In this document: positions 1 through 64,000 of the stretch, piece after piece
How positions within the stretch are numbered: position 1 is the first letter of the stretch
How the letters are laid out: each line of letters opens with the position of its first letter
From: Anaerolineae bacterium
GTDB lineage: Bacteria; Chloroflexota; Anaerolineae; JAAYZQ01
Length of the DNA: 64,000 nt
Assembly: GCA_035341665.1 (NCBI GenBank)
Contig: DAOQVR010000002.1
Location: forward strand, 117,626-181,625
Direction: 5' to 3'
The notes under the pieces: model-generated
Database searches by the model: none
The model's input: only the letters and a program-made list of their open reading frames with translations
Told to the model about the DNA's origin: nothing
Translations under genes and position numbers: made by a program

Positions 1-1404
1 TCTCTGCGGCGGGCCGCGGCCGGCCTGGCGGCTCTCTTCCGGGAGCTCGTGCGCGATCCCCCCGCCGTCGCCGGCCTCGGGATCATCGGGCTATTGCTCG
101 CCATGTCCCTCTACGCGCTCGCCGCGGTCCCGCGCGGCCCCGCCACGATCGCAGCCGCGCCCGTGGCGGTGGGCGAGATACCGCCCCCGCAGAACGCGCT
201 GCCGGTGTGGGTCAACTGGTTCCGCGCGGTCGACCTGCCTTCCACCATCGCGCTCGATTCGCGCAGCGGCCAGGCGCTCAAACAAGTGCTGCCAGACCAA
301 GGCGCGGCCCGCCACCTGCGCCTGACCTTCACCTTCGACTACCCGTACCACGGTGTCCCCCAGGAGATGTACCTGCGCCTCTTCGCGCGCGGGACGTCCA
401 AGACCTTTGTGACGCCGCGGTGGATCATGCCCGGGGGCAAGGAGGTCCCGCTCGCCCCGCGCGGCGTGGCCGGTGACGAGGCATACGATCTCTCGGAGAA
501 CATCCCGCGCAGCTACCTTGCTTCGCACGCCCTCGCCGGCCAGTTCCGCAGCCGCGAAGGCCGTGGCGGCGGCCAGGGTGGGCTTGCCGAGTACACGGCA
601 CTCTTCACCGACCCCCAGGACGAGGAGGGGCGGAGCGTGCGCGGCACCTACACCGTGGAGCTGGACGCACTCGGCTTCGAGGCGGACTCGGACCTGGACG
701 CTCAGCTCATCCTGGTCGGGCGCGTCTGGGGATGGGCCGGCACGGACGATGCACGCGGCGATCTCTGGTCGGCCCTGCTGTGGGGAGCCCCCTCCGCCCT
801 GATCATAGGCCTGGGCGGGGGCCTTGTGACCACCCTCACGTCCCTCGTGCTTGCGGCCGTGGGCGCCTGGCGCGGCGGCTGGCTCGACGGCCTGATCCAG
901 CGGCTGACGGAGGCCACCATGGTCCTGCCGATCCTGGCCGTCGCCGTGATCCTCCGGCTGCTCTTTGGCTTCAGCCTCTGGCTGGTGATGGCGTCGGTCG
1001 TCCTCGTGAGCGCGCTGGGCACGCCGGTAAAAGCCTACCGGGCGGCCTTCCTGCAGGTGCGCGGGGCCGCCTACATCGAGGCCGCGCAGGCCTACGGCGC
1101 CGGCAACGCGCGAGTCATCCTGCGCTACATGATCCCGCGCATCGCGCCCATGATCGCGCCGCAGCTGGCGATCCTGGTGCCCGGCTTTGTCTTCCTGGAG
1201 GCGACGCTCGCCATCTTTGGTGTGAGCGGCACCCTGCCCACCTGGGGCAACCTGATCTACACCTCCCTGCGCGCCGAGGTGTGGCAGGGGAACTACCTGG
1301 CGCTGATCCAGCCGCTGGGCCTGTGCGTCCTGACAGGCATTGGCTTTGCCCTGTTGGGCTCGGCGCTCGACCGGATCCTGAACCCGCGGCTGAAGACAGC
1401 CTAG
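1..1404 (+). CDS. ABC transporter permease (Opp/Dpp-type, OppC/DppC-like); 5' end probably outside window
   Basis: Frame 1 is open from nt 1. The C-terminal ~200 aa carry the binding-protein-dependent permease core (AYIEAAQAYGAGNARVILRYMIPRIAPMIAPQ, several TM helices). A long extracytoplasmic segment follows the first TM. Confidence 0.8.
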   Translation, partial: SLRRAAAGLAALFRELVRDPPAVAGLGIIGLLLAMSLYALAAVPRGPATIAAAPVAVGEIPPPQNALPVWVNWFRAVDLPSTIALDSRSGQALKQVLPDQGAARHLRLTFTFDYPYHGVPQEMYLRLFARGTSKTFVTPRWIMPGGKEVPLAPRGVAGDEAYDLSENIPRSYLASHALAGQFRSREGRGGGQGGLAEYTALFTDPQDEEGRSVRGTYTVELDALGFEADSDLDAQLILVGRVWGWAGTDDARGDLWSALLWGAPSALIIGLGGGLVTTLTSLVLAAVGAWRGGWLDGLIQRLTEATMVLPILAVAVILRLLFGFSLWLVMASVVLVSALGTPVKAYRAAFLQVRGAAYIEAAQAYGAGNARVILRYMIPRIAPMIAPQLAILVPGFVFLEATLAIFGVSGTLPTWGNLIYTSLRAEVWQGNYLALIQPLGLCVLTGIGFALLGSALDRILNPRLKTA

Positions 1405-1442
1405 GGCAATGCAAGGCGCCGGCGCAAAGGCATCCGCGCGAG

Positions 1443-1471
1443 TTGCGCCGGCACCGGCCCGGTGCTATACT
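1443..1471 (+). promoter_or_regulatory. sigma70-type promoter for tRNA-His
   Basis: TTGCGC, 17 nt, TATACT with TGc extended -10, about 25 nt upstream of the tRNA. Confidence 0.45.
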
Positions 1472-1496
1472 GTTCGTCCGGGCGCAGGCCCGGCAT

Positions 1497-1570
1497 GGTG
1501 GGCGTAGCTCAATGGTTAGAGTACCGGTCTGTGGAACCGGTTGTTGCGGGTTCGACCCCCGTCGCCCACC
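1497..1570 (+). tRNA. tRNA-His (anticodon GTG)
   Basis: Cloverleaf read by hand. G-1 plus acceptor GTGGGCG/CGCCCAC, anticodon loop CTGTGGA, T-loop TTCGACC, discriminator C. CCA is not fully encoded. Confidence 0.9.
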
Positions 1571-1585
1571 CAAGAACCACAACAT

Positions 1586-1616
1586 AAGCCTCGGTGCGAA
1601 CCGGGGCTTCGTTGTT
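1586..1616 (+). terminator. Intrinsic terminator after tRNA-His
   Basis: AAGCCTCGG-tgcgaa-CCGGGGCTT hairpin (9 bp, one G-U) followed by CGTTGTT. Confidence 0.5.
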
Positions 1617-1776
1617 AATCACAGCCAGACGCCGCGAGATGTGCGAGCCTATATCCGGTCAGCCCTCCGGGCCGAGCTACCGGAGGGGCAGCACGTATCC
1701 ATCCCGTTCCATCTTCACAGCACGAGGGACCGATAGCATTGTCTGCACGCCGCTGCGCCCTCCGTCCGGCGTCCCG

Positions 1777-1947
1777 GTGTACGACGGCAGCAGCGAGGAG
1801 TACCACGACAATGGAAACTGCCCACGCCCTGCGCCGGGGCAGCAAACCGTGACCACCGGCCATCTCAAGCGCCTGGACTGCGTCCTGTGCGAGTACACCG
1901 GCAAACCCCAGGTCCAGGGCGGGTCCGATGCCGGACCGCGCTCGTGA
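1777..1947 (+). CDS. Possible small Cys-containing protein (56 aa); start uncertain
   Basis: Part of ORF 1594..1947. From ~1741 onward third-codon positions are about 85-90% G/C, like real genes here. Contains C...C...CxxC. No obvious RBS and no recognisable family. Confidence 0.2.
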   Translation: MYDGSSEEYHDNGNCPRPAPGQQTVTTGHLKRLDCVLCEYTGKPQVQGGSDAGPRS

Positions 1948-2051
1948 TGGGACAAGTGCCGGGTCCCGCAGTCTTGCCACGAGAGCGCTCCGCCGCCCCA
2001 GACTCACCGCACCCTGGAGGCCTGCTCACACCTGGCCCTGGTCGCCTCCGC

Positions 2052-3284
2052 CTAATAGCTCCTGAGGACAATCGGGAGGTAGACGGCGTGCCCGTGCACC
2101 TCATCCACCCCCATTTCCACCGTAGCTATGCCATCCCGATCCCCATCCACGACGCGCGGATCGCCCTCAAAGTCGTAGGGGGGCAGGTTCGGGGCGTCGT
2201 TGGTACCTGTGTCAATGCACGGCGAGCCCGGGCCAAGGTGGAAGTCGCCGCCGGCCTGGTCCACGAAGAGCGGGTCCGCGTCGATGTTGCCGACACCCTC
2301 ATAGCCACCCTGGACGTCGCTGTAGGTGACGGCAGGCTCGCTCTCCTCGTTGGCTATCTCCGGCAGGCTGTCTCCCCAAAGGATCGAGTTGGTCACCGGC
2401 GGCGCGGAGCCGAAGGTGTTGCTCATCCCGCCGCCCTCCGCCGCCAGGTTGCCGGAAAAGGTGCAGTTGGTCACCGGCGGCGAGGAGCCGACGTTGCACA
2501 TCCCACCGCCGTGGCTCTCGAGGCTCGAATTGCCCGAGAAGGCACAGTTGGTCACCGTTGGCGAGGAGGAGTACATGTTGAGCATCCCGCCGCCGAACCA
2601 GGTGGACGAGTTGCCGGAGAATGTGCAGTTGGTCACCGCCGGTGATGAGCTGTGGTTGAGCATCCCGCCGCCATACTCGGCCCAGTTTGCCGAGAAGGTG
2701 CAGTGGCTCACCGTTGGCGAGGACACGACGTTCTTCATCCCGCCGCCCCACCGATCGGGGCTGTCGCCGTCTGCGTTGCCACCGGTGACCGTAAAGCCGT
2801 CCAGTACGGCGCTGCCGTCCAGGGCCAGCTCCGACGGATGGTAAAAGACGTGGTAGCTGTTGTCGCCAGGATCCCCCACGCTGCCCAGGTCGCCGCTCAG
2901 CACGGTCCCGTGGTTCACCCAGTCCCGGTCCTCCCAACCGACGTCGCCCAGCGTCGGGTCGAACCCGCCGTAGAGGGCTACGCCGTTCTTCAGCTGAAAA
3001 GTCGCCGAGCGCGGATCGCCTGGAGTCGATTCATACGTGGGGGTATAAACCCCCTCTGCGACCCAGATTTGGTCGCCCTCCGCGGCCTCCTCCATGGCAG
3101 ACTGGAGGGCCGTGTACGCGTCCTCCCAAGAGCTGCCGTCGTTCGCGCCTGCCGCGTCGGCATCCACAAAGATCGTGCTCCCCTGCGCCAATTCGGCCCG
3201 TGCAAGCATTCCCCCGAACGCCAAGGCCGCCGCCAGCGCAATCAGCACCGGAGCTATCGCCAACCACGCATGTCCCTGCTTCAT
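2052..3284 (-). CDS. Secreted right-handed parallel beta-helix repeat protein
   Basis: Internal Met MKQGHAWLAIAPVLIALAAALAFGG gives a signal/anchor sequence. Serial ~23-aa repeats GGGM.N..SSP.VTNC.FSGN (PbH1-like). C-terminal tail AVYLPIVLRSY. Confidence 0.75.
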   Translation of the reverse strand: MKQGHAWLAIAPVLIALAAALAFGGMLARAELAQGSTIFVDADAAGANDGSSWEDAYTALQSAMEEAAEGDQIWVAEGVYTPTYESTPGDPRSATFQLKNGVALYGGFDPTLGDVGWEDRDWVNHGTVLSGDLGSVGDPGDNSYHVFYHPSELALDGSAVLDGFTVTGGNADGDSPDRWGGGMKNVVSSPTVSHCTFSANWAEYGGGMLNHSSSPAVTNCTFSGNSSTWFGGGMLNMYSSSPTVTNCAFSGNSSLESHGGGMCNVGSSPPVTNCTFSGNLAAEGGGMSNTFGSAPPVTNSILWGDSLPEIANEESEPAVTYSDVQGGYEGVGNIDADPLFVDQAGGDFHLGPGSPCIDTGTNDAPNLPPYDFEGDPRVVDGDRDGIATVEMGVDEVHGHAVYLPIVLRSY

Positions 3285-3451
3285 CCGATCCCTCCCGATA
3301 GGCCCTGCACCGGGCAAGACACTCGACCTGCCTTCAGGAGCTCGCCCAGCCACAGGGCCAGATCCGCGGGGAGCTCACGCCGTCGCCGGCAGCCCCTGGC
3401 TCCGCCTCTGGGAGTGCGCGAGCGCCAGCTCAGGGCCTGGGTGCCAGAACC

Positions 3452-3480
3452 AGCGTACTCCGGTTGCCCGAACCTGTCAA
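3452..3480 (-). promoter_or_regulatory. Candidate sigma70 promoter for the beta-helix gene
   Basis: Minus strand reads TTGACA, 17 nt, TACGCT. Confidence 0.35.
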
Positions 3481-3640
3481 GTCATTGTCGCAGGCCCTGG
3501 AGCCCCTCGGGCAGCCGGTGCCGCCACGGCCCAATGCTGCCGTTGACCCAGGCCACGTCTATCTGGCCGCGCCCCGAGGCCGGCCGTCGCACCGCAGTCT
3601 CCCTGCGCGAGATCCCTCCCCCGCCGCCCCCACCAGGCGA

Positions 3641-3724
3641 TGGTCGATAGTCGTTTCTGGAAAAACGGGCATTTTGGGATAGTACCCTCAAATACATGTC
3701 AGAGTGTCAGAGTTCGGCAACCCT
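3641..3724 (+). promoter_or_regulatory. Conserved intergenic element, copy 1 of 3 (candidate operator/activator site)
   Basis: About 80-85% identical by hand alignment to 29976-30062 (+) and 57289-57366 (-). Core GATAGTCGTTTCTGGAAAnnCGGGCATTTyGGGATAGTACCC...TGTCAsAGTGTCAsAGTTCG. Confidence 0.6.
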
Positions 3725-3750
3725 GCGCACGGCAGGGCCGCCCCCCTCTC

Positions 3751-3779
3751 TTGCCCGCCACCCCGTTCCGCGGTACAAT
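3751..3779 (+). promoter_or_regulatory. sigma70-type promoter upstream of the beta-propeller repeat gene
   Basis: TTGCCC, 17 nt, TACAAT. Leaves a leader of about 215 nt. Confidence 0.45.
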
Positions 3780-4000
3780 CCCATCTGCAGCCGTGCCGCG
3801 GCAGCGACCGCCCGCTCGATCCCTAGCCGCCTGGCGGTCCACATCCAGGCGAGCGCCACCTTCCATCAGGCGCAGGCGCCGCGACCCGGCGGGGCAGGGC
3901 GCACGGCAGGGCCGCGGTCCGTCCCACGCCCGCATCCTGGGCACGCCCGGTGGCAGGACAGGGTCGGCCGGAGCCCTCACTCCACGAGGAGGGACATCGG

Positions 4001-6184
4001 ATGAGGTCGAGAGCGATCATCGCGTACACGTTGGCTGCGATTCTACTCCTCACCGCGGCCGGTGCGCCCCTGCATCCGGCCGCCTCCGCGCCCGAAGCGG
4101 AGGCCGGTGAGGCCTGGTCGGACCTCTTTGACCTGCCCGGGACCACCGGCGGCGGGCCGGCTGCCCTAGCCCTCGACGAGGGCGGCGCACTCTACGCCGG
4201 CGGCAGCTTTGCCGCCGTGGACGGCGTCCCGGCCAACCTGGTCGCCCGGCTCGAGGACGGCGCCTGGTCGGCGCTGGGCACCGGACTCCAGGGTGACTAC
4301 GCCGTCGTCGGCGCGCTGGCAGCCGCAGACGGCTTCCTCTACGCCGGCGGCACCTTCACCCTCGCCGGCGGGCAGCCGGCCAACCTGGTCGCCCGCTGGG
4401 ACGGTGCCTCCTGGAGCGCCCTCGGCAGCGGCCTCGGGGGCGCCTACGCTGGGGTGAATGCCCTCGCCGTCGACGCACAGGGCAATCTCTATGCCGGTGG
4501 CTCCTTCACCAGCGCCGGCGGGGCGCCGGCCATGTACGTCGCCCGCTGGGACGGCACCGCCTGGAGTCCACTGGGCAGCGGCACCGACGGCACGGTACAC
4601 GCCCTGGCGCTCGACCTGGACGGCACCCTCTACGCCGGCGGCTCCTTCGCCACCGCCGGCGGCGTTCCGGCGCAGGGCGTCGCCCGCTGGGACGGCGCGG
4701 CATGGTCCGCGCTGGGCAGCGGCACCGACGACACGGTGCTCACCCTTGCGCTCGACGGCGACGGAGATCTCTACGCCGGCGGCTGGTTCACCCAGGCCGG
4801 CGGGCTGCCGGCCTCCGGTATAGCCCGCTGGGACGGCGCGGCCTGGAGCCCCCTCGGCAGCGGGGTGGGGGGAGACTACCCGGCGGTCATGGCCCTGGCG
4901 CCCGGCGGCGGGGACGTTCTGTGCGCCGGCGGCTCCTTCACGACGGCTGGTGGGCAGCCCGCAGGCAACATCGCCCGCTGGGACGGCTCGGCCTGGAGCC
5001 CCCTGGGCACGGGCGTGGGCGGCCTCTACGCGAGCGTCAGCGCGCTGGCCCTCACGCCCGCGGGCATGCTGTACGCCGGCGGCGCGTTCACCATCGCGGG
5101 AGGGCGGGCAGCCAGCTACCTGGCCCTTTGGGATGGCGCTGCCTGGAACCCCCTGGGCGAGGGACAGGGCATGACCGGCTGGGTTCTTTCCTTGGCCGGC
5201 GACGGCAGCGCGGGCCTCTACGCGGGCGGCGCCTTTGGCACCGCGGGCCAGGCAGTCGCCCGCCGCGTGGCGCACTGGGACGGCTCGGCCTGGAGCCCCC
5301 TCGGCAGCGGCGTGGACGGTGCGGTCAACGCCCTCGCCGTCGGCGCCGCGGGTCTCTACGCAGGCGGCGAGTTCACCTCTGCCGGAGATGCGCCGGCCAA
5401 TCGCATAGCCCGCTGGGACGGAGCCACCTGGAGCGCACTGGGCAGCGGCGTGAACAACACCGTCTGGGCTCTGGCAGTCGACGCCGAGAGCCGTCTCTAT
5501 GCCGGGGGCGACTTCTCCGCAGCCGGCGGTGCCCCGGCGAGCCGCATCGCCCGCTGGGACGGCAGCGCCTGGTCCCCGCTGGGCAGCGGCATGGGCGGCT
5601 ACGGCAATCAGTCTGTCCTCAGCCTGGCGGTGGGCGAGGACGGCAGCCTCTTCGCCGGCGGCTCCTTCACAAGCGCAGGCGGCGTGCCGGCCAACAACAT
5701 TGCCCGCTGGGATGGCTCCACCTGGAGCGCCCTGGGCAGCGGCATCGCCGGCACGGTCTACTCCCTGGCCCTTGACGGCGCCGGAGGCCTGCTCGCCGGC
5801 GGCTGGTTCGAATCGGCCGGCGACGTCCCGGCCATGTACATCGCCCGCTGGGACGGCGCTTCCTGGAGTGCCCTCGGCAGTGGCATGGATTGGCTCGTCT
5901 TTGCCATCGCCGCGGCCCGCCCCGACGACCTGTATGCCGCCGGGTACTTCACCCAGGCAGGCGGTGCCCCTGCCCAGTACGTAGCCCACTGGGACGGCAC
6001 GGCCTGGAGCCCTCTGGGCGGCGGCGCCGGCGACATGGTGCGCGCCGCGTGGCTGGACCCCCTGGGCAGGCTCTACCTCGGCGGCGAGTTCACCTCCGCG
6101 GGCGACAAGCCCTCCAGCTACATCGCCCGCTGGGGCGCCCCCTCCAGGTTCATCTTCCTGCCGCTGGTCGTGCGCGACCGCTGA
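4001..6184 (+). CDS. Secreted repeat protein, 13 tandem ~57-aa units (beta-propeller-like)
   Basis: Start at MRSRAIIAYTLAAILLLTAAGAPLHPAASA (signal peptide), preceded by GAGGAGGG. Unit LYAGGxFtxAGGxPAxxIARWDGxxWSxLGSG is repeated 13 times. C-terminal tail FIFLPLVVRDR. Confidence 0.8.
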   Translation: MRSRAIIAYTLAAILLLTAAGAPLHPAASAPEAEAGEAWSDLFDLPGTTGGGPAALALDEGGALYAGGSFAAVDGVPANLVARLEDGAWSALGTGLQGDYAVVGALAAADGFLYAGGTFTLAGGQPANLVARWDGASWSALGSGLGGAYAGVNALAVDAQGNLYAGGSFTSAGGAPAMYVARWDGTAWSPLGSGTDGTVHALALDLDGTLYAGGSFATAGGVPAQGVARWDGAAWSALGSGTDDTVLTLALDGDGDLYAGGWFTQAGGLPASGIARWDGAAWSPLGSGVGGDYPAVMALAPGGGDVLCAGGSFTTAGGQPAGNIARWDGSAWSPLGTGVGGLYASVSALALTPAGMLYAGGAFTIAGGRAASYLALWDGAAWNPLGEGQGMTGWVLSLAGDGSAGLYAGGAFGTAGQAVARRVAHWDGSAWSPLGSGVDGAVNALAVGAAGLYAGGEFTSAGDAPANRIARWDGATWSALGSGVNNTVWALAVDAESRLYAGGDFSAAGGAPASRIARWDGSAWSPLGSGMGGYGNQSVLSLAVGEDGSLFAGGSFTSAGGVPANNIARWDGSTWSALGSGIAGTVYSLALDGAGGLLAGGWFESAGDVPAMYIARWDGASWSALGSGMDWLVFAIAAARPDDLYAAGYFTQAGGAPAQYVAHWDGTAWSPLGGGAGDMVRAAWLDPLGRLYLGGEFTSAGDKPSSYIARWGAPSRFIFLPLVVRDR

Positions 6185-6300
6185 GGAGCGGCGGATCCCG
6201 TCCCGCGCGCCCTGCCCGCACATCCCCAACTTGACGCGCACCCCGCGCTGTGGTAGAGATGTCTGGGCTCTGCCCAAGCTCACCATACAGGGAGGATGCA

Positions 6301-7584
6301 ATGCTGACATCCAGGGAACGTGTCCAAGCGGCCTTGAACCACCAGGAGCCCGATCGAGTGCCCCTCGACCTGGGAGGCACCCTGGTCACAGGCATGAACG
6401 TGAGTGTCGTCTACGCCCTTCGCCAGGCGATGCACCTCGACCCCCCCGGCACGCCGGTCAAGGTAATCGAGCCCTACCAGATGCTCGGCGAGATCGGCCC
6501 CGACCTCGTGGATGCCCTCGGCGTGGACGTCGTGGCGGTCAATCCCGAAAAGGGCTTCTTTGGCCTCAAGATCGACGATTGGAAGCCCTGGCAGCTCAGC
6601 GACGGCACCCCCGTGCTGGTCCCCGGCCAGTTCAACACCGAGCCCGCCGCCGACGGCAACCTCTGCCAGTACCCCGACGGCGACCGCTCAGCCCGGCCCA
6701 GCGGCCGCATGCCCGCAGGCGGCTTCTACTTCGACGCCATCATCCGCCAGGAGCCGATCGACGAAGCCAAGCTGGACCCCGAAGACAACATGGAAGAGTT
6801 CACGCTCCTCACCGACGACGAGGTGCTCTACTTCGAGCGCGAGGTGAAGCGGCTCTACGAGCAGACCGACAAGGCGATCGTCGCCAACTTTGGCGGCACG
6901 GCCTTCGGCGACATCAGCATGGTGCCGGCGACACAGCTCAAGAACCCCAGGGGCATACGCGACATCGAGGAGTGGTACGTCAGCACGGTCAAGCGCAAGG
7001 ACTATGTCCTCAAGGTGTTCGAGCGCCAGTGCGAGGTCGGCCTGGCCAACCTGGAAAGGCTGCACCGGGCCGTGGGCGACCGCGTGGCCGTCGTCTTTGT
7101 GACGGGGACCGACTTTGGCACCCAGAACGCGCCCTTCCTCTCCGTCAAGACCTACCGTCAGATGTACTTCCCATTCCACAAGGCGCTCTGCGACTGGATC
7201 CACCGGCACACCGCATGGAAGACCTTCATGCACAGCTGCGGCTCCAACCTCCCCCTGATCCCAAGCTTCATCGAAGCCGGGATCGACATCCTCAACCCGG
7301 TGCAGTGGACCGCCGTGAACATGGACGCCCAGATGCTGAAGGAGCGCTTCGGAGACCAGCTGGTCTTCTGGGGAGGCGGAGTCAACTGCCAGCGGACCCT
7401 GCCCTTTGGGACCCCCGACGAGGTGCGCCGCGAAGTCCAGGAAAAAGTGCGCATCTTCGGACGGGGCGGCGGCTTTGTCTTCAACACCATTCACAACATC
7501 CAGGCCCAGACGCCGATCGAGAACGTGCGCGCCATGTACGACGCCTTCCGGGCCTGCCGCACCTATCCGCTCGGGGAGCCCTAG
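6301..7584 (+). CDS. Uroporphyrinogen decarboxylase (URO-D) family protein, MtaA/CmuA-like
   Basis: GGAGG RBS then ATG. MLTSRERVQAALNHQEPDRVPLDLGG N-terminus and TIM-barrel C-terminal motifs are typical of URO-D-like enzymes. Specific function unknown. Confidence 0.65.
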   Translation: MLTSRERVQAALNHQEPDRVPLDLGGTLVTGMNVSVVYALRQAMHLDPPGTPVKVIEPYQMLGEIGPDLVDALGVDVVAVNPEKGFFGLKIDDWKPWQLSDGTPVLVPGQFNTEPAADGNLCQYPDGDRSARPSGRMPAGGFYFDAIIRQEPIDEAKLDPEDNMEEFTLLTDDEVLYFEREVKRLYEQTDKAIVANFGGTAFGDISMVPATQLKNPRGIRDIEEWYVSTVKRKDYVLKVFERQCEVGLANLERLHRAVGDRVAVVFVTGTDFGTQNAPFLSVKTYRQMYFPFHKALCDWIHRHTAWKTFMHSCGSNLPLIPSFIEAGIDILNPVQWTAVNMDAQMLKERFGDQLVFWGGGVNCQRTLPFGTPDEVRREVQEKVRIFGRGGGFVFNTIHNIQAQTPIENVRAMYDAFRACRTYPLGEP

Positions 7585-7641
7585 CCGGCCCTGGGCCTTG
7601 GTCCACTGGACCCAAGCCCCCACGGCCCATCCTCTAGATCG

Positions 7642-7678
7642 AAAAACGGGAGAGACTGAGGTCAGTCTCTCCCGTTTC
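7642..7678. terminator. Bidirectional intrinsic terminator between convergent genes
   Basis: Perfect 12-bp stem CGGGAGAGACTG-aggt-CAGTCTCTCCCG flanked by AAAAA and TTT. Confidence 0.7.
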
Positions 7679-7689
7679 GCCTACCACCC

Positions 7690-7850
7690 CAACCCGAGCT
7701 GTCACTCTGAGGAGCGAGCGCAGCGAGCAACGAAGAATCTCGGCTACATCATCCAGTCAGACTCTCACGGCTGAGCCGAGACTCCCGTCGTCCCTCAAGG
7801 CATGCCTCGGTCGCTGCACTCCGTCGGAATGACAGTTCCGAGACAGCCCC
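7690..7850 (-). repeat. MITE-like repeat, related to 31523-31671 (opposite orientation)
   Basis: Reverse complement begins GGGGCTGTC..TGTCATTCCGACGGAGTGCAGCGACCGAGGCATGCCTTGAGG. This closely parallels GGGGCTGTCC..GATCATTCCGAGGGAGCGCAGCGACCGAGGCACGCCCTGAGG at 31523. The far arm holds an inverted GTCACTCTGAGGAGCGAGCGCAGCGAGC module. Confidence 0.55.
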
Positions 7851-7879
7851 TCTTACGCAAAGGATCGGCCAGGGACCGC

Positions 7880-9916
7880 CTACGGTACCGTCAGTTCCTC
7901 GCTCGTCTCCTGGTTCATGGCAGGATCGTACTCGTAGCCGGCCGCCTGGACATCCAGGATCGTGATCGTAAAGAGCCCGGTCAACTTGGACGCGCGCGCG
8001 AAGGCGGCGGCCCCATTCAGCCCCGTCACGCGCGTCTGCGTGATGGTCCGTCCGTCGGGCAACGTCCACTGCGCGGTCACGTTCGCGCCCACGACGCGGT
8101 TGCCCGCCTCATCCCACACCGGCACCTTGGCCTGGACCATGTACGTGTTGGGCACCGTCACCTTGTACTTCATGGCAATGTTCCCAATGAACGCCTTGGT
8201 CAGGCCGCAGTCGGGGAAGACAAACGAGCCGATGCGCGTCTGCCAGTTGGCATACCCGTTGGTCACGATGTACTCCTGGGTGTACCAGAAGGTGCAGCTG
8301 TCCGTGGGGTCTACCTGCATCGCGCTATAGTCCCCCCAGCGGCCGTACGAGCTGGACTGGTAGCCCGCGCCCGTGATCAGCGTCGTCTCAGACTGGGGCA
8401 GCGTCCCGAGCGGGTCTGCCGCGAGCCGGCCCACGTACCGGATCGTGGGATATAGGCTGCCGCTCGACACGCTAAAGCCAAGCGACATGTTGCCGGCCTG
8501 GTCCTGGGCAATACTGCCCATCCAGCGGCTCGACCCGTCGTTCGGACCATACGTGCCCTGCTGGTAGATCGACCACCCACCGCCCGAGTTGCGCAGCTCG
8601 TACCAGTGGATGCCTGCCAGGTTGTTGCCGATGCTCACCGTGTGGTTCGTGACCATCGACTGGTAGCTGCCAAAGTTGCGGTACTGAAGCCGGTGCATCA
8701 GCCGGTCCGCGATCTCGTCCAGGTTCTGGGTCGTCCCCGGCTGGTCGATGCAAAAGTTCTGGCCGCAGATGGTGGGATTGACGTCTGCCGTGCCGATCAC
8801 ATAGTTCGGCTCCAGCCCGGCGCCAAAGCTCGAGTTCCCGGGCGTCACCCAATCGGCGTGAAAGTTCCAGATGCGCAGTGCATCGGTCGGCCCGATCCAG
8901 GTCGAATCATCCCACTCCATGAAGGGGCAGGGCGCGCCGGTCGGCGGCTGGGACGTACCCTCCCAGTCGGCCGGCTGCATGCCGCCATAGTTGGCATTGT
9001 GCGTGTAGAGGTCATAGTAGATCGTCTGCGCCGACTGGCCCAGCAGCATCTTGTCCCGCTCAAATGCGGCCGCACCCTGGCCGCGCCACGACCCCGAAGA
9101 GCTGAACTGGTTGACGGCAACGTAGTAGCCGTCGGGCCACAGCGTGACCTTCGGATAGTCCGGCATGTAGTTGTTGGGCCACGCGTAGGCGTAGCGGTGC
9201 CAGGCACCTGTCGGGTCGGCCGTCTGCGACACGGCGATGCAGAGGTAGTCCGGGGTCGTGGTGAGGCCGAACTGCAGCATCACCCAGCGGTCGGCCAGGT
9301 GATCGTACAGCACGACGGGGTCGCCACTGTTGGACGTCTCACAGCTTCCGCCGAATCCGGTCCAGAGGGTGTTGCCGTTGGCCGGCCCGTAGAGCGACGT
9401 GCCATTCTTGTCCCACACCTGGAAGGAGAGGTTGACCCACTGCACATAGTGGTTGGGACCGACGTCGCCGTTGGTATCGGGCGGGTGCACCCCATTCCGG
9501 TTGTTGACCCCTTCCCAGTTCATAATCGGGGAGGGCATGGCGCTCTCTCCCTGCCAATCCTGAAGGGTCGCATCGGCGCCGGTGGCGCCCCGGTCGTGGC
9601 CCGGCAGCGGCCCCTCGTGGAAGCGGACTAGCTCTTCATCTGCCGGCGGCGTCACGATCGGCGCGATGTCACGCAGCGGCGGCGAGACGTCGAACTTCTC
9701 CGGCTGGATCACCAGCGGCCCTGCACCGGCCTGCGCCGGCTCCGGCGCGGCCGGCTCGTTCCCTGCCGAGCCCACCGGTGCGCTCATCGCGTACGACACC
9801 ATGCCGGCCTCGGCCGAGTTGGCCTCATTGGGCGCCACGACCCACACCACGGCCGTCAAGGCCAGCAGGATCGCCAAGGCGCCGCCCGCCACTTTGAACC
9901 ATCTTGTCTTGTGCAT
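7880..9916 (-). CDS. Secreted protein of unknown function with C-terminal Ig/carboxypeptidase-regulatory-like domain
   Basis: N-terminal anchor/signal MHKTRWFKVAGGALAILLALTAVVWVVAP. The large central region has no motif I can assign firmly (WGDYSAM-type motif is reminiscent of sialidase-like propellers). Confidence 0.6.
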   Translation of the reverse strand: MHKTRWFKVAGGALAILLALTAVVWVVAPNEANSAEAGMVSYAMSAPVGSAGNEPAAPEPAQAGAGPLVIQPEKFDVSPPLRDIAPIVTPPADEELVRFHEGPLPGHDRGATGADATLQDWQGESAMPSPIMNWEGVNNRNGVHPPDTNGDVGPNHYVQWVNLSFQVWDKNGTSLYGPANGNTLWTGFGGSCETSNSGDPVVLYDHLADRWVMLQFGLTTTPDYLCIAVSQTADPTGAWHRYAYAWPNNYMPDYPKVTLWPDGYYVAVNQFSSSGSWRGQGAAAFERDKMLLGQSAQTIYYDLYTHNANYGGMQPADWEGTSQPPTGAPCPFMEWDDSTWIGPTDALRIWNFHADWVTPGNSSFGAGLEPNYVIGTADVNPTICGQNFCIDQPGTTQNLDEIADRLMHRLQYRNFGSYQSMVTNHTVSIGNNLAGIHWYELRNSGGGWSIYQQGTYGPNDGSSRWMGSIAQDQAGNMSLGFSVSSGSLYPTIRYVGRLAADPLGTLPQSETTLITGAGYQSSSYGRWGDYSAMQVDPTDSCTFWYTQEYIVTNGYANWQTRIGSFVFPDCGLTKAFIGNIAMKYKVTVPNTYMVQAKVPVWDEAGNRVVGANVTAQWTLPDGRTITQTRVTGLNGAAAFARASKLTGLFTITILDVQAAGYEYDPAMNQETSEELTVP

Positions 9917-10331
9917 ACACCCCCCTTGGAATCAGATTTCGGCTCCCCGAGTCACGAATTCGCATCGTACCACCACCCGCAGCAGCCGGCAAATGCCGGG
10001 GCGGCTGCTTCCATCGGCCGGCGCCACCCTCCGGCCCCCGTAGCCTAGCCCTTCGCGGGCGCGTGGGCAGGCCCGCCTGTCAGCTCTCCCGTGGGCGTGC
10101 CGGCGGCAGCTCTGCGCAAGGGAGCCATGGCCCGATTTGCCGTCCAGGGGCTTTCGTAGTACACTTCTGCGCCAGGAAGGGATGGATCAGGACGATGTGT
10201 TGGGACGTGCCGCAGTTAGCCCGCTCTGTCGCGCCGCTGCGCCCCCACGCCCACCATCCCCATAGGCACGTGAGCCACGCGCCGGGGGCCGTTGCCTGAC
10301 CCATCACGAGGTCGGCCCGACGACCAAGCCA

Positions 10332-10366
10332 GGGCGTGGCTCCACCGAGAGCCACGCCCTTTTGTT
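10332..10366 (+). terminator. Terminator-like hairpin inside the hisS 5' leader (possible attenuator)
   Basis: GGGCGTGGCTC-caccga-GAGCCACGCCC (11 bp) followed by TTTTGTT, about 40 nt before the hisS start. No upstream same-strand gene to terminate. Confidence 0.5.
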
Positions 10367-10404
10367 GGCTTGTCCAACGAAACCATGCCATGGAGGAGAG
10401 GACC

Positions 10405-11748
10405 ATGCAGGACACCAAGGCCAAGAGGGTAGAGCCCCGCCTGCCGCGGGGCATGCGGGACATCCTTCCGCAGAAGATGATCCAGCGCGAATACGTGATC
10501 GCCACCATCCGGCGCGCATTCGAAGAGTTCGGGTTCGAGCCGCTCCAGACGCCCGCCCTCGAGCTGCGCGAGACGCTCATGGGCAAGTACGGCCCCGACG
10601 CCGAAAAGCTGATCTACGAGGCGGGTCATGTCGGAGGCAAGGAGCAGCTGGCGCTGCGCTATGACCTCTCGGTCCCGCTGGCCCGCGTGGTCGCCCAATA
10701 CCCGGACCTCGTCAAGCCGCTCAAGCGCTACCAGATCGCTCCTGTCTGGCGTGCCGAGCGCCCACAAAAAGGCCGCTACCGCGAGTTCTACCAGTGCGAC
10801 GCCGACTGCGTCGGCCCGGCTTCGATGCTGGCCGATGCCGAGATCCTGAGCCTCACCTACGAGGTCCTGTCCCGCCTCGGCTTCCGCCAGTTCACCATCC
10901 TCCTGAACGACCGCAAGCTGCTCAACGGCATCGGCCGCTACGCCGGCGTCGACGACGAGCAGCGGGCCGGGCTCTACCGATCGATCGACAAGCTGGACAA
11001 GGTCGGCCTGCCGGGCGTCGAGGAGGAGCTGCGCAAGAACGCGATCCCCGACGGTGCGATCCAGCGCATGTTGGAGCTGCTCCAGGTGCAGGGCGACAAC
11101 CGGGCCATCCTCGCGCGCCTGCGCGTCGTGCTCGCCGGCTCTCCCGATGCCCTGGAAGGGCTGTCCGAGCTCGAAGAGATCGTCGGCTACCTGGAGGCCC
11201 TCGGCATCCCCGAGCGCTTTGCCCGCGTCTCGCCGGCCATGGTGCGCGGGCTGGAGTACTACACCGGCCCCGTCTTTGAGACGGTCGTGGAAGAGCCCAA
11301 GATCGGCAGCATCACCGGGGGCGGGCGCTACGACAAGATGATCGGCATGTTCACCGGTCGCAGCCTGCCCGCCACCGGCACGACCATCGGGATCGAGCGC
11401 ATCATCGACGTGATGGAAGAGCTGGGCATGTTCCCACCCGGCGTGGGCAAGACGGTGACCCAGGTCTTGGTCACGCGCTTCAACCCGGACCTTGTGGTCG
11501 ACTCGCTCAAGGCAGCCGCCGCGCTGCGCGCAGCAGGGCTCAACGCCGAGCTCTACTTCGAGGACGAGTCCCTGGCCCGGCAGGTGCGCTACGCCGACCG
11601 CAGGGGCATTCCCTACGTGGCCATCCTCGGGCCCGACGAGGTCGCTGCCGGCCGCATCACCCTGCGCGACCTTGCCGGAGGGCGCCAGGTGACCGTCGCC
11701 CGCGACGCCGCCCCCGCGCAGCTAGAAACCTGGCGCCACGAAGCCTAG
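10405..11748 (+). CDS. hisS: Histidine--tRNA ligase
   Basis: RLPRGMRDILP, YQIAPVWRAERPQKGRYREFYQCDAD and GGGRYD class II HisRS motifs. GGAGGAGAGG RBS before the ATG at 10405. Confidence 0.93.
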   Translation: MQDTKAKRVEPRLPRGMRDILPQKMIQREYVIATIRRAFEEFGFEPLQTPALELRETLMGKYGPDAEKLIYEAGHVGGKEQLALRYDLSVPLARVVAQYPDLVKPLKRYQIAPVWRAERPQKGRYREFYQCDADCVGPASMLADAEILSLTYEVLSRLGFRQFTILLNDRKLLNGIGRYAGVDDEQRAGLYRSIDKLDKVGLPGVEEELRKNAIPDGAIQRMLELLQVQGDNRAILARLRVVLAGSPDALEGLSELEEIVGYLEALGIPERFARVSPAMVRGLEYYTGPVFETVVEEPKIGSITGGGRYDKMIGMFTGRSLPATGTTIGIERIIDVMEELGMFPPGVGKTVTQVLVTRFNPDLVVDSLKAAAALRAAGLNAELYFEDESLARQVRYADRRGIPYVAILGPDEVAAGRITLRDLAGGRQVTVARDAAPAQLETWRHEA

Positions 11749-11766
11749 CCCAGGCCTAGAAAAAGA

Positions 11767-11815
11767 CGGGGCTGTCCGATTTGAGCCGTCGGCCACTTGA
11801 ACCCCAGTTCAGTGC
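11767..11815 (-). repeat. Decayed copy of the 3' two-thirds of tRNA-Pro (att-like direct repeat)
   Basis: 41/49 identical to 13831-13879 (inside tRNA-Pro), same orientation. The substitutions break the T and anticodon stems, so it is not a functional tRNA. Confidence 0.6.
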
Positions 11816-11832
11816 CCAAACTGGCCGCCTTG

Positions 11833-11869
11833 GTTCACTTGACGATGGCTTCTTCGTCGTCAAGTGAAC
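11833..11869. repeat. Perfect 13-bp inverted repeat GTTCACTTGACGA / TCGTCAAGTGAAC
   Basis: Read directly. A further TCAAGTGAAC copy lies at 11884-11893. Shares the CACTTGA core with the tRNA-Pro anticodon arm and with hairpin 13788-13824. Confidence 0.6.
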
Positions 11870-11967
11870 TCCGGTACCTGCAATCAAGTGAACTGAGGCT
11901 CGTCCCGACTAGCCTCTCTGAACGCTGCTTAGTAAGATCCCATACACCCGCCAACTGGACTGAATGG

Positions 11968-12779
11968 TCACCGCCCAGCATAGGTTTCCAGGCAAGGTGC
12001 ATGCTCCTCGCAGCCATCCCAGCCACACGCAGGCGGGCGAAAGAACACGCTGTCCGGACGATCCTCCCCAGCGTCAGGTGCAGCCAGCACGTGATGCCGC
12101 AGTTGCCCGGTGACCCTGCTCATCACGTCGTCGGCCAGACGCTGAAAGGCGGCCTTTGCGACAGCCGGTTCCCACTCGACCAGCATCTTGGCCGGCCAGC
12201 GATCGGCCTCGTCCGGCAAGTCGGCGGCGCGACTGAGTGCCATGGCAAACCAGTACAGGTCGAAGCCGGGGTATATCTGAGCGGCCTGTGCGAGCAGGGA
12301 GTCCAGGCGCTCGGAATGCGGAGGGAAGAAGAGATCGATCGCGGCTCTCGGCTCAGCGCGCCCGCAGTACGCCAGCAGCCTGTCGACGCTGACGTCTTGC
12401 CAGTCGCTTCTTCATGCCCCATACGGAGACAGTGCGAGGGCCTCAAAGCACTAGGGCGAATCCAGGGCGAGATCGACGCGCACGGCGCCAGTCTCGGAAG
12501 ACACCGTGAGCTCCACAAAGCTCGAAAAGCGGCACACCACCTGGACGTGCAGCCAGCCGGCCCGGCAGGCGCGCTCAAGCCCGTAGGAGAAGGGAAGGAT
12601 CAGGCCTGCCTCGGCGGTGAAGAGGTCCAGGTCGAACGAGAGGGGTGGCCCAGGTAGAACTAGGCCGGGGCCGTGCCGCCCGCGAGACAGGACCGCCCCT
12701 GGTCCGGCAGTGCACCAAACAGACTCAGGAGCGCTTGCTGCATGGGAGTGAGGGGTCCCTTACCCTGGAGCATTTCCAT
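11968..12779 (-). pseudogene. Disrupted AbiEii/AbiGii-type nucleotidyltransferase (type IV TA toxin-like)
   Basis: Minus-strand fragments in different frames: MEMLQGKGPLTPMQQALLSLFGALPDQGRSCLAGGTAPA(stop), then ..PPLSFDLDLFTAEAGLILPFSYG..(stop), then ..DRLLAYCGRAEPRAAIDLFF..MALSRAADLPDEADRWPAKML. The GGTA and DLDLF motifs are characteristic. At least two frame breaks. Confidence 0.55.
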
Positions 12780-13046
12780 GCTTTTCCAGGAACCGCTTCC
12801 ACAGGCGGTGCAGGTCTGCCGGGTGTCTCAGCTCGTCTAGCATCTGGCAGCCTCCTGCAGGTCCAGTTGCCGAACATCCTCGGAGCGTCCATGCAAGAGC
12901 ACCTGGCACATGAGCCACCTACGCTGGAAAAGGTCGGAGTGGTCGACGCTGTCCGTGCTCCAGACCAGAAGTCGCGGGGGCGTTGTGCGCCCGCAAGTTC
13001 CGTACAGCTCGACTCCTTGCCCATATGTGCACAACAGGATGGCTGG

Positions 13047-13322
13047 TCACGCCGTGGCCAACTCGACAGCCTCTGACGCTGCCACCGGCCGGCTTTCGAG
13101 GTACAGAGTGTCATAGCTCAGATCCACACCACCTGGCCACTCGACCGAACCGGCCATCACCCGAGCTGCACAGAAGGTCGCGGGGTTCTGCAGGCGGGCA
13201 AAAACCCCGCGGTGCAGGTAAGGCTTGACGTCGAATACACGACGCTCACCATTCTCAAACAAAAGCTCCAGTCGGTAGCCATCCAGAGGCTGGACCTGCT
13301 TGACATACGGATTCATGACCAC
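13047..13322 (-). CDS. DUF2442 domain protein
   Basis: MNPYVKQVQPLDGYRLELLFENGERRVFDVKPYL.. matches the DUF2442 pattern. Sits 3 nt downstream of its usual DUF4160 partner. Confidence 0.75.
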   Translation of the reverse strand: MVMNPYVKQVQPLDGYRLELLFENGERRVFDVKPYLHRGVFARLQNPATFCAARVMAGSVEWPGGVDLSYDTLYLESRPVAASEAVELATA

Positions 13323-13325
13323 CTC

Positions 13326-13595
13326 CTACCTCAAGGGCTCGATCCGGAACACTTCTTCACCGTTCACAGCCAACTGCCAGTCGGCCAGCAACTCCTCGCG
13401 ATGGATCTCGATCCAGGCTTGCACGAGTCGGGCCTTTCCGGATGGCAGTGTCCCGGCAAGCTCTTGACCGTCATCGATGCTGAACACAGCCCTCCTCCCG
13501 GCATATTCTGCGTGCACGTGAGGCATCTGATGCTGCCTGTCGTCAAAGAAATACATCCGGACTATGATGCCGTAGAACATCGATAGGATCGGCAT
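13326..13595 (-). CDS. DUF4160 domain protein
   Basis: MPILSMFYGIIVRMYFFDDRQHQMPHVHAEY.. is the canonical DUF4160 N-terminus. Confidence 0.8.
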   Translation of the reverse strand: MPILSMFYGIIVRMYFFDDRQHQMPHVHAEYAGRRAVFSIDDGQELAGTLPSGKARLVQAWIEIHREELLADWQLAVNGEEVFRIEPLR

Positions 13596-13648
13596 GATCG
13601 ATTCCCTCCCAAAAGGGACACAGGCCCTGCTGCCGCCCCGCCGAGATC

Positions 13649-13677
13649 ACTATACAGTAAGGTCGCGGCTGTGTCAA
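13649..13677 (-). promoter_or_regulatory. sigma70-type promoter for the DUF4160-DUF2442 pair
   Basis: Minus strand: TTGACA, 17 nt, TATAGT. Confidence 0.5.
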
Positions 13678-13787
13678 GCAGTCCGTTGCCGCGCCGGACC
13701 GCACAGCAAGGCAGCCGTTCGTGTGTTCACGGCGTGGAGGGTCGGGTGCACTCCAGTTGATTGCGGATTCGCGGTCTGACAACCAGA

Positions 13788-13824
13788 GGTCACTTGAAGG
13801 CGCCCCCTGCGCTGTCAAGTGACC
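13788..13824 (-). terminator. Hairpin immediately 3' of tRNA-Pro (probable terminator)
   Basis: GGTCACTTGA-17 nt-TCAAGTGACC perfect 10-bp stem, followed on the minus strand by TCTGGTTGT. Confidence 0.4.
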
Positions 13825-13829
13825 TCCAG

Positions 13830-13903
13830 TCGGGGCGGTCCGATTTGAACGGACGGCCACTTGAACCCCATTCAAGTGCGCTACCGGACTGCGCTACGCC
13901 CCG
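13830..13903 (-). tRNA. tRNA-Pro (anticodon GGG)
   Basis: Minus strand CGGGGCGTAGCGCAGTCCGGTAGCGCACTTGAATGGGGTTCAAGTGGCCGTCCGTTCAAATCGGACCGCCCCGA. All four stems pair. Anticodon loop ATGGGGT. Confidence 0.9.
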
Positions 13904-13913
13904 AAGTGCAAAT

Positions 13914-13942
13914 AGTATACCCCAGTGCCCTCCGATGGTCAA
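13914..13942 (-). promoter_or_regulatory. sigma70-type promoter for tRNA-Pro
   Basis: Minus strand: TTGACC, 17 nt, TATACT, 10 nt upstream of the tRNA 5' end. Confidence 0.55.
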
Positions 13943-14056
13943 ATGCCGGTCCTGATCAGGCGGCGCAGGCCCGTCCCCGTCGATTTGGGCCCCCGGTGCA
14001 CCCTGTGGTAGAATCGGGCAGCCGCTGAGCGGTCCACCTACATCGCGGAGGAGTGC

Positions 14057-15028
14057 ATGAACCGAGCCCATGGCAGGCGCACCGCCATCGCCCTGACCCT
14101 GCTGGTCACCTTGCTCCTGGCTGGCGCCTGTGCCCAGGAGCACCCCGAGCCGCCGACCGGCGACGCCGCACGCGGGCAGGACCTCTGGGTGCGATCCGCG
14201 TGCGCCTCCTGCCACGGAGCCGCCGCCGAGGGCGCCGCGGGCGGCCCTGCCCTGGTCGATACACCACTCTCGTTGCGCGACGTAACAGGGTTGGTGCGCC
14301 GGGGAACGGTGAACATGCCCCCCTTCTCCCCGGAACAGCTGAGCGACCAGGACCTACAGGACATCTACGCTTGGTGGCACAACCCACTTGCCTTCCCCGA
14401 GTCCACCGGTACGGGCGTGTGCACAGACGCGTGCGGGGCGCCGGCAACCGACCCGGGCGGAGGCTTTGGTCCGGCCCCAACGTCCGCCGCCTCCCAGGAC
14501 CCCTGGCCCCAGTCACCCTGCGCCGGCTGCCACGGCACGAATGCCCAGGGCGGGGCCGGGCCGGCGCTCGCCGGCAGGTCCCTGAGCCTGGCCGACTTCC
14601 AGTCGGCCGTCCGCCAGGGCCCGGGCAGCATGCCCGCCTACTCGACGGCGGAGCTGTCCGACCAGGCGCTTCAGGCGCTCTTCGACTCGCTGCAGGCGCC
14701 GGCGGTGCCCGTCGCTCCCCCGGCAGACCTGCCCGCCACGGCGACGCCTGAAGTGCCCGCCGCTCCCCCGGCAGACCTGCCCGCCACGGCGACGCCGGCC
14801 GTGCAGCAGCACCTCTGGCTCCAGGCCGGCTGCGCGGCTTGCCACGGACAGCAGGCGGAGGGCGGTTCCGGCCCCAGGCTGGCAGGCGAGGATTGGGAAT
14901 ACGACAAGTACGTGCGCAAGGTGCGCGAAGGCGACGACGGCATGCCTGCCTTCAGCTCGGACCGGCTCAGCGATGCGGATATGCGGGCCATCTACGACTG
15001 GCTGTTGGCCGGCGCTCCGGTGCCCTAG
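14057..15028 (+). CDS. Lipoprotein-type c-type cytochrome with three haem-binding domains
   Basis: GGAGGAG RBS. Signal with lipobox LLLAGAC. Three CxxCH motifs (CASCH, CAGCH, CAACH), each followed by a ..MP.. Met ligand region. Duplicated APPADLPATATP linker. Confidence 0.85.
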   Translation: MNRAHGRRTAIALTLLVTLLLAGACAQEHPEPPTGDAARGQDLWVRSACASCHGAAAEGAAGGPALVDTPLSLRDVTGLVRRGTVNMPPFSPEQLSDQDLQDIYAWWHNPLAFPESTGTGVCTDACGAPATDPGGGFGPAPTSAASQDPWPQSPCAGCHGTNAQGGAGPALAGRSLSLADFQSAVRQGPGSMPAYSTAELSDQALQALFDSLQAPAVPVAPPADLPATATPEVPAAPPADLPATATPAVQQHLWLQAGCAACHGQQAEGGSGPRLAGEDWEYDKYVRKVREGDDGMPAFSSDRLSDADMRAIYDWLLAGAPVP

Positions 15029-15131
15029 CCGCCGCCGGTTCCTCCCGGGGTGAGGGCCTCTTCCTGCCTCTCCCCGATGGGCACCAGGGCCGCGAAGAAG
15101 GCATGCTGCACCAAAACAAGGAGGATGGCGT

Positions 15132-15515
15132 ATGGCAGTGATCTCCCACATCTTTAGGGACGTGACCTACCGGGGGCGGGAGGGACAGATCGCCTTCATG
15201 CTGCACCGGGTGACCGGCGCCGGGGTCTTTCTCTTCCTCACCCTGCACATCGTCAACACCTTCCTGATGGTCTTTCCGGCCCACGTCTTCAACTCGGTCC
15301 TGGTCTTTTACCACGCCTTTGTCTTCAAGCTCGTCATCATCTTTGGGCTCTACCTGGGACTCCTCTACCACGCCCTCAACGGCATCCGCATCGTGATCGT
15401 CGACTTTGTCCCAGGCGCGGCGCGCTACCAGGCGCCGCTGTGGCGCATCCAGGTGGTGATCTTCCTGGCCGTCTACGTGCCTACCGCCGCGATTCTGCTG
15501 GCACGGATGCTGTGA
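15132..15515 (+). CDS. sdhC: Succinate dehydrogenase cytochrome b subunit
   Basis: Three-TM protein with HRVTGAGVFLFLTLH motif, first gene of the sdhCDAB order. Confidence 0.85.
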   Translation: MAVISHIFRDVTYRGREGQIAFMLHRVTGAGVFLFLTLHIVNTFLMVFPAHVFNSVLVFYHAFVFKLVIIFGLYLGLLYHALNGIRIVIVDFVPGAARYQAPLWRIQVVIFLAVYVPTAAILLARML

Positions 15516-15526
15516 GGGAGGGGACC

Positions 15527-15901
15527 ATGCAGACCAGGCCCTATGCACGCTCGCGCCCGGCCGGCAGCTTTGAGCTCTATGCCTGGCTCTTCACCCGCAT
15601 CTCGGCCGTCATCCTCGCCGGGATGGCCGTGTTCCACCTTCTCTATATGCACCTCGGAATGGGCGTGGAGGCGGTCAGCTGGCAGCTCGTCGCCTGGCGC
15701 TGGCAGAATCCCGTGTGGAGAGTCTTTGACCTCTTCCTGCTCACCTTCGGCTGGCTTCACGGCGCCAACGGCATGCGCATCGTGATCGAGGATTATGTCC
15801 GGCCCAAGGGCTGGCGCCTGGCGGCCAAGGTCGGGCTGCTCCTGCTCACCTTCACGCTCATCGTTCTGGGCGCGTACGTCATTTTCACGTTCAAGGCATA
15901 G
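15527..15901 (+). CDS. sdhD: Succinate dehydrogenase membrane anchor subunit
   Basis: Internal Met after a GGGAGGGG RBS. Three TM helices. Position between sdhC and sdhA. Confidence 0.75.
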   Translation: MQTRPYARSRPAGSFELYAWLFTRISAVILAGMAVFHLLYMHLGMGVEAVSWQLVAWRWQNPVWRVFDLFLLTFGWLHGANGMRIVIEDYVRPKGWRLAAKVGLLLLTFTLIVLGAYVIFTFKA

Positions 15902-15952
15902 GGAGTATCTCTTCCCCCTCTCCCACCGGGAGAGGGGCAGGGGTGAGGGACC

Positions 15953-17677
<1,725 letters not shown>

Positions 17678-17716
17678 GACTGACCAATCAGGTCTATGCG
17701 CCCATGAGGCAGAACC

Positions 17717-18415
17717 ATGCAAACGACACTAAGAATCCTGCGATTCAACCCCGAGACGGACCGGAGGCCGCACTGGGCAGAGTTCACCGTCGAGGTGGAG
17801 CCGACCGACCGGCTGCTGGATGCGCTCAACCAGGTCAAGGACACCCAGGACGGCACCCTGACCTACCGGCGCTCGTGCGCGCACGGGGTGTGCGGGTCGG
17901 ACGCGATGACGATCGACAGCGGCAACCGGCTGGCGTGCAAAACGCTGATGCGCGACCTGGGCCGGCGGGTGACGATCGAGCCGCTGCGCGGCTTCAAGGT
18001 CATCAAGGACCTGGTCGTGGACATGGACTCTTTCTTCGACAAGTACCGGTTGGTCATGCCCTACCTGATCAACGTCGGCGAGCCGCCGCCCGAGGAGCGC
18101 CTCCAGAGCCAGGCAGAGCGCGCGCGATTCGACATGACGACCAAGTGCATCCTGTGCGGCTGCTGCACCGGTGCCTGCCCTTCCTACTGGGCAAATCCCG
18201 ACTACATCGGGCCGGCAGCGATCGTGCAGGCACACCGTTTCCTCTTCGACAGCCGTGACCAGGGACTCTGGGCACGCCTGCAGGTCCTCAACACCCAGGA
18301 CGGCGTGTGGCGCTGCCGGACGGTGTTCAACTGCACGCTGGCCTGCCCGCGCGAGATTGAGGTCACAAAGGCAATTGGCGAAGTGAAGCGGCTGCTGGTG
18401 CGCAGCCACCTGTAG
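17717..18415 (+). CDS. sdhB: Succinate dehydrogenase iron-sulfur subunit
   Basis: CAHGVCGSDA, CILCGCCTGACP and CTLACP cluster motifs. Confidence 0.95.
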   Translation: MQTTLRILRFNPETDRRPHWAEFTVEVEPTDRLLDALNQVKDTQDGTLTYRRSCAHGVCGSDAMTIDSGNRLACKTLMRDLGRRVTIEPLRGFKVIKDLVVDMDSFFDKYRLVMPYLINVGEPPPEERLQSQAERARFDMTTKCILCGCCTGACPSYWANPDYIGPAAIVQAHRFLFDSRDQGLWARLQVLNTQDGVWRCRTVFNCTLACPREIEVTKAIGEVKRLLVRSHL

Positions 18416-18503
18416 AAGGGGCGATCCGGCCACCCCCCCCTCCCCATGCCGCCCGGTCCCCGCCCATCTCCGAGCCAGGTCAGGGACCTCCCCTACCTCG
18501 CAT

Positions 18504-18550
18504 TGTCACCCTGAGCGAAGCGAAGGGTCTCCAACACGCCTCGGGCAGGA
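18504..18550 (+). repeat. Solo half-copy of the GTCAyyCTGAG..GCGA..GGrwCTC repeat module
   Basis: TGTCACCCTGAGCGAAGCGAAGGGTCTCC resembles the arms of the elements at 7690-7850 and 31523-31671. Confidence 0.4.
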
Positions 18551-18553
18551 TCG

Positions 18554-18582
18554 TTGCCTTCCGGCCGACTCTGCAGTATAAT
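18554..18582 (+). promoter_or_regulatory. sigma70-type promoter for the NfeD-like gene
   Basis: TTGCCT, 17 nt, TATAAT. Confidence 0.55.
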
Positions 18583-18607
18583 GGACCCAGAGAGCAGGTC
18601 ACAGCAG

Positions 18608-19906
18608 ATGAACAAGAGACGGCTGATGCAGCTCCTGGTCCTGGCCTGGCTGGCGCTGTGGGCGCTGGCGCCCCTTAGCGCCCTGGGGCAGGAGGCTCGC
18701 CACGTCGACGTGCTGCAGATCGACGGCGCGGTGACGCCGATCATGCTGAGCTACATCGAGCGCGGCATCCGTAGCGCCGGCGAAGGCGGTGCCGAGGCTC
18801 TCATCATCCAGCTCAACACCCCCGGCGGCGGGATCGACCTCATGAGCAAGATCGTCCAGGCACTCCTTGCCTCAGATGTGCCGGTGGTGGTTTATGTCTA
18901 TCCGAGTGGCGCCTACGCGGCATCGGCCGGCACACTGATTACCCTGGCGGGCCATGTGGCAGCCATGGCACCGGGAACCACGATCGGCGCCGCCAGCCCC
19001 GTCGGCAGCGAGGGAGAGGACCTGGGTGAGACGATGGAGGCCAAGATCAAGGAGGACATGAGCGCCCAGGCGCGCGCGCTCACCAAGAGGCGTGGGGAGA
19101 AGGCAGTGGCTTGGGCCGAGTCGGCCATCCGGGAGGCCAAGGCCGCCACGGCCGAGGAGGCTCTGGACCTCGGTGTGATCGACTTCATCGCCCAGGACCT
19201 GGACGAGCTCTTGCCCAAGCTGGACGGGTTCACGGTCACGGTCAACGGCCGGGAGGTGGTGCTCGATACCGGCGGCGCCGCGGTCCAGGACGTGCCGATG
19301 AGCTTCGCCGAGCGGCTGCTGCACACAGTCACCAACCCGACGGTCGCCTACATCCTGCTGACGCTGGGCATCAACGCCATTCTGTACGAGCTGTCCAGCC
19401 CCGGCGGGTATGCGGCCGGCATCGTCGGGATCATCTGCCTGGTGCTGGCCTTCTACGCGCTGGGGATGCTGCCGGTCAACTATGCCGGCCTCCTCTTCAT
19501 CGGGCTGGCCTTTGTTCTCTTCATCGTGGACATCAAGGCGCCGACGCATGGTGCCCTGACGGTGGGTGGGATCGCCTCACTGGCCGCCGGGGGCCTGATC
19601 CTCTTCAACTCGCCTCTCTACCGCGTATCGGTCGCCGTGATCGCCGGCGTGGCAACGGCCACCGGCCTCTTCTTCGCCTTCGTGGTGGCCAAAGCCGTGC
19701 GGGCGCAGCGCAATCCCATCACCACCGGCCGTGAGGCGCTCTCCAGCCAGGCCGCCGAGGCGCAGACACCCCTCGACCCGGAGGGTACGGTCTTTCTGAA
19801 GGGAGAGCTCTGGGACGCGATCGCCGAGGATGGCCCCATCGAAAAAGGAGCCAGGGTAGAGGTGGTCGCCGTCGAGGGGTTCCGGCTGCGGGTCAGAAGG
19901 CTCTAG
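18608..19906 (+). CDS. NfeD family membrane-bound ClpP-class serine protease
   Basis: Signal MNKRRLMQLLVLAWLALWALAPLSALG, ClpP-like domain (PSGAYAASAGTLI), multi-TM middle, C-terminal NfeD OB domain (GELWDAI..GARVEVVAVEG). Confidence 0.8.
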   Translation: MNKRRLMQLLVLAWLALWALAPLSALGQEARHVDVLQIDGAVTPIMLSYIERGIRSAGEGGAEALIIQLNTPGGGIDLMSKIVQALLASDVPVVVYVYPSGAYAASAGTLITLAGHVAAMAPGTTIGAASPVGSEGEDLGETMEAKIKEDMSAQARALTKRRGEKAVAWAESAIREAKAATAEEALDLGVIDFIAQDLDELLPKLDGFTVTVNGREVVLDTGGAAVQDVPMSFAERLLHTVTNPTVAYILLTLGINAILYELSSPGGYAAGIVGIICLVLAFYALGMLPVNYAGLLFIGLAFVLFIVDIKAPTHGALTVGGIASLAAGGLILFNSPLYRVSVAVIAGVATATGLFFAFVVAKAVRAQRNPITTGREALSSQAAEAQTPLDPEGTVFLKGELWDAIAEDGPIEKGARVEVVAVEGFRLRVRRL

Positions 19907-19945
19907 AGCAGGAGCCCGGCCTCCCCCAGCCCACGCTGCGGGAGG

Positions 19946-20533
19946 CTACGGTGCCGTGCGGCGCGGGACCCGGTGGCACTGCCGGCAGCGGGCTTCGTAC
20001 GACTCGCTGCCCCCCACGAAGATGATCGGGTCGTCGTAGGCGGCCGGCTCGCCGTCGATGAGCCGCTGCGTGCGGCTCGCCGGTGCGCCGCAGACCACGC
20101 AGATCGCCTGCAGCTTGGTCACCTCTTCCGCCTCGGCCATCAGCAGCGGCATCGGGCCAAACGGCTCACCGCGAAAGTCCACGTCCAGCCCGGCCAGGAT
20201 CACACGCAGGCCGCGATGGGCGAGCTCGGCGCAGACGGCCGATATCTCCAGGTCAAAGAACTGCGCCTCATCCACAGCCACCACGGTCGTATCGGCTTCC
20301 AGCCGCTCAAGGATCTCGTGGGCCACACGGATCGCCTCAGCCTCCCATTGGAGCCCATTGTGCGAGGCAACTTGGACAGAGTGATAGCGGTTGTCGATCG
20401 CCGGCTTAAAGACCTGCACCTTCTGCTTCGCGATTCGGGCACGGCGGATACGGCGGATCATCTCCTCCGTCTTTCCACTGAACATGCTGCCGCAGACCAC
20501 CTCGATCCACCCGCCGTTGTAGCTGTGAGGCAT
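19946..20533 (-). CDS. tdk: Thymidine kinase
   Basis: [11 protein letters not shown]-loop and C-terminal zinc-ribbon cysteines (CVVCG...CRQC). Confidence 0.93.
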
Positions 20534-20593
20534 CAGCTCCCTCGCTCCTTCCTGGCACGGCCCCTGGGGACGGGCCGGCTTCCTCCATCAATG

Positions 20594-20626
20594 AAAAAGG
20601 GGCAAAGCTCACACTCTGCCCCTTTG
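20594..20626 (-). terminator. Intrinsic terminator after rpmE
   Basis: Minus strand AAAGGGGCA-gagtgtgagct-TGCCCCTTT followed by TTCAT. Confidence 0.6.
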
Positions 20627-20641
20627 CTCGCCTGCGGCGTT

Positions 20642-20872
20642 CTAGGCCTTCTCGTCGTCCGCCCGGCCTGCCCTCTTCTCCAGGCGCCGCATGAAGCGGT
20701 CGACCTGGCCGGCCGTGTCCACGATGCGCTGCTCGCCGGTGAAGAACGGGTGGCACTTGGAGCAGACGTCGGTGTGAATCAGCTCGACCGTCGCCCCGGT
20801 CTTCCAGGTGTTGCCACAGGCACAGACTACCGTAGCCTGCGCAAAATACTTGGGATGGATCCCTTCTTTCAT
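20642..20872 (-). CDS. rpmE: 50S ribosomal protein L31
   Basis: MKEGIHPKY.., CxC...CxxCHPFFTG. Confidence 0.95.
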   Translation of the reverse strand: MKEGIHPKYFAQATVVCACGNTWKTGATVELIHTDVCSKCHPFFTGEQRIVDTAGQVDRFMRRLEKRAGRADDEKA

Positions 20873-20882
20873 GTTCCCCTCT

Positions 20883-21173
20883 CTATGCCTGTGCCTGCTC
20901 CGGCTGGGTCTCCGGTGCAGCCAGCGCCACGATGTTCACCCGCTTGCGCCCCTCGCGGATCGTCTCGAACTTGACGTAGCCGTCCACCGTCGCAAAAAGT
21001 GTATAGTCGCGGCCCACGCCGACGTTCTCACCCGGTTTGAAACGCGAGCCATGCTGCCGGACGATGATGCTGCCGGCGCTGACGAGCTCTCCATCATACG
21101 CCTTGACGCCCAGGCGCTGCCCGGCGCTGTCGCGCCCGTTGCGCGAGCTTCCACCAGCTTTCTTGTGTGCCAT
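20883..21173 (-). CDS. rpmA: 50S ribosomal protein L27
   Basis: [19 protein letters not shown]. Confidence 0.95.
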
Positions 21174-21197
21174 TCTTCCCTACTCCCTCAGCTCCGG

Positions 21198-21509
21198 CTA
21201 TGCCGCGATTTCGTCAATGCGCAGGCGGGTGTATTGCTGCCTGTGGCCCTTCTTGCGCCGGTACCGGTTGTTGCGCCGGAACTTGAAGATGATCACCTTG
21301 CGGGCCATCGCCTGGCGGGTGACGGTCGCCTTGACTTTGGCGCCTGCCACCAACGGCTGGCCAATCTCGGACTTGGCACCGTCTGCAATCAGCAGCACCT
21401 CGTCCAGCTCAATCTGCTCTCCCACAGCGTGGGGCAGTACTTCGACATCGATCGAGTCCCCGGGAGCGACCCGGTATTGCTTGCCGCCTGTCCTAACGAC
21501 TGCGTACAT
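21198..21509 (-). CDS. rplU: 50S ribosomal protein L21
   Basis: Start taken at MYAVVRTGGKQYRV. Conserved rplU-rpmA order. Confidence 0.93.
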   Translation of the reverse strand: MYAVVRTGGKQYRVAPGDSIDVEVLPHAVGEQIELDEVLLIADGAKSEIGQPLVAGAKVKATVTRQAMARKVIIFKFRRNNRYRRKKGHRQQYTRLRIDEIAA

Positions 21510-21708
21510 CAGGGCTGTCCTCCAAACACTTGACATCAGCCGGCGGCGGACACCAGCTCCCGCCGCCGTACTGGCAAAACGCGATTATACCATGGTACAG
21601 GCCCCTGTCAAACTAGCACCCGACCAAGGCAGGTCTCCGCCCATACAGCACCACTGCCCGCCACGCCGTAGTGCAGAGCGCCGTGCCCGTCCCGTCCGCC
21701 GCAGCCCG

Positions 21709-21737
21709 TTGACACTGCCATTCTCGTGGGGTAGAAT
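21709..21737 (+). promoter_or_regulatory. sigma70-type promoter giving an apparently leaderless adh mRNA
   Basis: TTGACA, 17 nt, TAGAAT. The ATG at 21744 lies 6 nt after the -10 and no RBS is possible. Confidence 0.5.
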
Positions 21738-21743
21738 ACCTCC

Positions 21744-22739
21744 ATGAGAGCAATGATCCTCCAGGCGCCGAGGCCGGCCGACGACGATCCTCTCATCCCG
21801 GCCGATCTTCCCGTGCCGGATGCCGGACCAGGCGAGGTGCGCCTGCGAGTCCAGGCATGCGCCGTCTGCCACACCGATCTGCACCTGGCCGAAGGGGAGG
21901 TCGCAGCAGGCCGGCTCCCGATCGTGCCCGGCCATCAGGTGGTGGGCGTGGTCGACCAGGTCGGCGAGCGAGTCACCGGCCTGCACAAAGGCGACCTCGC
22001 CGGCGTCGCCTGGCTCAACTGGGCCTGCGGCGAATGCGAGTACTGCCGGGAGGGCCGCGAAAACCTGTGCGACCGGGCGCGCTTCACCGGCCAGCATGCC
22101 GACGGGGGCTTTGCCGAGCACATCGTGGTGCCCGCCGGCTTCACCTATCCGATCCCAGCCGGATTCTCGCCGGAGCAGGCCGCGCCCCTCCTGTGCGCCG
22201 GCGTGATCGGCTACCGCTCGCTTCGCCTTTGCGAAATCAGGCCCGGCGGCAGGCTGGGTCTCTATGGGTTCGGCGCCTCAGCCCACGTGACGATCCAGGT
22301 CGCGCGCCACTGGGGCTGTGAGGTGTACGTCTTCACCAGGGGACAGGAGCACCGGGACCAGGCGGCCGAGCTGGGCGCAGCCTGGGTGGGGGCCGCCGAA
22401 GAGACGCCGCCCCATCCCCTGGATGCAGCCATTACCTTTGCCCCGGCAGGCTGGCTCGTGCCCCAGGCACTCCGCGTGCTGCGCAAGGGGGGCACGCTGG
22501 CAATCAATGCTATTCACATGAGCGCCATCCCGGAGATGCCCTACTCACTGCTCTACGGCGAGAGGACGGTCCGCTCCGTGGCCAACGCCACGCGCCGCGA
22601 CGCCCGCGAGCTGCTCAGCCTCGCCGCAGAGACCCCAATCCGGACCGAGGTACAGCTCTTCCCACTCGACGAGGCCAACGAGGTGCTGCAGCGGCTAAAG
22701 CGCGCTCAGATGCGCGGCAGCGCGGTGCTGCTCATCTAG
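21744..22739 (+). CDS. Zinc-dependent alcohol dehydrogenase family oxidoreductase
   Basis: CAVCHTDLH catalytic Zn motif, structural Zn cysteines CGECEYC..C, GFGASAH Rossmann motif. Confidence 0.88.
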   Translation: MRAMILQAPRPADDDPLIPADLPVPDAGPGEVRLRVQACAVCHTDLHLAEGEVAAGRLPIVPGHQVVGVVDQVGERVTGLHKGDLAGVAWLNWACGECEYCREGRENLCDRARFTGQHADGGFAEHIVVPAGFTYPIPAGFSPEQAAPLLCAGVIGYRSLRLCEIRPGGRLGLYGFGASAHVTIQVARHWGCEVYVFTRGQEHRDQAAELGAAWVGAAEETPPHPLDAAITFAPAGWLVPQALRVLRKGGTLAINAIHMSAIPEMPYSLLYGERTVRSVANATRRDARELLSLAAETPIRTEVQLFPLDEANEVLQRLKRAQMRGSAVLLI

Positions 22740-22768
22740 GATCCCGAGCTCCAAAGGAGGCTGCATTC

Positions 22769-23563
22769 TTGTCACGCAGAGAACGTTTCCTGATCCTGCT
22801 CACCTGCCTGGCGCTCCTGCTGGCAGTCGCGCTGGTGAGCTGCGGCGCCGGTGCAGGCCGCACGTCGCGCGTCACCGCTACGCCGACCAAGACGCCCCGG
22901 CCCCTGTTCACCGCCACCCACACACCGCTTCCGCAGGTCGTGCCCACCGACACCCCGACGCCGACCACGGTGCCGCCCACCAGCACGCCGGTAGCGACCG
23001 ACACGCCGGCCCCGACCGATACCCCGCCGCCGGCGACCGACACACCCGCGCCCACCGACACACCCCTCCCACCCAGCGCCACGGCTGGCCCCACCAACAC
23101 CGCCAAGCCGCCGGCCACCAAGACCCCGGCCCGTCCCACGAACACGCCGGCTCCCCAGGTGGACTTTCGGGTGGCGGATATCGTGGCCTTCCCCGATCCT
23201 GACCTCAGTGCGGGAGGCGCCCACAACGTCTACTTCACCGTGCTGGACGCCGGCGGGGCCCCCATCGACGGCATCGTGCTGGAAGAGGTCAACAACCAGC
23301 CGCCCGTGCAGGTGACCACCGGCTCGAAGGGCCCCGGAAAGGCCGAGTACACCATGTGGGGCTCTGACTACCGGTTCAGGGTGCTGAGCGGGACGGACGG
23401 GCGGGCCTACAACAGCGAGACCACGCACGTCCTTTCCGTCGCCTTCGGACACGCGGTCTGGGAGGACCTGATCCGCGGCGGCATCTGTGCCGACGAAGCC
23501 GGCTGCCGCGCGCTGGGTCCCATCCACTACAGCTATCGCGTGACCTTTCAGCGCACCTGGTAG
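22769..23563 (+). CDS. Lipoprotein with Pro/Thr-rich linker and C-terminal domain of unknown function
   Basis: Lipobox LVSC, about 110 aa of (T/P)-rich low complexity, then a ~130-aa globular domain. Confidence 0.6.
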   Translation: MSRRERFLILLTCLALLLAVALVSCGAGAGRTSRVTATPTKTPRPLFTATHTPLPQVVPTDTPTPTTVPPTSTPVATDTPAPTDTPPPATDTPAPTDTPLPPSATAGPTNTAKPPATKTPARPTNTPAPQVDFRVADIVAFPDPDLSAGGAHNVYFTVLDAGGAPIDGIVLEEVNNQPPVQVTTGSKGPGKAEYTMWGSDYRFRVLSGTDGRAYNSETTHVLSVAFGHAVWEDLIRGGICADEAGCRALGPIHYSYRVTFQRTW

Positions 23564-23581
23564 GCACGTGGAGGGAGTGCT

Positions 23582-24499
23582 TTGTCCGAGCTTGGCTTGA
23601 GCATCCGCCCCGCCCGCGCCGATGACCGGGCCGCCATGGAGCGCATCTGCGCCCACACCTGGGACGACGGCGACTATATCCCGTATGTCTGGGATCGCTG
23701 GCTGGCGGACGAGCTGGGGCCCCTGGTCGTCGGAGAGATCGAGGGCCAGGTCGTCGCACTGTGCAAAATCTCCTTCCAGACCCCCGACCAGGTCTGGCTT
23801 CAGGGCATGCGCGTGGACCCCGACCGCCGCGGGCGCGGCATTGGCCGGCGCTTCCTCGACTATAGCCTGGCCTACGCCCACCGGCACGGCGCGCGCGTCG
23901 CCCGGCTGAGCACGAGCATCCGCAACACACCCGTGCACGCCATGGCGGCACGGGCGGGCATGGGGCGCATCGCCGTGCATGTCTTTTGGCAGGCCGAGGC
24001 GCTGCCCGGCGGCCCGCAGCCTCGCGTGCTCTCCCCCGGCGACCAGCCGGCCGTGGAATCATTCCTCCGCGCCAGCACCGTCCTGAAGGTCTGCCGCGGC
24101 GTCTACCAGTCCGGCTGGGAAAGCCTGGAGCTGACGCCGGATCGGTTGCCCCCCCTTCTGGAGCAGGGAAATGTGGTAGCAGCGGGCGGGCCGGACGCTC
24201 CCCCCGCGGCTGTGGCCCTGCTCACCGAGGACAAGGAGGACGAGGCGCTCTACTGCGGTTTTTCCGACGGCGAGCCGGCTGCGGTGCAGGAGCTGGCGAC
24301 CGCACTGCGTGCCTACGCGGCGCAGCGCGGGGCCAAACAGGCGTGCGCGTGGCTGCCCGAGGTGGCCTGGCTCCGCGAGGCCTTCGCCCGGGCCGGCTAT
24401 GCCTTTGGCGAGTGGCAGGGAGAGATGTGCCTCTACGAGCGTCGCTTCCCTCCGCCCGGCCCCCGCTTGGGCCAAGAGGAGGAGGATCGTGAGGGCTAG
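23582..24499 (+). CDS. GNAT family N-acetyltransferase
   Basis: TTG start after GGAGGGAG. LQGMRVDPDRRGRGIGRRFL acetyl-CoA binding motif. Confidence 0.75.
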   Translation: MSELGLSIRPARADDRAAMERICAHTWDDGDYIPYVWDRWLADELGPLVVGEIEGQVVALCKISFQTPDQVWLQGMRVDPDRRGRGIGRRFLDYSLAYAHRHGARVARLSTSIRNTPVHAMAARAGMGRIAVHVFWQAEALPGGPQPRVLSPGDQPAVESFLRASTVLKVCRGVYQSGWESLELTPDRLPPLLEQGNVVAAGGPDAPPAAVALLTEDKEDEALYCGFSDGEPAAVQELATALRAYAAQRGAKQACAWLPEVAWLREAFARAGYAFGEWQGEMCLYERRFPPPGPRLGQEEEDREG

Positions 24500-26222
24500 G
24501 CGGCCACCCATGCGCCCTCCGTCCAGAGCGTTGTGGCTCGGCCTGGCGCTGGCCGCGCTGGCTGCCGTCCTGTTCCTGACCCAGTCACACTGGCGGGCCT
24601 TCCTCTTCGGAGTGACCGGCGAAGAATCGCTGCCTGCCCAGCTGCGCGGCGGCTTTGAGTGGCTGGGCAACCTGACACGGCCGCGCCTCGAGACGCAGGA
24701 CATGGTCCCGGTGAACCACACCGGCATGAGCCCCTATGGCGTCAACGTCTTCCTGGAGCAGGAGGTCGAGCCGGCCAAGCGCGAGCAGTCCGTGAGGATG
24801 GTCGCCGAGGCCGGCTTCCACTGGATACGCCAGGAGTTCCCCTGGGAGGACATCGAGATACACGGCAAGGGCGATTTTGAGGATCGCCGCCACGAGCCCT
24901 ACCGCTCGGCCTGGGAGAAGTACGACAACATCGTCGACCTGGCAGACCAATATGGCCTCGAGATCATCGCCAGGCTCAGCAACCCGCCCGCCTGGAGCCG
25001 GGCCGCCGGCGACGAGACGGGCACCTTCGGCCCACCCGACAACCTGGAAGACTATGGCAATTTCGTCGAGCAGGTGGTCCGCCGCTACCAAGGGCGCATC
25101 CACACCTACCAGATCTGGAACGAGCCAAACATCTACCCCGAGTGGGGCGAGCAGCCCGTCAGTCCAGAGGGGTATACTGAGCTGCTGAAGGTGGGCTACA
25201 CCCGGGTCAAGGGCGCCTGCCCCGAGTGCATCGTCATTTCCGGGGCGCTCGCCCAGACCATTCCACTCGGCCCGCGCGACCTGAACGACTTTATCTTTCT
25301 GCAGCGGATGTACGCCGCTGGCGCGGCAGACTACTTCGACGTCCTGTCCATCCAGGGCTACGGGCTCTGGTCAGGGCCAACCGACCGCCGGATGCGGCCG
25401 CGTGTCCTCAACTTCTCAAGGCCCCTCTACATCCGCGACATCATGGTCCAGAACGGCGATGCCGACAAGCCGATCTGGATCACCGAGATGAACTGGAACG
25501 CCTCTCCGGAGGAGATGCCCAACAAGCCCTTCGGCTCAGTCACCCTGGAACAGCAGGCACGCTACGCCGTCCTGGCCTATCGCCGCGCCCAACAGGAGTG
25601 GCCCTGGGTGGGCGTCGTCTGCACCTGGTACTTCAAGCGCGCCACCGATACGGAGGTGGACCAGCCGATGTACTACTTCCGGCTGGTGGAGCCCGACTTT
25701 GCGCCCATGCCAGTCTACCATGCCCTGACCGAGCTCATGCACGAGACCCCGGCTCTCTACCGGGGCGCGCACCAGGAGGATCACTGGGCCCTGCGCTATA
25801 AAGGGGCCTGGGCGGAGCAGGCCGATGCGTCCGCAGAGCTGGGGGCCTACCGGGTAGCCGGATCGGCGGACGCCACACTGAGCTTTGCCTTCGAGGGGAC
25901 CGACCTGCTGCTCCGGCCCGATCGCGCGACCTCGGGCACGTGGAGCGTCACAGTGGACGGGGTCGACAAGAGCCTGGAGGTGACGCCCGGCGACTCTGTC
26001 TGGCTGGCACGCCGCTTGGCGCGGGGGAAGCACACCCTGACCCTGCAGGCCAGCGACAGCCGCCTGTCGGTCGACAGCATCACGGTCTACAACCGGTCGC
26101 CTCTCATCCCCTGGCTCCTGGTAGCGGCCGCGCTGCTGCTGGTGGGAGCAGCGGTCCACCTTCTCAGGTCAGTGCGGCGGAATCCGCCCCTTCCGGGCGC
26201 CTTCCGCCGGGTGCAGCCATGA
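24489..26222 (+). CDS. Membrane-anchored clan GH-A (TIM-barrel, GH5/GH39-like) glycoside hydrolase; start 24489 (GTG) or 24510 (ATG)
   Basis: N-terminal TM ALWLGLALAALAAVLFL. YQIWNEPN acid/base and WITEMNW nucleophile motifs. C-terminal TM. Confidence 0.7.
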   Translation: MRARRPPMRPPSRALWLGLALAALAAVLFLTQSHWRAFLFGVTGEESLPAQLRGGFEWLGNLTRPRLETQDMVPVNHTGMSPYGVNVFLEQEVEPAKREQSVRMVAEAGFHWIRQEFPWEDIEIHGKGDFEDRRHEPYRSAWEKYDNIVDLADQYGLEIIARLSNPPAWSRAAGDETGTFGPPDNLEDYGNFVEQVVRRYQGRIHTYQIWNEPNIYPEWGEQPVSPEGYTELLKVGYTRVKGACPECIVISGALAQTIPLGPRDLNDFIFLQRMYAAGAADYFDVLSIQGYGLWSGPTDRRMRPRVLNFSRPLYIRDIMVQNGDADKPIWITEMNWNASPEEMPNKPFGSVTLEQQARYAVLAYRRAQQEWPWVGVVCTWYFKRATDTEVDQPMYYFRLVEPDFAPMPVYHALTELMHETPALYRGAHQEDHWALRYKGAWAEQADASAELGAYRVAGSADATLSFAFEGTDLLLRPDRATSGTWSVTVDGVDKSLEVTPGDSVWLARRLARGKHTLTLQASDSRLSVDSITVYNRSPLIPWLLVAAALLLVGAAVHLLRSVRRNPPLPGAFRRVQP

Positions 26223-28597
26223 GCCGCCGCGCGCTGCTCCACGCGCTCCTCCTGGCGTCCGTCCTCCTCCTGGCAGCCGCACTGCGCTTCTACAGGCTAG
26301 ACCACCAGAGCCTGTGGAACGACGAGGGCACGAGCGTAGCCATGGCCCAGCGCGACCTCCAAACCATCGCCCGCAACGCCGCGGCGGACATCCACCCGCC
26401 TCTCTACTACGTGCTCCTCAGCCGGTGGGTTCGGGTGCTCGGCACGGGAGAGGCAGCCGTACGCTCGCTCTCGGCGCTGCTGGGCGTCGGGCTCGTGGCG
26501 CTCACCTACGCGCTCGGGCGCCTATTGCTTGGGCTGCGGCCCGCGCTGGCAGCCGCGTTTCTGGCAGCCATCAGCCCTTTTCAGGTCTATTACTCCCAGG
26601 AAGCGCGCATGTACATGCTGCTCGCGGTCCTCGCGGCCGGCGCGGTACTGGCCCTCGCCCGCTGGGTCCGGCGGCCCACATGGCAGGCCCTGGCAGCGCT
26701 CGTGCTGCTGGAGGCGGCCGGGCTCTGGACGCACTACTCCTTCGCCTTTGTCGCCTTGGCACTCAACCTGGCGTTTCTTCTCTCCCTGCGGCGCGGGACA
26801 CTGCAGCAGTTGGTGCCGTGGGGCGCCTCACAGGTGGCTGCCCTCCTTCTCTTTGCCCCATGGCTCCCGGTGGCGCTGCGCCAGGCAGGGGGATGGCCCG
26901 GCCGGGTCGACGCGGCCGCCTTGCCGGCCCTGGCAGATGCCTGGCGATGGCTCGTCTTCGGACCGGCGATCGCGACCCGTGTGGTCCTGGCCTGGGTTGT
27001 CGTGTCGGCCATCCTGGTATTGGCCGGGTGGGCCCTGATTGGGCGGCAGCCCGACCGGTCGGAGCGCCCTCTGCCCAGCCCTCCCCTCGGCCGGTGGGCC
27101 GCACGGTGGCCTGCGCATCTCTTGCTGCTGTGGCTGGGCGTGCCCTTGGCACTGATCTTTGCACTCGGGCTCTACCGCGAAGCATATCTCAAGTTCCTCC
27201 TCGTCTGCTCGCCGGCTGTCCACCTCCTGCTGGCTTCTGCCCTGACGTGGCCCCCGACCGGCCGGCCGCCCACACTGGGCGGTAGGGCGATGCTGCCTGG
27301 CGTCCAGGTGCTCCTCGGCACAGGTATTGTCCTCTTGAGCTGCGTTGCGCTGCGGAACTACTTCCTCGAGCCGGCCTACGCCCGGGACGACTACCGAGGC
27401 ATCGCCTCGTACGTCGAGGCAATGGGCCGCCCCGGGGACGCCATCCTGCTCAATGCGCCAGGCCAACAAGAGGTGTTCGGCTACTACTATCAGGGGGACC
27501 TGCCCGTGCGCCCGCTGCCCCAGGGCCGGCCGCTGGACCCAACGGCGACGGAGGCCGCCCTGGAGGAGCTGGCGGGGCCGGGCGGCCGTATCTTTGCCGT
27601 GCTCTGGGCTACGGACGAATCGGACCCCGGCCGCTTCGTCGAGGGTTGGCTGGACGGCCACACCTACAAGGCGCTCGACTCCTGGTACGGCAACGTGCGC
27701 CTGGCGCTCTATGCCGTTCCGGAGCAGACACCCTCCCTACCCGGCGTGATGCTCGACGTCCCCCTGGCAGACCCTTCGTCTGGCGACGAACTCGCGCTGG
27801 TGGGCTACAGCCTCCCCCAGCAGACGCTGGCGGCAGGCGATATCGCCCAGTTCAGCCTCTTCTGGCAGGCTTCCCGCACCCCGGCGCGCCGCTACAAAGT
27901 CTTCGTCCACCTGCTCGACGAGGCAAGCCACATCGTCGGCCAGTACGACGGCGAGCCGGGCGGCGGCGCACTGCTGACGACCCTCTGGTCACCGGGCAGC
28001 CTCGTGGCGGACCACCTGGGTGTCGCCATTCACCCCGCCACGCCGCCCGGCAAGTACCGCGTCGAGGTAGGGCTGTACGATGCCGAGACGGGCCGGCGGC
28101 TGGCAGCACCCGACGGTGCCACGCAGCTGTGGCTCGAGCCCTTGGAGGTCTCGCGCCCGGCGGCACCCGCACCTGCTGCGGCGCTTGGAAAGAGAACTGT
28201 GTCCAAGGGCGACTTTGGCGCGCTCCGCCTGCTGAGCTACGACGTCTACAGGCTCGGCTCCTCGGCGGGCAGCCAGGATGCCCTGCGCCCGGGGGATCTG
28301 CTCCACCTGGATCTCTACTGGCAGGCCGATGTGCAGCCTGAAGGTGACTGGCAGGTGCAGGTCGGACTGGTAGACAGCAACGGAGCTCAAGTCGGACAGG
28401 TCTCAGCCCCGCCGGCGACCGGCTTCCCGACGCGCCGCTGGCAGGCCGGGGATACCTGGCGCGGCCAGGTCGATCTGCCGCTCGCCGGCGAGCTGAGGCC
28501 GGGACGCTACCAGCTGAGCATCGTGGCCTTCCCACCCGGCGGCAAGCCCGCCGAGCCCCTGCTGACGGATGACGTGCGGGTCGAGGCGCCCCAATGA
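26219..28597 (+). CDS. GT39/ArnT-like (PMT_2) membrane glycosyltransferase with large C-terminal extracytoplasmic domain
   Basis: ATGA overlap with the upstream stop. FYRLDHQSLWNDEG..DIHPPLYY motif and more than 10 TM helices. Confidence 0.75.
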   Translation: MSRRALLHALLLASVLLLAAALRFYRLDHQSLWNDEGTSVAMAQRDLQTIARNAAADIHPPLYYVLLSRWVRVLGTGEAAVRSLSALLGVGLVALTYALGRLLLGLRPALAAAFLAAISPFQVYYSQEARMYMLLAVLAAGAVLALARWVRRPTWQALAALVLLEAAGLWTHYSFAFVALALNLAFLLSLRRGTLQQLVPWGASQVAALLLFAPWLPVALRQAGGWPGRVDAAALPALADAWRWLVFGPAIATRVVLAWVVVSAILVLAGWALIGRQPDRSERPLPSPPLGRWAARWPAHLLLLWLGVPLALIFALGLYREAYLKFLLVCSPAVHLLLASALTWPPTGRPPTLGGRAMLPGVQVLLGTGIVLLSCVALRNYFLEPAYARDDYRGIASYVEAMGRPGDAILLNAPGQQEVFGYYYQGDLPVRPLPQGRPLDPTATEAALEELAGPGGRIFAVLWATDESDPGRFVEGWLDGHTYKALDSWYGNVRLALYAVPEQTPSLPGVMLDVPLADPSSGDELALVGYSLPQQTLAAGDIAQFSLFWQASRTPARRYKVFVHLLDEASHIVGQYDGEPGGGALLTTLWSPGSLVADHLGVAIHPATPPGKYRVEVGLYDAETGRRLAAPDGATQLWLEPLEVSRPAAPAPAAALGKRTVSKGDFGALRLLSYDVYRLGSSAGSQDALRPGDLLHLDLYWQADVQPEGDWQVQVGLVDSNGAQVGQVSAPPATGFPTRRWQAGDTWRGQVDLPLAGELRPGRYQLSIVAFPPGGKPAEPLLTDDVRVEAPQ

Positions 28598-28613
28598 GCC
28601 TTCGGAGCGAAGC

Positions 28614-29603
28614 ATGAGAGTCTCTGTTATCGCCACTGTGCTGAACGAAGGCCCGTCCATCGAGCGGCTTCTGCAATCGCTCGCCGGACAGACCCTCCCA
28701 CCCGACGAGGTCGTAATCGTCGACGGCGGCTCGACCGACGACACGCTGCCGGTACTGCAGTCGTGGGCCACAGAAGGCCGCCTCCCCGTCAAGATCGTCA
28801 TCCGGCCGGGGGCCAATATCTCCCAAGGGCGCAACGCCGCAGTCGCCGCCGCCTCGGGCGACGTGATCGCCTCCACAGACGCCGGCGTGCGCCTCGAGCC
28901 AGGATGGCTGGAGGCACTGGTCGCGCCCTTCGAGGGCGAGGAAGGACCGCACGTGCGGGTGGTCTCCGGCTGGTTCGTCGCCGACCCACACACCCTCTTC
29001 GAGACGGCCATGGGAGCCACCGTGCTGCCGCGCCGGCGAGAGGTCAGGGTCGCCACCTTCCTGCCCTCCAGTCGCTCAGTGGCGTTCCGCAAGTCCGCCT
29101 GGGATGCAGCAGGAGGCTACCCCGAGTGGCTCGACTACTGCGAGGACCTCGTCTTTGACCTGAAGCTGCGCGAGCTATATGGGACCTTCCCCTTCGAGCC
29201 CATGGCGAGGGTGTACTTCCGCCCGCGAGGCAGCCTGACCGCCTTCTGGAAGCAGTACTACCGCTATGCGCGCGGGGACGGCAAGGCCGACCTGTGGCGC
29301 AGGCGACACGCCATCCGCTACCTGACCTACCTGGTGCTGTTCCCAGGGCTCGTGGCACTGGCAGTGCGCCATTCGCCGCTCTGGTGGCTGGCTCTGGTCC
29401 TGGGCGCCCTGGCCTATACGGCGACACCCTACCGGAGACTGTGGGGGAGCCTGGCCGGCCACGCCTGGCCCGACCGGATCAAGGCACTGCTCCTGGTGCC
29501 GGTCATCCGCGTCGTGGGGGACTGCGCCAAGATGGTAGGCTACCCGGCAGGGCGGCTGTGGCGTTGGCAGAACCGTGGGCGGGCCGAAATCCACTGGCGC
29601 TGA
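28614..29603 (+). CDS. Family 2 glycosyltransferase
   Basis: VSVIATVLNEGPSIERLLQSL..DEVVIVDGGSTDDT and a DAG motif. Confidence 0.85.
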   Translation: MRVSVIATVLNEGPSIERLLQSLAGQTLPPDEVVIVDGGSTDDTLPVLQSWATEGRLPVKIVIRPGANISQGRNAAVAAASGDVIASTDAGVRLEPGWLEALVAPFEGEEGPHVRVVSGWFVADPHTLFETAMGATVLPRRREVRVATFLPSSRSVAFRKSAWDAAGGYPEWLDYCEDLVFDLKLRELYGTFPFEPMARVYFRPRGSLTAFWKQYYRYARGDGKADLWRRRHAIRYLTYLVLFPGLVALAVRHSPLWWLALVLGALAYTATPYRRLWGSLAGHAWPDRIKALLLVPVIRVVGDCAKMVGYPAGRLWRWQNRGRAEIHWR

Positions 29604-29615
29604 GCCGGGCGTAGC

Positions 29616-29813
29616 TCACTCCCGGCTCTCGTCAGCCCGTTCCTCGTACCATTCGTCCTCGTCGGGCCATTCCATGGCCCAATCGAGCTCCAGGGGCTCC
29701 AGCGAAATCACCTCGAGCTGCGCGTCGCAGTAGGGACACAGCAGCTTCTGCATCAGCCTTGGGTGGCTCAGGCTGAGCCGGGCGTCACAGTCGGGACAGG
29801 TACCGGTTGCCAC
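29616..29813 (-). CDS. LysW-like zinc-ribbon amino-group carrier protein homologue (65 aa)
   Basis: GTG start 11 nt after GGAGGAG. TCPDCDARLSL..LLCPYCDAQLEVISLEPLELDW then an acidic tail DEDEWYEERADESRE, parallel to Thermus LysW (CPECGAEL..CEDCGAELEVV..DPL.LE..EDWGE). Confidence 0.55.
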   Translation of the reverse strand: MATGTCPDCDARLSLSHPRLMQKLLCPYCDAQLEVISLEPLELDWAMEWPDEDEWYEERADESRE

Positions 29814-29975
29814 GGGATGGTCTTCTCCTCCTCTTTCTTCACGCAGTAGAATAGCCCGAAGGCGATCACAAGTCAAGGCGAAGGCAACCCGGTCAGGAAG
29901 TTGCTCTCTCCTAGGGCACTCGTGGCGCCTTGTGCTACCGATGCGTAGGTGATAGAATGGCCTATGGCAGCCACG

Positions 29976-30062
29976 GATGGTCGATAATTGTTTCTGGGAT
30001 TTCGGCCATTTCGGGATAGTACCCTTAAAAACGTGGCACAGTGTCACAGTTCGCGAACCCTA
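29976..30062 (+). promoter_or_regulatory. Conserved intergenic element, copy 2 of 3
   Basis: GATGGTCGATAATTGTTTCTGGGATTTCGGCCATTTCGGGATAGTACCCTTAAAAACGTGGCACAGTGTCACAGTTCGCGAACCC, 118 nt upstream of the PA14 gene. Confidence 0.6.
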
Positions 30063-30179
30063 TGCAGGGGCACCTCCGGGAACCATTTCGCGGCATCCTG
30101 CGTCTATCTGGTGAGAGAGCCGGCCCTGCGAGGGCTGGCAGCGACGTACTTTCCGAGAAGAAGTAGATGGAGGTGTAAC

Positions 30180-31460
30180 ATGTCCAGGCGCATTGTTTTC
30201 TCGTTGGCAGTCATTGCCGCGCTGCTTTTGCCAGGCGCGGCCCTAGCCGAAGGTCCCATCAGCCCCGACCATTCCGACCCAACGTGGGCGGCTTCCTACT
30301 GGAACAATGTGGACCTGTCTGGCACACCTGTCCTCGAGCGGGCAGAGGCCGACCTCAGCTACAACTGGGGATACGGCTCTCCAGATCCCGCGGTAGTCAA
30401 CGATTACTTCTCCGCACGCTGGACTCGCTACCTCTACATGGAGCAGTCCGGCACCTACCGGTTCACGGTCACAAGCGATGACGGCGTCCGCGTCTTTGTC
30501 GACGACGTCCAGATTATCAACGGGTGGTGGGACCATGCGGCCCAGACCTTCACGGCAGACCGCACGCTCGGTGCAGGGCACCACATGGTGCGCGTCGAGT
30601 TCTACGAGCGCGCCGGCGTGGCCGTCTGCCAGTTCTCCTGGACCCAGGTCGTCCCCATCAGCAACTGGCGTGGCGAGTACTACAACAACAAGAACCTGAG
30701 CGGCTCGCCCGCCCTGGTGCGCGACGATGCCAGCATCAACTTCGACTGGGGTTCTGGCTCGCCCGCTGGGGGCATCAATGCCGACCTCTTCTCGGTCCGC
30801 TGGACGCGCACCGTGAGCTTTGCGGCCGGCAACTACACCTTCTCGGCAACGGTCGACGACGGGGTGAAGCTCTGGGTGAACAACCACCTCCTGATCGACA
30901 AGTGGAGCGATCACGCCCGCACAACCTTCACCGGCACCATCTACCTGCCCGCGGGCAGCATCCCGCTCAAGATGGAGTACTACGAGAACACCGGCGTGGC
31001 CGAAGCAAGGCTCTCCTGGAGCCAGGGCGGTGGCCCGGGCGAGGTGATCGTGGACGACAAGTCGGCCGGCTTCCAGAAGGGCGGCTCGCCCTCGAGCTGG
31101 CGCATCGCCTACGAGGGCTACAACGGCCGCCTCTACTGGACCAAGAACAACGACTATGTCCGCCCCAACTACAACTGGGCACGCTGGTATCCCAGCCTGA
31201 CCGCCGGCAAGTACGAGGTGTACGTCTACATCCCATTCAAGTACACGACCACGGCCAAGGCACGATACTGGGTCTCCCACCGCGATGGCATGACCCTGCG
31301 CGTCGTCAGCCAGTCGGCCAACGGCGACAAGTGGGTTTCGCTCGGCACCTACTGGTTCCGGGGCACCAACATGGACTATGTGTCGCTGTCCGACGTCACG
31401 TACGAGCCCTATCTTTCGAGATTGATCGCCTTTGACGCGGTCAAGTGGGTCAAGCGGTAA
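30180..31460 (+). CDS. Secreted protein with two PA14 domains and a C-terminal golvesin-like domain
   Basis: GGAGGTG RBS. Signal MSRRIVFSLAVIAALLLPGAALA. Two copies of YWNN..LSG.P......N..WG.GSP....D.FS.RWTR...G.Y.F....DDGV..(W/F)V.. Confidence 0.75.
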   Translation: MSRRIVFSLAVIAALLLPGAALAEGPISPDHSDPTWAASYWNNVDLSGTPVLERAEADLSYNWGYGSPDPAVVNDYFSARWTRYLYMEQSGTYRFTVTSDDGVRVFVDDVQIINGWWDHAAQTFTADRTLGAGHHMVRVEFYERAGVAVCQFSWTQVVPISNWRGEYYNNKNLSGSPALVRDDASINFDWGSGSPAGGINADLFSVRWTRTVSFAAGNYTFSATVDDGVKLWVNNHLLIDKWSDHARTTFTGTIYLPAGSIPLKMEYYENTGVAEARLSWSQGGGPGEVIVDDKSAGFQKGGSPSSWRIAYEGYNGRLYWTKNNDYVRPNYNWARWYPSLTAGKYEVYVYIPFKYTTTAKARYWVSHRDGMTLRVVSQSANGDKWVSLGTYWFRGTNMDYVSLSDVTYEPYLSRLIAFDAVKWVKR

Positions 31461-31522
31461 AGGCAACTCCACCGGCCGGGCCGCTGGGCCCGGCCGGTGC
31501 TCTCTGCGCCTATCCTTCAATA

Positions 31523-31671
31523 GGGGCTGTCCAAAAACGATCATTCCGAGGGAGCGCAGCGACCGAGGCACGCCCTGAGGTACGAAGGGAATCTCTGATT
31601 CCGCCTGACACGCAAAGTCACACGCATCGCTGCGCTCGGCATGGCAGGTCGTGTGCTTTCTGGACAGCCCC
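31523..31671 (+). repeat. 149-bp MITE-like element with perfect 11-bp terminal inverted repeats
   Basis: GGGGCTGTCCA at 31523-31533 and TGGACAGCCCC at 31661-31671. The internal arms carry inverted CCGAGsGAGCGCAGCGA modules. Homologous to 7690-7850. Confidence 0.6.
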
Positions 31672-31777
31672 CATTGACTTTCCTGCTTGCGGTCTGCTTT
31701 CCCCAGTGCTATAATCCGCCCCCGCACGTGGGCGCAGGCCCGGCCCACCGGCGATCCGGGACTCACCAGAGGAATGC

Positions 31778-32374
31778 ATGCCAGCCTATTCCGCACGCTA
31801 CGAAGCCGCGCTGGTGCTTGCCATCCGCGCGCACCAGACCCAGGTGCGCAAGGGAACCGATATCCCCTATGCCAGCCACCCCGTCCACGTCTCCGTCATC
31901 CTGCAGAAGCACGGCTACCCGGACGATCTCGCCGTTGCCGGCCTGTTGCACGACGTCGTAGAAGACCAGGATGTCCCGATCGGCGCCATAGAAAGCGAGT
32001 TCGGCCCCGCTGTGGCGGAGATGGTGCTCGCCGTCACCGAGCTCAAGTCAGAGGGAGGCATCAAGCGCCCCTGGCGAACACGCAAGGAGGAGGCCCTCGC
32101 CCACATGCGCGCGGGCGGTCCCGCCGTTGCCGCTCTCAAGGCGGCCGACGTGCTGCACAACGTCCACTCGCTGGCTGCGCAGCTGCAGGGGGCCGGCGCC
32201 AGCGCCTGGTCCCACTTCTCCCGTGGTCCGGAGGATACGCTCTGGTACTACCGTAGCGTGGCCGATCTAGCCCGTGAGCACCTGGGGCCGGTTCCGCTGG
32301 TCGAGGAGCTGGCCCAGGCCGTCTCCGGCGTTGAGCGGATCGTCGCCGGCATGGAAGGTGCCCGCCATGATTGA
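31778..32374 (+). CDS. HD-domain (RelA/SpoT-type, HD_4) phosphohydrolase
   Basis: AHQTQVRKGTDIPYASHPVHV and LLHDVVED motifs. About 200 aa, small alarmone hydrolase-like. Confidence 0.7.
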   Translation: MPAYSARYEAALVLAIRAHQTQVRKGTDIPYASHPVHVSVILQKHGYPDDLAVAGLLHDVVEDQDVPIGAIESEFGPAVAEMVLAVTELKSEGGIKRPWRTRKEEALAHMRAGGPAVAALKAADVLHNVHSLAAQLQGAGASAWSHFSRGPEDTLWYYRSVADLAREHLGPVPLVEELAQAVSGVERIVAGMEGARHD

Positions 32375-33578
32375 CGCGCTCAAGCTTCTCGGCATTCTGA
32401 CCTTCATCATCCTGCTGATCCGGATCAGGTGGAACCTGGGCTTGGTGCTGCTCCTGGCCTCGGCACTGACTGGATTGCTCTTTGCCATGCCGCTGGCGGA
32501 CCTGGGACGCGAAGTCCTCGCGGCCGCAGTCGATGCGACGACGCTGCGCCTGGTCGCCATCGTCCTGCTGATCACCTACATGGGCGAGATCCTGCGCGGC
32601 ACGCTCCAGCTAGAGGGCATGGTGCGCTCGCTGAGCGACCTCTTCCTCGACCGGCGCTGGCTTCTCGGCCTGCTGCCGCTTCTCATCGGCCTGCTGCCCA
32701 TGGTGGGCGGCGCCATGTTCTCGGCACCCATGGTGGAAGAAGCCGCGCAGGGGCTGAACGTCAGCCGCGAGCGCAAGACTTACGTCAACTACTGGTTCCG
32801 GCATGCCTGCGAGACGGCCTTTCCCCTCTACCCCTCGCTGGTGGTGGCGGCTGGGCTCATGGGGGTAACCACCCAGGCACTGGCGCTCAGCAACTGGCCG
32901 CTCCTCGTCGCCGTGCTGGGAACGGGGATCGTGCTCGGGTTGGCGGGCATCCAGCGCATCCTGCCTGACGGGGGCGAGCGCCCCGACCGCCGGGACACGT
33001 GGCTCTTGCTGGTCAAGTCCGTCTGGCCCATCGCACTGGTGCTGGTCTTGGCGCTCGTGCTCCACCTGGACCTGGTGCTCTCACTGGCGATCACCGTCCT
33101 GATTCTGATCTTGGCGCATCGGCTCCAGCCGCGCCGGCTCTGGACCTTCCTGAAAAAGATGCCCTTCGACGTCGTGCCTATCATCCTGGGGGCTATGATC
33201 TTTCAGAGGGTCCTCACCGAAAGCAGCGCCGTGGAGGTGGCCTCCACGGGACTGGCGGCGCTCGGCATCCCGGTGCCGATTGTTGTCTTTGGCATTCCCC
33301 TGCTGGCTGGGCTCCTGACAGGGCTGGCCGTCGCAGGCTTTGCCATCGGCCTGCCCATTGTGCTGCCGCTCTGCCCGCCGGAGCTGATCGGCACCGGCTA
33401 CAGCCTTCTCGCCTACACCGGTGGCTGGCTGGGGCTGCAGCTTTCCCCCGTGCACATCTGCCTGGCGCTCAGCCGGGCCTATTTCAAGGCCTCCTGGGGA
33501 GGGATCTACCGCTACCTGCTTCCCTCCGCAGCGGTGGTCATTGCCGTCGCGGCCGCCGTGCTGCTGATCCGCTCCTGA
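32367..33578 (+). CDS. Polytopic membrane protein, DUF401-like putative transporter
   Basis: Start overlaps the upstream stop by 8 nt. About 12 TM helices. The N-terminus MIDALKLLGILTFIILLIRIRWNLG resembles the DUF401 family. Confidence 0.5.
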   Translation: MIDALKLLGILTFIILLIRIRWNLGLVLLLASALTGLLFAMPLADLGREVLAAAVDATTLRLVAIVLLITYMGEILRGTLQLEGMVRSLSDLFLDRRWLLGLLPLLIGLLPMVGGAMFSAPMVEEAAQGLNVSRERKTYVNYWFRHACETAFPLYPSLVVAAGLMGVTTQALALSNWPLLVAVLGTGIVLGLAGIQRILPDGGERPDRRDTWLLLVKSVWPIALVLVLALVLHLDLVLSLAITVLILILAHRLQPRRLWTFLKKMPFDVVPIILGAMIFQRVLTESSAVEVASTGLAALGIPVPIVVFGIPLLAGLLTGLAVAGFAIGLPIVLPLCPPELIGTGYSLLAYTGGWLGLQLSPVHICLALSRAYFKASWGGIYRYLLPSAAVVIAVAAAVLLIRS

Positions 33579-33650
33579 GGCGCACGGCAGCGGAAGGCAA
33601 GCTCGCCCGACATCCCCCCGCCGGGTACGGGCAGGAATGCACCACCTGCC

Positions 33651-33679
33651 TTGCCGTGGGTGCATGATTGTGCTACGAT
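33651..33679 (+). promoter_or_regulatory. sigma70-type promoter
   Basis: TTGCCG, 17 nt, TACGAT. Its position argues that the downstream CDS starts at GTG 33716, not 33668. Confidence 0.45.
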
Positions 33680-33715
33680 AGCTGCATCCCAGCCGAGAGA
33701 GGACCGACACCAGCC

Positions 33716-35464
33716 GTGGACCCGAACCGTCCCTATCCCACCCGTCGCCAAACCCGTTGGTCCTGGCTCGCCGTTGTGCTGATGCTCCTCGCAGCGTCCG
33801 CCTCCCTCCTGCCGCTCCTCCGGGGCACCATGGGCTACCGGCCTGCCTACCGGGAGCGCAGCACCACAGGCGCGCCGCCGCCGGCCCTCGTCCCTCGCCT
33901 GGTTTTGATCATCGTCGATGGGCTCCGCTACGACCTCTCGGAGCAGATGCCCTGCCTCGAAGCGCTGCGCGGCACAGGCGCGTGGGGCAAGTCGATCGCG
34001 TCCTTCCCGAGTTTTTCGCAGCCCACTTGGACGGCGTTGGTGACTGGGGCACGGCCCGAGATTAGCGGGGCGGCGCTCTTCAACGCCGCCTTCGAATCGC
34101 TTCAGCCAATCCAGGTCGCCACGCTGTTTGAGATGGCCAAGGAGGCAGGCCTCACCACGGCGCTCGCCGGGCAGCAGTGGTGGTCCAAGATGGTGCCGGC
34201 CGAGCACCTGGACCATGCCCACTTTGTCGCCGAGTTCGACGCGGAGGGCGATGCCGAAGCAGCCGAGGCAGCAATCGAGCTCTACGCCAGGCCGGACGTT
34301 GATTTCCTGCTGCTCTACTTGGGCGAGTACGACGAGCTGAACCACAGCGTCGGAGCGCTGAGCACAGAGGCATTGAAGTCGATCGAGCACTCCGATAGAG
34401 CGGTCTGCGCGCTGGTGTCGGCGGTCGACCTTACGAGCACGGCGCTTGTCGTGACGGCCGACCATGGGCAGCTCGATGCAGCCGGCCACGGCGGCGACGA
34501 CCGCACCGTGCGGGAAACCCCACTCATTATGGCCGGCGCACGGGTCCGGCCGGGCCGCTACCCGGCGGTCCAGCAGCCCGACATCCCGGCGACTATCGCT
34601 GCCCTCCTGGGGGTACCCTTCCCGCGCTCAGGGCAGGGTAGGGTGCTGTACGATTGGCTGGACCTGACGGAAGAGGAACGGGCGAGGGGTGAGGTGGCCC
34701 TGGTGGCTCAGCAGGCAGCCTGGGCCGACGCCTACTTGGCCTCGTTCCAGGGAAGCGCGCTGCCCGTGGAGCACATCGACTCCACCGGCCTGGAGGCGCT
34801 CCTCCGCGCAGGCGACTGGCCCGCGGCACAAAGCGCGGCCGCCTCGGTTCGATCGGATATCTTGCAGTACGTCGAGGGGCAGCGGTCGGCAGAGATCGCC
34901 CGCAGCCGGTGGCTCTGGCTCTTGCCGTCGCTGTTCGGGCTTGGGCTGCTGGGGGTCCTCCTTGCGGCGACCGTGCGCGCCTCTGGCTGGGCGCCGATCT
35001 GCGCCGTTGTGGCGGGAGGCGCTGCCTACCACGCCTTCTACCTGCTTCGCGGGCACGTCTACTCCCTCAGCACGCTCAGCAGCATGGGCTCGCCCCTGCG
35101 CTTTCTGCTCACCCTCGTTGTCGGGGCACTGATTGCCCTGGCGGTGGGGATCGGGCTGCTCTGGCTTGCGTCGCGGCGGGCGTCCTCCCCCGTACGGCCG
35201 CTCTCGCGGTCGATCCCGGCGCTCTACGCGGCGTTGTGCGGCCTCTTTGCCGCGGTCGCCCTCTGCGCCTGGCTGGTGAACGGCAGCCTGGGAGGTTGGC
35301 TGCTGGTCAGCCCCAAGGCCAGCTTCGTGGCAATCCTGAGCGTCGCGCAGCTGATCCTGGTGGGGCTGCTGGGTCTGGTAATCATGGCCGGTGCGGCCAT
35401 CGGGGGCAAGCGCGCCCGCCCCGTCTCCCCCGGGGAGCGGCGGACGGGCAGCCTTGGGAGATGA
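33716..35464 (+). CDS. Alkaline phosphatase/nucleotide pyrophosphatase family protein fused to a C-terminal multi-TM domain
   Basis: LVLIIVDGLRYD metal/nucleophile region, TADHGQ..GHGG motif, N-terminal TM and about 6 C-terminal TM helices. Confidence 0.7.
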   Translation: MDPNRPYPTRRQTRWSWLAVVLMLLAASASLLPLLRGTMGYRPAYRERSTTGAPPPALVPRLVLIIVDGLRYDLSEQMPCLEALRGTGAWGKSIASFPSFSQPTWTALVTGARPEISGAALFNAAFESLQPIQVATLFEMAKEAGLTTALAGQQWWSKMVPAEHLDHAHFVAEFDAEGDAEAAEAAIELYARPDVDFLLLYLGEYDELNHSVGALSTEALKSIEHSDRAVCALVSAVDLTSTALVVTADHGQLDAAGHGGDDRTVRETPLIMAGARVRPGRYPAVQQPDIPATIAALLGVPFPRSGQGRVLYDWLDLTEEERARGEVALVAQQAAWADAYLASFQGSALPVEHIDSTGLEALLRAGDWPAAQSAAASVRSDILQYVEGQRSAEIARSRWLWLLPSLFGLGLLGVLLAATVRASGWAPICAVVAGGAAYHAFYLLRGHVYSLSTLSSMGSPLRFLLTLVVGALIALAVGIGLLWLASRRASSPVRPLSRSIPALYAALCGLFAAVALCAWLVNGSLGGWLLVSPKASFVAILSVAQLILVGLLGLVIMAGAAIGGKRARPVSPGERRTGSLGR

Positions 35465-35468
35465 GACA

Positions 35469-36116
35469 ATGGAGATTACCTGGTTTGGCCATTCCTGCTT
35501 CCGGCTGAGCGAGCGCGGCGTCGCGATCGTCACCGACCCCTTCTCGGAGGAGCTAGGGTATGCCCGGCCGCGCATCCGTGCGGACGTCGTGACGGTCAGC
35601 CACGACCACCCCGGGCACAACCACCGCATCGGCTTTCGCGGCGGCCCGCGTTTCTTCGACGGCCCGGGCGAGTACGAGGTGAAGGATGTCTTCATCACCG
35701 GCATCGCCACCTACCATGATGCCAAGCACGGCACAGTGCGGGGGCGGAACCTGGTGTTCCTATTCGAATTCGGCGGACTGGGCGTCTGTCACCTGGGCGA
35801 TTTGGGGCACATCCCCGACCAGAAGCAGATCGAGGCGCTGAGCGACGTTGACGTGCTGCTGGTCCCCATCGGGGGCGTCCACACGCTCGATGCCGCCAAG
35901 GCCGCAGAGGTCATCAGCCTGATCGAGCCAGAGATCGTCATCCCCATGCACTACAGCACGCCGATGGAGCAAGCCAAGTTGGAAGGGCTCGACAAGTTCT
36001 TCAAGCAGATGGGTCTGGCCCCCGTGCCCCCCCAGCCCAGCTTCTCCATCACCAAATCGGCGCTCCCGGACGAGACGCAAGTGGTGGTGCTGGAGTACAC
36101 CGCAGCAGCGGAGTAG
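35469..36116 (+). CDS. MBL-fold metal-dependent hydrolase (UPF0173-like)
   Basis: MEITWFGHSCFRL.. and VSHDHPGH motif. Confidence 0.8.
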   Translation: MEITWFGHSCFRLSERGVAIVTDPFSEELGYARPRIRADVVTVSHDHPGHNHRIGFRGGPRFFDGPGEYEVKDVFITGIATYHDAKHGTVRGRNLVFLFEFGGLGVCHLGDLGHIPDQKQIEALSDVDVLLVPIGGVHTLDAAKAAEVISLIEPEIVIPMHYSTPMEQAKLEGLDKFFKQMGLAPVPPQPSFSITKSALPDETQVVVLEYTAAAE

Positions 36117-36185
36117 ACGCGATCTTGACTCTCTCCCCCACGGGAGACGATCTCCACTCCTTCTAGCTGCCGCCGGTGGTCCGCA

Positions 36186-36977
36186 CTACGGCCCGCAGAG
36201 CCCGGCGTACTCCTCGGGCCGGCGGTCGGCCAGGACGTCGTTGCGAGGGGTCACCTTCTTGTTGCGCGCCAGGGCCACGTCGACCTCGGTAGCGCCCACT
36301 TCTTCCCCCTCCGCCGAGGCCTCCACAAGCACATCCCCCAATGGATCGGCCACCAGCGAGCGACCGGTGAAGGTGAGGTCTCCCTCAGTGCCGACCCGAT
36401 TGCCGGTCACGACGTAGATGCGGTTCACCAGCGCGTGGATGGGCACGCCGCGCTGCGCCAGCCCGGGCAGCACCAGGTTCGAGGGGTGGCAGACCACGTC
36501 CGCGCCCTTCAGCGCCAGGACGCGCCAAGCCTCGGGAAAGAGCCAGTCGAAGCATACGAGGATGCCGACCCGGCAGAGGCCGATGTCAAAGACAGGAAGG
36601 CCGGCATCGCCGGGTCGAAAGTGGTCCTTCTCATTGAGAAAGAGGTGCAGCTTCCGGTAGCGGCCGATCACGCCCTGCGGCCCGATGAGGACGGCCGAGT
36701 TGTAGAGGTCGATGCCGTCCCGCTCGTTGAAGCCGGTTACTACGTGCATGCGGCGCTCCCGGCAGACGGCCTCAAGGTGGCGCAGGAATACGCTGTCGGC
36801 AATCGACTCGGAGGTCTCCCATGCTTCGCGCTTCGAACGAAAGTTGTAGCCCGAGTTGCACAGCTCCGGGAGGACGAGGAGGTCGGCCTCGACGCCGGCC
36901 AAGAGACGGTCAATGGTGGTCAGCGTCGCCGGCAGGTCACCTAGGGCCGGCGCGAGCTGCACATATCCAATTCTCAC
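36186..36977 (-). CDS. Carbon-nitrogen hydrolase (nitrilase superfamily) protein
   Basis: GTG start after GGAGGAG. E-K-C triad contexts LLVLPEL, YRKLHLF, LVCFDWLFPE. Confidence 0.8.
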   Translation of the reverse strand: MRIGYVQLAPALGDLPATLTTIDRLLAGVEADLLVLPELCNSGYNFRSKREAWETSESIADSVFLRHLEAVCRERRMHVVTGFNERDGIDLYNSAVLIGPQGVIGRYRKLHLFLNEKDHFRPGDAGLPVFDIGLCRVGILVCFDWLFPEAWRVLALKGADVVCHPSNLVLPGLAQRGVPIHALVNRIYVVTGNRVGTEGDLTFTGRSLVADPLGDVLVEASAEGEEVGATEVDVALARNKKVTPRNDVLADRRPEEYAGLCGP

Positions 36978-37003
36978 CTTCTCCTCCTTTTCCTTCCCCT
37001 GGT

Positions 37004-37032
37004 TTGACAAGCCCCGGCCGCCATGGTACAAT
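37004..37032 (+). promoter_or_regulatory. sigma70-type promoter for tRNA-Glu
   Basis: TTGACA, 17 nt, TACAAT, 12 nt before the tRNA. Confidence 0.6.
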
Positions 37033-37044
37033 GCCCTTCGCCGT

Positions 37045-37120
37045 GGCGGATTCGTCTAGAGGCCTAGGATACCGCCCTCTCAAGGCAGAGACACGGGTTC
37101 GAATCCCGTATCCGCTACCA
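37045..37120 (+). tRNA. tRNA-Glu (anticodon CTC)
   Basis: Aligns position by position with canonical tRNA-Glu (TCGTCTAGAGGCCTAGGA D-arm). Anticodon loop CTCTCAA. CCA is encoded. One C-A mismatch in the anticodon stem and G1-U72. Confidence 0.85.
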
Positions 37121-37333
37121 CCACGGTGAGAGCACCAGCCCAGGCTGGTGCTTTTTCATTGGCCGCGAGGGCGAGCCATTCCCTCTCCACCTGCGCTAGC
37201 CGCCAGCGCCAGGGCCAATCGTAACGCAGAATCGGCGCGCGTCAAGTATAGGCCGGCGCATGTCCCCAAGGGGCGGGCACTCGGTTTGACCAGGACGGGC
37301 TTCGGGTGCCAAATACCAGGCCTGAGATTCACG

Positions 37334-38191
37334 ATGGACATTACGTTTTCCAGCGACATTGCCACCTTTCGACGGCGAGCATCTCCCTTGTTGGAAAGCC
37401 ACTGCGCTGTCAACAGCCTGAAACTCGGCATCCTTGAGTATTGCTGTGAACACAGGGAAGGAACTGATAACCAGGTGTTCGCCTTGGGCATCGAACGCGG
37501 CGAGGTGGTTGCCGTCTTTGCCCAGACGAGAAGCCTGTACTTTTACGCACGTGAGGCGCGCATCGATGAGGCTATCCACTGCGCTGTCGAGGCTTTCGTC
37601 AAGAGACAGATTGCCATACCGCGGGTGATGGGGTATGGAGACACCGCTCTACGGTTTGCCGAGTCCTGGAAAAGGCAGACGCACTCCGACGTCCTGTTTG
37701 CCGGCAAGGACTACCTGTACGAGATCACAAGCGTTCCGTGTGCGAGGCCCACAAGCGGGGCACTGCGCCGCGCTGTCCAAGAAGACATGCACGAGCTCGT
37801 ACCCCTCTTCGGCGAGTACTTCCGAGAAGACCTGGGCATCACCAGGACCGACCAAGACCTTGAACAAGACATCGTGAGGGTGCTGGCAGAGGATCAGGTG
37901 TACCTCTGGGACGATGGCGGCGCGAAAAGCATGGTGACGGCAATGCTTCCCTATGACGCCGGGGTGGAGTTGGCGAACGTCGCTACTCTCCGAGGACACA
38001 GAAGGATGGGCTACGCCACAGCATGTGTCGGCGAGGTCTGCCGGATCCTGCTGGCGCTCTATCCTCGCATCGTCTTGTTTGCTGACGTGGACAATGCACC
38101 GGCAAATTCGCTGTATACCAAGATCGGATTCCGTCTCGTCGATGAAATGAACTCCTATGAGCTATCGGCGCGCACACAAGGTCAGAACTAG
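37334..38191 (+). CDS. GNAT family N-acetyltransferase
   Basis: Start at MDITFSSD. ATLRGHRRMGYATACVGEV acetyl-CoA motif near the C-terminus. Confidence 0.65.
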   Translation: MDITFSSDIATFRRRASPLLESHCAVNSLKLGILEYCCEHREGTDNQVFALGIERGEVVAVFAQTRSLYFYAREARIDEAIHCAVEAFVKRQIAIPRVMGYGDTALRFAESWKRQTHSDVLFAGKDYLYEITSVPCARPTSGALRRAVQEDMHELVPLFGEYFREDLGITRTDQDLEQDIVRVLAEDQVYLWDDGGAKSMVTAMLPYDAGVELANVATLRGHRRMGYATACVGEVCRILLALYPRIVLFADVDNAPANSLYTKIGFRLVDEMNSYELSARTQGQN

Positions 38192-38236
38192 AGCTCGAAG
38201 CGGCGAAACATCGAGGTCACGACCAAGGAGAACCCC

Positions 38237-39622
38237 ATGATTGACCATGAGAACCCCGAAGCCATCCCCGACGCGCACTTTCGTGCCGTCCAAGACTGGG
38301 TGGAGCAGGAGATGGCGCAGCAGCCCATACCGGGTGCTGTGGTCGGCGTGCTGCACGAGGGCCGTGCGCTGGTCGCCGCCTTCGGCACGACGAGCGTTGA
38401 GCACCCGCTGCCCGTTTCGGAGGAGACGCTCTTCCAGGTCGGCTCGATCACGAAAACCTTCGTGGCGACGGCCGCCCTGCGGCTGGTGGAGGCGGGCAAG
38501 ATCGAGCTGGACACGCCCATCCGTTCCTACCTGCCCGAGCTCAAGCTCGCGGACGAATCGGTCGCGGCGCGCGTCACCCTGCGCCACCTGCTGACCCACA
38601 CCGGCGGCTGGATGGGCGACTACTTCAACGATTTCGGCATGGGTGATGACGCCCTGGCCCGGATGGTAGCCGCGATGGCCGGACTGCCGCAGCTCACGCC
38701 ACTGGGCGAGGTCTGGTCCTACAACAACGCGGGCTTTTACCTGGCCGGGCGAGTGCTGGAGGTGGTGACCGGCACGCCGTTCGAGAAGGCAATCCAGGGC
38801 CTGGTGCTCAACCCGCTGGGCCTCCGCCAGTCCTTCTTCTTCCCGCACGACGTCATCACGCACCGCTTTGCCGTGGGGCACGAGGTGGTAGATGGCAAGC
38901 CCCAGGTAGCCCGACCCTGGGCTGTCGGGCGCGCGGTGCACCCGGCGGGCGGCCTGGTCTGCACCGCCGCCGATCTGCTGCGCTACGCACGCTTTCACAT
39001 GGGCGATGGGACGGCGCCGGACGGGGCGCGCCTGCTCTTCCCCGAGTCCCTGGCGGCGATGCAGACACCGCAGCTGCCCTCCACGGGCATCAGCGAGTGC
39101 GGGCTGAGTTGGAGCATCATGACGGTAGATGGGGCCAGGATGATTGGCCACGGCGGCGGGACAAAGGGCCAGGTGAGCTATCTGAGGATCGTTCCCTCGC
39201 GCCAGTTTGCCGTGGTCGCCCTGACGAACAGCGAGGAGGGCGACCCGCTGACCTACGGCGTCGCGAACTGGGCGACGAAGGAATACCTGGGCCTCGAGCT
39301 GCCCGAGGCACTGCCACTCGACCTGCCGGAGGAGGCGCTCCGGCCATACGCCGGGCGATACGACTCGGCGGCGGCTGCCCTGGAGCTTGTCCTGCGCGAC
39401 GGGACACTGGTGCTGCAGGTCACGAACAAAGGGGGCTTCCCGACACCTGACTGCCCGCCGCTCTCGGCGCCCCCGCCGACGCGTGCGGCGCTCTACGCAG
39501 AGGACCGGCTGGTTCTACTGGATGGGTCCTTCAAAGGGGACCGCGGTGAATTCCTGCGGAGCGCGGACGGATGCATCGCCTGGCTGCGACTGGGCGGACG
39601 CGTGCACGCACGCCTGGGGTGA
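38237..39622 (+). CDS. Serine hydrolase, beta-lactamase/PBP4* family
   Basis: SITK (SxxK), YNNAG (YxN) and HGGGTKG motifs. Confidence 0.85.
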   Translation: MIDHENPEAIPDAHFRAVQDWVEQEMAQQPIPGAVVGVLHEGRALVAAFGTTSVEHPLPVSEETLFQVGSITKTFVATAALRLVEAGKIELDTPIRSYLPELKLADESVAARVTLRHLLTHTGGWMGDYFNDFGMGDDALARMVAAMAGLPQLTPLGEVWSYNNAGFYLAGRVLEVVTGTPFEKAIQGLVLNPLGLRQSFFFPHDVITHRFAVGHEVVDGKPQVARPWAVGRAVHPAGGLVCTAADLLRYARFHMGDGTAPDGARLLFPESLAAMQTPQLPSTGISECGLSWSIMTVDGARMIGHGGGTKGQVSYLRIVPSRQFAVVALTNSEEGDPLTYGVANWATKEYLGLELPEALPLDLPEEALRPYAGRYDSAAAALELVLRDGTLVLQVTNKGGFPTPDCPPLSAPPPTRAALYAEDRLVLLDGSFKGDRGEFLRSADGCIAWLRLGGRVHARLG

Positions 39623-39634
39623 GGCCTCCTCCTT

Positions 39635-42600
39635 CTACAGCGAGATGACCTCTTCGGCCTGGACGAACAGCTCGCCCGCCCGGTCGACCTGGACGCGGCC
39701 GGTGGCCCAGTAGGGCCCGAGCCGGCCCAACGAGCCGGGGCGCAGGCGGCGGCCGGGCGGCTGGTGCAGCGAGAAAAAACCCGTCTCATCCCCCAGCAAG
39801 AGCTGCCCCCGGCGCTCGCCCCAGACGCTGAGGCGCGCACCGGCCACGGCGACGCGCTCGCCGGCGTGCCGCGCCAGGAGGTCGCTGCCGGTCACCCCGT
39901 GGGCGGCCAGCGCCCCGGCAAAGGGCGCCAGCGGATGTGCGCTGACCGGCCAGTCGAGCATCTCCAACTCGAGGAGGAGGCGCTCCAGCAAGGTATCCTC
40001 CGGCTCGGCGGCTGCCTCACCCCACAGGGGCAGCGCCAGTTGGAGCGGTGTACCGGGCGACCGATCCTTGAGCTCGGAAAGGAGAGCCCGGCGGCTCGGC
40101 GCAAGCCCGTCAAGAGCCCCGGCCTTCGCCAGGTTCTCCGCCTCGCCGGGCCGAGGGTGCGCCCGCCGCAGAAGATCGTCCAGCGACTCAAAGGGCCGCT
40201 CCCTCCGCGCCTCGAGGATGGCGGCGATGGTCCGGCGCGTCAGTTCCCGCACCTGGCTGAGCCCCATCCAGAGGACGGGGGCGCCGCTCGGGCTGCGCGC
40301 CAGGTCAAAGCGCGTGCCACTGTAGTTGACGTGGGGCGGCCGCACCTCCAGGCCCAGCCGGCGTGCCTCTTCAAGGTAAACGTGCTGCGGGTAGTAGCCC
40401 CCCCAGTTACGCAGGAGCGCCGTCATGAACTCGGGTGTATGGTGCGCTTTCAGGTAGGCGGTCTGGTAGGCGACACCGGCATAGCTGGCCGCGTGCGCCT
40501 TGAGAAAGCCGTATCCGGCGAACGACTCCATGAGCTCCCAGAGGCGCGCCGCAACCTCCCCCGGCATCCGGCTCACCTCGCCGGCGCGGCGGATGAACCC
40601 CTCCCGCAGCGGTGCGAGCTCCCTACCATGCCCCAGGTGGGCAATGCCCCGCCGCAGGCGGTCCGCCTCTCCCAGAGAAAAGCCGGCCAAGTCGTGCGCG
40701 ATTCGCAGTACCTGCTCCTGGTAGAGGACGACGCCGTGCGTCGAGCGCAGGATCGGCTCCAAAGCTGGATGGAGGTAGCGGGTAGTCTCCTGGCCGCGGT
40801 GGCGCCGGACAAACGCATCCTTGAGTCCACCCTGCAGCGGGCCGGGCTTGAAGAGGGCCAGTGCCACCGTCACGTCCTCGATGCCGCGCGCGCCCAGCTC
40901 GCGCAGGGTGCGGCGCATGCCGGGTGACTCGGTCTGGAAGCAGCCGATCGAGTCCGCACGCTCCAGCAGGTCGCCGGTAGCCGGGTCGCCGTCGCGGATC
41001 GGCTCGCGGGCAAACGCCGGCTCGCGGCGCCGCACCAGGGCAACCGCCTCGGCGACCACCGTCAGTGCGCGGACGCCCAGCATGTCGAACTTGACCAACC
41101 CGAGGCGCTCGATGCCGTGCAAGTCGTACTGGGTGATCACCACCCCCTTGGTGGCGAGCTGAAGCGGCACGCGGTCGGTGAGCGGTCCTGGTGCGATCAC
41201 CATGCCCCCCGGGTGCACCGACAGGTGGTGCGGGTAGCCGTCCAGCGCCCAGGCCTCGGTCAAAGCTTCCCGCTCCCTTCCGTCCGCAGCCGCAGCCAGC
41301 AACCGCTCCCTAGAGCGCTCGATCTCATCACTCATGCCCGGGTGCCAGAAGTGCGGGATGTCGCGGGCGATCGCCTCGATCCTCTCCTGCGGCAGGCGGT
41401 AGGCCTTGGCGACGTCGCGCCAGGCAGAGCGCGCCCGCACGCGGGAGTAGGTACAGATCGTGGCGACGCGCTCCTCGCCGAAGCGGCGATAGATGTAGCG
41501 GATGACCTCCTCACGGCGGCGCGAGCAGAGGTCGAGGTCGATGTCCGGCGGGTCGCGGCGCTCCGGGTTGAGGAACCGCTCGAAGTAGAGGTCGAGGGCC
41601 ACGGGATCGACGGCGGAGATGTCGAGGCAGTAGGCGACCAGGCTGCTGCCGGCCGATCCGCGCAGGTTGACCGGCACATCGTGCTCGTGGGCATACGCGA
41701 CCACGTCGGCGACGATCAGGAAGAGGGGCGCATAGCCCATGCCGTCGATGACGTCCAGCTCATGGTCGAGCCGCGCGCGGACGGCCTCGGAGAGGCGCCC
41801 GTATCGCCTTTCGGCGCCGGCCAGCGACCGAGCGCGCAGGACGTCGCCGGCGCGCTGGCCCGGCGCAAGATCCATCTCGGGGAAGACGGGACGCCCCAGC
41901 GGCAGCTCAAAGGCGCAGCGTGCCGCGACCTGCACGCTGTTGGCCAGCGCCTCGGGAAAGTCGACAAATGCCGCCGCCATCTCGCCCCGGGCGGCAAGGT
42001 GCAGGCCTGGCCGGGGCGGCATCTCGTCCAGGGCGTGCTGTCGGCCCATAGCACTTAGAAGCCGGCAGCGGAGCGCCTGCGTCGGATCTGGGTAGTGCAC
42101 ATTGTTGGTGGCGACGGTTCCGAGCCGGAGGCTGGTGGCCAGGCTAGATAGGCGATGCACGACTTCGAGGTCGCCCGGTGCCTGCACTTGCAGCTCCAGG
42201 AAGAAGCTGTCGCACCCAAAGCGCTCCGCATAGCCGGCAGCGGCGGACCTGGCCTCCTCTTCCTCGCCCGAGCGCACCAGGCGGTCGATTCGGCCGCGCC
42301 TTCCTCCGCTGAGGGCGATGAGGCCCGCGGTGTACCCCTCCAGCCTGGCCAACGGCAGGCCGCGTTGGAGCGCGGCCTCGCGGTCAGGCCGTGTCTGGAG
42401 CGCGCTCGAGAGGCGGCAAAGGTTGGCGTAGCCCTCGCAGTCCCGGGCAAGCAGCACAAGGGAGTCGGTGCCGGCAGCCCCAGCATCCACCGTCAGCTCC
42501 ATGCCGAGAACGGGCTGGATGCCGGCCTCCCGGCAGGCATCGTAGAACTCGACGGCTCCGTACAGGGCATCGTGGTCGGTGAGGGCGAGCGCCTGCATGC

Positions 42601-42694
42601 CGGCCCGCGCAGCGGCCCGCGCCAGCTCGGCCGGCGCGGCGCAGCCATCCAGCAAGCTGTAGTAGGAGTGCACGTGCAGATGCGCGAAGGACAT
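39635..42694 (-). CDS. dnaE: DNA polymerase III alpha subunit family protein (short, 1019 aa)
   Basis: PHP domain FAHLHVHSYYSLLDG, then palm/fingers and HhH regions. Roughly 140 aa shorter than typical DnaE1. Confidence 0.85.
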   Translation of the reverse strand: MSFAHLHVHSYYSLLDGCAAPAELARAAARAGMQALALTDHDALYGAVEFYDACREAGIQPVLGMELTVDAGAAGTDSLVLLARDCEGYANLCRLSSALQTRPDREAALQRGLPLARLEGYTAGLIALSGGRRGRIDRLVRSGEEEEARSAAAGYAERFGCDSFFLELQVQAPGDLEVVHRLSSLATSLRLGTVATNNVHYPDPTQALRCRLLSAMGRQHALDEMPPRPGLHLAARGEMAAAFVDFPEALANSVQVAARCAFELPLGRPVFPEMDLAPGQRAGDVLRARSLAGAERRYGRLSEAVRARLDHELDVIDGMGYAPLFLIVADVVAYAHEHDVPVNLRGSAGSSLVAYCLDISAVDPVALDLYFERFLNPERRDPPDIDLDLCSRRREEVIRYIYRRFGEERVATICTYSRVRARSAWRDVAKAYRLPQERIEAIARDIPHFWHPGMSDEIERSRERLLAAAADGREREALTEAWALDGYPHHLSVHPGGMVIAPGPLTDRVPLQLATKGVVITQYDLHGIERLGLVKFDMLGVRALTVVAEAVALVRRREPAFAREPIRDGDPATGDLLERADSIGCFQTESPGMRRTLRELGARGIEDVTVALALFKPGPLQGGLKDAFVRRHRGQETTRYLHPALEPILRSTHGVVLYQEQVLRIAHDLAGFSLGEADRLRRGIAHLGHGRELAPLREGFIRRAGEVSRMPGEVAARLWELMESFAGYGFLKAHAASYAGVAYQTAYLKAHHTPEFMTALLRNWGGYYPQHVYLEEARRLGLEVRPPHVNYSGTRFDLARSPSGAPVLWMGLSQVRELTRRTIAAILEARRERPFESLDDLLRRAHPRPGEAENLAKAGALDGLAPSRRALLSELKDRSPGTPLQLALPLWGEAAAEPEDTLLERLLLELEMLDWPVSAHPLAPFAGALAAHGVTGSDLLARHAGERVAVAGARLSVWGERRGQLLLGDETGFFSLHQPPGRRLRPGSLGRLGPYWATGRVQVDRAGELFVQAEEVISL

Positions 42695-42978
42695 CAGAGC
42701 ATCTCGATCTCGTACGAAATGAGGACCAGGTCGCCGCCGTTCTCCTCGATCCAGCGCACCACCCGCTCAAGGAGGCCGTGGGCATAAGCCGCGCTGGACG
42801 AGACGCAGGCGACTCCGAGGACGGCGCGCTGCCACGAGTCCTGGGCACCGACCTCGGCGATGGAGACGTTGAACTCGCGCCCGGCGCGCGCGAGCACCGA
42901 CTTGACGATGCTCCGCTTGCCCTTGAGCGATCCATTTCCGGGCAGGTGCAGCTCGATCGTGCAGACGCCGATATGCAT
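42694..42978 (-). CDS. DUF503 (YlxP-like) protein
   Basis: MHIGVCTIELHLPGNGSLKGKRSIVKSV.. is the DUF503 signature. Its stop TGA shares one nt with the dnaE ATG. Confidence 0.75.
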   Translation of the reverse strand: MHIGVCTIELHLPGNGSLKGKRSIVKSVLARAGREFNVSIAEVGAQDSWQRAVLGVACVSSSAAYAHGLLERVVRWIEENGGDLVLISYEIEML

Positions 42979-43110
42979 GGTGGGCGCTCCTCGTTGCTCC
43001 GGGGCATTGTACCACACGGAGCGAGGGGCATGGAAAGCGGCCGGCCACACGAGCATAGCCGGAGCCCGGCGCAGCCCGTTCAAGCCTCGCGGATGATGGC
43101 AGCCGCGCGC

Positions 43111-43929
43111 TCAGGAAGTGTGCGCGCTACCCAGGCTGGCGTACCGCCCGGCGCGCAGCTCCGCTGCCCGGGCGAGCTCGGCCCGCGTCAGATCGCCCTG
43201 GACCAGCGTCAGGGTCAGTGCCTCGGCGAACCCTGCCGCGAGCGCGGCAGCCGCCTCGGCCAGAGGCACCGCCCGGCCCAGCGCCTCCTCCAGCGTGATC
43301 CCCCGCGACCGGACTGCCTGCCGCAGCGTCTCCCGCTCGGCCTGGGGCAGCGCCAGCAGGTCGGCGATGCGGCCCAGGTCGCCCCGCACCGGCAGGCTGC
43401 CGTGCTGCAGGACGCCGCCTCGACCCCGCCACTGCGCGCTGCCTGCAACTTTACGGCCTCCGGCCGTGATCTCGTGCGTGGAGGGTACCTCGAAGCAGGC
43501 TGGCCCGGTCTCTCCCTGCCTGCGGCACCCCTGGCCGGCGGGCCCGGCGTCCACCCCCAGCCTGCGCAGCCCCGCCAGCAGCCCTTCGCTCAGCCTCCGG
43601 TAGCCCTCCATCACGTCGGCTGCGGCGCGCGGGTCACTCGCCGGCAGGGCGACGGAGTAGGTCAGCTCGTCCGTGTGCAGGATCGCCCGCCCTCCGGTAG
43701 GCCGGCGCACGACGTCGGCTCCCGCGGCCCGGCATGCCTCCAGGTCAATGTCCGAGAGGGGCTGGTTGCGCCCCAGGCTGAGGCAGGGCGGCGCCCAAGC
43801 GTAGAGGCGCAGCGTCGGCAGCGACCGCCCTCCGGCCACGGCGCCGAGGATCGCCTCGTCGATTGCCATGTTCGTGGCGCCGCCCGCCTCCCCATGGACG
43901 ATCAGCCTCCACTCAGACCGGGTATACAC
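43111..43929 (-). CDS. Lipoate-protein ligase/octanoyltransferase family protein (LipM/LplA catalytic domain only)
   Basis: NMAIDEAIL, LRLYAW.PPCLSLG and VVRRPTGGRAILHTDELTYS align closely with B. subtilis LipM as I recall it. Confidence 0.75.
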   Translation of the reverse strand: MYTRSEWRLIVHGEAGGATNMAIDEAILGAVAGGRSLPTLRLYAWAPPCLSLGRNQPLSDIDLEACRAAGADVVRRPTGGRAILHTDELTYSVALPASDPRAAADVMEGYRRLSEGLLAGLRRLGVDAGPAGQGCRRQGETGPACFEVPSTHEITAGGRKVAGSAQWRGRGGVLQHGSLPVRGDLGRIADLLALPQAERETLRQAVRSRGITLEEALGRAVPLAEAAAALAAGFAEALTLTLVQGDLTRAELARAAELRAGRYASLGSAHTS

Positions 43930-43936
43930 GCCAGCC

Positions 43937-44914
43937 TCACCTATCGTCCCTGGACCCTCGCCCCTCGTCCGCTTGGCCCACCTCGGCCAACGCCCGTGCA
44001 GCCTCCTCCGGCGTCAGCGGACGTGGGTAGTTGTAGAGGGTGCCGCCCGGCCGCTCGTTGTAGTAAGGCCGGTTGCAGTCGGGACAGCCTGACGTCCGGA
44101 AGGGGCTGCCGTCGTGCGGCAGGGCAGCGCCGAAGCCAACCAGGCGCCCATCCGCTTCGAACTGCATCTTCTCCAAGCGCGACTCACCATGTGCGATGAG
44201 CCACTGCGCCGCCTGCAGGCGGCGGTAGGACGCGACCGCCGGCGCAGGCCTCTTCGCCAGCCGGGTGCCCGGCACGGGCGTGAAGGCAAACAGGCCGGTG
44301 GTCACACCCAGGTCATAAGCCCACTGGATGCGCTCGACGAGCTCGCGCTCTGTTTCGCCGAGCCCGGCGATCAGGTGCACGGCCGCGCGCCCCGGAAAGG
44401 CCTGCGCAGTCTGCTCGATCAGCACCAGGCTGCGCTCCCAGCGGCCCCCCTTCACCTGGCGAAAGATGCGCTCGCAGGCCGCATCCAGCCCAAAGCCTAT
44501 ATGGTCGGCGCCCGCCCTCACCAACGCCCGCACCTGGTCGACGTCGCGGGGCAAAATTGCCAGGTCAAAGGGAACCTCGCACACGGCCTTGACCGCGCGA
44601 AGCACGGCGAGTGCCTCCTGCGGAGCCGCGGCAGAGGCCGTCACCTGCAGGCAAGCTCGGAGGAGGGTGCCGCGGCCGGCGGTCATGCGCAGCCGCTCGA
44701 CAACGGCCCAGAGCGGGAACTCGGGCCACGTGACCCGCGAGAGCTGCAGGGCGCCTGCGCGGCTGTCGCGCGCCTGGGCGCAGAAAGCGCAGTCGAGTCG
44801 GCAGCGCCCACCAAGCATCAGGTAGGCCGTCGTCGGTAGGCAGGCCACCGGCGCATCGGCCAGGCCGAGCACCACGGCGGTGCCAAGGGACACGTTGACA
44901 GATTCGGGCTGCAT
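43937..44914 (-). CDS. Radical SAM protein (not canonical LipA; BioB/LipS-like)
   Basis: CRLDCAFC (CxxxCxxC) near the N-terminus, TIM-barrel length, C-terminal GCPDCNRPYYNERP motif. 7 nt upstream of the ligase gene. Confidence 0.7.
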   Translation of the reverse strand: MQPESVNVSLGTAVVLGLADAPVACLPTTAYLMLGGRCRLDCAFCAQARDSRAGALQLSRVTWPEFPLWAVVERLRMTAGRGTLLRACLQVTASAAAPQEALAVLRAVKAVCEVPFDLAILPRDVDQVRALVRAGADHIGFGLDAACERIFRQVKGGRWERSLVLIEQTAQAFPGRAAVHLIAGLGETERELVERIQWAYDLGVTTGLFAFTPVPGTRLAKRPAPAVASYRRLQAAQWLIAHGESRLEKMQFEADGRLVGFGAALPHDGSPFRTSGCPDCNRPYYNERPGGTLYNYPRPLTPEEAARALAEVGQADEGRGSRDDR

Positions 44915-45114
44915 AGGTCGCTCCGGGGACGATTTTAGCGCAGACAGAGGGCCAAGTCAACCTGATCGGTGCGTGCCCCAGGAGCCATCCCCTCCCATGC
45001 CCCCACCTCTTCCGTAGTACAGGGCCCAGCGCCCATCCGCTCCGTAGTGCAGAGCCTTGTGCCCGTCCAAGCACGCACCAAATTCACACACTACTCACAC
45101 ACGGCCGCACGATA

Positions 45115-45143
45115 TTTGGCCATGTGACATTTCGTGGTAGAAT
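45115..45143 (+). promoter_or_regulatory. sigma70-type promoter giving a leaderless or near-leaderless add mRNA
   Basis: TTTGGC, 17 nt, TAGAAT with TGg extended -10. The ATG at 45152 lies 8 nt after the -10. Confidence 0.4.
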
Positions 45144-45151
45144 GCGTGCCC

Positions 45152-46189
45152 ATGGACCTTCGCAGCCAGATCTGCCGCATGCCCAAGGTGGAGCTTCATG
45201 TCCACCTTGAGGGCAGCATTCGCCCGGCGACACTTTTGGCACTCGCGGCGCGGAACAACGTGACACCGCCAGCCACCGATCTCGAAGGGCTGCGCCGCTT
45301 TTACCGCTTTACCGACTTCCCCCACTTCATCCGGGTCTATCTGACCATCTCACGCTGCCTCAGAACGGCTGACGACTTTGACCTGATCGCCTACGAGTTC
45401 GGCGCCGACATGCACCGCCAGGCCATCCGCTACGCCGAGGTGACCTTCACGCCCTTCACCAACGTGTCCAACACCAGGCTGCCCTTTGACGAGATCCTCG
45501 CCGGGCTCAACGCCGGGCGGGCGCGGGCCAGGGCCGATTTCGGCGTCGAGTTCGCCTGGGTGCTGGACATCAGCCGTGACGTGCCCGAATCGCGCCACCA
45601 GGTGGCCGAATGGGCCATCGCCGGGATGGACCGCGGGGTGGTCGCCTTCGGGTTGGGTGGGTCGGAAAAGCCCTTTCCCCCCGATGGGTACGGCGATGCC
45701 TTTGCCGTGGCGCGGGCGGCCGGCCTGCACAGCGTGCCCCACGCCGGAGAGGTGGCTGGGCCAGAATCGGTGTGGGGTGCCCTGCGGGCGCTGGGCGCGG
45801 AGCGGCTCGGGCACGGCGTGCGGAGCATCGAAGACGACACCCTCCTGGCCCACTTGCGCGAGCGCCAGATTCCTCTGGAGGTCTGCCCGACCAGCAACCT
45901 CTGCCTGGGCGTCTACCCCAGCTACGAGGCGCATCCCCTCCGCCACCTGTGGGACGGAGGCCTCTTCGTAACCGTCAACTCGGACGACCCGCCGATGTTC
46001 GAGACCGACCTGGTGAGCGAGTACCAGGCCCTCGCCGACCACATGGGCTTCACTCTCGCCGAGCTCGAGCAGCTCAGCCTGAACGCCCTGCAAGCCAGCT
46101 TCCTGCCACCCGGGCGCAAAGCGTCGATGGAGCGCGAGTTCCGGCTGGAATTCGAGCAGCTGGCCGCCCCACCGGACTCCCGATTTTGA
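45152..46189 (+). CDS. add: Adenosine deaminase
   Basis: LPKVELHVHLEGS, HAGE and SDDP motifs. Confidence 0.9.
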   Translation: MDLRSQICRMPKVELHVHLEGSIRPATLLALAARNNVTPPATDLEGLRRFYRFTDFPHFIRVYLTISRCLRTADDFDLIAYEFGADMHRQAIRYAEVTFTPFTNVSNTRLPFDEILAGLNAGRARARADFGVEFAWVLDISRDVPESRHQVAEWAIAGMDRGVVAFGLGGSEKPFPPDGYGDAFAVARAAGLHSVPHAGEVAGPESVWGALRALGAERLGHGVRSIEDDTLLAHLRERQIPLEVCPTSNLCLGVYPSYEAHPLRHLWDGGLFVTVNSDDPPMFETDLVSEYQALADHMGFTLAELEQLSLNALQASFLPPGRKASMEREFRLEFEQLAAPPDSRF

Positions 46190-46214
46190 CATGCTCCGCG
46201 AGCTGCGGTACACT
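46186..46214 (+). promoter_or_regulatory. sigma70-type promoter for the tRNA cluster
   Basis: TTGACA, 17 nt, TACACT. Overlaps the add stop codon. Confidence 0.55.
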
Positions 46215-46223
46215 GAGCTCAGT

Positions 46224-46296
46224 GCCGCGGTAGCTCAGTTGGTAGAGCAATTGACTGAAAATCAATGGGTCCCCAGTTCAAGTCTGGGCTGCGGCA
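46224..46296 (+). tRNA. tRNA-Phe (GAA)
   Basis: GCCGCGG acceptor, anticodon loop CTGAAAA, T-loop TTCAAGT. Confidence 0.9.
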
Positions 46297-46321
46297 CCTG
46301 GTAACAATCGATCGGCATTCT

Positions 46322-46393
46322 GCGGGCGTGGCTCAGTGGTAGAGCATCTCCTTGCCAAGGAGAGAGTCGTGGGTTCGAATCCCATCGCCCGCT
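46322..46393 (+). tRNA. tRNA-Gly (GCC)
   Basis: GCGGGCG acceptor, anticodon loop TTGCCAA, T-loop TTCGAAT. Confidence 0.9.
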
Positions 46394-46405
46394 CTGTTTT
46401 TTGGC

Positions 46406-46477
46406 GGCGACGTAGCCAAGTGGCAAGGCAGCGGTCTGCAAAACCGCGATTCACGGGTTCAAATCCCGTCGTCGCCT
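46406..46477 (+). tRNA. tRNA-Cys (GCA)
   Basis: GGCGACG acceptor, anticodon loop CTGCAAA, discriminator U. Confidence 0.9.
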
Positions 46478-46526
46478 CTCGACAAACCGGCTGGTAGCGG
46501 GCGCTATCAGCCGCTTTTCATCTTGC

Positions 46527-46607
46527 GGGGCGGTGGCGAAACGGCAGACGCTGCGGACTTAAAATCCGCTGGGGCATCCCATGTGGGTTCGAATCCCACC
46601 CGCCCTA
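46527..46607 (+). tRNA. tRNA-Leu (TAA), class II with long variable arm
   Basis: TGGCGAAACGGCAGACGC D-arm, anticodon loop CTTAAAA, variable arm TGGGGCATCCCATG. G1-U72 wobble at the top of the acceptor stem. Confidence 0.8.
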
Positions 46608-46666
46608 CTGAGCCGCAGCCCACCGGCCGCGCCCCCAGGCCCATTCCGGGATGGAATACCCCCTAT

Positions 46667-46695
46667 TTGACCCACGAGCGCAGCCCGCGTATCAT
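46667..46695 (+). promoter_or_regulatory. sigma70-type promoter for yedF-selD
   Basis: TTGACC, 17 nt, TATCAT. Confidence 0.5.
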
Positions 46696-46728
46696 GGCAA
46701 CACCGCTCGAGGTACAGGAGAGAAGGCA

Positions 46729-47325
46729 ATGGCTACGACCGTAGATGCCCGCGGCTTGGCCTGCCCGCAGCCGGTGACCCAGACACGCCGGGCGATGCAG
46801 CAGGCAGACCATGTCGTCACGTTGGTCGACAACGACGGCGCCGCGTCCAACGTCCGACACATGGCAGAGAGCGCTGGCTGGCGGGCCAATGTGACCCGGC
46901 AGGGCAGCGATCTGGCCGTCGAGCTCACGCGGCCGGGGCCCGGGCAGGAGGCCCGACTGGCTGGACAGGAGAGTGCGCAAGTCCCGGCAGGGCCCCTGGT
47001 CCTGGCGGTATCGGGCGAGAAGATGGGTCGCGGCAGCGCAGAGCTGGGCCAAATCCTGGTTCGCAGCTTCTTCCACACGCTGACCGAGGTACAGCCGAGG
47101 CCCAACCGTGTGATCCTCTTCAACGCGGGGGTCAGGCTGGCCTGTGCGGGCTCTCCGGTCCTCGACGACCTGCACGCCTTGGAGGCAGAAGGGGTAGAGA
47201 TCCTGGCGTGTGGGACCTGTTTGGGCTACCTGGACCTGAAGGAAAAGCTGGCAGTGGGGCGCATCTCCAACATGTACGAAATCGCCGAGTCCTTGCTCAA
47301 CGCCGGCAGAGTCATCCACCTATAG
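46729..47325 (+). CDS. yedF: Sulfurtransferase-like selenium metabolism protein YedF (TusA-like plus DsrE-like)
   Basis: DARGLACPQPV (CPxP) N-domain, DsrE-like C-domain ending ..ILACGTCL... Directly upstream of selD. Confidence 0.75.
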   Translation: MATTVDARGLACPQPVTQTRRAMQQADHVVTLVDNDGAASNVRHMAESAGWRANVTRQGSDLAVELTRPGPGQEARLAGQESAQVPAGPLVLAVSGEKMGRGSAELGQILVRSFFHTLTEVQPRPNRVILFNAGVRLACAGSPVLDDLHALEAEGVEILACGTCLGYLDLKEKLAVGRISNMYEIAESLLNAGRVIHL

Positions 47326-47346
47326 CGATCAAGAGTGAGGAGAAGC

Positions 47347-48408
47347 ATGTCCATCGACTGGACCCACGTCCGGCTCACCACACTGTCTAGCTGCGCGGGC
47401 TGAGCGTCCAAGAGGTCGGCTGGCGACCTGGCGCAGGTACTGCGCCCTCTGAAAGAAATCTTTCGCGAAGAGCACTTCCCCGACCTGCTCGTCGGGCTCA
47501 ACGCGCCCGACGATGCGGCCGTGCTGCGGGTGAGCGAGGAGCGGGCGCTCATCTTCACCCTGGACTTTTTCACGCCGGTGGTGGACGACCCCCGCACCTA
47601 CGGAGCGGTGGCGGCGGCCAACTCGATGAGCGATGTCTATGCGATGGGTGGCGATGTGCTGCTGGCGCTGAGCATCGCCGCTTTTCCACCGCAGCTTCCG
47701 GCGGAGGCTGTCAGCGAGATCCTGCGCGGCGCGGCCGAAAAGGTCGCCGAGGCCGGCGGGGTGATCGCGGGTGGCCACACTATCGACGACAAGGAGCCCA
47801 AGTTCGGGCTGGCAGTCGTGGGCAGTGCCCATCCTGACCGGCTCATCCGAAAGGGAGGCGCCCACCCCGGCGACATCCTCCTCCTGACCAAGCCGCTCGG
47901 CACCGGGCTCATCACAACGGCGGCCAAAGGCGACGCGGCCGATCCAGCCGACCTCCAGGCGGCAGTTGATTCGATGCTACGCCTGAACCGGCGCGCCGCC
48001 GAGATCACCCGCCGGGTTCAGGTACACGCCATGACCGACGTGACGGGCTTTTCACTGCTGGGCCACGCCTGTGAGATGGCAGGCCAGAGTGGCGTCGGCC
48101 TGCGCTTCCGGCTCGACGCGCTGCCCTTCCTGCCGGGCGTCGACCGCTACGCCGGCGAGTGGCTCTTTCCGGGGGGCACCTCTAACAACCAGCGCGCCTT
48201 TGCCGGGGAGGTGTCGTTCGACGGACTCGACGACGAGAGGCAGGCGCTCCTCTTCACCCCCGAGACCAGTGGCGGCCTTTTGATCGCCCTATCGCCGGGC
48301 GACGCAGAACGCTACGAGGTCCTCATGCGCGAGGCCGGCGAGCAGGTATGGCGCGTGGGGGACGCGGTGCAGGAGACGGGCGTTCAGGTGCAGGCCGCGG
48401 CGCGGTAG
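47347..48408 (+). CDS. selD: Selenide, water dikinase (selenophosphate synthetase) with in-frame UGA (Sec) at codon 19
   Basis: GAGGAG RBS and ATG at 47347. MSIDWTHVRLTTLSSCAG-U-ASKRSAGDLAQVL reproduces the SelD active-site loop (G[CU]xxK). TGA at 47401-47403 is in frame with ORF 47521..48408, which carries the AIR-synthase-like SelD body. Confidence 0.8.
47404..47434 (+). promoter_or_regulatory. Candidate bacterial SECIS hairpin
   Basis: GCG(U)CC-AAG-AGGUCG-GCUGG-CGACCU-GGCGC bulged stem-loop starting 1 nt after the UGA. Apical loop about 18-22 nt downstream. Confidence 0.5.
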
Positions 48409-48429
48409 GGGGGACCGCCCCGCGCCGCG

Positions 48430-49041
48430 CTAGGCTGCCGGCTCCTCGAGGGGCAAGTCGCCCGCCTCCTCGTCCGGCTCGCCGCCGGACAGCATCTCGG
48501 CTGCCGGCTCTGGGAGCGCTGCTCGGCCCGCCTCCTTCAGGCGGGGCATCTCCTCCACCTCGACCGCCGGCAGCACCGTGGCCGGCTGGGTCTGGGTTGC
48601 GCCGCAGTAAGGACACAGACTCCACTTCAGGTGCAGCTGCCGGCCACACTCCAGGCACGGCTTCTTGAGGCGGGTGTGGCACGTGGGGCAGTAGAGGTAC
48701 TCCTCCTGGATGCTGCGGTTGCAGCCAGGGCATGCCAACCGCTCCTCGATCCCCTGCAGGAGCGCCTCCTCTTCCAGGGTACGCTCGTAGGTCTCGGCCA
48801 GCGTCTCGCGCGGCCGCAGGATCAGGTAGAGGATCAGGCCCGGGATGGGAAAGAGCGGGAAAAAGACCAGCACCAGCAGCGTCGCCAGCACCTGAGCAAA
48901 GATATCGCGCGAGCGCGCGCGGATGTCGCGGAAGGTCCAGATGACGGCGCTGATCCATGCCGCGGTCATGAATGCCGCCGTGATCGCCACAAAGAGAGCC
49001 AGGAAAGGCTGGATCTGGGCGAGAATCTTCTGAATATCCAT
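48430..49041 (-). CDS. Membrane protein with double zinc-ribbon domain
   Basis: Two N-terminal TM helices, CPGC..CPTC..CLEC..CPYC, acidic C-terminal tail. Confidence 0.65.
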   Translation of the reverse strand: MDIQKILAQIQPFLALFVAITAAFMTAAWISAVIWTFRDIRARSRDIFAQVLATLLVLVFFPLFPIPGLILYLILRPRETLAETYERTLEEEALLQGIEERLACPGCNRSIQEEYLYCPTCHTRLKKPCLECGRQLHLKWSLCPYCGATQTQPATVLPAVEVEEMPRLKEAGRAALPEPAAEMLSGGEPDEEAGDLPLEEPAA

Positions 49042-49237
49042 TCGGCTTACGGGCTCCTTGTCAAGCTTCGCGTGATTCTACCATCGAGTTCCGCGTTTGT
49101 CATTTTGCCGGTGCCTGGCGGATACTCCTGCCGCAAAGCTGCAAGGCCTCGTCCCGGGGGCATCTCCACACCAGATCGCAAGCCCACGAGGGAGCGCGCT
49201 GCAGCGTGCACGGCAGGCGTCGTCAAACGATACTCTC

Positions 49238-50926
49238 CTAAGGCGGCCGCCGGAGCCTGCCCAGGGCGGCCAGGTCGGGCACCGCCGTGATTGTGCCGCC
49301 GCCGATCGCCCACAGCCCGGTCGCCAAGCGCTCGATGAAGTAGCGGTCGTGCAGGATCGCCAGCACAGTCCCGTGGTAGGCCACCATCGCCTGCTCAAAG
49401 TGCTCGCGCGACGGCAGGTCTAGGTGGTTGATCGGCTCGTCGAGGATGAGCAGGTTGCACCCCATTGCCACCAGCCGCGCCAGGCCCAGCCGTGCGCGCT
49501 CGCCCAGGCTCAAGCTGCCGACCGGGCGCAGGGCATCGTCGCCCCCAAAGAGAAAGTAGTGCAGAAAGCTCCGTGCCTCTGTCTGGTCCATCGAGACCGC
49601 CGAGCGGATCACAGCGTAGGGGGTGCTGTCCGGGTCGAGCTGCTCCTGCTCTTGGGCATAATAGCCGGCACGCACCCCGGTGCCGAGCTGCACGCGGCCC
49701 GCCAGCGGCTCCATCTCGCCCAGGATCAGGCGCGCCAGCGTCGTCTTGCCGGAGCCGTTCGGTCCCACGAGCGCAATCCGCTCGCCCGCCGGCAGCGTCA
49801 GATTCACCCCCTCAAAGAGCGCTCGCCCGCCAAACCCCATCCCAATATCCTCGAGCCGCAGCACCATGCGGCCGCCGGCCGGCGTGGCGCCGAACTCGAG
49901 GCGCATCTCCCAGCTGCGGTCCGGCTTGTCGATCCGCTCCTCCGAATCGAGCAGCCTGCGCAGTCGCTTCTGCTGCACGACGGCGCGGCGGGCGATCCCC
50001 TTCGCGATCTTGCGGGTGGCAAAGTTGATGGTGCCCTGCTCGATCGACCTGGCATAGCGCTTTTTGGCCGTGATGGTGCTCTCCAGCCGGCCTATGAACG
50101 CCTGCTGGTCGGCATAGGCGGCCCAGTGGCGCTGCCGTTCCCTCTCCTTCGCCGCCGCGTAGGAGGTATAGTCCCCGTCGTAGAGTGTGACGGCGTGGCT
50201 GTGGACGTCCATTTCCAGGATAGCGCCCACGGTACGGTCGAGGAAGGTTCGGTCGTGCGACACGACGAGCACTGCCCCGGCAAAGCCCTGTAGGAAACGC
50301 TCCAACCACTCCAGCGCCTCCATGTCGAGGTGGTTGGTTGGTTCGTCCAGCAGAAGCAGGGAGGGCTGCGCACGGCCGGCCGTCCCGTACGCAGAGAGGA
50401 GCAGCCGCGCCAGCCCAAGCCTCGTCTTTTCGCCTCCGCTCAGGCGGTCCACCGGCGTCTCCCGCCCCAGGCGCCCCAGGCCCAGCCCGTCGAGCACCTC
50501 CTCGCCGCGCGCCGCCGCGCCGTAGCCACCCAGCCGCTCATACGCCTCCTGCGCCCGGCCATACTCGGCCAGAAGGCGGTCCAGCTCCCCGCCCGCCGCG
50601 GCCCCCATGCGTGCCGTGAGCCACTCCAACAGGCGTTCGGCGTCCGCCAGGCCTGCCACAGCCTCCGCCAATACGTGCCCCACCGTCTCGCCCGGCTCGA
50701 ACTCGAGCGCCTGCGCCAGGTAGCCCACCGGGAGGCCGGGAGGCGAGAAGGAGACGCTGCCGCCGTCGGGCGCGATCTGGCCGGCGATGATTCGCAGCAG
50801 CGTGGTCTTGCCGCAGCCGTTGGGCCCGACCAGGCCTGCGCGCTCGCCGTCGTTGAGGGTGAAGGAGACGCGCTCGAAGAGAAGCTCTCCGCCGAGCGAC
50901 TTCGAGACGCTGCTAAGCTGAAGCAT
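49238..50926 (-). CDS. ABC-F family ATPase (two ABC domains, no TM)
   Basis: GPNGCGKTT and GPNGSGKTT Walker A motifs, LSGGEKTRL and LSLGERARL signatures. Confidence 0.9.
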
Positions 50927-51866
50927 ATCCGGTGACGATCAGCTCAATGACCTTGCCGCGCCGCGCCCCGTTCGAGTTGATGGCGCGTCCGGCCTGCACG
51001 CGGTGCAGCCGGAAGGGAGGTGCCCCGTACAGCGCGCGCACCAGTTCGGTGTCCGAGTTCGAGAGCAGGACGTGCACGCCGCGGCGGGCCAGCTCGGCGC
51101 AGACGTCGCGCAGCCGCGCCTGGTCGGCTGGCGAAAAGCCGCCCGGCTGGTAGGCGGTGAAGCAGGCCGTCGCCGAGAGCGGCGCGTACGGCGGGTCGAA
51201 GTAAACCAGGTCGCCGTGCGCGGCCCGCTCCAGCACCGACTCAAAGGGCGCACAGCGGATGTCGATCCCCTTCAGCGCAGCCGACACCGCACGGAGATTC
51301 TCCGCGTCGCAGTACCGGGGCGACCGGTAGCGCCCAAAGGGCACGTTGAACTGCCCTCGCCGGTTCACGCGATAGAGGCCGTTGTAGCCGGTCTTGTTGA
51401 GGTAGATGGTGCGCGCCGCCCGCGCCATCAGGTCGAGCGCCGCCGGGTCCTTGGCACGCAGCGCGTAATAGAACTCGGCGTTGTGGGGGTAGCCGGCCAG
51501 CAGTGCCACCAGCGCCTCGGGGTGATCGCGGACCGCCAGGTAGGCATCGACCAGCTCCCCGTTCGAGTCGGAGAGATGAGCGCTCCCCGGCAGGCCCTGC
51601 CGCAGCAGCCGGAAGAAGAGCGCCCCGCTTCCGACAAAGGGCTCAAAATAGCTGCCAAAGGCGGCTGGAGCCCGCCGCAACAGCTCCTCTGCCAGCCCGG
51701 CTTTGCCGCCTGCCCACTTCAGGAACGGCCGGGGCAGCTGTCGGGAGCCGCCCTCCAGCCCGGCCGCTCCCCCGCTGCGTCGCGCCCAGGCCGCGGCCCG
51801 GGGTGGCTCCGGCACGTTTTGCACATTCACGCCGATGAGTATACCATTGCCGGAGGGGGAGGGCAA
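50913..51866 (-). CDS. Dam-family DNA N6-adenine methyltransferase; N-terminus probably shorter than the ORF
   Basis: [18 protein letters not shown] (motif I) and DPPY (motif IV). Its 3' end overlaps the ABC-F start by 14 nt. Confidence 0.8.
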
Positions 51867-51877
51867 GCAGCGCCGTC

Positions 51878-52723
51878 ATGGGCCTGATCTTCAAGCTGGA
51901 CGACTACCCCGGCTACCTGGAGCGGGTCGGCGGCGCCGCCTACGTCGACCTGACGCGGCGCACCGACCCGGCGCGCATCCCCGAGGTGTGGGACAACCTG
52001 CGGGCCGTCGTCGAGGCCTATGGGGCGCCCTGGATCGTGCAGGTATGGACCAAGGACGCGGCCGGCACCCTCGCCCACGGCCGCCGGTTGCTCGAGCGCC
52101 TCGCCGACGCCGGAACAGCGCTCGCCGCGCAAGTGACGGTGACCGGGCTGGGCAGCACAGCCTGGGAGCCGCTCGTGCCCGCCGAGCCCTTTGCCGGCGT
52201 GGCAGAGATGGCCGCGCTCGTCGGCGGACCGGAGCACGTGTGCTGGCGCTTTGACCCGGTCATACCAGGCGTCAGCCGCCTGGATACCTTTCAGCGCCTG
52301 GCCGCCCGCGCCGCCGCGCTCGGCATCCGCCGCGGCGTGGTCAACTTCCTTGCGCCGCCGGGCCGCTATGCCCGCGTCGACGCCCGGCTGGCAAGCCTGC
52401 TGCCCGGCTGGCGCGAGGGCATGCCCGGCTACGACCTCGACTGGCAGGCGCAAATGGCGGTCAAGTTGGTCCGCGCCGCCTGCGATGCGGGGATCGAGCT
52501 CGCGGCGTGCGCCGAATCCTCTGGCCTGCCCGCCCTCGTGCCGGGGCTCAGAGCGTCTGCCTGCGGCGACCATGCCTGGTTCGTCGCGCTGTCGGGCCGC
52601 GACCCCGGGCGCGCACGCGGCTCCGCCAGCCGACGCGGCTGCGGCTGCGCGGCCTACTTCGATGCCGGCTGCTACGGTCGGTGGGCACGGTGCCACCGCT
52701 GCGCCTACTGCTACGCCGGGTAG
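51878..52723 (+). CDS. DUF1848 domain protein
   Basis: Length and the C-terminal Cys cluster GCGC..YFD.GCY...RC..C.YCYA match my recollection of DUF1848. Confidence 0.6.
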   Translation: MGLIFKLDDYPGYLERVGGAAYVDLTRRTDPARIPEVWDNLRAVVEAYGAPWIVQVWTKDAAGTLAHGRRLLERLADAGTALAAQVTVTGLGSTAWEPLVPAEPFAGVAEMAALVGGPEHVCWRFDPVIPGVSRLDTFQRLAARAAALGIRRGVVNFLAPPGRYARVDARLASLLPGWREGMPGYDLDWQAQMAVKLVRAACDAGIELAACAESSGLPALVPGLRASACGDHAWFVALSGRDPGRARGSASRRGCGCAAYFDAGCYGRWARCHRCAYCYAG

Positions 52724-54084
52724 GGCGGGACCTTTACCTCCACGTAGCGGACCGACGCCCCGGCTGCCTGGGGCTCCAGGTCGGTGCGCTGCGGTTGGCT
52801 CGCCTGCCGCAGCTCTTCCTCCGGCGCATTCGGGTAGACGCGCCCGTTCTGCGCCAGCTGCCCGAGCACCTTAAGGAGCGGGGGGTATGGCACGGGGAAC
52901 TCGTCGCCGTGCTTGCCCGGTACCGTGGACACCACCACTTGCGTCCGCTCGGGCGACACCATCATGCGCAGCTTGTCCTCGCCCCCTTCCCGGAAGGGCG
53001 TGCCGTTGTGGCTCCCGTGGTGCGCCACCTTGAGGAAATCGAGCGGCTGGAGCAGGAGGCCCGCCACCTCCGGGTGGTGGAGCATCACGTCCCACGTGGA
53101 GTTGCGCCGCCCCAACTCCACGCCGCTGCCCTGCCACTCGGCGTCCCCCGCAAAGAGGAGCCGCCTCTTGCGCCACTCCAGCAGCAACACCACGCTGGTG
53201 TTGTTCTTGAGCGCGTCGTCCTCCTGCGAAAAGGCGAGTGCCATCGTCGCCAGCCGGCCCCGCAGGATCCGAAAGTCCCGCTCGCTGATGTTGGCTGGCC
53301 GCGCCGGCTCCACATCGCCCGTCGCGGCACCCGGCAGGGCGGCGGGCGATGCGCCTGCATCGGCCGGCTGCCGCCCCACCAGCGCGCTGCCCGGCAGTAG
53401 GTCCCGGCCCAGGTAGTACTTGTCCACGTTCCACTCGGGTGCCAGCACGCGCAGGCAGGTACCCTCCTCCCGAAAGCCCCGAAACCGGGTGGTGTCCTGG
53501 TCCCGGTCGAGCGCGTAGTCCCGTCGCTTGGCCTGGGTCAGCTTGGGCGCCAGGTCGCGCGCCACGTACAGAGGGTAGGCGGGCTGGATGCCGCCAGACT
53601 GCGCCAGCTCCTCGCGCAGGGCCCGCAGGGCGCCGGGGTTGTTGATGCTCCAGGTCGACCTCTCCATCAGCGCCTGGGCGGCGGGCGCCAGGGCCGCGCC
53701 ATACTGGGCAGCGGCCATGGCGCAGGCAGCCGCCATCTCCTGCAGGGCGTGCGCCTTCTCGGCCTGCGGATGGTCGTCGTCCATGAATACGGACAGCCAG
53801 ATGCGCCGGATGTGGGCGCCTGCCAGCCACGCGGGGTTGAAGCCCTTGATGTGGTCGGCGTGGGGATGCGTGACCACCAGCAGGTCGAGCTGCCGCTTGC
53901 CGTCCTCCAGCGGCAGCATCGAGAGGACGTCGTCCAGGGCCGGCTTGAGGATCGATCCAGCCGCCGACGTTCCGCAGTCGATCAGCATGTGGAAAGCCGT
54001 GCCCTCGCCGTCCGGGATCTGGACGTAGACACAGTCGCCGAATCCAACGTCGTAGCTGCGCACCACAATCGGCCTGTCGTCCAT
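52711..54084 (-). CDS. MBL-fold metallo-hydrolase, ComEC/Rec2-like lactamase_B domain (457 aa)
   Basis: Start at MDDRPIVV after a GAGGTAGG RBS. VTHPHADH (HxHxDH), GDAEW and KVAHHGSHNG motifs. No signal peptide. Confidence 0.7.
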   Translation of the reverse strand: MDDRPIVVRSYDVGFGDCVYVQIPDGEGTAFHMLIDCGTSAAGSILKPALDDVLSMLPLEDGKRQLDLLVVTHPHADHIKGFNPAWLAGAHIRRIWLSVFMDDDHPQAEKAHALQEMAAACAMAAAQYGAALAPAAQALMERSTWSINNPGALRALREELAQSGGIQPAYPLYVARDLAPKLTQAKRRDYALDRDQDTTRFRGFREEGTCLRVLAPEWNVDKYYLGRDLLPGSALVGRQPADAGASPAALPGAATGDVEPARPANISERDFRILRGRLATMALAFSQEDDALKNNTSVVLLLEWRKRRLLFAGDAEWQGSGVELGRRNSTWDVMLHHPEVAGLLLQPLDFLKVAHHGSHNGTPFREGGEDKLRMMVSPERTQVVVSTVPGKHGDEFPVPYPPLLKVLGQLAQNGRVYPNAPEEELRQASQPQRTDLEPQAAGASVRYVEVKVPPYPA

Positions 54085-54094
54085 GCAGCCTACC

Positions 54095-56077
54095 TCACTG
54101 TCTGCGACTGTTCCGCAGGTGGGGCGGTACCTCAAAGGTGAGCACACCGTCCGGCGCCCGGCAGGCCACCACCGGCTGCCGGGTATCGACCTCGCCCTGC
54201 CCGCTGCCCTCGACCGGCCCGATCTGCCCGGACGCCACCCGGCTCCGGACATACGCCAGCAGCCGGGCCCGACGCTCGGCGCCCAGCGCCTGGTCCGGGT
54301 GGGTCGACCCATCCTGCCGGCCGGTGCCGGGCTTGCGCGCCCAGTGCAGCAGGTTGCCCCGGCTGTCAAAGACCAGCGTTCCGCCGCACAGGAGCGCCGT
54401 CGCCTCCCCGTCCAGCGCGCCGTACTCCGACCCGTGCAGCTCCACGTCCTCGCGCCAGATGTACTGAAGGACAATCTCGCGCGGCAGCCGCATCCCCGAC
54501 TGCTTGTCCCCCTTGTCCGTTTGGTAGAGGTCCGCCACGGAGATGTCGTGCTCGGCGGGGATGCGCAGCGCGGCGCGGTTCCGGTTCAGAAAGAGGTAGG
54601 CGTCGGTGCGCGAGCGCGAGATTGTGTCGATGTCCTCCGCGACGCAGCGCAGCGCCTCTGGCAGCACCGCCTCCGGCAGGGCGATGCCCCGAGCGGCAAA
54701 GACCCTCTCCATCATCGGCCGGAACCGGTCGCGGTCCGCCGGGTCCGCCACCTCGTCCGCCCGCAGCACCGCCCGGCAGTAGTCACCAAAGTCGACGTCC
54801 ACCGGCGGCAGATAGTCCAGCGGCTGCAGCGCCGTCCTGCGGAAGCGGTCCGCCGCCCGGCGCAGCACCCGCTCGATCAGCTGTGGGTCGCTCCCCGCAT
54901 CCTGCTGCGCCGGGGTGTCGCCGCCGACGCTCGTCTCCCGGCGGAGATAGCGCGAAGCCATCCCCTTCAGGATCTGGAACATGGCGCCCGTGAGCACCTG
55001 CGAGCGGTCGTGCGGGCTCAGGCTGCCCGCAACATCCCCGAGGGTCAGGTGCTGCTGTGCGCTGCGCAGGTAGGGTCGGCCGGCCGCCGACCAGCCAAAC
55101 TCCTCCGCCAGAAACGAGAGCGTCCTGTCACGCGACAGGTGCCCGCCCGTCTCCTGGGCAACCTTCCAGCGCACCTGGTTGTTGAGCAACGCCGTCATGA
55201 TCGCCGTCAAGTCCGCCGCGAACTCGTGAAAGGCCGTCGTCTCCAGCGAGCTATCCTCGTGATACAGCGGCCGCATACCGTCGAGGATTGCGTGGCCCGT
55301 CTCGTGGGCAATGATGTCGTGCGACAGGCAGGTGAAGCATCGCCTGTCTGCCCCGTCAAAGTAGTAGAACTGGATCGACTTGCTCTGCCGATCATAGAAG
55401 GCATTGTCCAGGTAGCCGGCGTGGGGCACGACGATCAGGCGGTTGCCCTCAAAGGCCCAGGGGGCGGCGCGCCCCAGCACCCAGGGCTCCTCGTAGAGCT
55501 GTAGGACCGACTGGATGACGGCCCAGGCGTTGACCTGGTGGTACTGCGGCCGCTCGCAGTGCTCGGTCGTAAGGGGCACCTGCTCCGGCCCAGACCGGAA
55601 CATGAAGCGGCAGCGCTGCGCGTCCCACCCCGCCGGATCCTCCAGCCTTCCCTTGTCCGCGTCCCAGTCGACGACAGCGATGCGCGCGCTCGTCGGTCCA
55701 TCCGAGAGCCGCAACAGGCTGGGAGAAAAGTTCAGCAGGCCCAAGGGATCGCTCATGCTCGGGTCCTGGACGTACGCCATCACACGCAGCGTGTCCCCCG
55801 CCTCCGCCTCGGCCGCCGGGATCGGCTTCCCGGCAGCCGCAGGCGATGCTGCGGCCATCGCCCGCTCGACGATTTGGGTCACCGCCTTCCATGGATCCTT
55901 GCCCTCGGCGCGCGCCGGGCCCGGCCTCACCGGCCCGGGCGGCCCGATCGTTGCCATCTCCTTCCACGTGGAGCGCGGGATGGCCTCCGCGACGACCGCC
56001 TCGGGCTCGCTTGAGAAGGAGTCCAGTACCTCCTTCTGCACCCACGTCTTGGCGTCTTCCGGCCTGCCCTCTCTCAC
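54095..56077 (-). CDS. Cytoplasmic thermolysin-like (gluzincin, M4-like core) HExxH protein with N- and C-terminal extensions (660 aa)
   Basis: GTG start after GGGGAGGG. ..LDNAFYD..IQFYYFDG..HDIIAHETGHAILD..(20 aa)..TAFHEFAADL parallels thermolysin NAFW..YGDGDG..VVAHELTHAVTD..INEAISD. No signal peptide. Confidence 0.6.
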   Translation of the reverse strand: MREGRPEDAKTWVQKEVLDSFSSEPEAVVAEAIPRSTWKEMATIGPPGPVRPGPARAEGKDPWKAVTQIVERAMAAASPAAAGKPIPAAEAEAGDTLRVMAYVQDPSMSDPLGLLNFSPSLLRLSDGPTSARIAVVDWDADKGRLEDPAGWDAQRCRFMFRSGPEQVPLTTEHCERPQYHQVNAWAVIQSVLQLYEEPWVLGRAAPWAFEGNRLIVVPHAGYLDNAFYDRQSKSIQFYYFDGADRRCFTCLSHDIIAHETGHAILDGMRPLYHEDSSLETTAFHEFAADLTAIMTALLNNQVRWKVAQETGGHLSRDRTLSFLAEEFGWSAAGRPYLRSAQQHLTLGDVAGSLSPHDRSQVLTGAMFQILKGMASRYLRRETSVGGDTPAQQDAGSDPQLIERVLRRAADRFRRTALQPLDYLPPVDVDFGDYCRAVLRADEVADPADRDRFRPMMERVFAARGIALPEAVLPEALRCVAEDIDTISRSRTDAYLFLNRNRAALRIPAEHDISVADLYQTDKGDKQSGMRLPREIVLQYIWREDVELHGSEYGALDGEATALLCGGTLVFDSRGNLLHWARKPGTGRQDGSTHPDQALGAERRARLLAYVRSRVASGQIGPVEGSGQGEVDTRQPVVACRAPDGVLTFEVPPHLRNSRRQ

Positions 56078-56102
56078 CGTCGTGCCCTCCCCGCCTCGCG
56101 GC

Positions 56103-57107
56103 CTACTCCACCTTGCCGGTGATCCGCTTGGCCGTCCCCTCGATGAAATCCCATAGTGGCCAAGGGCTGCTGCCCAGAAGGAACGAGACCGCTGCCAAGA
56201 TCCGCGGGTCGGAGAGGTCGATGGTGAGCTGGTTGCCGCCTGCCAGCGTGATGCTGAGCGTCGCCAGCGAGAGCAGGAGCACCGCGACGAGGACCAGCAG
56301 CGGCGTGGTCAGAATATGGGCCACGTGCATCACGATCCCCTCTCGGTAGAAGCGGGACGAGCGCAGCCACCAGGCGATGGTGATGATCTTGTGGACCAGG
56401 ACCCCGGCCAGGCCCCACAAGATCACCTCCAGGAAGCGCCAAGCGCCCTGGTCCCAGATCCCGGCCGACTCGTGCGAGGCCGGCAGCACCAGCTGCTCGA
56501 GCGTCGCCAGGCCGGCCAGGACATCGGGCAGGCGGTCCTGGTCGAGTGCCGCGCGAAGCCCCTCCGCCAGCCCAACCACCACCTCGTCGGCCTCGCCCAG
56601 GTCACCACCCTTGACCAGTGCGTCCAGTGTCGACTCGATCTGCGCGATCGTGGCCCGCAGCTCTGCGCTGCCGTCCGGCTGGGCCTCAGCCGCCTGCGCC
56701 TGGGCCTGGTCGACGAGCGCCGGCAGGCCGGCCGCTAGGGGCGACGGCGGGCGCGGGAAGAAGGCATGCAGGGTTATGTAAAGTGCGATGAGGACCCCGA
56801 GCGCAATCAGCATCGCGAGCCAGGTGCGGCGGCCCAGCTTGGCGTCCTCTGTGTCCTGGGCGCGCTCGAGGTAGAGGCGGATGCCGGACTTGTCGTCCGT
56901 GGCAAGGTCGACCTCCTCTCGGCACGGGCGGCTCGACTCGTCGAGTGCGACCAGCACCCACTTGCCGGGATCGAGTGGGATCTCGAAATCGCCGTCGCCG
57001 TTGCTGCTGGTGTGGAGGATGGTGTCGCCTTTGACGGCCTTGACGGAGGCGTACTCGACGCGCTCCTTGCTTCCCTTCCGATAGAGGGTTCCGGACACCT
57101 TGGGCAT
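56103..57107 (-). CDS. Membrane protein: N-terminal carboxypeptidase-regulatory-like beta-sandwich, TM, ~120-aa helical loop, three more TMs
   Basis: ATG after an AAAGGAGA RBS. VSGTLYRKGSKERVEYASVKAVKGDTILHTSSNGDGDFEIPL is CarboxypepD_reg-like. TM segments WLAMLIALGVLIALYITL, FLEVILWGLAGVLV, ILTTPLLVLVAVLLLSLATL. Confidence 0.6.
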   Translation of the reverse strand: MPKVSGTLYRKGSKERVEYASVKAVKGDTILHTSSNGDGDFEIPLDPGKWVLVALDESSRPCREEVDLATDDKSGIRLYLERAQDTEDAKLGRRTWLAMLIALGVLIALYITLHAFFPRPPSPLAAGLPALVDQAQAQAAEAQPDGSAELRATIAQIESTLDALVKGGDLGEADEVVVGLAEGLRAALDQDRLPDVLAGLATLEQLVLPASHESAGIWDQGAWRFLEVILWGLAGVLVHKIITIAWWLRSSRFYREGIVMHVAHILTTPLLVLVAVLLLSLATLSITLAGGNQLTIDLSDPRILAAVSFLLGSSPWPLWDFIEGTAKRITGKVE

Positions 57108-57143
57108 GTTCGTCTCCTTTCTCACCCCGCGATATTAACGTCC

Positions 57144-57172
57144 ATTATACCGCAGTCCGCCGGGCAGGTCAA
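57144..57172 (-). promoter_or_regulatory. Near-consensus sigma70 promoter for the three-gene operon
   Basis: Minus strand TTGACC, 17 nt, TATAAT, about 35 nt upstream of the start codon. Confidence 0.55.
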
Positions 57173-57288
57173 TGGGGTATGTCTGGAGCCGGTCTCCGAC
57201 GAGGAGCGAAAGCCGACGTGCGGCCGGCGGCGATAGGCACTTGGTCCAGGGCTACGACGATGGGCGCCGTTGGCCTGGCTCTGCGTTG

Positions 57289-57366
57289 AGCTGGCGAACT
57301 CTGACACTGTGACACGATTTTTCGGGTACTATCCCGAAATGCCCGAATTTCCAGAAACGACTATCT
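57289..57366 (-). promoter_or_regulatory. Conserved intergenic element, copy 3 of 3
   Basis: Reverse complement GATAGTCGTTTCTGGAAATTCGGGCATTTCGGGATAGTACCCGAAAAATCGTGTCACAGTGTCAGAGTTCGCC, about 84% identical to copy 1. Confidence 0.6.
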
Positions 57367-57591
57367 CAGGGTGGGCGATGCACGGTGGGCGCGTGTGCAA
57401 ACCCACCCCACGACTGCTGTGCCGGGTGAGCCGGGCTGCCCGGGTAGGACCGGGAATGAAAGTTTCGGACAGCCCGGGCCGGGAGACCGAGCGTGCAGGG
57501 CACACGCAGCATGCCCCCACCAGGCACCCAGCTGGTGGTTTGCCCGGGCCATGTGGCTGTGATAGACTTGCGCCGGAAGGAGTGGGACGAT

Positions 57592-58836
57592 ATGCAACCT
57601 CGCCGCATCCACGCTGCCATCCTGCTTGCCATCACCCTTGGGGCGCTGCCCTGCCCGGTGCCCGGCTCGCATGCCGGGGCAGGGAAGGCGCCGGCCGCCC
57701 AGCAGAACGCCTCCGTTTTGGGCGCAACGCGCGTGACGGTCACGGGCCGTCGGCTGCTGGTGAACGGGCAGCCCTTCCAGGTGCGGGGCGTGGGCTATGC
57801 CCCCACCCCGATCGGCGACGATGTCCGGTACGACTGGCCCTATGGCGACTATTTCACGGCCGAGCATGCCGCAATCTACAGCCGCGACCTACCGCTCCTG
57901 AGGGACATGGGGGCGAACACGGTCCGCCTCTGGGGCTGGAAATACGACAGCCCGGAGCATGGTCCCTTCCTCGACGCGGCGCACAACGGCGGCTCGCGCC
58001 CGATCTATGTCATCGTTTCCTACTGGCTCGGCGCCGGGCGCGACATCCACTCCCCAGCGGGCAGGCAGGCGATCGTCGACGAGTTCACACAGATGGTGGC
58101 TATCCACAAGGACCATCCGGCCGTGCTGATGTGGGCTATCGGAAACGAGCTGAATGCAAGCTGGATGTATGGGGACAGCGACGACCTCTTCAGCCTGATC
58201 GACGAGATGGCCGCGGCCGCCCACGCCGAGGAGGGGGAGAGCTACCACCCGGTCACTACGCCGCTGTGCGATGGCCCCAGCCCAACGAGCCTGATCGACA
58301 CGATCGCCGCCCGCGATCCGCAGGTGCCCAACCTGGACGTGTGGAGCGTGCAGGTTTACCGCGGCCCCTCCTTCGGCAGCCTCTTCGTCGACTATGCAGC
58401 CGTGAGTGGAAAGCCGCTAGCCATCACCGAGTATGGTATTGACGCCTACGATATGGCGCATGGGACGGAGTATGAGCTGATCGGCACGCCCTACCAGGCG
58501 ACCTACGCAGAGGCGCTGTGGAAAGAGATCGCCGCCAACCCAGAGGTGTGTGCCGGCGGCGCGATCATGGCCTACAGTGACGAGTGGTGGAAGGGGGCGA
58601 ATGGCGCAGAACCGCCCGGAGGGGGTTGTCCCGAAGGGGACGCCGGGTTCCACAGCGTGTGCGGCTATACCAACCTCGCTCACCCCGATGGCTTTTCCAA
58701 CGAGGAGTGGTGGGGCATTGTGCGACCGGTGAAGAATGGCGACTCGCCGGACATCATGCAGAAGAGGGCGGCCTACCACCGGCTGAGGTCGCTCTGGACG
58801 AGCAGCGTGTATGTTCCGTGCGTGATGAGGCAGTGA
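57592..58836 (+). CDS. Secreted clan GH-A glycoside hydrolase (GH2-TIM/GH5-like)
   Basis: Signal [40 protein letters not shown] (acid/base) and AITEYG (nucleophile). C-terminal tail [10 protein letters not shown]. Confidence 0.7.
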
Positions 58837-58948
58837 GGGCGCAACCCACACCCCGCCTCCCCTGCCGGAGCGGGGGAGGCGCAGAGGCCCGGTCGGAGAC
58901 CTTCGCCCATCTAGGGGAGAGGAGAACTGGAAAAGGAGGAAGCAGGCT

Positions 58949-60874
58949 GTGACGAGGACTGCAGCGTATGGCTCGTGGAAGTCGCCGATTACGTCGGACC
59001 TGATCGTGGCGGAGACGATCGGGATCGGCGGGCCCGATTTTGACCGGGACGGCATCACCTGGCGCGAGCTTCGCCCGACAGAGGGCGGGCGTGTGGTGCT
59101 GGTGCGCCGGGCGGCGGGCGGCCCGGTGTCCGACCTGACGCCGGAGGGGTTCAGCGTCCGCACGAGGGTGCACGAGTATGGGGGAGGCGCCCACCTCCAG
59201 GCCGGGGAGACGCTCTTCTTCTCGAACTTTTCCGACCAGCGCCTCTACCGGCAGGACGCGGGGGCCGCACCGCTGCCGATCACGCCGGAGGCGGAGCTGC
59301 GCTACGCCGACGGGGCCTACGACGCGCGGCGGGGGCTCCTCTACTACGTACGCGAAGACCACCGCGGCCCGGACGAGGCAGTCAACACGCTCGTCAAGGT
59401 ACGCTGCGACGGCGACGACGTGGGCGGGAAGGTGATCGTGGAGGGCAACGACTTTTACTCGTCGCCCCGCTTGAGCCCGGACGGATTGCGCCTGGCGTGG
59501 CTGACGTGGCGGCACCCGAACATGCCATGGGACGGCACGGAGCTGTGGGTGGGGGTGCTGGACGCCGCGGGCTGGGTGATGCGCAAGGAGTGCGTGGCGG
59601 GCGGGCCAGGCGAGTCGGTCTTCCAGCCGGAGTGGTCGCCTGGTGGGGTGCTCACCTTTGTCTCAGACCGGAGCGGCTGGTGGAACCTATATCGGCGGCG
59701 CAGCGGCGCCGTCGAGCCCCTCTGCCCGATGAAGGCCGAGTTCGGGGAGCCGCAGTGGAATCTCGGCATGTCCACGTACGCCTACGAGTCGGAGCAGCGG
59801 ATCGTGTGCAGCTATCTACGGCACGGCTTCTCGCACCTAGCGGTGCTCGACACGGAGACGCTGGCGCTGACGGAGGTGCCGGTGGGCTATTCCTACATCA
59901 CCGGCGTGCGGGCCGCGCCGGGGCAGGTTCTCTTTGGTGCGGGCTCGCCGGCCGAGCCCTGGTCGATCGTTCACCTCGAGCTGGCGACCGGCCGGACAGA
60001 GGTGCTGCGCCGGTCAAGCACGGTGACTATCGATCCGGGGTACATCTCGCTCCCGCAGGAGATCGAGTTCCCGGCGGAGGAGGGCCAGGCGGCGTATGGC
60101 TTCTTCTACCCGCCGCGCAACCGCGACTTTGCCGCGCCAGAGGGCGAGCGGCCCCCGCTCTTGGTGATGAGCCACGGCGGACCGACCGGGGCGACGGCGC
60201 CAGTGCTGGACGAGCAGATCCAGTACTGGACCAGCCGCGGAATCGCCGTGGTGGATGTGAACTATGGCGGGAGCACAGGCTACGGCCGCGCCTACCGCGA
60301 GCGGCTGAACGGACAGTGGGGCGTGGTGGACGTGGACGACTGCACGAACGGAGCTCTCTTCCTGGCGCGGCGCGGCGACGTGGACCCGCAGCGGCTGATG
60401 ATCACCGGTGGGAGCGCAGGGGGCTTTACGACGCTCTGTGCGCTCACCTTCCGCGATGCCTTCCGGGCAGGCGCCAGCCATTATGGCATCGGCGACCTGG
60501 AGACCTTTGCCGGGGATACGCACAAGTTCGAGTCGCGATACCTGGACCGGCTGGTCGGGCCCTTCCCGGAGCAGATCGAGCTCTACCGGCAGCGCTCGGC
60601 CATCCGCCACACGGAGCGGCTCTCCTGCCCGCTGATCCTCTTCCAGGGGTCGGATGACAAGGTCGTGCCGCCCAGCCAGTCGCGCCGCATGTACGAGGCG
60701 GTGAAGGCGAAGGGGCTGCCGGTGGCGTACCTGGAGTTTGAGGGCGAGCAGCACGGCTTCCGGAAGGCGGAGAACATCAAGCGCGCGCTGGACGCGGAGC
60801 TCTACTTTTACTCGCGGGTTTTCGGGTTTGCGCTGGCGGAGCCGGTGGAGCCAGTGGAGATCGCGAATTTGTAG
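58949..60874 (+). CDS. S9 family peptidase (prolyl oligopeptidase/dipeptidyl aminopeptidase-like)
   Basis: GTG after AAGGAGGAAG. Beta-propeller N-domain. GGSAGG nucleophile elbow, plus D and H in ..GSDDKVV.. and ..GEQHGF... Confidence 0.85.
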
Positions 60875-60881
60875 GGTGGTG

Positions 60882-60903
60882 GGGCGGGTATGGAAACCCG
60901 CCC
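60882..60903. terminator. Hairpin between convergent genes
   Basis: GGGCGGGT-atggaa-ACCCGCCC inside a GTAGGG...CCCTAC context. Confidence 0.45.
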
Positions 60904-60915
60904 TACTAGTGACCG

Positions 60916-62964
60916 CTACCTGAGCTGGACATTCCCAAGGGTAACCTGGTCGCCGAGCGAGGCAAAGGTGCCGTCGGCGTTGAGGCGGTACATGCCGGCC
61001 ACCAGGCGGTAGCGGCCGGCGGGCGAGCCTGCGGGGACCGCCACGACGTGCTCGTCGAGCAGCTTCTCGCCCACGCGCCAGAGGGTCGCGGGGTAGTAGA
61101 CGCCGCCCGGCTGCCGGTCGCTCTGTGCGAGCCGGCTGCCGTCGGGGGCCAGGAGATGCACGTAGGTGTGGTAGGGGCCGTCGAGGACGGCCAGTGCCTC
61201 CCACTGGAGCCCGACGCGCAGGCTCTCGCCGGGGCGCAGCTCGGTGGGCGCGAGATTGTAGCCGGTCAGCCGCACGACACCACCCAGCTGCGCGTCGAGG
61301 GGGAAGGAGGGCTCAACAGCGATGGCGGGCCCCAAGACCCGCCAGAGGGTGCCCTCTGGCTGCACTCTCACCTTGATCTCGACGCCGGGCATCTCCTTGA
61401 TCAGGTAGACCGGCCGGCCGGTGCTCAGGGCCAGGTCGAGCACGTGCCCCAGCGTAGGATGGTCCGGGCTGATGAGGGGAAAGAGGCCAAGTAGGTCGGG
61501 GCGCAGCGGGGTGCCGTCGCCCACGTGCTGAAAGTACCACATGGGCATAATCTCGTCCCGGTTGTCGGTGACGAGGACCGCGCCCTCGGGCAGGGGCTCG
61601 GCGAGGAGGGCGCGCCAGGCAGTCTCCACCTGCGTCGCGCGGCTGAGGTCGAGCACCCCAAAGCGACCCGCGCCGAGGACGACCGGCACCGCCAGCGCCG
61701 ACGCGGCGAGAGCACTGGGCAGAAAGCGCCCGGGGCCGCCGGCCAACCCCGGCAGGCGCCCAACGAGCCGGCCGAGGCAGGCAACACCGGCAGCCGCCCA
61801 GAGGACCACCAACAGGTAGACGGGAATGAAGAGGACGACGATGTCGCCGATGGTATAGAAGAGGTTGAAGGCTGCCAGGGCGAGGAGGGAGAGGCCGGTC
61901 AGGGCCAGGACACGCCGACGCCGGAGGGCCAGCAGGGCCACCAGGCCGGCCAGGGCCAGCGCCAGGACGGCGTAGCCCAGGTCATCGTGCAGGAAGCGCG
62001 CCGCCATCGCCAGACGCGCGCCGAGGTCGATGCCCGGGTCGAGCGAACCGCCGTAGGCACCGCCCAGGACAAAGGCCAGGAAGCCGGCGCAGGTGCCCTC
62101 ATAAAGGTGCAGGGTGCGGCCGGGCGCGAGGGCAAGGTGCAGGTACGGCGTCGCGGGCGCCCGCCAGGGTATGTACAGGTAGAGAAGCAGCGGCGCCAGC
62201 AGCAGCGGCAGCGCCCGCAGCAGCAGCCGGCCGCGGCGAAAGATGCGACGGTCGACCGCCAGGACGTAGGCCAGGACGCCGGGGATGAGGAGCAGGGTCG
62301 TGCGGTGGTGGGCCAGGCCCAGGCCAAAGGTCAGGGCAGCGAGCAGAAGAAGGCCGTCGCCGGGGCGCCTGCCGGAGTGCGTGGCTGGCTCCTCGCCCGC
62401 GGAGTGGCGCTCCCCCCAGGTCAGGAGCAGGTAGAATAGAAGGACAAAAAGGAAGGTATTGAAGCCGTAGACCTCGGCGATGACGGCCTGGGACCAGAAG
62501 GTGGGCGTCACGGCCAGCAGCGCCGAAGCAAGGACGGCGGTGAGTCGCTCGACAAGGAGTGATAGGCCCGGGAGCGACTGCCGGAGCAGCGCACGGGCGG
62601 CCGGGTAGAGGAGGGCCACCGCCAGTGCGGCCCAGAACGCCGAGAAGAGATTCATCCGGTAGGCAACGCTGCCGAAGGGGAGCAGGTGTGACCAAGCCCA
62701 GCCAAGCAGGGAGTAGAGGGGGTAGCCGGTGGGGTGCGGCAAGCCCAGCAGATAGGGGGCGAACTGGAGCTCGCCGGCGTCCCCCTGGAGGACACCGGGA
62801 GCAAGGCAGCGCAAGTAGAGGGCCAGCGCAACGGCGCCGAGCAGGAGGGGGAGGAGCAGGTCGGCCAGGCGCTGAAACGGGGTCTCGCGGGCCGAAGCGC
62901 AGGATGCCCGCCGGCCTTCGGAGCCGTGAATGGCTCCGCCGATCACCTGCCGAGGCGCTCCCAC
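60916..62964 (-). CDS. DUF2723 (TMEM260-like) membrane glycosyltransferase-like protein
   Basis: GDAGELQFAPYLLGLPHPTGYPLYSLLGW signature, about 11 TM helices, C-terminal soluble domain. Confidence 0.8.
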   Translation of the reverse strand: MGAPRQVIGGAIHGSEGRRASCASARETPFQRLADLLLPLLLGAVALALYLRCLAPGVLQGDAGELQFAPYLLGLPHPTGYPLYSLLGWAWSHLLPFGSVAYRMNLFSAFWAALAVALLYPAARALLRQSLPGLSLLVERLTAVLASALLAVTPTFWSQAVIAEVYGFNTFLFVLLFYLLLTWGERHSAGEEPATHSGRRPGDGLLLLAALTFGLGLAHHRTTLLLIPGVLAYVLAVDRRIFRRGRLLLRALPLLLAPLLLYLYIPWRAPATPYLHLALAPGRTLHLYEGTCAGFLAFVLGGAYGGSLDPGIDLGARLAMAARFLHDDLGYAVLALALAGLVALLALRRRRVLALTGLSLLALAAFNLFYTIGDIVVLFIPVYLLVVLWAAAGVACLGRLVGRLPGLAGGPGRFLPSALAASALAVPVVLGAGRFGVLDLSRATQVETAWRALLAEPLPEGAVLVTDNRDEIMPMWYFQHVGDGTPLRPDLLGLFPLISPDHPTLGHVLDLALSTGRPVYLIKEMPGVEIKVRVQPEGTLWRVLGPAIAVEPSFPLDAQLGGVVRLTGYNLAPTELRPGESLRVGLQWEALAVLDGPYHTYVHLLAPDGSRLAQSDRQPGGVYYPATLWRVGEKLLDEHVVAVPAGSPAGRYRLVAGMYRLNADGTFASLGDQVTLGNVQLR

Positions 62965-64000
62965 GTCACCCGGTCCAGTGCCATCGCCAGCGTCCGCCGG
63001 TCGGGGGCGACGCGCAGCCAGCTGCCGCCCGAGGCGTAGGCTTCCAGTCCGGAGCGGCGGGCAGGGTCCTTGACGCCGATGAAGGCGTGCGAGCAGTCGG
63101 CCTTGGGGCCGACTGTGCCTGTGGCGCCTACGCTTAGAAGGGCCTCCGCGACGCCGGTGACCAGGTAGGGAGTCTGGCAGCCCTGCAGCGCGCCGGCGAC
63201 GATGCTGCCCGGCGGGATGCTGCCCATCCAGGCCACCATAGCGGCGGCCTCCCGCTCGCTGCCGGTCTCGGTCAGGTCGAAGGCAGCGCGCTCCAGCAGG
63301 CGGCCGGTGGCGGCATCCAGAACCGCCAGGTTGTAGCCGGGCTCGTGGAGCGAGCCGTCCACGGTGGAGCCGGCCCTCGTGTCACCGATAGTGATGAAGG
63401 CAAAACCGTCCGGCCCGCCGCTGTGCACCTCCACTGCAACCGGCGCCACGACGCCCGTGGCCCCGATCTGCCCGTCACCGGGGATCACGTCGGCGGGTGC
63501 CTCGAGCCGGCCAAAGCGAAAGCGCAGGTCGTTTACACCGGAGTGCACGAGGGCGGCATCGATCTCCCAGGTGTAGGTGAGCCAACCCGGCTGCATCTCC
63601 ACCGACGTCAGCTCCTGCCCGTTGACCGAGAGCGTCACCTCCTGCGGCTCGGCGCCGGGGTAGTCGAGGGGGAGGGCGCTCAGGGAGAGCGAATAGCCGA
63701 CCCCCGCCACGGCCGGCAGGAGAAGGCGGGCACCCTGCGCCTGGGCCCAGTGGGCGCTGTAGCCCTGGATGGTCTCAGGCGTGGACCACCCTTCGCCGAG
63801 GGCCATCGTCCCAACAGGTGTGCCGGAGCCGAGGTCGACGGTGAGGCTCTCGGCCAGGGGCGGCTGCTGAACCTCGTAGAGGAGCCAGCCGTCGCCGTCG
63901 TAGACTTTCTCAACCGGCAGGACCTCCTCCACGTAGGCCACCGCCGCATCGCGGGTGTCGATGTAGGGCGGGCGCCCCGGGATGCCGGGGGCGACCACCA
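62943..64000 (-). CDS. Protein with C-terminal ILEI/FAM3-like domain; N-terminus outside window
   Basis: ORF is open to the window edge. ..NLAVLDAATGRLLERAAFDL..AAAMVAWMGSIPPGSIVAGALQG.. resembles the ILEI domain. Overlaps the DUF2723 start by 22 nt. Confidence 0.55.
   Translation of the reverse strand, partial: VVAPGIPGRPPYIDTRDAAVAYVEEVLPVEKVYDGDGWLLYEVQQPPLAESLTVDLGSGTPVGTMALGEGWSTPETIQGYSAHWAQAQGARLLLPAVAGVGYSLSLSALPLDYPGAEPQEVTLSVNGQELTSVEMQPGWLTYTWEIDAALVHSGVNDLRFRFGRLEAPADVIPGDGQIGATGVVAPVAVEVHSGGPDGFAFITIGDTRAGSTVDGSLHEPGYNLAVLDAATGRLLERAAFDLTETGSEREAAAMVAWMGSIPPGSIVAGALQGCQTPYLVTGVAEALLSVGATGTVGPKADCSHAFIGVKDPARRSGLEAYASGGSWLRVAPDRRTLAMALDRVTWERLGR

Follow-up and report, generated by a model that had tools for sequence, protein, structure and literature searches.

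The question raised by this locus is what a conserved intergenic block of ~80 nt is doing three times in one stretch of 64 kb (64,000 nt, called the window here). The window belongs to an uncultured Chloroflexota in a metagenome of the anaerobic-digester type, and the identical sequence occurs in several further samples. The first-pass annotation had read the block as a protein-binding DNA module, either an activator site or an alternative-sigma promoter, pointing at genes for exported and membrane proteins. A profile search found all three blocks at the places where they had been reported:

Positions 3633-3728, plus strand: copy 1, with its core at 3646-3720.
Positions 3697-3704 and 3705-3712, plus strand: the two 8-mers TGTCAGAG of copy 1.
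Positions 29970-30065, plus strand: copy 2, with its core at 29983-30057, of the TGGCACAG-TGTCACAG subfamily.
Positions 57284-57375, minus strand: copy 3, with its core at 57291-57365 and the 8-mers TGTCACAG-TGTCAGAG.

When the 75-nt cores were compared (copy 3 as the reverse complement), they shared 59/75, 64/75 and 63/75 positions without gaps (79-85%), in agreement with the 79-84% reported earlier. The GC content of the blocks is 44-47%, against 68% for the window. In copy 1 the parts follow each other in the order GATAGTCG, three TTTCNGG-like repeats, GGGATAGTACCC, an A-rich stretch, two TGTCAGAG and TTCGGC. The tandem 8-mer and the three TTTCNGG-like repeats of the earlier description were found in the copies, and the shared GGGATAGTACCC has exactly three exact matches in the window, all inside the three blocks. 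An inverted match to the block had also been described at 3462-3479; it exists (18 nt, 72% complementary), but every other copy lacks an equivalent, and since it is unique to copy 1 it is probably due to chance. An exact 17-nt direct repeat, GCGCACGGCAGGGCCGC, was observed at 3725-3741 and 3899-3915, the first unit touching copy 1 at its 3' end and the second placed just ahead of the beta-propeller gene, with a sigma70-like promoter bracketed by the pair. The cumulative G-C skew of the window falls steadily from position 1 to ~56.7 kb and rises after ~58.5 kb, and its minimum brackets copy 3. This V-shaped minimum (56500-58500) may mark oriC or an inversion breakpoint, or it may be a local effect. 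Copy 3 itself was not retained as an oriC candidate, as no DnaA-box cluster and no replication genes were found nearby and a single DnaA-box-like 9-mer was present (58100, one mismatch).

Twelve additional copies were identified in related uncultured Chloroflexota, giving 15 loci with those of the window. Eight of them (L005 and L007-L013) were found by a metagenome scan with GGGATAGTACCC...GTGTCANAG; one match of the same scan, L006, was rejected as a chance hit. More diverged copies are present at L023, L026/L027 and L028-L030, from a relative with ~90% protein identity, and at L031. Among 11 close copies the mean pairwise identity is 87% within the block versus 37-41% in the 35-nt flanks on each side, and this box-shaped conservation profile is far beyond chance. 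Strict patterns had no matches in the GTDB genome collection or in IMG/VR. Since the nearest DnaE in the GTDB genome collection is only 47% identical, the lineage is not represented there. A literature search for the motif strings returned nothing relevant. In a relative with 68% protein identity, a borderline profile match (E = 0.02) was observed at L024 15764-15819, minus strand, reading CAATCGTTTCCGGAACC...GATCGTATCC...ATGGCCGGGTGTCAAA, which may be a much more diverged member of the family. Downstream of the L013 copy, between convergent genes, two ~30-nt direct repeats ACGCCCACGAGGGGCTACACTWCCCGGGTGC were seen at 8275-8390 on the minus strand.

The earlier description had preferred DNA carrying short direct repeats over a structured RNA, and folding upheld this view. 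The consensus fold of 14 sequences by RNAalifold had an energy of -4.6 kcal/mol with a covariation term of +0.21 and 0 compensatory pairs, and the z-scores of single-sequence folding on both strands were -1.4 to +0.2. Rfam searches at the gathering thresholds and at E <= 10 returned tRNAs and noise only. Where the two 8-mers vary between C and G, both units have C or both have G, a parallel and not a complementary change. The sequence GGGATAGTACCC offers only a 3-bp stem, and alignment folding revealed no palindrome. A coding function was rejected as well, since some copies are interrupted by stops in all frames and copy 3 lacks a start codon. A structured RNA, small RNA or 5' leader transcribed from the block would be in keeping with a weak promoter-like TTGTGC-17-TAGAAT upstream of the copy 2 block, with the lack of a sigma70-like site between copy 2 and its gene, and with short GC hairpins after several copies, but the folding and Rfam results and the parallel 8-mers argue against it, as do scans of the three window copies in which no terminators were found. 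We regard this reading as highly improbable. The hairpin of copy 1, which is weak evidence, is as follows:

Positions 3721-3737, plus strand: GC hairpin CCCTGC-GCACG-GCAGGG directly after copy 1.

Hairpins of other sequence but similar kind follow several other copies and the end of the L043 helicase gene described below, and the hairpin at 3721-3737 may be a chance feature of GC-rich DNA.

The regulatory reading concerns the genes and promoters that lie next to the copies, which are the following:

Positions 3751-3779, plus strand: sigma70-like promoter TTGCCC-17-TACAAT, between copy 1 and the beta-propeller gene.
Positions 30079-30106, plus strand: ECF-sigma-like promoter GGAAC-N17-CGTCT of the PA14/Golvesin_C gene, outside the repeat.
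Positions 57172-57144, minus strand: sigma70-like promoter TTGACC-17-TATAAT, between copy 3 and a 340-aa gene.
Downstream of copies at other loci: rpmH-rnpA (L012), rpsA (L009), a MiaB-like radical-SAM gene (L010), a PLP enzyme (L008) and a CNNM transporter (L005).

The near-consensus sigma70 sites reported between the block and the gene for copies 1 and 3 were found, and that of copy 3 is conserved in the L026 ortholog. The claimed link to exported and membrane proteins did not hold in the wider family, in which the genes listed above stand downstream. GATAGT and TACTAT are -10-like, but neither strand has a -35 at 16-18 nt, and no sigma70 site was found inside any window copy. A sigma54 site (TGGCAC-N5-TTGC) was rejected, as by eye the first half alone matches, in one subfamily only. 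The GGAAC-N17-CGTCT promoter, which is similar to the ECF consensus, is kept in PA14 orthologs with and without the repeat (L023, L114 and L115, and in a looser form L025). A LysW-type zinc-ribbon gene at 29616-29813 on the minus strand is divergent from the PA14 gene; it is syntenic at L023, L114 and L115 and absent from L025.

These observations bear on the proposal that the block is host cis-regulatory DNA, co-opted to modulate the promoter downstream of it, whether as an insulator or as a binding site upstream. A co-oriented gene stands downstream at 9/12 independent loci (one-sided binomial p = 0.07), with a sigma70-like or ECF-like promoter within ~200 nt downstream, and there may be a weak orientation preference toward downstream genes. 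The block is conserved and its flanks are not, and it is kept at two orthologous loci in the relative with ~90% protein identity. Set against this, the spacing from the block to the next -35 varies from ~0 (L023) to ~185 nt (L008), and the genes that follow have no function in common. At three independent loci (L007; L028; and L011 with L013, whose context is the same) the next gene is convergent and the block points at its 3' end. Moreover, PA14 orthologs without the block (L115, L116 and L025) keep their own ECF-like promoter, and the neighboring promoter and 5' UTR are better conserved than the orthologous blocks. An activator site or alternative-sigma promoter was thus not borne out by the spacing or by the element-free orthologs, and a cis-regulatory role of any kind is unlikely in our judgement. 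Copies upstream of host promoters would simply occupy tolerated intergenic space and would not regulate those genes. For annotation the caution is that strong conservation of an intergenic block ahead of genes does not by itself make the block regulatory.

The first-pass annotation had looked to a mobile-element match as the sign that its reading was wrong, and such a match was found, the element being the 3' end of a helicase gene plus iterons. At L026/L027, L028-L030 and L031, an open reading frame of the form ...RTLYRARRAL...GPRDPxKRW enters the element, where the TAG of GG(G)ATAG ends it. At L026/L027, the orthologs of the copy 3 locus, the frame ends ...DWLLAYLAAAGEPVRPRDVVQAARQAGFSPRTLYRARRALEGHVVDVGAGPRDPDKRWGDIVSRKTGISG* with the TAG of GGATAG as its stop, and the fragment P0213 of L028-L030 likewise ends in the element. 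A word-index search with the L026/L027 frame gave few homologs, all fragments of 71-126 aa, with P0213 among them. An exhaustive search with the longest fragment returned 209 relatives; the full-length ones are ~410-460 aa long, carry the AAA_25 domain (PF13481) and are matched at their C-terminus, and one is fused to PrimPol and PriCT_2 domains. The tail of the helicase had a weak score as a winged helix-turn-helix. The full-length helicase of L043 ends ...KRWSIIVSPEKCIQG on GATGGTCGATAATTGTTTC...GGGGTAGTACC...TGAGACAG, a junction also written ...PRDPNKRWSIIVSPEKCIQG on GATGGTCGATAATTGTTTC...GGGGTAGTACCTGCGTGTACAGTGAGACAGTAGCC, and judged from this sequence the L043 helicase end is the block in its native setting.

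All that the window copies retain of the helicase tail is 5-10 decayed codons, in the forms PTRRW, PRDPGWRW, PPDPGKR* and PHDPGSR*. The remnant at copy 1 is located as follows:

Positions 3615-3645, plus strand: decayed remnant of the helicase C-terminus, ...PTRRW, with the frame ending at the TAG of GGGATAG.

This PTRRW is homologous to the ...GPRDPDKRW of the L026, L028 and L043 helicase tails. The remnant upstream of copy 3 has a deletion of 9-12 nt, which is also found in L010. Tandem 8-mers invariably come after the helicase gene, at L026, L028, L031, L032, L033, L043 and ~20 other loci. The 8-mer differs by lineage (TGAGACAG, TGGCACAG, TGACACAG, TGTCACAG, TGGCAGAG or TGTCAGAG), and the two units of a copy vary in parallel; the window copies have two TGKCASAG units and L031 has three TGGCAGAG. 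Since the tandem 8-mers always follow the helicase gene and are lineage-variable, the element corresponds to the helicase 3' end together with the iteron part of an origin. On these sequence comparisons, it is well supported that the block derives from the boundary between a helicase 3' end and an origin, and that the copies belong to the class of dispersed non-autonomous repeats. A scrambled helicase pseudogene was observed at L031 (5-103, minus strand; 184-570, plus strand), in which an inverted fragment of the Walker-A region lies beside the 3' fragment that precedes the three TGGCAGAG.

The parent is an integrative plasmid-like element. Around 20 related helicase genes, in Anaerolineae-type genome bins, are followed by short tandem repeats and then by a DnaG-type primase gene. 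The iterons often form two inverted sets around a ...GATACCCCCC...TTAAA... centre, as seen in L036, L041 and L044-L048. The array of L046, TAACTGTGTCACTGTGTCA...GATACCCCCCCCCTTAAAGACCG-TGAGACAG-TGAAACAG-..., resembles copy 2, GATAGTACCCTTAAAAACG-TGGCACAG-TGTCACAG. L044 additionally carries a ParM-like actin, a tyrosine integrase and an MT-A70 methylase. At L037, a 6.2-kb unit consists of a tyrosine integrase, an unknown gene, the AAA_25 helicase, iterons and the DnaG-type primase, and is flanked by 70-nt direct repeats (6956-7025 and 13182-13251, 89% identical). This unit is situated between an FtsK/SpoIIIE gene and a large serine recombinase.

Several of these loci have further features. At L039 11322-11838, five tandem ~100-nt units with TGAGACAG-type iterons were observed after the helicase gene, and this is an expanded origin array. 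L043 has five tandem ~45-nt repeats upstream of the helicase gene (9700-10000) and an IS110-family transposase gene (11620-12735) inserted ~370 nt past the block-like helicase end. At L032, palindromes TAGAAC-N4-GTTCTA, which we take to be Cheo/LexA-box-like, stand at 107-122 and 319-334 upstream of the full-length AAA_25 helicase gene and its divergent neighbor, which suggests SOS control of the mobile element.

An AAA_25 homolog was found neither in the window nor in loci L005-L013, the loci examined from the window's own clade, and no inverted iteron arm was found within 700 nt of any solo copy. Since their iterons stand in one orientation only and the inverted arm is missing, the solo copies are unlikely to be complete or working origins.

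Comparison of orthologous loci showed how the copies come and go. At the PA14 locus both the window and L023 (91% protein identity) carry a copy, that of L023 being 5'-truncated and differently flanked, and the site is empty in L115 and L116 (80% protein identity) and in L025 (71%). An 85-nt insert at the same locus in L114 (79%) was not recognisable as a copy. No duplicated bases, and thus no target-site duplication, were found at the insert when the empty L115 was compared with the filled L023 and the window, and no terminal inverted repeats were found around the copies. An 11-nt repeat (10/11) around copy 3 was considered as a target duplication and found unconvincing. Short-read assemblies of the ~90% relative break at the repeat. 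The upstream flank of copy 2, GGCCTATGGCAGCC, and its downstream flank, CCCTATGCAGGG at 30058-30069, match the flanks of the L011 copy, and the common upstream flank is the last codons of the host gene at the L011 locus. Since both flanks are shared, copy 2 looks copied, flanks included, from a paralogous locus.

By eye, the blocks of L023 and L028, from one sample, are nearly identical, whereas the orthologous copy 2 and L023 are ~70% identical. L023, L026 and L028 share TGGCAGAG-TGGCAGAG and GGGATAGCACCC-type changes, and the window clade has TGTCAGAG. Copies within a genome are therefore more alike than orthologs between genomes, which points to concerted evolution. The 87% identity of the block against 37-41% for the remnant and flanks is unlike a purely neutral fossil, and hence some constraint must be at work, or else homogenisation. 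It could come from selection for binding, from conversion of one copy by another, or from recombination with resident elements that refreshes the block.

We consider it probable, though well short of certain, that the copies are solo non-autonomous repeats, derived from the helicase 3' end and the iteron origin segment and bound by the initiator helicase. The source would be the last codons of a Chloroflexota AAA_25 (RepA/DnaB-like) replicative helicase with a winged-helix C-terminus, together with the iteron origin segment that follows. The layout, the lineage-specific 8-mers and the SaPI precedent discussed below suggest that the solo copies are most likely non-autonomous DNA to which the element's own initiator helicase binds, the block serving as a putative DNA-level binding array. 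The 8-mers and the TTTCNGG repeats would act as iterons, and the AT-rich centre as the melting region. Spread and homogenisation would proceed by recombination or templated repair, among copies or with resident elements, rather than through inverted ends recognised by a classical transposase.

The copies could also be recombination scars or landing pads, with the block as the chromosomal entry site of the plasmid-like element. A homologous or site-specific crossover would take place between the origin region and a chromosomal block, a solo copy would be the junction on the right-hand side, made of helicase 3' end, block and host DNA, that survived when most of the element was deleted, and repeated traffic would refresh the block sequence. 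Such a history would account for a helicase remnant that is always 5' of the block and varies in length from 0 to >380 nt, and for the concerted evolution of copies within a genome. At L033, a block-like PRDP...GATGATTGTTTCTCAAAAAAAACCG...CCCGAAC directly precedes a full-length helicase gene that has its own iterons after it, as if this gene were inside a block. Paralogous helicase fragments also show more synonymous than non-synonymous change (pN/pS 0.37, 10 versus 10 changes). Nevertheless, paired blocks flanking an element were seen at no locus, the 70-nt (att) repeats that flank the L037 element beside its integrase have no relation to the block, and the arrival of blocks at new sites is left unexplained. 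The scar model is therefore unlikely in our view, if worth keeping in mind. That selection keeps the solo blocks as putative chromosomal sites for the initiator helicase, either as origin decoys that would soak up the initiator of invading or resident elements (an incompatibility-like defence or copy-number control) or for crtS-like sensing or triggering of replication by the element, is compatible with the conservation of 87% versus ~40%, with the parallel change of the 8-mers and with a copy at the GC-skew minimum; we think it improbable.

The preferred reading, solo repeats from a helicase/origin boundary, gives a sequence handle on an element family that combines a helicase with a winged-helix tail, iterons and a primase, and its winged helices and iterons, already paired by nature, lend themselves to studies of recognition specificity. 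Binding of the initiator by the copies, if it occurs, would make them an uncommon example of origin-like sites spread over a whole chromosome.

The closest parallel is found in SaPI replicons, where the C-terminal winged helix of the helicase binds short iterons directly 3' of rep, around an AT-rich centre (PMC9371898). The elements described here are like the SaPI/PICI Rep-ori (PMC9371898) in their C-terminal winged helix, the tandem repeats of 5-8 bp right after the open reading frame, the AT-rich centre, the lineage-specific repeat sequence and the adjacent primase gene. They differ in that the helicase is RecA/DnaB-like AAA_25 and not SF3, and in that the window copies are solo and scattered over the chromosome, without the helicase gene and the inverted iteron set. 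The copies resemble MITEs in being short (~90-120 nt), non-coding, intergenic and multi-copy with sharp conservation boundaries, in their presence and absence between close relatives, and in breaking assemblies. Unlike MITEs, they lack terminal inverted repeats and target-site duplication, and their parent would be no transposon end but a helicase/origin segment from inside an integrase-type element. Extra or chromosomal sites bound by a plasmid-type initiator are known from Vibrio cholerae crtS and from plasmid incompatibility iterons. The blocks would be similar to these as non-coding DNA outside an origin, putatively recognised by an iteron-type initiator; crtS, however, is a single site with a demonstrated timing role, and the copies here are many. 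REPs are imperfect palindromes of 20-40 nt tied to RAYT transposases. Like REP/BIME sequences, the copies are intergenic repeats that evolve in concert within a genome, but the block forms no palindrome and its link is to a helicase gene. For short dispersed repeats the usual source is a transposon end, whereas this family, from uncultured Chloroflexota of anaerobic digesters, appears to stem from the junction of a replication helicase gene with its iteron origin.

Follow-up and report, generated by a model that had tools for sequence, protein, structure and literature searches.

MBL-fold proteins encoded beside proteases were described in 2025 as zymogen dsDNA nucleases that are activated by two cuts within their insertions (PMC12799240 and the accessible part of PMC12642450). 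The partner proteases are trypsin-like, caspase-like or S8 subtilisin-like, and every characterized protease-MBL pair in these sources works by activating cleavage. The named modules are HamM in HamMAB, the MBL associated with Avs1/2/4 (Avs1a), trypsin-MBL, and the caspase-nuclease 'canu' (PMC12642450, accessible part; PMC12799240; bioRxiv 10.1101/2025.09.03.673762). In trypsin-MBL modules, the nuclease gene is typically located upstream of the protease gene (PMC12799240). A metalloprotease partner is mentioned neither in PMC12799240 nor in the accessible part of PMC12642450. Proteolysis-gated death effectors, a common logic of bacterial immunity established in 2025, so far involve proteases of the serine and cysteine types, and in almost all cases the protease is a fusion with a known sensor.

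Here, we analyze a three-gene operon in a 64,000-nucleotide stretch of DNA from an Anaerolineae bacterium (GCA_035341665.1 DAOQVR010000002.1:117626-181625), referred to below as the window. Its genes encode a membrane protein (A), a metalloprotease (B), and an MBL-fold protein (C). A previous sequence-only reading matched the trio to no named system; the protease-activated MBL modules nevertheless provide a precedent. Like them, the locus encodes a ComEC-like MBL with extra insertions beside a co-evolving protease, C matches the PADLOC and NCBIfam models of their MBLs, STAND-type or repeat sensors can be fused to the protease in other genomes, and the B-C pair is widespread and horizontally mobile. 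In contrast to the known modules, B is an HExxH gluzincin of the thermolysin fold, and the gene order is the reverse of that of trypsin-MBL, with the protease preceding the MBL. B is also usually a stand-alone protein with its own C-terminal domain, unfused to HamA, Avs or LmuA, and C, known here from its sequence and models, is about 70 aa longer than its counterparts and scores far below their family cut-offs. We consider it an even chance (probability of about 0.5) that B and C constitute a self-contained, mobile two-gene conflict module, in which a metalloprotease switches a latent nuclease, probably for abortive defense against phages or plasmids.

Organization of the operon

All three genes are encoded on the minus strand of the window. 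Gene A (56103-57107) encodes 334 aa, counted from an ATG codon, gene B (54095-56077) encodes 660 aa and has a GTG start codon with GGGGAGGG 8 nt upstream of it, and gene C (52711-54084) encodes 457 aa. The spacers are 25 nt long between A and B, and 10 nt long between B and C. Since database searches at E ≤ 0.001 returned homologs for each of them (at least 1456 for B, at least 376 for C, and at least 66 for A), the three are real genes. The operon has a sigma70-like promoter, TTGACC-17-TATAAT (57144..57172, minus strand), which has 11 of 12 matches and is the single such site found in 5.2 kb, where 0.2 sites are expected. A segment of ~78 nt, from just 5′ of the −35 box to the start codon of A, is 83-87% conserved in the relatives L087-L091. 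The DNA further 5′ of the promoter is unrelated in each of these relatives, and therefore the conserved unit begins at the promoter. A repeat element of ~90 nt is located at 57272-57365, with further copies at 3646-3739 and 29983-30072. The same-strand operon behind a strong promoter and the third copy of the element, as described in the sequence-only reading, is present in all its parts.

Structures of the protease and the MBL-fold protein

B is predicted to be composed of a disordered N-terminal region (residues 1-92), a catalytic domain (about 93-470), and an extra α+β domain (about 480-650). The fold is of the M4 thermolysin type, with ProA, aureolysin, and thermolysin as the top Foldseek matches (probability 1.0). 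Target-normalized TM scores to M4 structures range from 0.52 to 0.62, at a sequence identity of only 10-16%. The zinc site, H258-E259-x-x-H262 ... E285 (HETGHAILDG...AFHE), is encoded at 55223..55306 on the minus strand, and residues H258, E259, H262, H284, and E285 are invariant among 25 diverse homologs. The last histidine of HExxH is separated from the glutamate by 23 residues; the motifs of the thermolysin-type site had been recognized previously, with a spacing of 20 aa that has to be corrected. Neither B nor C contains a hydrophobic segment or a signal-like N-terminus, and both are therefore cytoplasmic. The assignment of B as a cytoplasmic thermolysin-like protein accordingly agrees with its fold and with its lack of a signal peptide.

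B shares with M4 peptidases the two-lobed fold and the HExxH motif with a downstream glutamate as the third zinc ligand. It differs from them in its cytoplasmic location, in having neither a signal peptide nor a match to an FTP/PepSY propeptide domain, and in carrying the extra C-terminal α+β domain of ~170 aa. The score of B against Pfam PF01447 is 19.9 bits, short of the gathering score of 22.4; PF02868 gives no match, and a counterpart of His231 of thermolysin was not identified. The sequence of B matches nothing in PADLOC, NCBIfam or PDB, and B of the window has no recognized sensor domain. Public labels on proteins of the B family are generic, either 'serine protease' or 'hypothetical', and PADLOC holds no model for them. 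We rejected the RefSeq name 'serine protease', because no domain match supports it.

The closest structure to C is the MBL domain of ComEC (9ic4; Foldseek E 1.4e-8), which is also its best PDB-sequence match; esterases and lactonases appear among the lower fold matches. MBL motif 2, HPHADH (H73, H75, D77, H78), is encoded at 53851..53868, and motif 5, HHGS of the ComEC type (H355, H356, G357, S358), at 53011..53022, both on the minus strand. All five MBL motifs are invariant, including residues D36, H73, H75, D77, H78, H105, D314, and H355/H356 in 31 sequences. The description of C as a ComEC/Rec2-type MBL without the channel holds in both fold and motifs: C shares HxHxDH and HHGS with ComEC/Rec2 and, unlike it, lacks the membrane channel (DUF4131, Competence) and OB domains, is a soluble protein of the cytoplasm, and always has a protease as its partner.

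A further difference from ComEC is the presence of about 160 extra residues in C, spread over two insertions: about 273 aa of C lie between the two ComEC anchor points, which are about 113 aa apart in ComEC. The first insertion (residues ~106-190; 53515..53769, minus strand) is modeled as helices with a low-confidence stretch at residues 168-180, and has pLDDT below 50 at 143-148 and 168-180. The second insertion (residues about 219-262, up to ~295; 53299..53430, minus strand) is disordered, with pLDDT below 50 at 219-260. It is variable in sequence and in length (35-55 aa), and is bounded by the invariant motifs PEW..YLG and P..NIS. The linkers of both insertions vary and are modeled with low confidence. 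Based on structure models of medium confidence (pLDDT 73), the first insertion is a candidate for a putative first cleavage or occlusion region, and the second for a putative second cleavage linker.

All 31 analyzed relatives of C match the PADLOC models LmuA-MBL (best E 3.5e-24), RT-associated MBL, Avs1a, and PDC-M48B (PDLC04676), and two more PDC-M48B models match 29 and 14 of them. Ranked by E-value, the NCBIfam matches of C are Avs1a (4.6e-10), 6A-MBL (2.5e-8), and ComEC (2e-3). The scores are 38.8 bits against Avs1a (NF041809; cut-off 420) and 33.5 bits against 6A-MBL (NF058524; cut-off 220), with the matches falling mostly on the motif-bearing ends of C. Because these scores lie far below the cut-offs, C represents a separate, though related, family. 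C is predicted to be a ComEC-like MBL-fold hydrolase and a latent Zn-dependent DNase.

Conservation and possible function of the B-C pair

Among 80 genomes from at least eight phyla, gene C is found directly 3′ of gene B in virtually all loci that have room for it. The hosts include Chloroflexota, Acidobacteriota, Bacteroidota, Planctomycetota, Gemmatimonadota, Alphaproteobacteria, and others. An identical 19-nt overlap of B and C is present in 41 of 47 complete pairs, if the starts of the longest ORFs are used, and the two proteins co-vary in their pairwise distances (r = 0.886, Mantel p = 0.001). Adjacency and co-variation establish that the two genes are inherited together; they do not prove cleavage. 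A C-like gene still adjoins B in pairs that are 27-33% identical to B, from Agrobacterium, Isosphaeraceae, Hymenobacter, and Deinococcus plasmids. In both of the pairs tested, from Agrobacterium vitis and Isosphaeraceae, hhalign confirmed a C-type MBL (99.6%). No other neighbor, including any metabolic partner gene, is conserved beside B-C in the 80 loci. The trio is therefore not a unit, as it had appeared in the window: synteny across phyla is limited to B and C, and gene A is present in 4-5 of the 80 loci, all from Chloroflexi.

Hundreds of bacterial species carry the pair, and it is also present on plasmids, rhizobial ones included. B is carried by 79 plasmids, 42 of them conjugative, and the hosts of the B superfamily include soil, rhizobial, and aquatic bacteria. 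The distribution is patchy and the flanks are variable. In some relatives the module adjoins AbiE, Cap4-NB-ARC, and SIR2 genes, and PtuA, MkoA/C, AriA, patatin, and IS66 occur among the flanks elsewhere. Many other flanks are ordinary (ABC transporters, two-component genes), and those in the window are housekeeping genes (ABC-F, SelD-like, glycosidase, S9 peptidase). These neighborhoods may point to an enrichment of B-C in defense islands. No single named system in PADLOC-DB v2 matches all components; C gives partial matches to the MBL parts of several.

Some B proteins are fused to sensor-type domains. A fusion to nSTAND1 (P0080) belongs to an island that also encodes Cap4-NB-ARC, SIR2_2, and two more copies of B. 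A fusion to 16 LRRs (P0327) is followed by an MBL gene with the same 19-nt overlap, and an MBL gene also follows two other N-terminally extended B proteins. These fusions suggest that B is a signal-activated rather than a constitutive protease. The earlier idea of a conflict module is supported, in a real though indirect way, by the kinship of C with defense-associated MBLs, the nSTAND1 and LRR fusions, the plasmid carriage, the patchy spread, and the AbiE, Cap4-NB-ARC, and SIR2 neighbors in some relatives; the conserved unit is B and C rather than the trio.

We hypothesize that C is made as an inactive proenzyme, in which the two insertions absent from ComEC hold the nuclease off. Upon a trigger, B would cut within the insertions and free a non-specific Zn-dependent DNase, which would kill the cell or arrest its growth. 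The trigger may be sensed by the extra C-terminal α+β domain of B, and in other genomes by the nSTAND1 or LRR arrays fused to it. If so, MBL nucleases of this kind would have in B their first partner from among the zinc proteases, and proteolysis-gated immunity would gain a large family without annotation, since the B superfamily comprises 3760 clusters at 50% identity. As a minimal two-gene system without a recognizable sensor, the pair is a good place to study how such a protease is restrained and triggered. We speculate, more tentatively and with some doubt, that a fourth, thermolysin-fold class of proteases gates a latent nuclease across this large unnamed family, that the C-terminal domain of B is the sensor, and that A is wired into the module in filamentous Chloroflexi, where it either reports envelope events or serves as a membrane-damaging substrate.

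B and C could also form a conflict module that is wired differently, which we consider improbable. B might continuously degrade or mask C in a toxin-antitoxin-like manner, so that the loss or inhibition of B frees C, or the two might be parallel effectors without zymogen activation, with B destroying host or phage proteins and C acting as a nuclease. Co-inheritance, plasmid carriage, and kinship with defense-type MBLs fit such arrangements equally well, B in the window has no obvious sensor, and on the Isosphaeraceae plasmid a divergently oriented B has its start overlapped by an HTH regulator gene, as in many TA/Abi operons. Activating cleavage is nevertheless the mode of action of the characterized protease-MBL pairs (PMC12799240; PMC12642450, accessible part), the insertions of C are at the positions where known zymogens bear inhibitory linkers, and the sensor-type fusions point to a protease that responds to a signal.

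An accessory catabolic or stress-related pair without a role in conflict appears still less probable. It would combine a peptidase with an MBL of the phosphodiesterase or lactonase type, acting on a small molecule, a peptide or a product of nucleic-acid turnover. Housekeeping or transport genes flank the pair in the window and in many other loci, including that of Phyllobacterium, the public annotation is generic, and MBL folds include the esterases and lactonases seen among the lower matches of C. However, the nearest sequence and fold relatives of C are ComEC and defense nucleases rather than lactonases, B is fused to nSTAND1 and LRR arrays, and the patchy spread over at least eight phyla, the plasmid carriage, the variable flanks, and the lack of a conserved metabolic partner also argue against such a role. 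Functions in DNA uptake or envelope remodeling, with A as a membrane component and C acting on incoming DNA like the ComEC nuclease, were raised as alternatives in the sequence-only reading and are very improbable: they would fit the top structural match of C and the polytopic protein A, but found no further support, as C lacks the ComEC channel domain and scores 16.2 bits against TIGR00361 (cut-off 190), B and C are cytoplasmic, A is missing from about 95% of B-C loci, and the neighborhoods contain no recurring genes for competence or the cell wall.

Membrane protein A and neighboring genes

A is formed by a cytoplasmic CarboxypepD_reg-like β-sandwich, the transmembrane helix TM1, a helical extracytoplasmic loop of ~110 aa, and a C-terminal module of three transmembrane helices, as had been proposed with a loop of ~120 aa. 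Its hydrophobic segments are at residues about 93-119, 225-246, and 256-292, and a single weaker one follows. The N-terminal domain matches Pfam PF13620 with E 6e-5 and 23.8 bits, under the gathering threshold of 32.3; most homologs of A have a precomputed PF13620 match, and P0054 clears the threshold with 36.2 bits. The most conserved part is the three-helix module, and residues W218, R224, E227, H261, and W316 are invariant. A 242-aa form without the loop also exists. The family is small (at least 66 proteins). Among the genome loci, it is present in L002, L005, L007, L027, and partially L019, all from Chloroflexi. A matches no PADLOC-DB v2 model.

In P0050, P0054, and P0063, B itself carries the CarboxypepD_reg domain of A as a fusion, and an A gene is absent upstream. 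Since the cytoplasmic β-sandwich of A corresponds to a domain fused to B elsewhere, A most likely docks on B. We infer that A is a lineage-specific accessory of Chloroflexi, either an effector or a sensor or anchor. Encoded next to the promoter, it would connect B to the membrane as an anchor or sensor, or be its second, membrane-damaging substrate. A-like genes adjoin patatin, caspase, CHAT, and NACHT genes. A resembles the protease-gated membrane effectors EACC1 and Pepco in being a membrane protein beside a protease in conflict-type neighborhoods, and by analogy its soluble N-terminal domain could be cleaved off. It differs from these families in being polytopic, with a conserved three-helix core, and has no sequence match to them.

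A DUF1848 gene (51878..52723, plus strand) is convergent with C, with a 13-nt overlap at the 3′ end of C. The gene matches the PADLOC RT-associated DUF1848 model (E 3e-15), is present in the relatives L087 and L088, and is absent in L090; it is a neighbor outside the conserved core. A Dam-family N6-adenine methyltransferase, encoded at 50913..51866 on the minus strand, is retained by the three closest relatives and was not found with B-C outside them. The reported adjacency of both genes to the operon is correct, and is confined to the closest relatives. Close relatives retain the promoter with genes A, B, and C, while their upstream flanks differ, one of them containing an AbiEii gene.

Anatomy of the operon and its three proteins

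The operon consists of three minus-strand genes encoding multi-membrane-spanning protein A (334 aa, 56103-57107), thermolysin-like protein B (660 aa, GTG start, 54095-56077), and ComEC-like protein C of the metallo-β-lactamase (MBL) fold (457 aa, 52711-54084). These coordinates, the 25- and 10-nt spacers, and the B and C motifs had been proposed in a sequence-only reading, and the translation agrees with them. The promoter claimed upstream is a near-consensus sigma70-type site, TTGACC-17-TATAAT (57172..57144, minus strand), which matches 11 of 12 consensus positions and is the sole such site within 5.2 kb. Since database homologs exist for A, B, and C, the three are real genes. B and C lack hydrophobic segments.

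Protein C has an MBL fold (Pfam Lactamase_B, E 8.5e-12). Its proposed ComEC type is borne out, as the ComEC nuclease domain 9ic4 is the best solved relative (profile E 2.4e-6, fold E 1.4e-8), followed at lower ranks by phosphorylcholine esterase and β-CASP nucleases. The metal motifs D36, HxHxDH (73-78), H105, D314, and HHGS (355-358) are all invariant among 31 homologs. The anchor points that C has in common with ComEC lie about 273 residues apart in C and about 113 apart in ComEC, and the additional residues form two insertions at approximately 106-190 and 219-295. In the predicted structure, the insertions contain low-confidence stretches at residues 168-180 and 219-260. Between its invariant flanking motifs, the second insertion differs among homologs in both sequence and length (35-55 aa). 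The PF23023 label carried by some C homologs was not reproduced at E ≤ 0.1.

Protein B matches Pfam Peptidase_M4 weakly, below the cut-off (E 1e-3), and has no solved relative in the PDB by sequence at E ≤ 1. An AlphaFold2 model built on 25 homologs (pLDDT 73, pTM 0.79) recovers the thermolysin-like core suspected from the motifs: it matches Legionella ProA, aureolysin, and thermolysin with Foldseek probability 1.0 and target-normalised TM scores of 0.52-0.62. H258-E259-x-x-H262 and H284-E285 are invariant in the homolog alignment. Residues 1-92 are predicted to be disordered, and residues from about 480 to 650 to form an additional α+β domain with no confident structural match. Homologs of B are labelled “serine protease” in public records, for example in NZ_CP017942.1 (L084:7878-9710) and other RefSeq and GenBank entries; the name is likely a propagated misannotation of zinc peptidases that have the HExxH motif and fold like thermolysin.

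Protein A is composed of a soluble N-domain, hydrophobic segments at approximately residues 93-119, 225-246, and 256-292, and a weaker last segment. The β-sandwich match of its N-domain to CarboxypepD_reg, expected from the sequence, is weak in the window protein and clear across the A family. By the positive-inside rule, both the N-domain and the C-terminus would be cytoplasmic. Conservation is greatest in the C-terminal module of three transmembrane segments, and W218, R224, E227, H261, and W316 are invariant. The extracytoplasmic loop is missing from a shorter, 242-aa form. Genes resembling A adjoin genes for patatin and CHAT proteins, four caspase genes, and a gene for a NACHT protein. At L081:3281-5298, an A-like gene appears split, and its transmembrane module runs into a caspase-like protease domain of the CHAT type (P0305); on this short read-assembled contig, the joint may be genuine or may come from misassembly or a frameshift. 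At L082:8001-11800, a short-form A-like gene precedes fragmented B-like and C-like frames, which looks like a decayed copy of the A-B-C arrangement; an intact B gene is present elsewhere on the same 272-kb contig.

Conservation of the B-C pair

A genome scan with one genome per species returned at least 558 stretches encoding a B relative, the best 80 of which were analysed. These 80 loci are from Chloroflexota, Acidobacteriota, Bacteroidota, Planctomycetota, Gemmatimonadota, Alphaproteobacteria (Bradyrhizobium, Mesorhizobium, Ensifer, Phyllobacterium, and Labrys), and other groups. Synteny of the three genes across genomes held for one part of the operon only: C lies directly 3' of B in essentially all of the 80 loci with downstream DNA, but A is rare. 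Searches with tblastn and phmmer placed A homologs in four of the 80 loci, plus one fragment, all in Chloroflexi, and in two of them an extra gene separates A from B. The trio was therefore rejected as a conserved system; B-C is the conserved unit and A a lineage-specific addition.

The longest B and C reading frames overlap by 19 nt in 41 of 47 complete pairs, and the pairwise distances of the two families are strongly correlated (Pearson 0.886, Mantel p = 0.001). Clustering of 1305 flanking ORFs yielded no third conserved gene; the next-largest clusters were antisense artefacts, patatin (6 loci), ABC ATPases, and a two-component kinase. At 50% identity, the B superfamily falls into 3760 clusters (E ≤ 1e-3), including 1090 at E ≤ 1e-30, and B-like genes are carried by 79 plasmids, 42 of them predicted to be conjugative. 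At only 27-33% identity to B, the B-like gene still has a C-like gene downstream, as in Agrobacterium vitis, a 41-kb plasmid of Isosphaeraceae, Hymenobacter, and Deinococcus; in both divergent pairs examined (A. vitis and Isosphaeraceae), hhalign assigned the partner to the C family with 99.6% probability. It is close to certain that B and C are functionally coupled. Some genomes have further MBL genes, or another B-C pair of greater divergence, no more than 10 kb from the main pair (L030:13139-14746, L042:17574-18695, and L061:17901-20992, minus strand).

A proposed metalloprotease counterpart of protease-gated MBL nucleases

Two papers from 2025 describe protease-associated MBL proteins that resemble ComEC and carry two insertions obstructing the active site; Zn-dependent DNase activity appears only once the partner protease has cut each insertion once (PMC12642450; PMC12799240). 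The partner proteases in these papers belong to the trypsin-like, caspase-like, or S8 subtilisin-like types and mostly come joined to a sensor, for instance a STAND NTPase, HamA, LmuA, or a reverse transcriptase (PMC12642450; PMC12799240). Protein C has the same three-part layout as these proteins, namely motifs 1-3, insertion 1, middle strands, insertion 2, and motifs 4-5. When D314 of C is set on D276 of VcMBL, the VcMBL cuts at 133/134 and 232/233 project to about 170 and 270 in C, a transfer by numbering rather than alignment, and so positioned they lie inside or border on the low-confidence stretches. A tblastn search of plasmids with C found no Avs1a or HamM sequence for mapping cleavage sites; its hits were further B-C pairs and MBL proteins of the ComEC or S-layer kind. 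The B-C pair differs from the known modules in its protease class, reverse gene order, organisation as two genes, and mostly sensor-less form. The protease-MBL papers and Aravind-group surveys consulted make no mention of a metalloprotease partner, and a literature search for a metalloprotease-MBL defence pair found none. B-C appears to be an undescribed and very large branch of proteolysis-gated MBL modules that has no defence-database model. It introduces no new principle, because proteolysis-gated MBL nucleases are already known.

Each of the 31 C-family members examined is matched by the PADLOC models of the LmuA-MBL (best E 3.5e-24), RT-associated MBL, Avs1a, and PDC-M48B (PDLC04676) proteins, and two further PDC-M48B models match 29 and 14 of them. 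In NCBIfam, C scores against Avs1a (4.6e-10) and 6A-MBL (2.5e-8) well ahead of ComEC (2e-3), all far under the curated cut-offs. The same two collections, searched for a known defence system, gave no match to A or B.

Several B proteins are fused to other domains. P0080 joins nSTAND1 to full-length B, and P0327 joins about 620 aa of leucine-rich repeats to B and is followed by a 451-aa MBL protein with the 19-nt overlap of B-C pairs. Two other B proteins with N-terminal extensions of about 550-600 aa have an MBL gene directly downstream. The CarboxypepD_reg domain that begins A is found at the N-terminus of B itself in P0050, P0054, and P0063; the P0050 locus has no A gene upstream and an nSTAND1 gene nearby. 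This domain swap suggests that the cytoplasmic N-domain of A works with B. Judged by its sequence contexts, B seems to behave like a module pluggable into sensors. The genes on the 18.8-kb contig of P0080 (JGI 3300042731) form a dense island. Their products follow one another as Cap4-nuclease-NB-ARC (2017 aa), B, C, an FGE-sulfatase protein, SIR2_2, the nSTAND1-B fusion, and another B.

We surveyed 127 proteins flanking B-C in the first approximately 40 loci (L001-L043) using PADLOC and Pfam. The flanks contain PtuA (2), MkoA/MkoC (2), AriA-like proteins (3), patatin/mad3 (4), subtilases (2), and IS66 transposases (2), together with ordinary transporters and regulators. Six loci have a patatin-like phospholipase gene near B-C, at up to about 350 nt in four cases and at 1.8 and 3.3 kb in the other two, and a Tle1-like phospholipase follows the divergent pair of A. 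vitis. The neighbourhoods of B-C and A-like genes would fit a conflict setting.

The reading with the most support takes B-C as a metalloprotease form of the protease-gated MBL nuclease modules; C would be a latent DNase and B the protease that activates it. The trigger would act through the C-terminal domain of B and, in other genomes, through fused leucine-rich-repeat or STAND domains. A may be a Chloroflexi-specific membrane partner, probably binding B through its β-sandwich, and might serve as an anchor, a sensor, or a second substrate. A conflict role of the pair is rather probable, and it is plausible that B activates C by cutting it. We put the combined statement, a conflict module whose latent DNase C is activated by B, at a probability of about 0.5, because the cleavage step is plausible and unproven. 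The coupling of B and C would also be accommodated by toxin-antitoxin-like or parallel-effector wiring, which we consider unlikely. That B-C is an ordinary catabolic pair is more doubtful still. Competence or envelope functions are very improbable.

Phospholipase genes adjoin B-C or A-like genes at L017:9890-11251, L025:13290-14339, L062:8575-9789, L079, L050, L032, L081:1713-2897, L082:5943-7958, and L086:9885-11015; they are mostly patatin-like, with a Tle1-like/DUF2235 form in Agrobacterium vitis, and may supply an alternative or additional effector. An S1/P1-type nuclease gene lies about 110-120 nt 5' of B in the rhizobial loci L053:8979-9875, L055, and L069 (Phyllobacterium and Ensifer).

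Flanks of the operon and the wider window

Three related contigs keep the A-B-C order and spacing, with B and C 82-85% identical. Their nucleotide homology starts immediately 5' of the -35 box (CCCCATTGACC...), and everything further upstream differs: an AbiEii gene and a gene for a 274-aa partner in L087 (L087:233-1968), genes for an FGE-sulfatase and an ATPase_2/DUF234 protein in L090 (L090:4135-6643), and a 90-nt repeat and a glycosidase gene in the window. Since the upstream flanks are unrelated, the A side of the operon is a variable junction, and it looks like an accessory-gene hotspot.

On the other flank, the Dam-family methyltransferase gene of the window (50913-51866, minus strand) is kept in all three close relatives. 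The DUF1848 gene (51878-52723, plus strand) is present in two of them (L087 and L088) and missing from L090; in the window it is divergent from the Dam gene at a distance of 11 nt, shares 13 nt with the 3' end of C, and matches the PADLOC RT-associated DUF1848 model (E 3e-15). Dam and DUF1848 might be a small modification or defence unit in their own right.

The approximately 90-nt repeat is present in three copies at 3646-3739 (plus), 29983-30072 (plus), and 57272-57365 (minus), with 75% mean column identity, A+T content above the genome level, and the core GATAGTCGTTTCTGGAAATTCGGGCATTTCGGGATAGTACCC..CGTGTCACAGTGTCAGAGTTCGCCA. The third copy (57272-57365) lies about 100 nt 5' of the operon promoter. 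It was ruled out as part of the operon, as the repeat is absent 5' of A in the close relatives, where homology begins at the promoter. An Rfam scan of 50000-58000, which includes this copy, gave no match. A weak promoter-like site follows the first copy (3646-3739).

The wider window encodes housekeeping functions: DnaE, adenosine deaminase, a tRNA cluster, a SelD-like protein, ABC-F, and an S9 peptidase. It is not an obvious island, as the ten annotated flanking ORFs (39.6-48.4 kb and 57.5-63 kb) include no integrase and GC content is flat there. Four tRNA genes (Phe, Gly, Cys, and Leu; 46224-46608) lie about 4 kb beyond Dam, with no integrase seen nearby. Long tandem-repeat coding regions are found at 4160-6170 and 2370-2747. 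One has a period of 141-150 nt and a recurring ARWDG..W..LG.G motif and the other a period of 75-81 nt; they probably encode surface proteins of repeat or β-propeller type and β-helix type.
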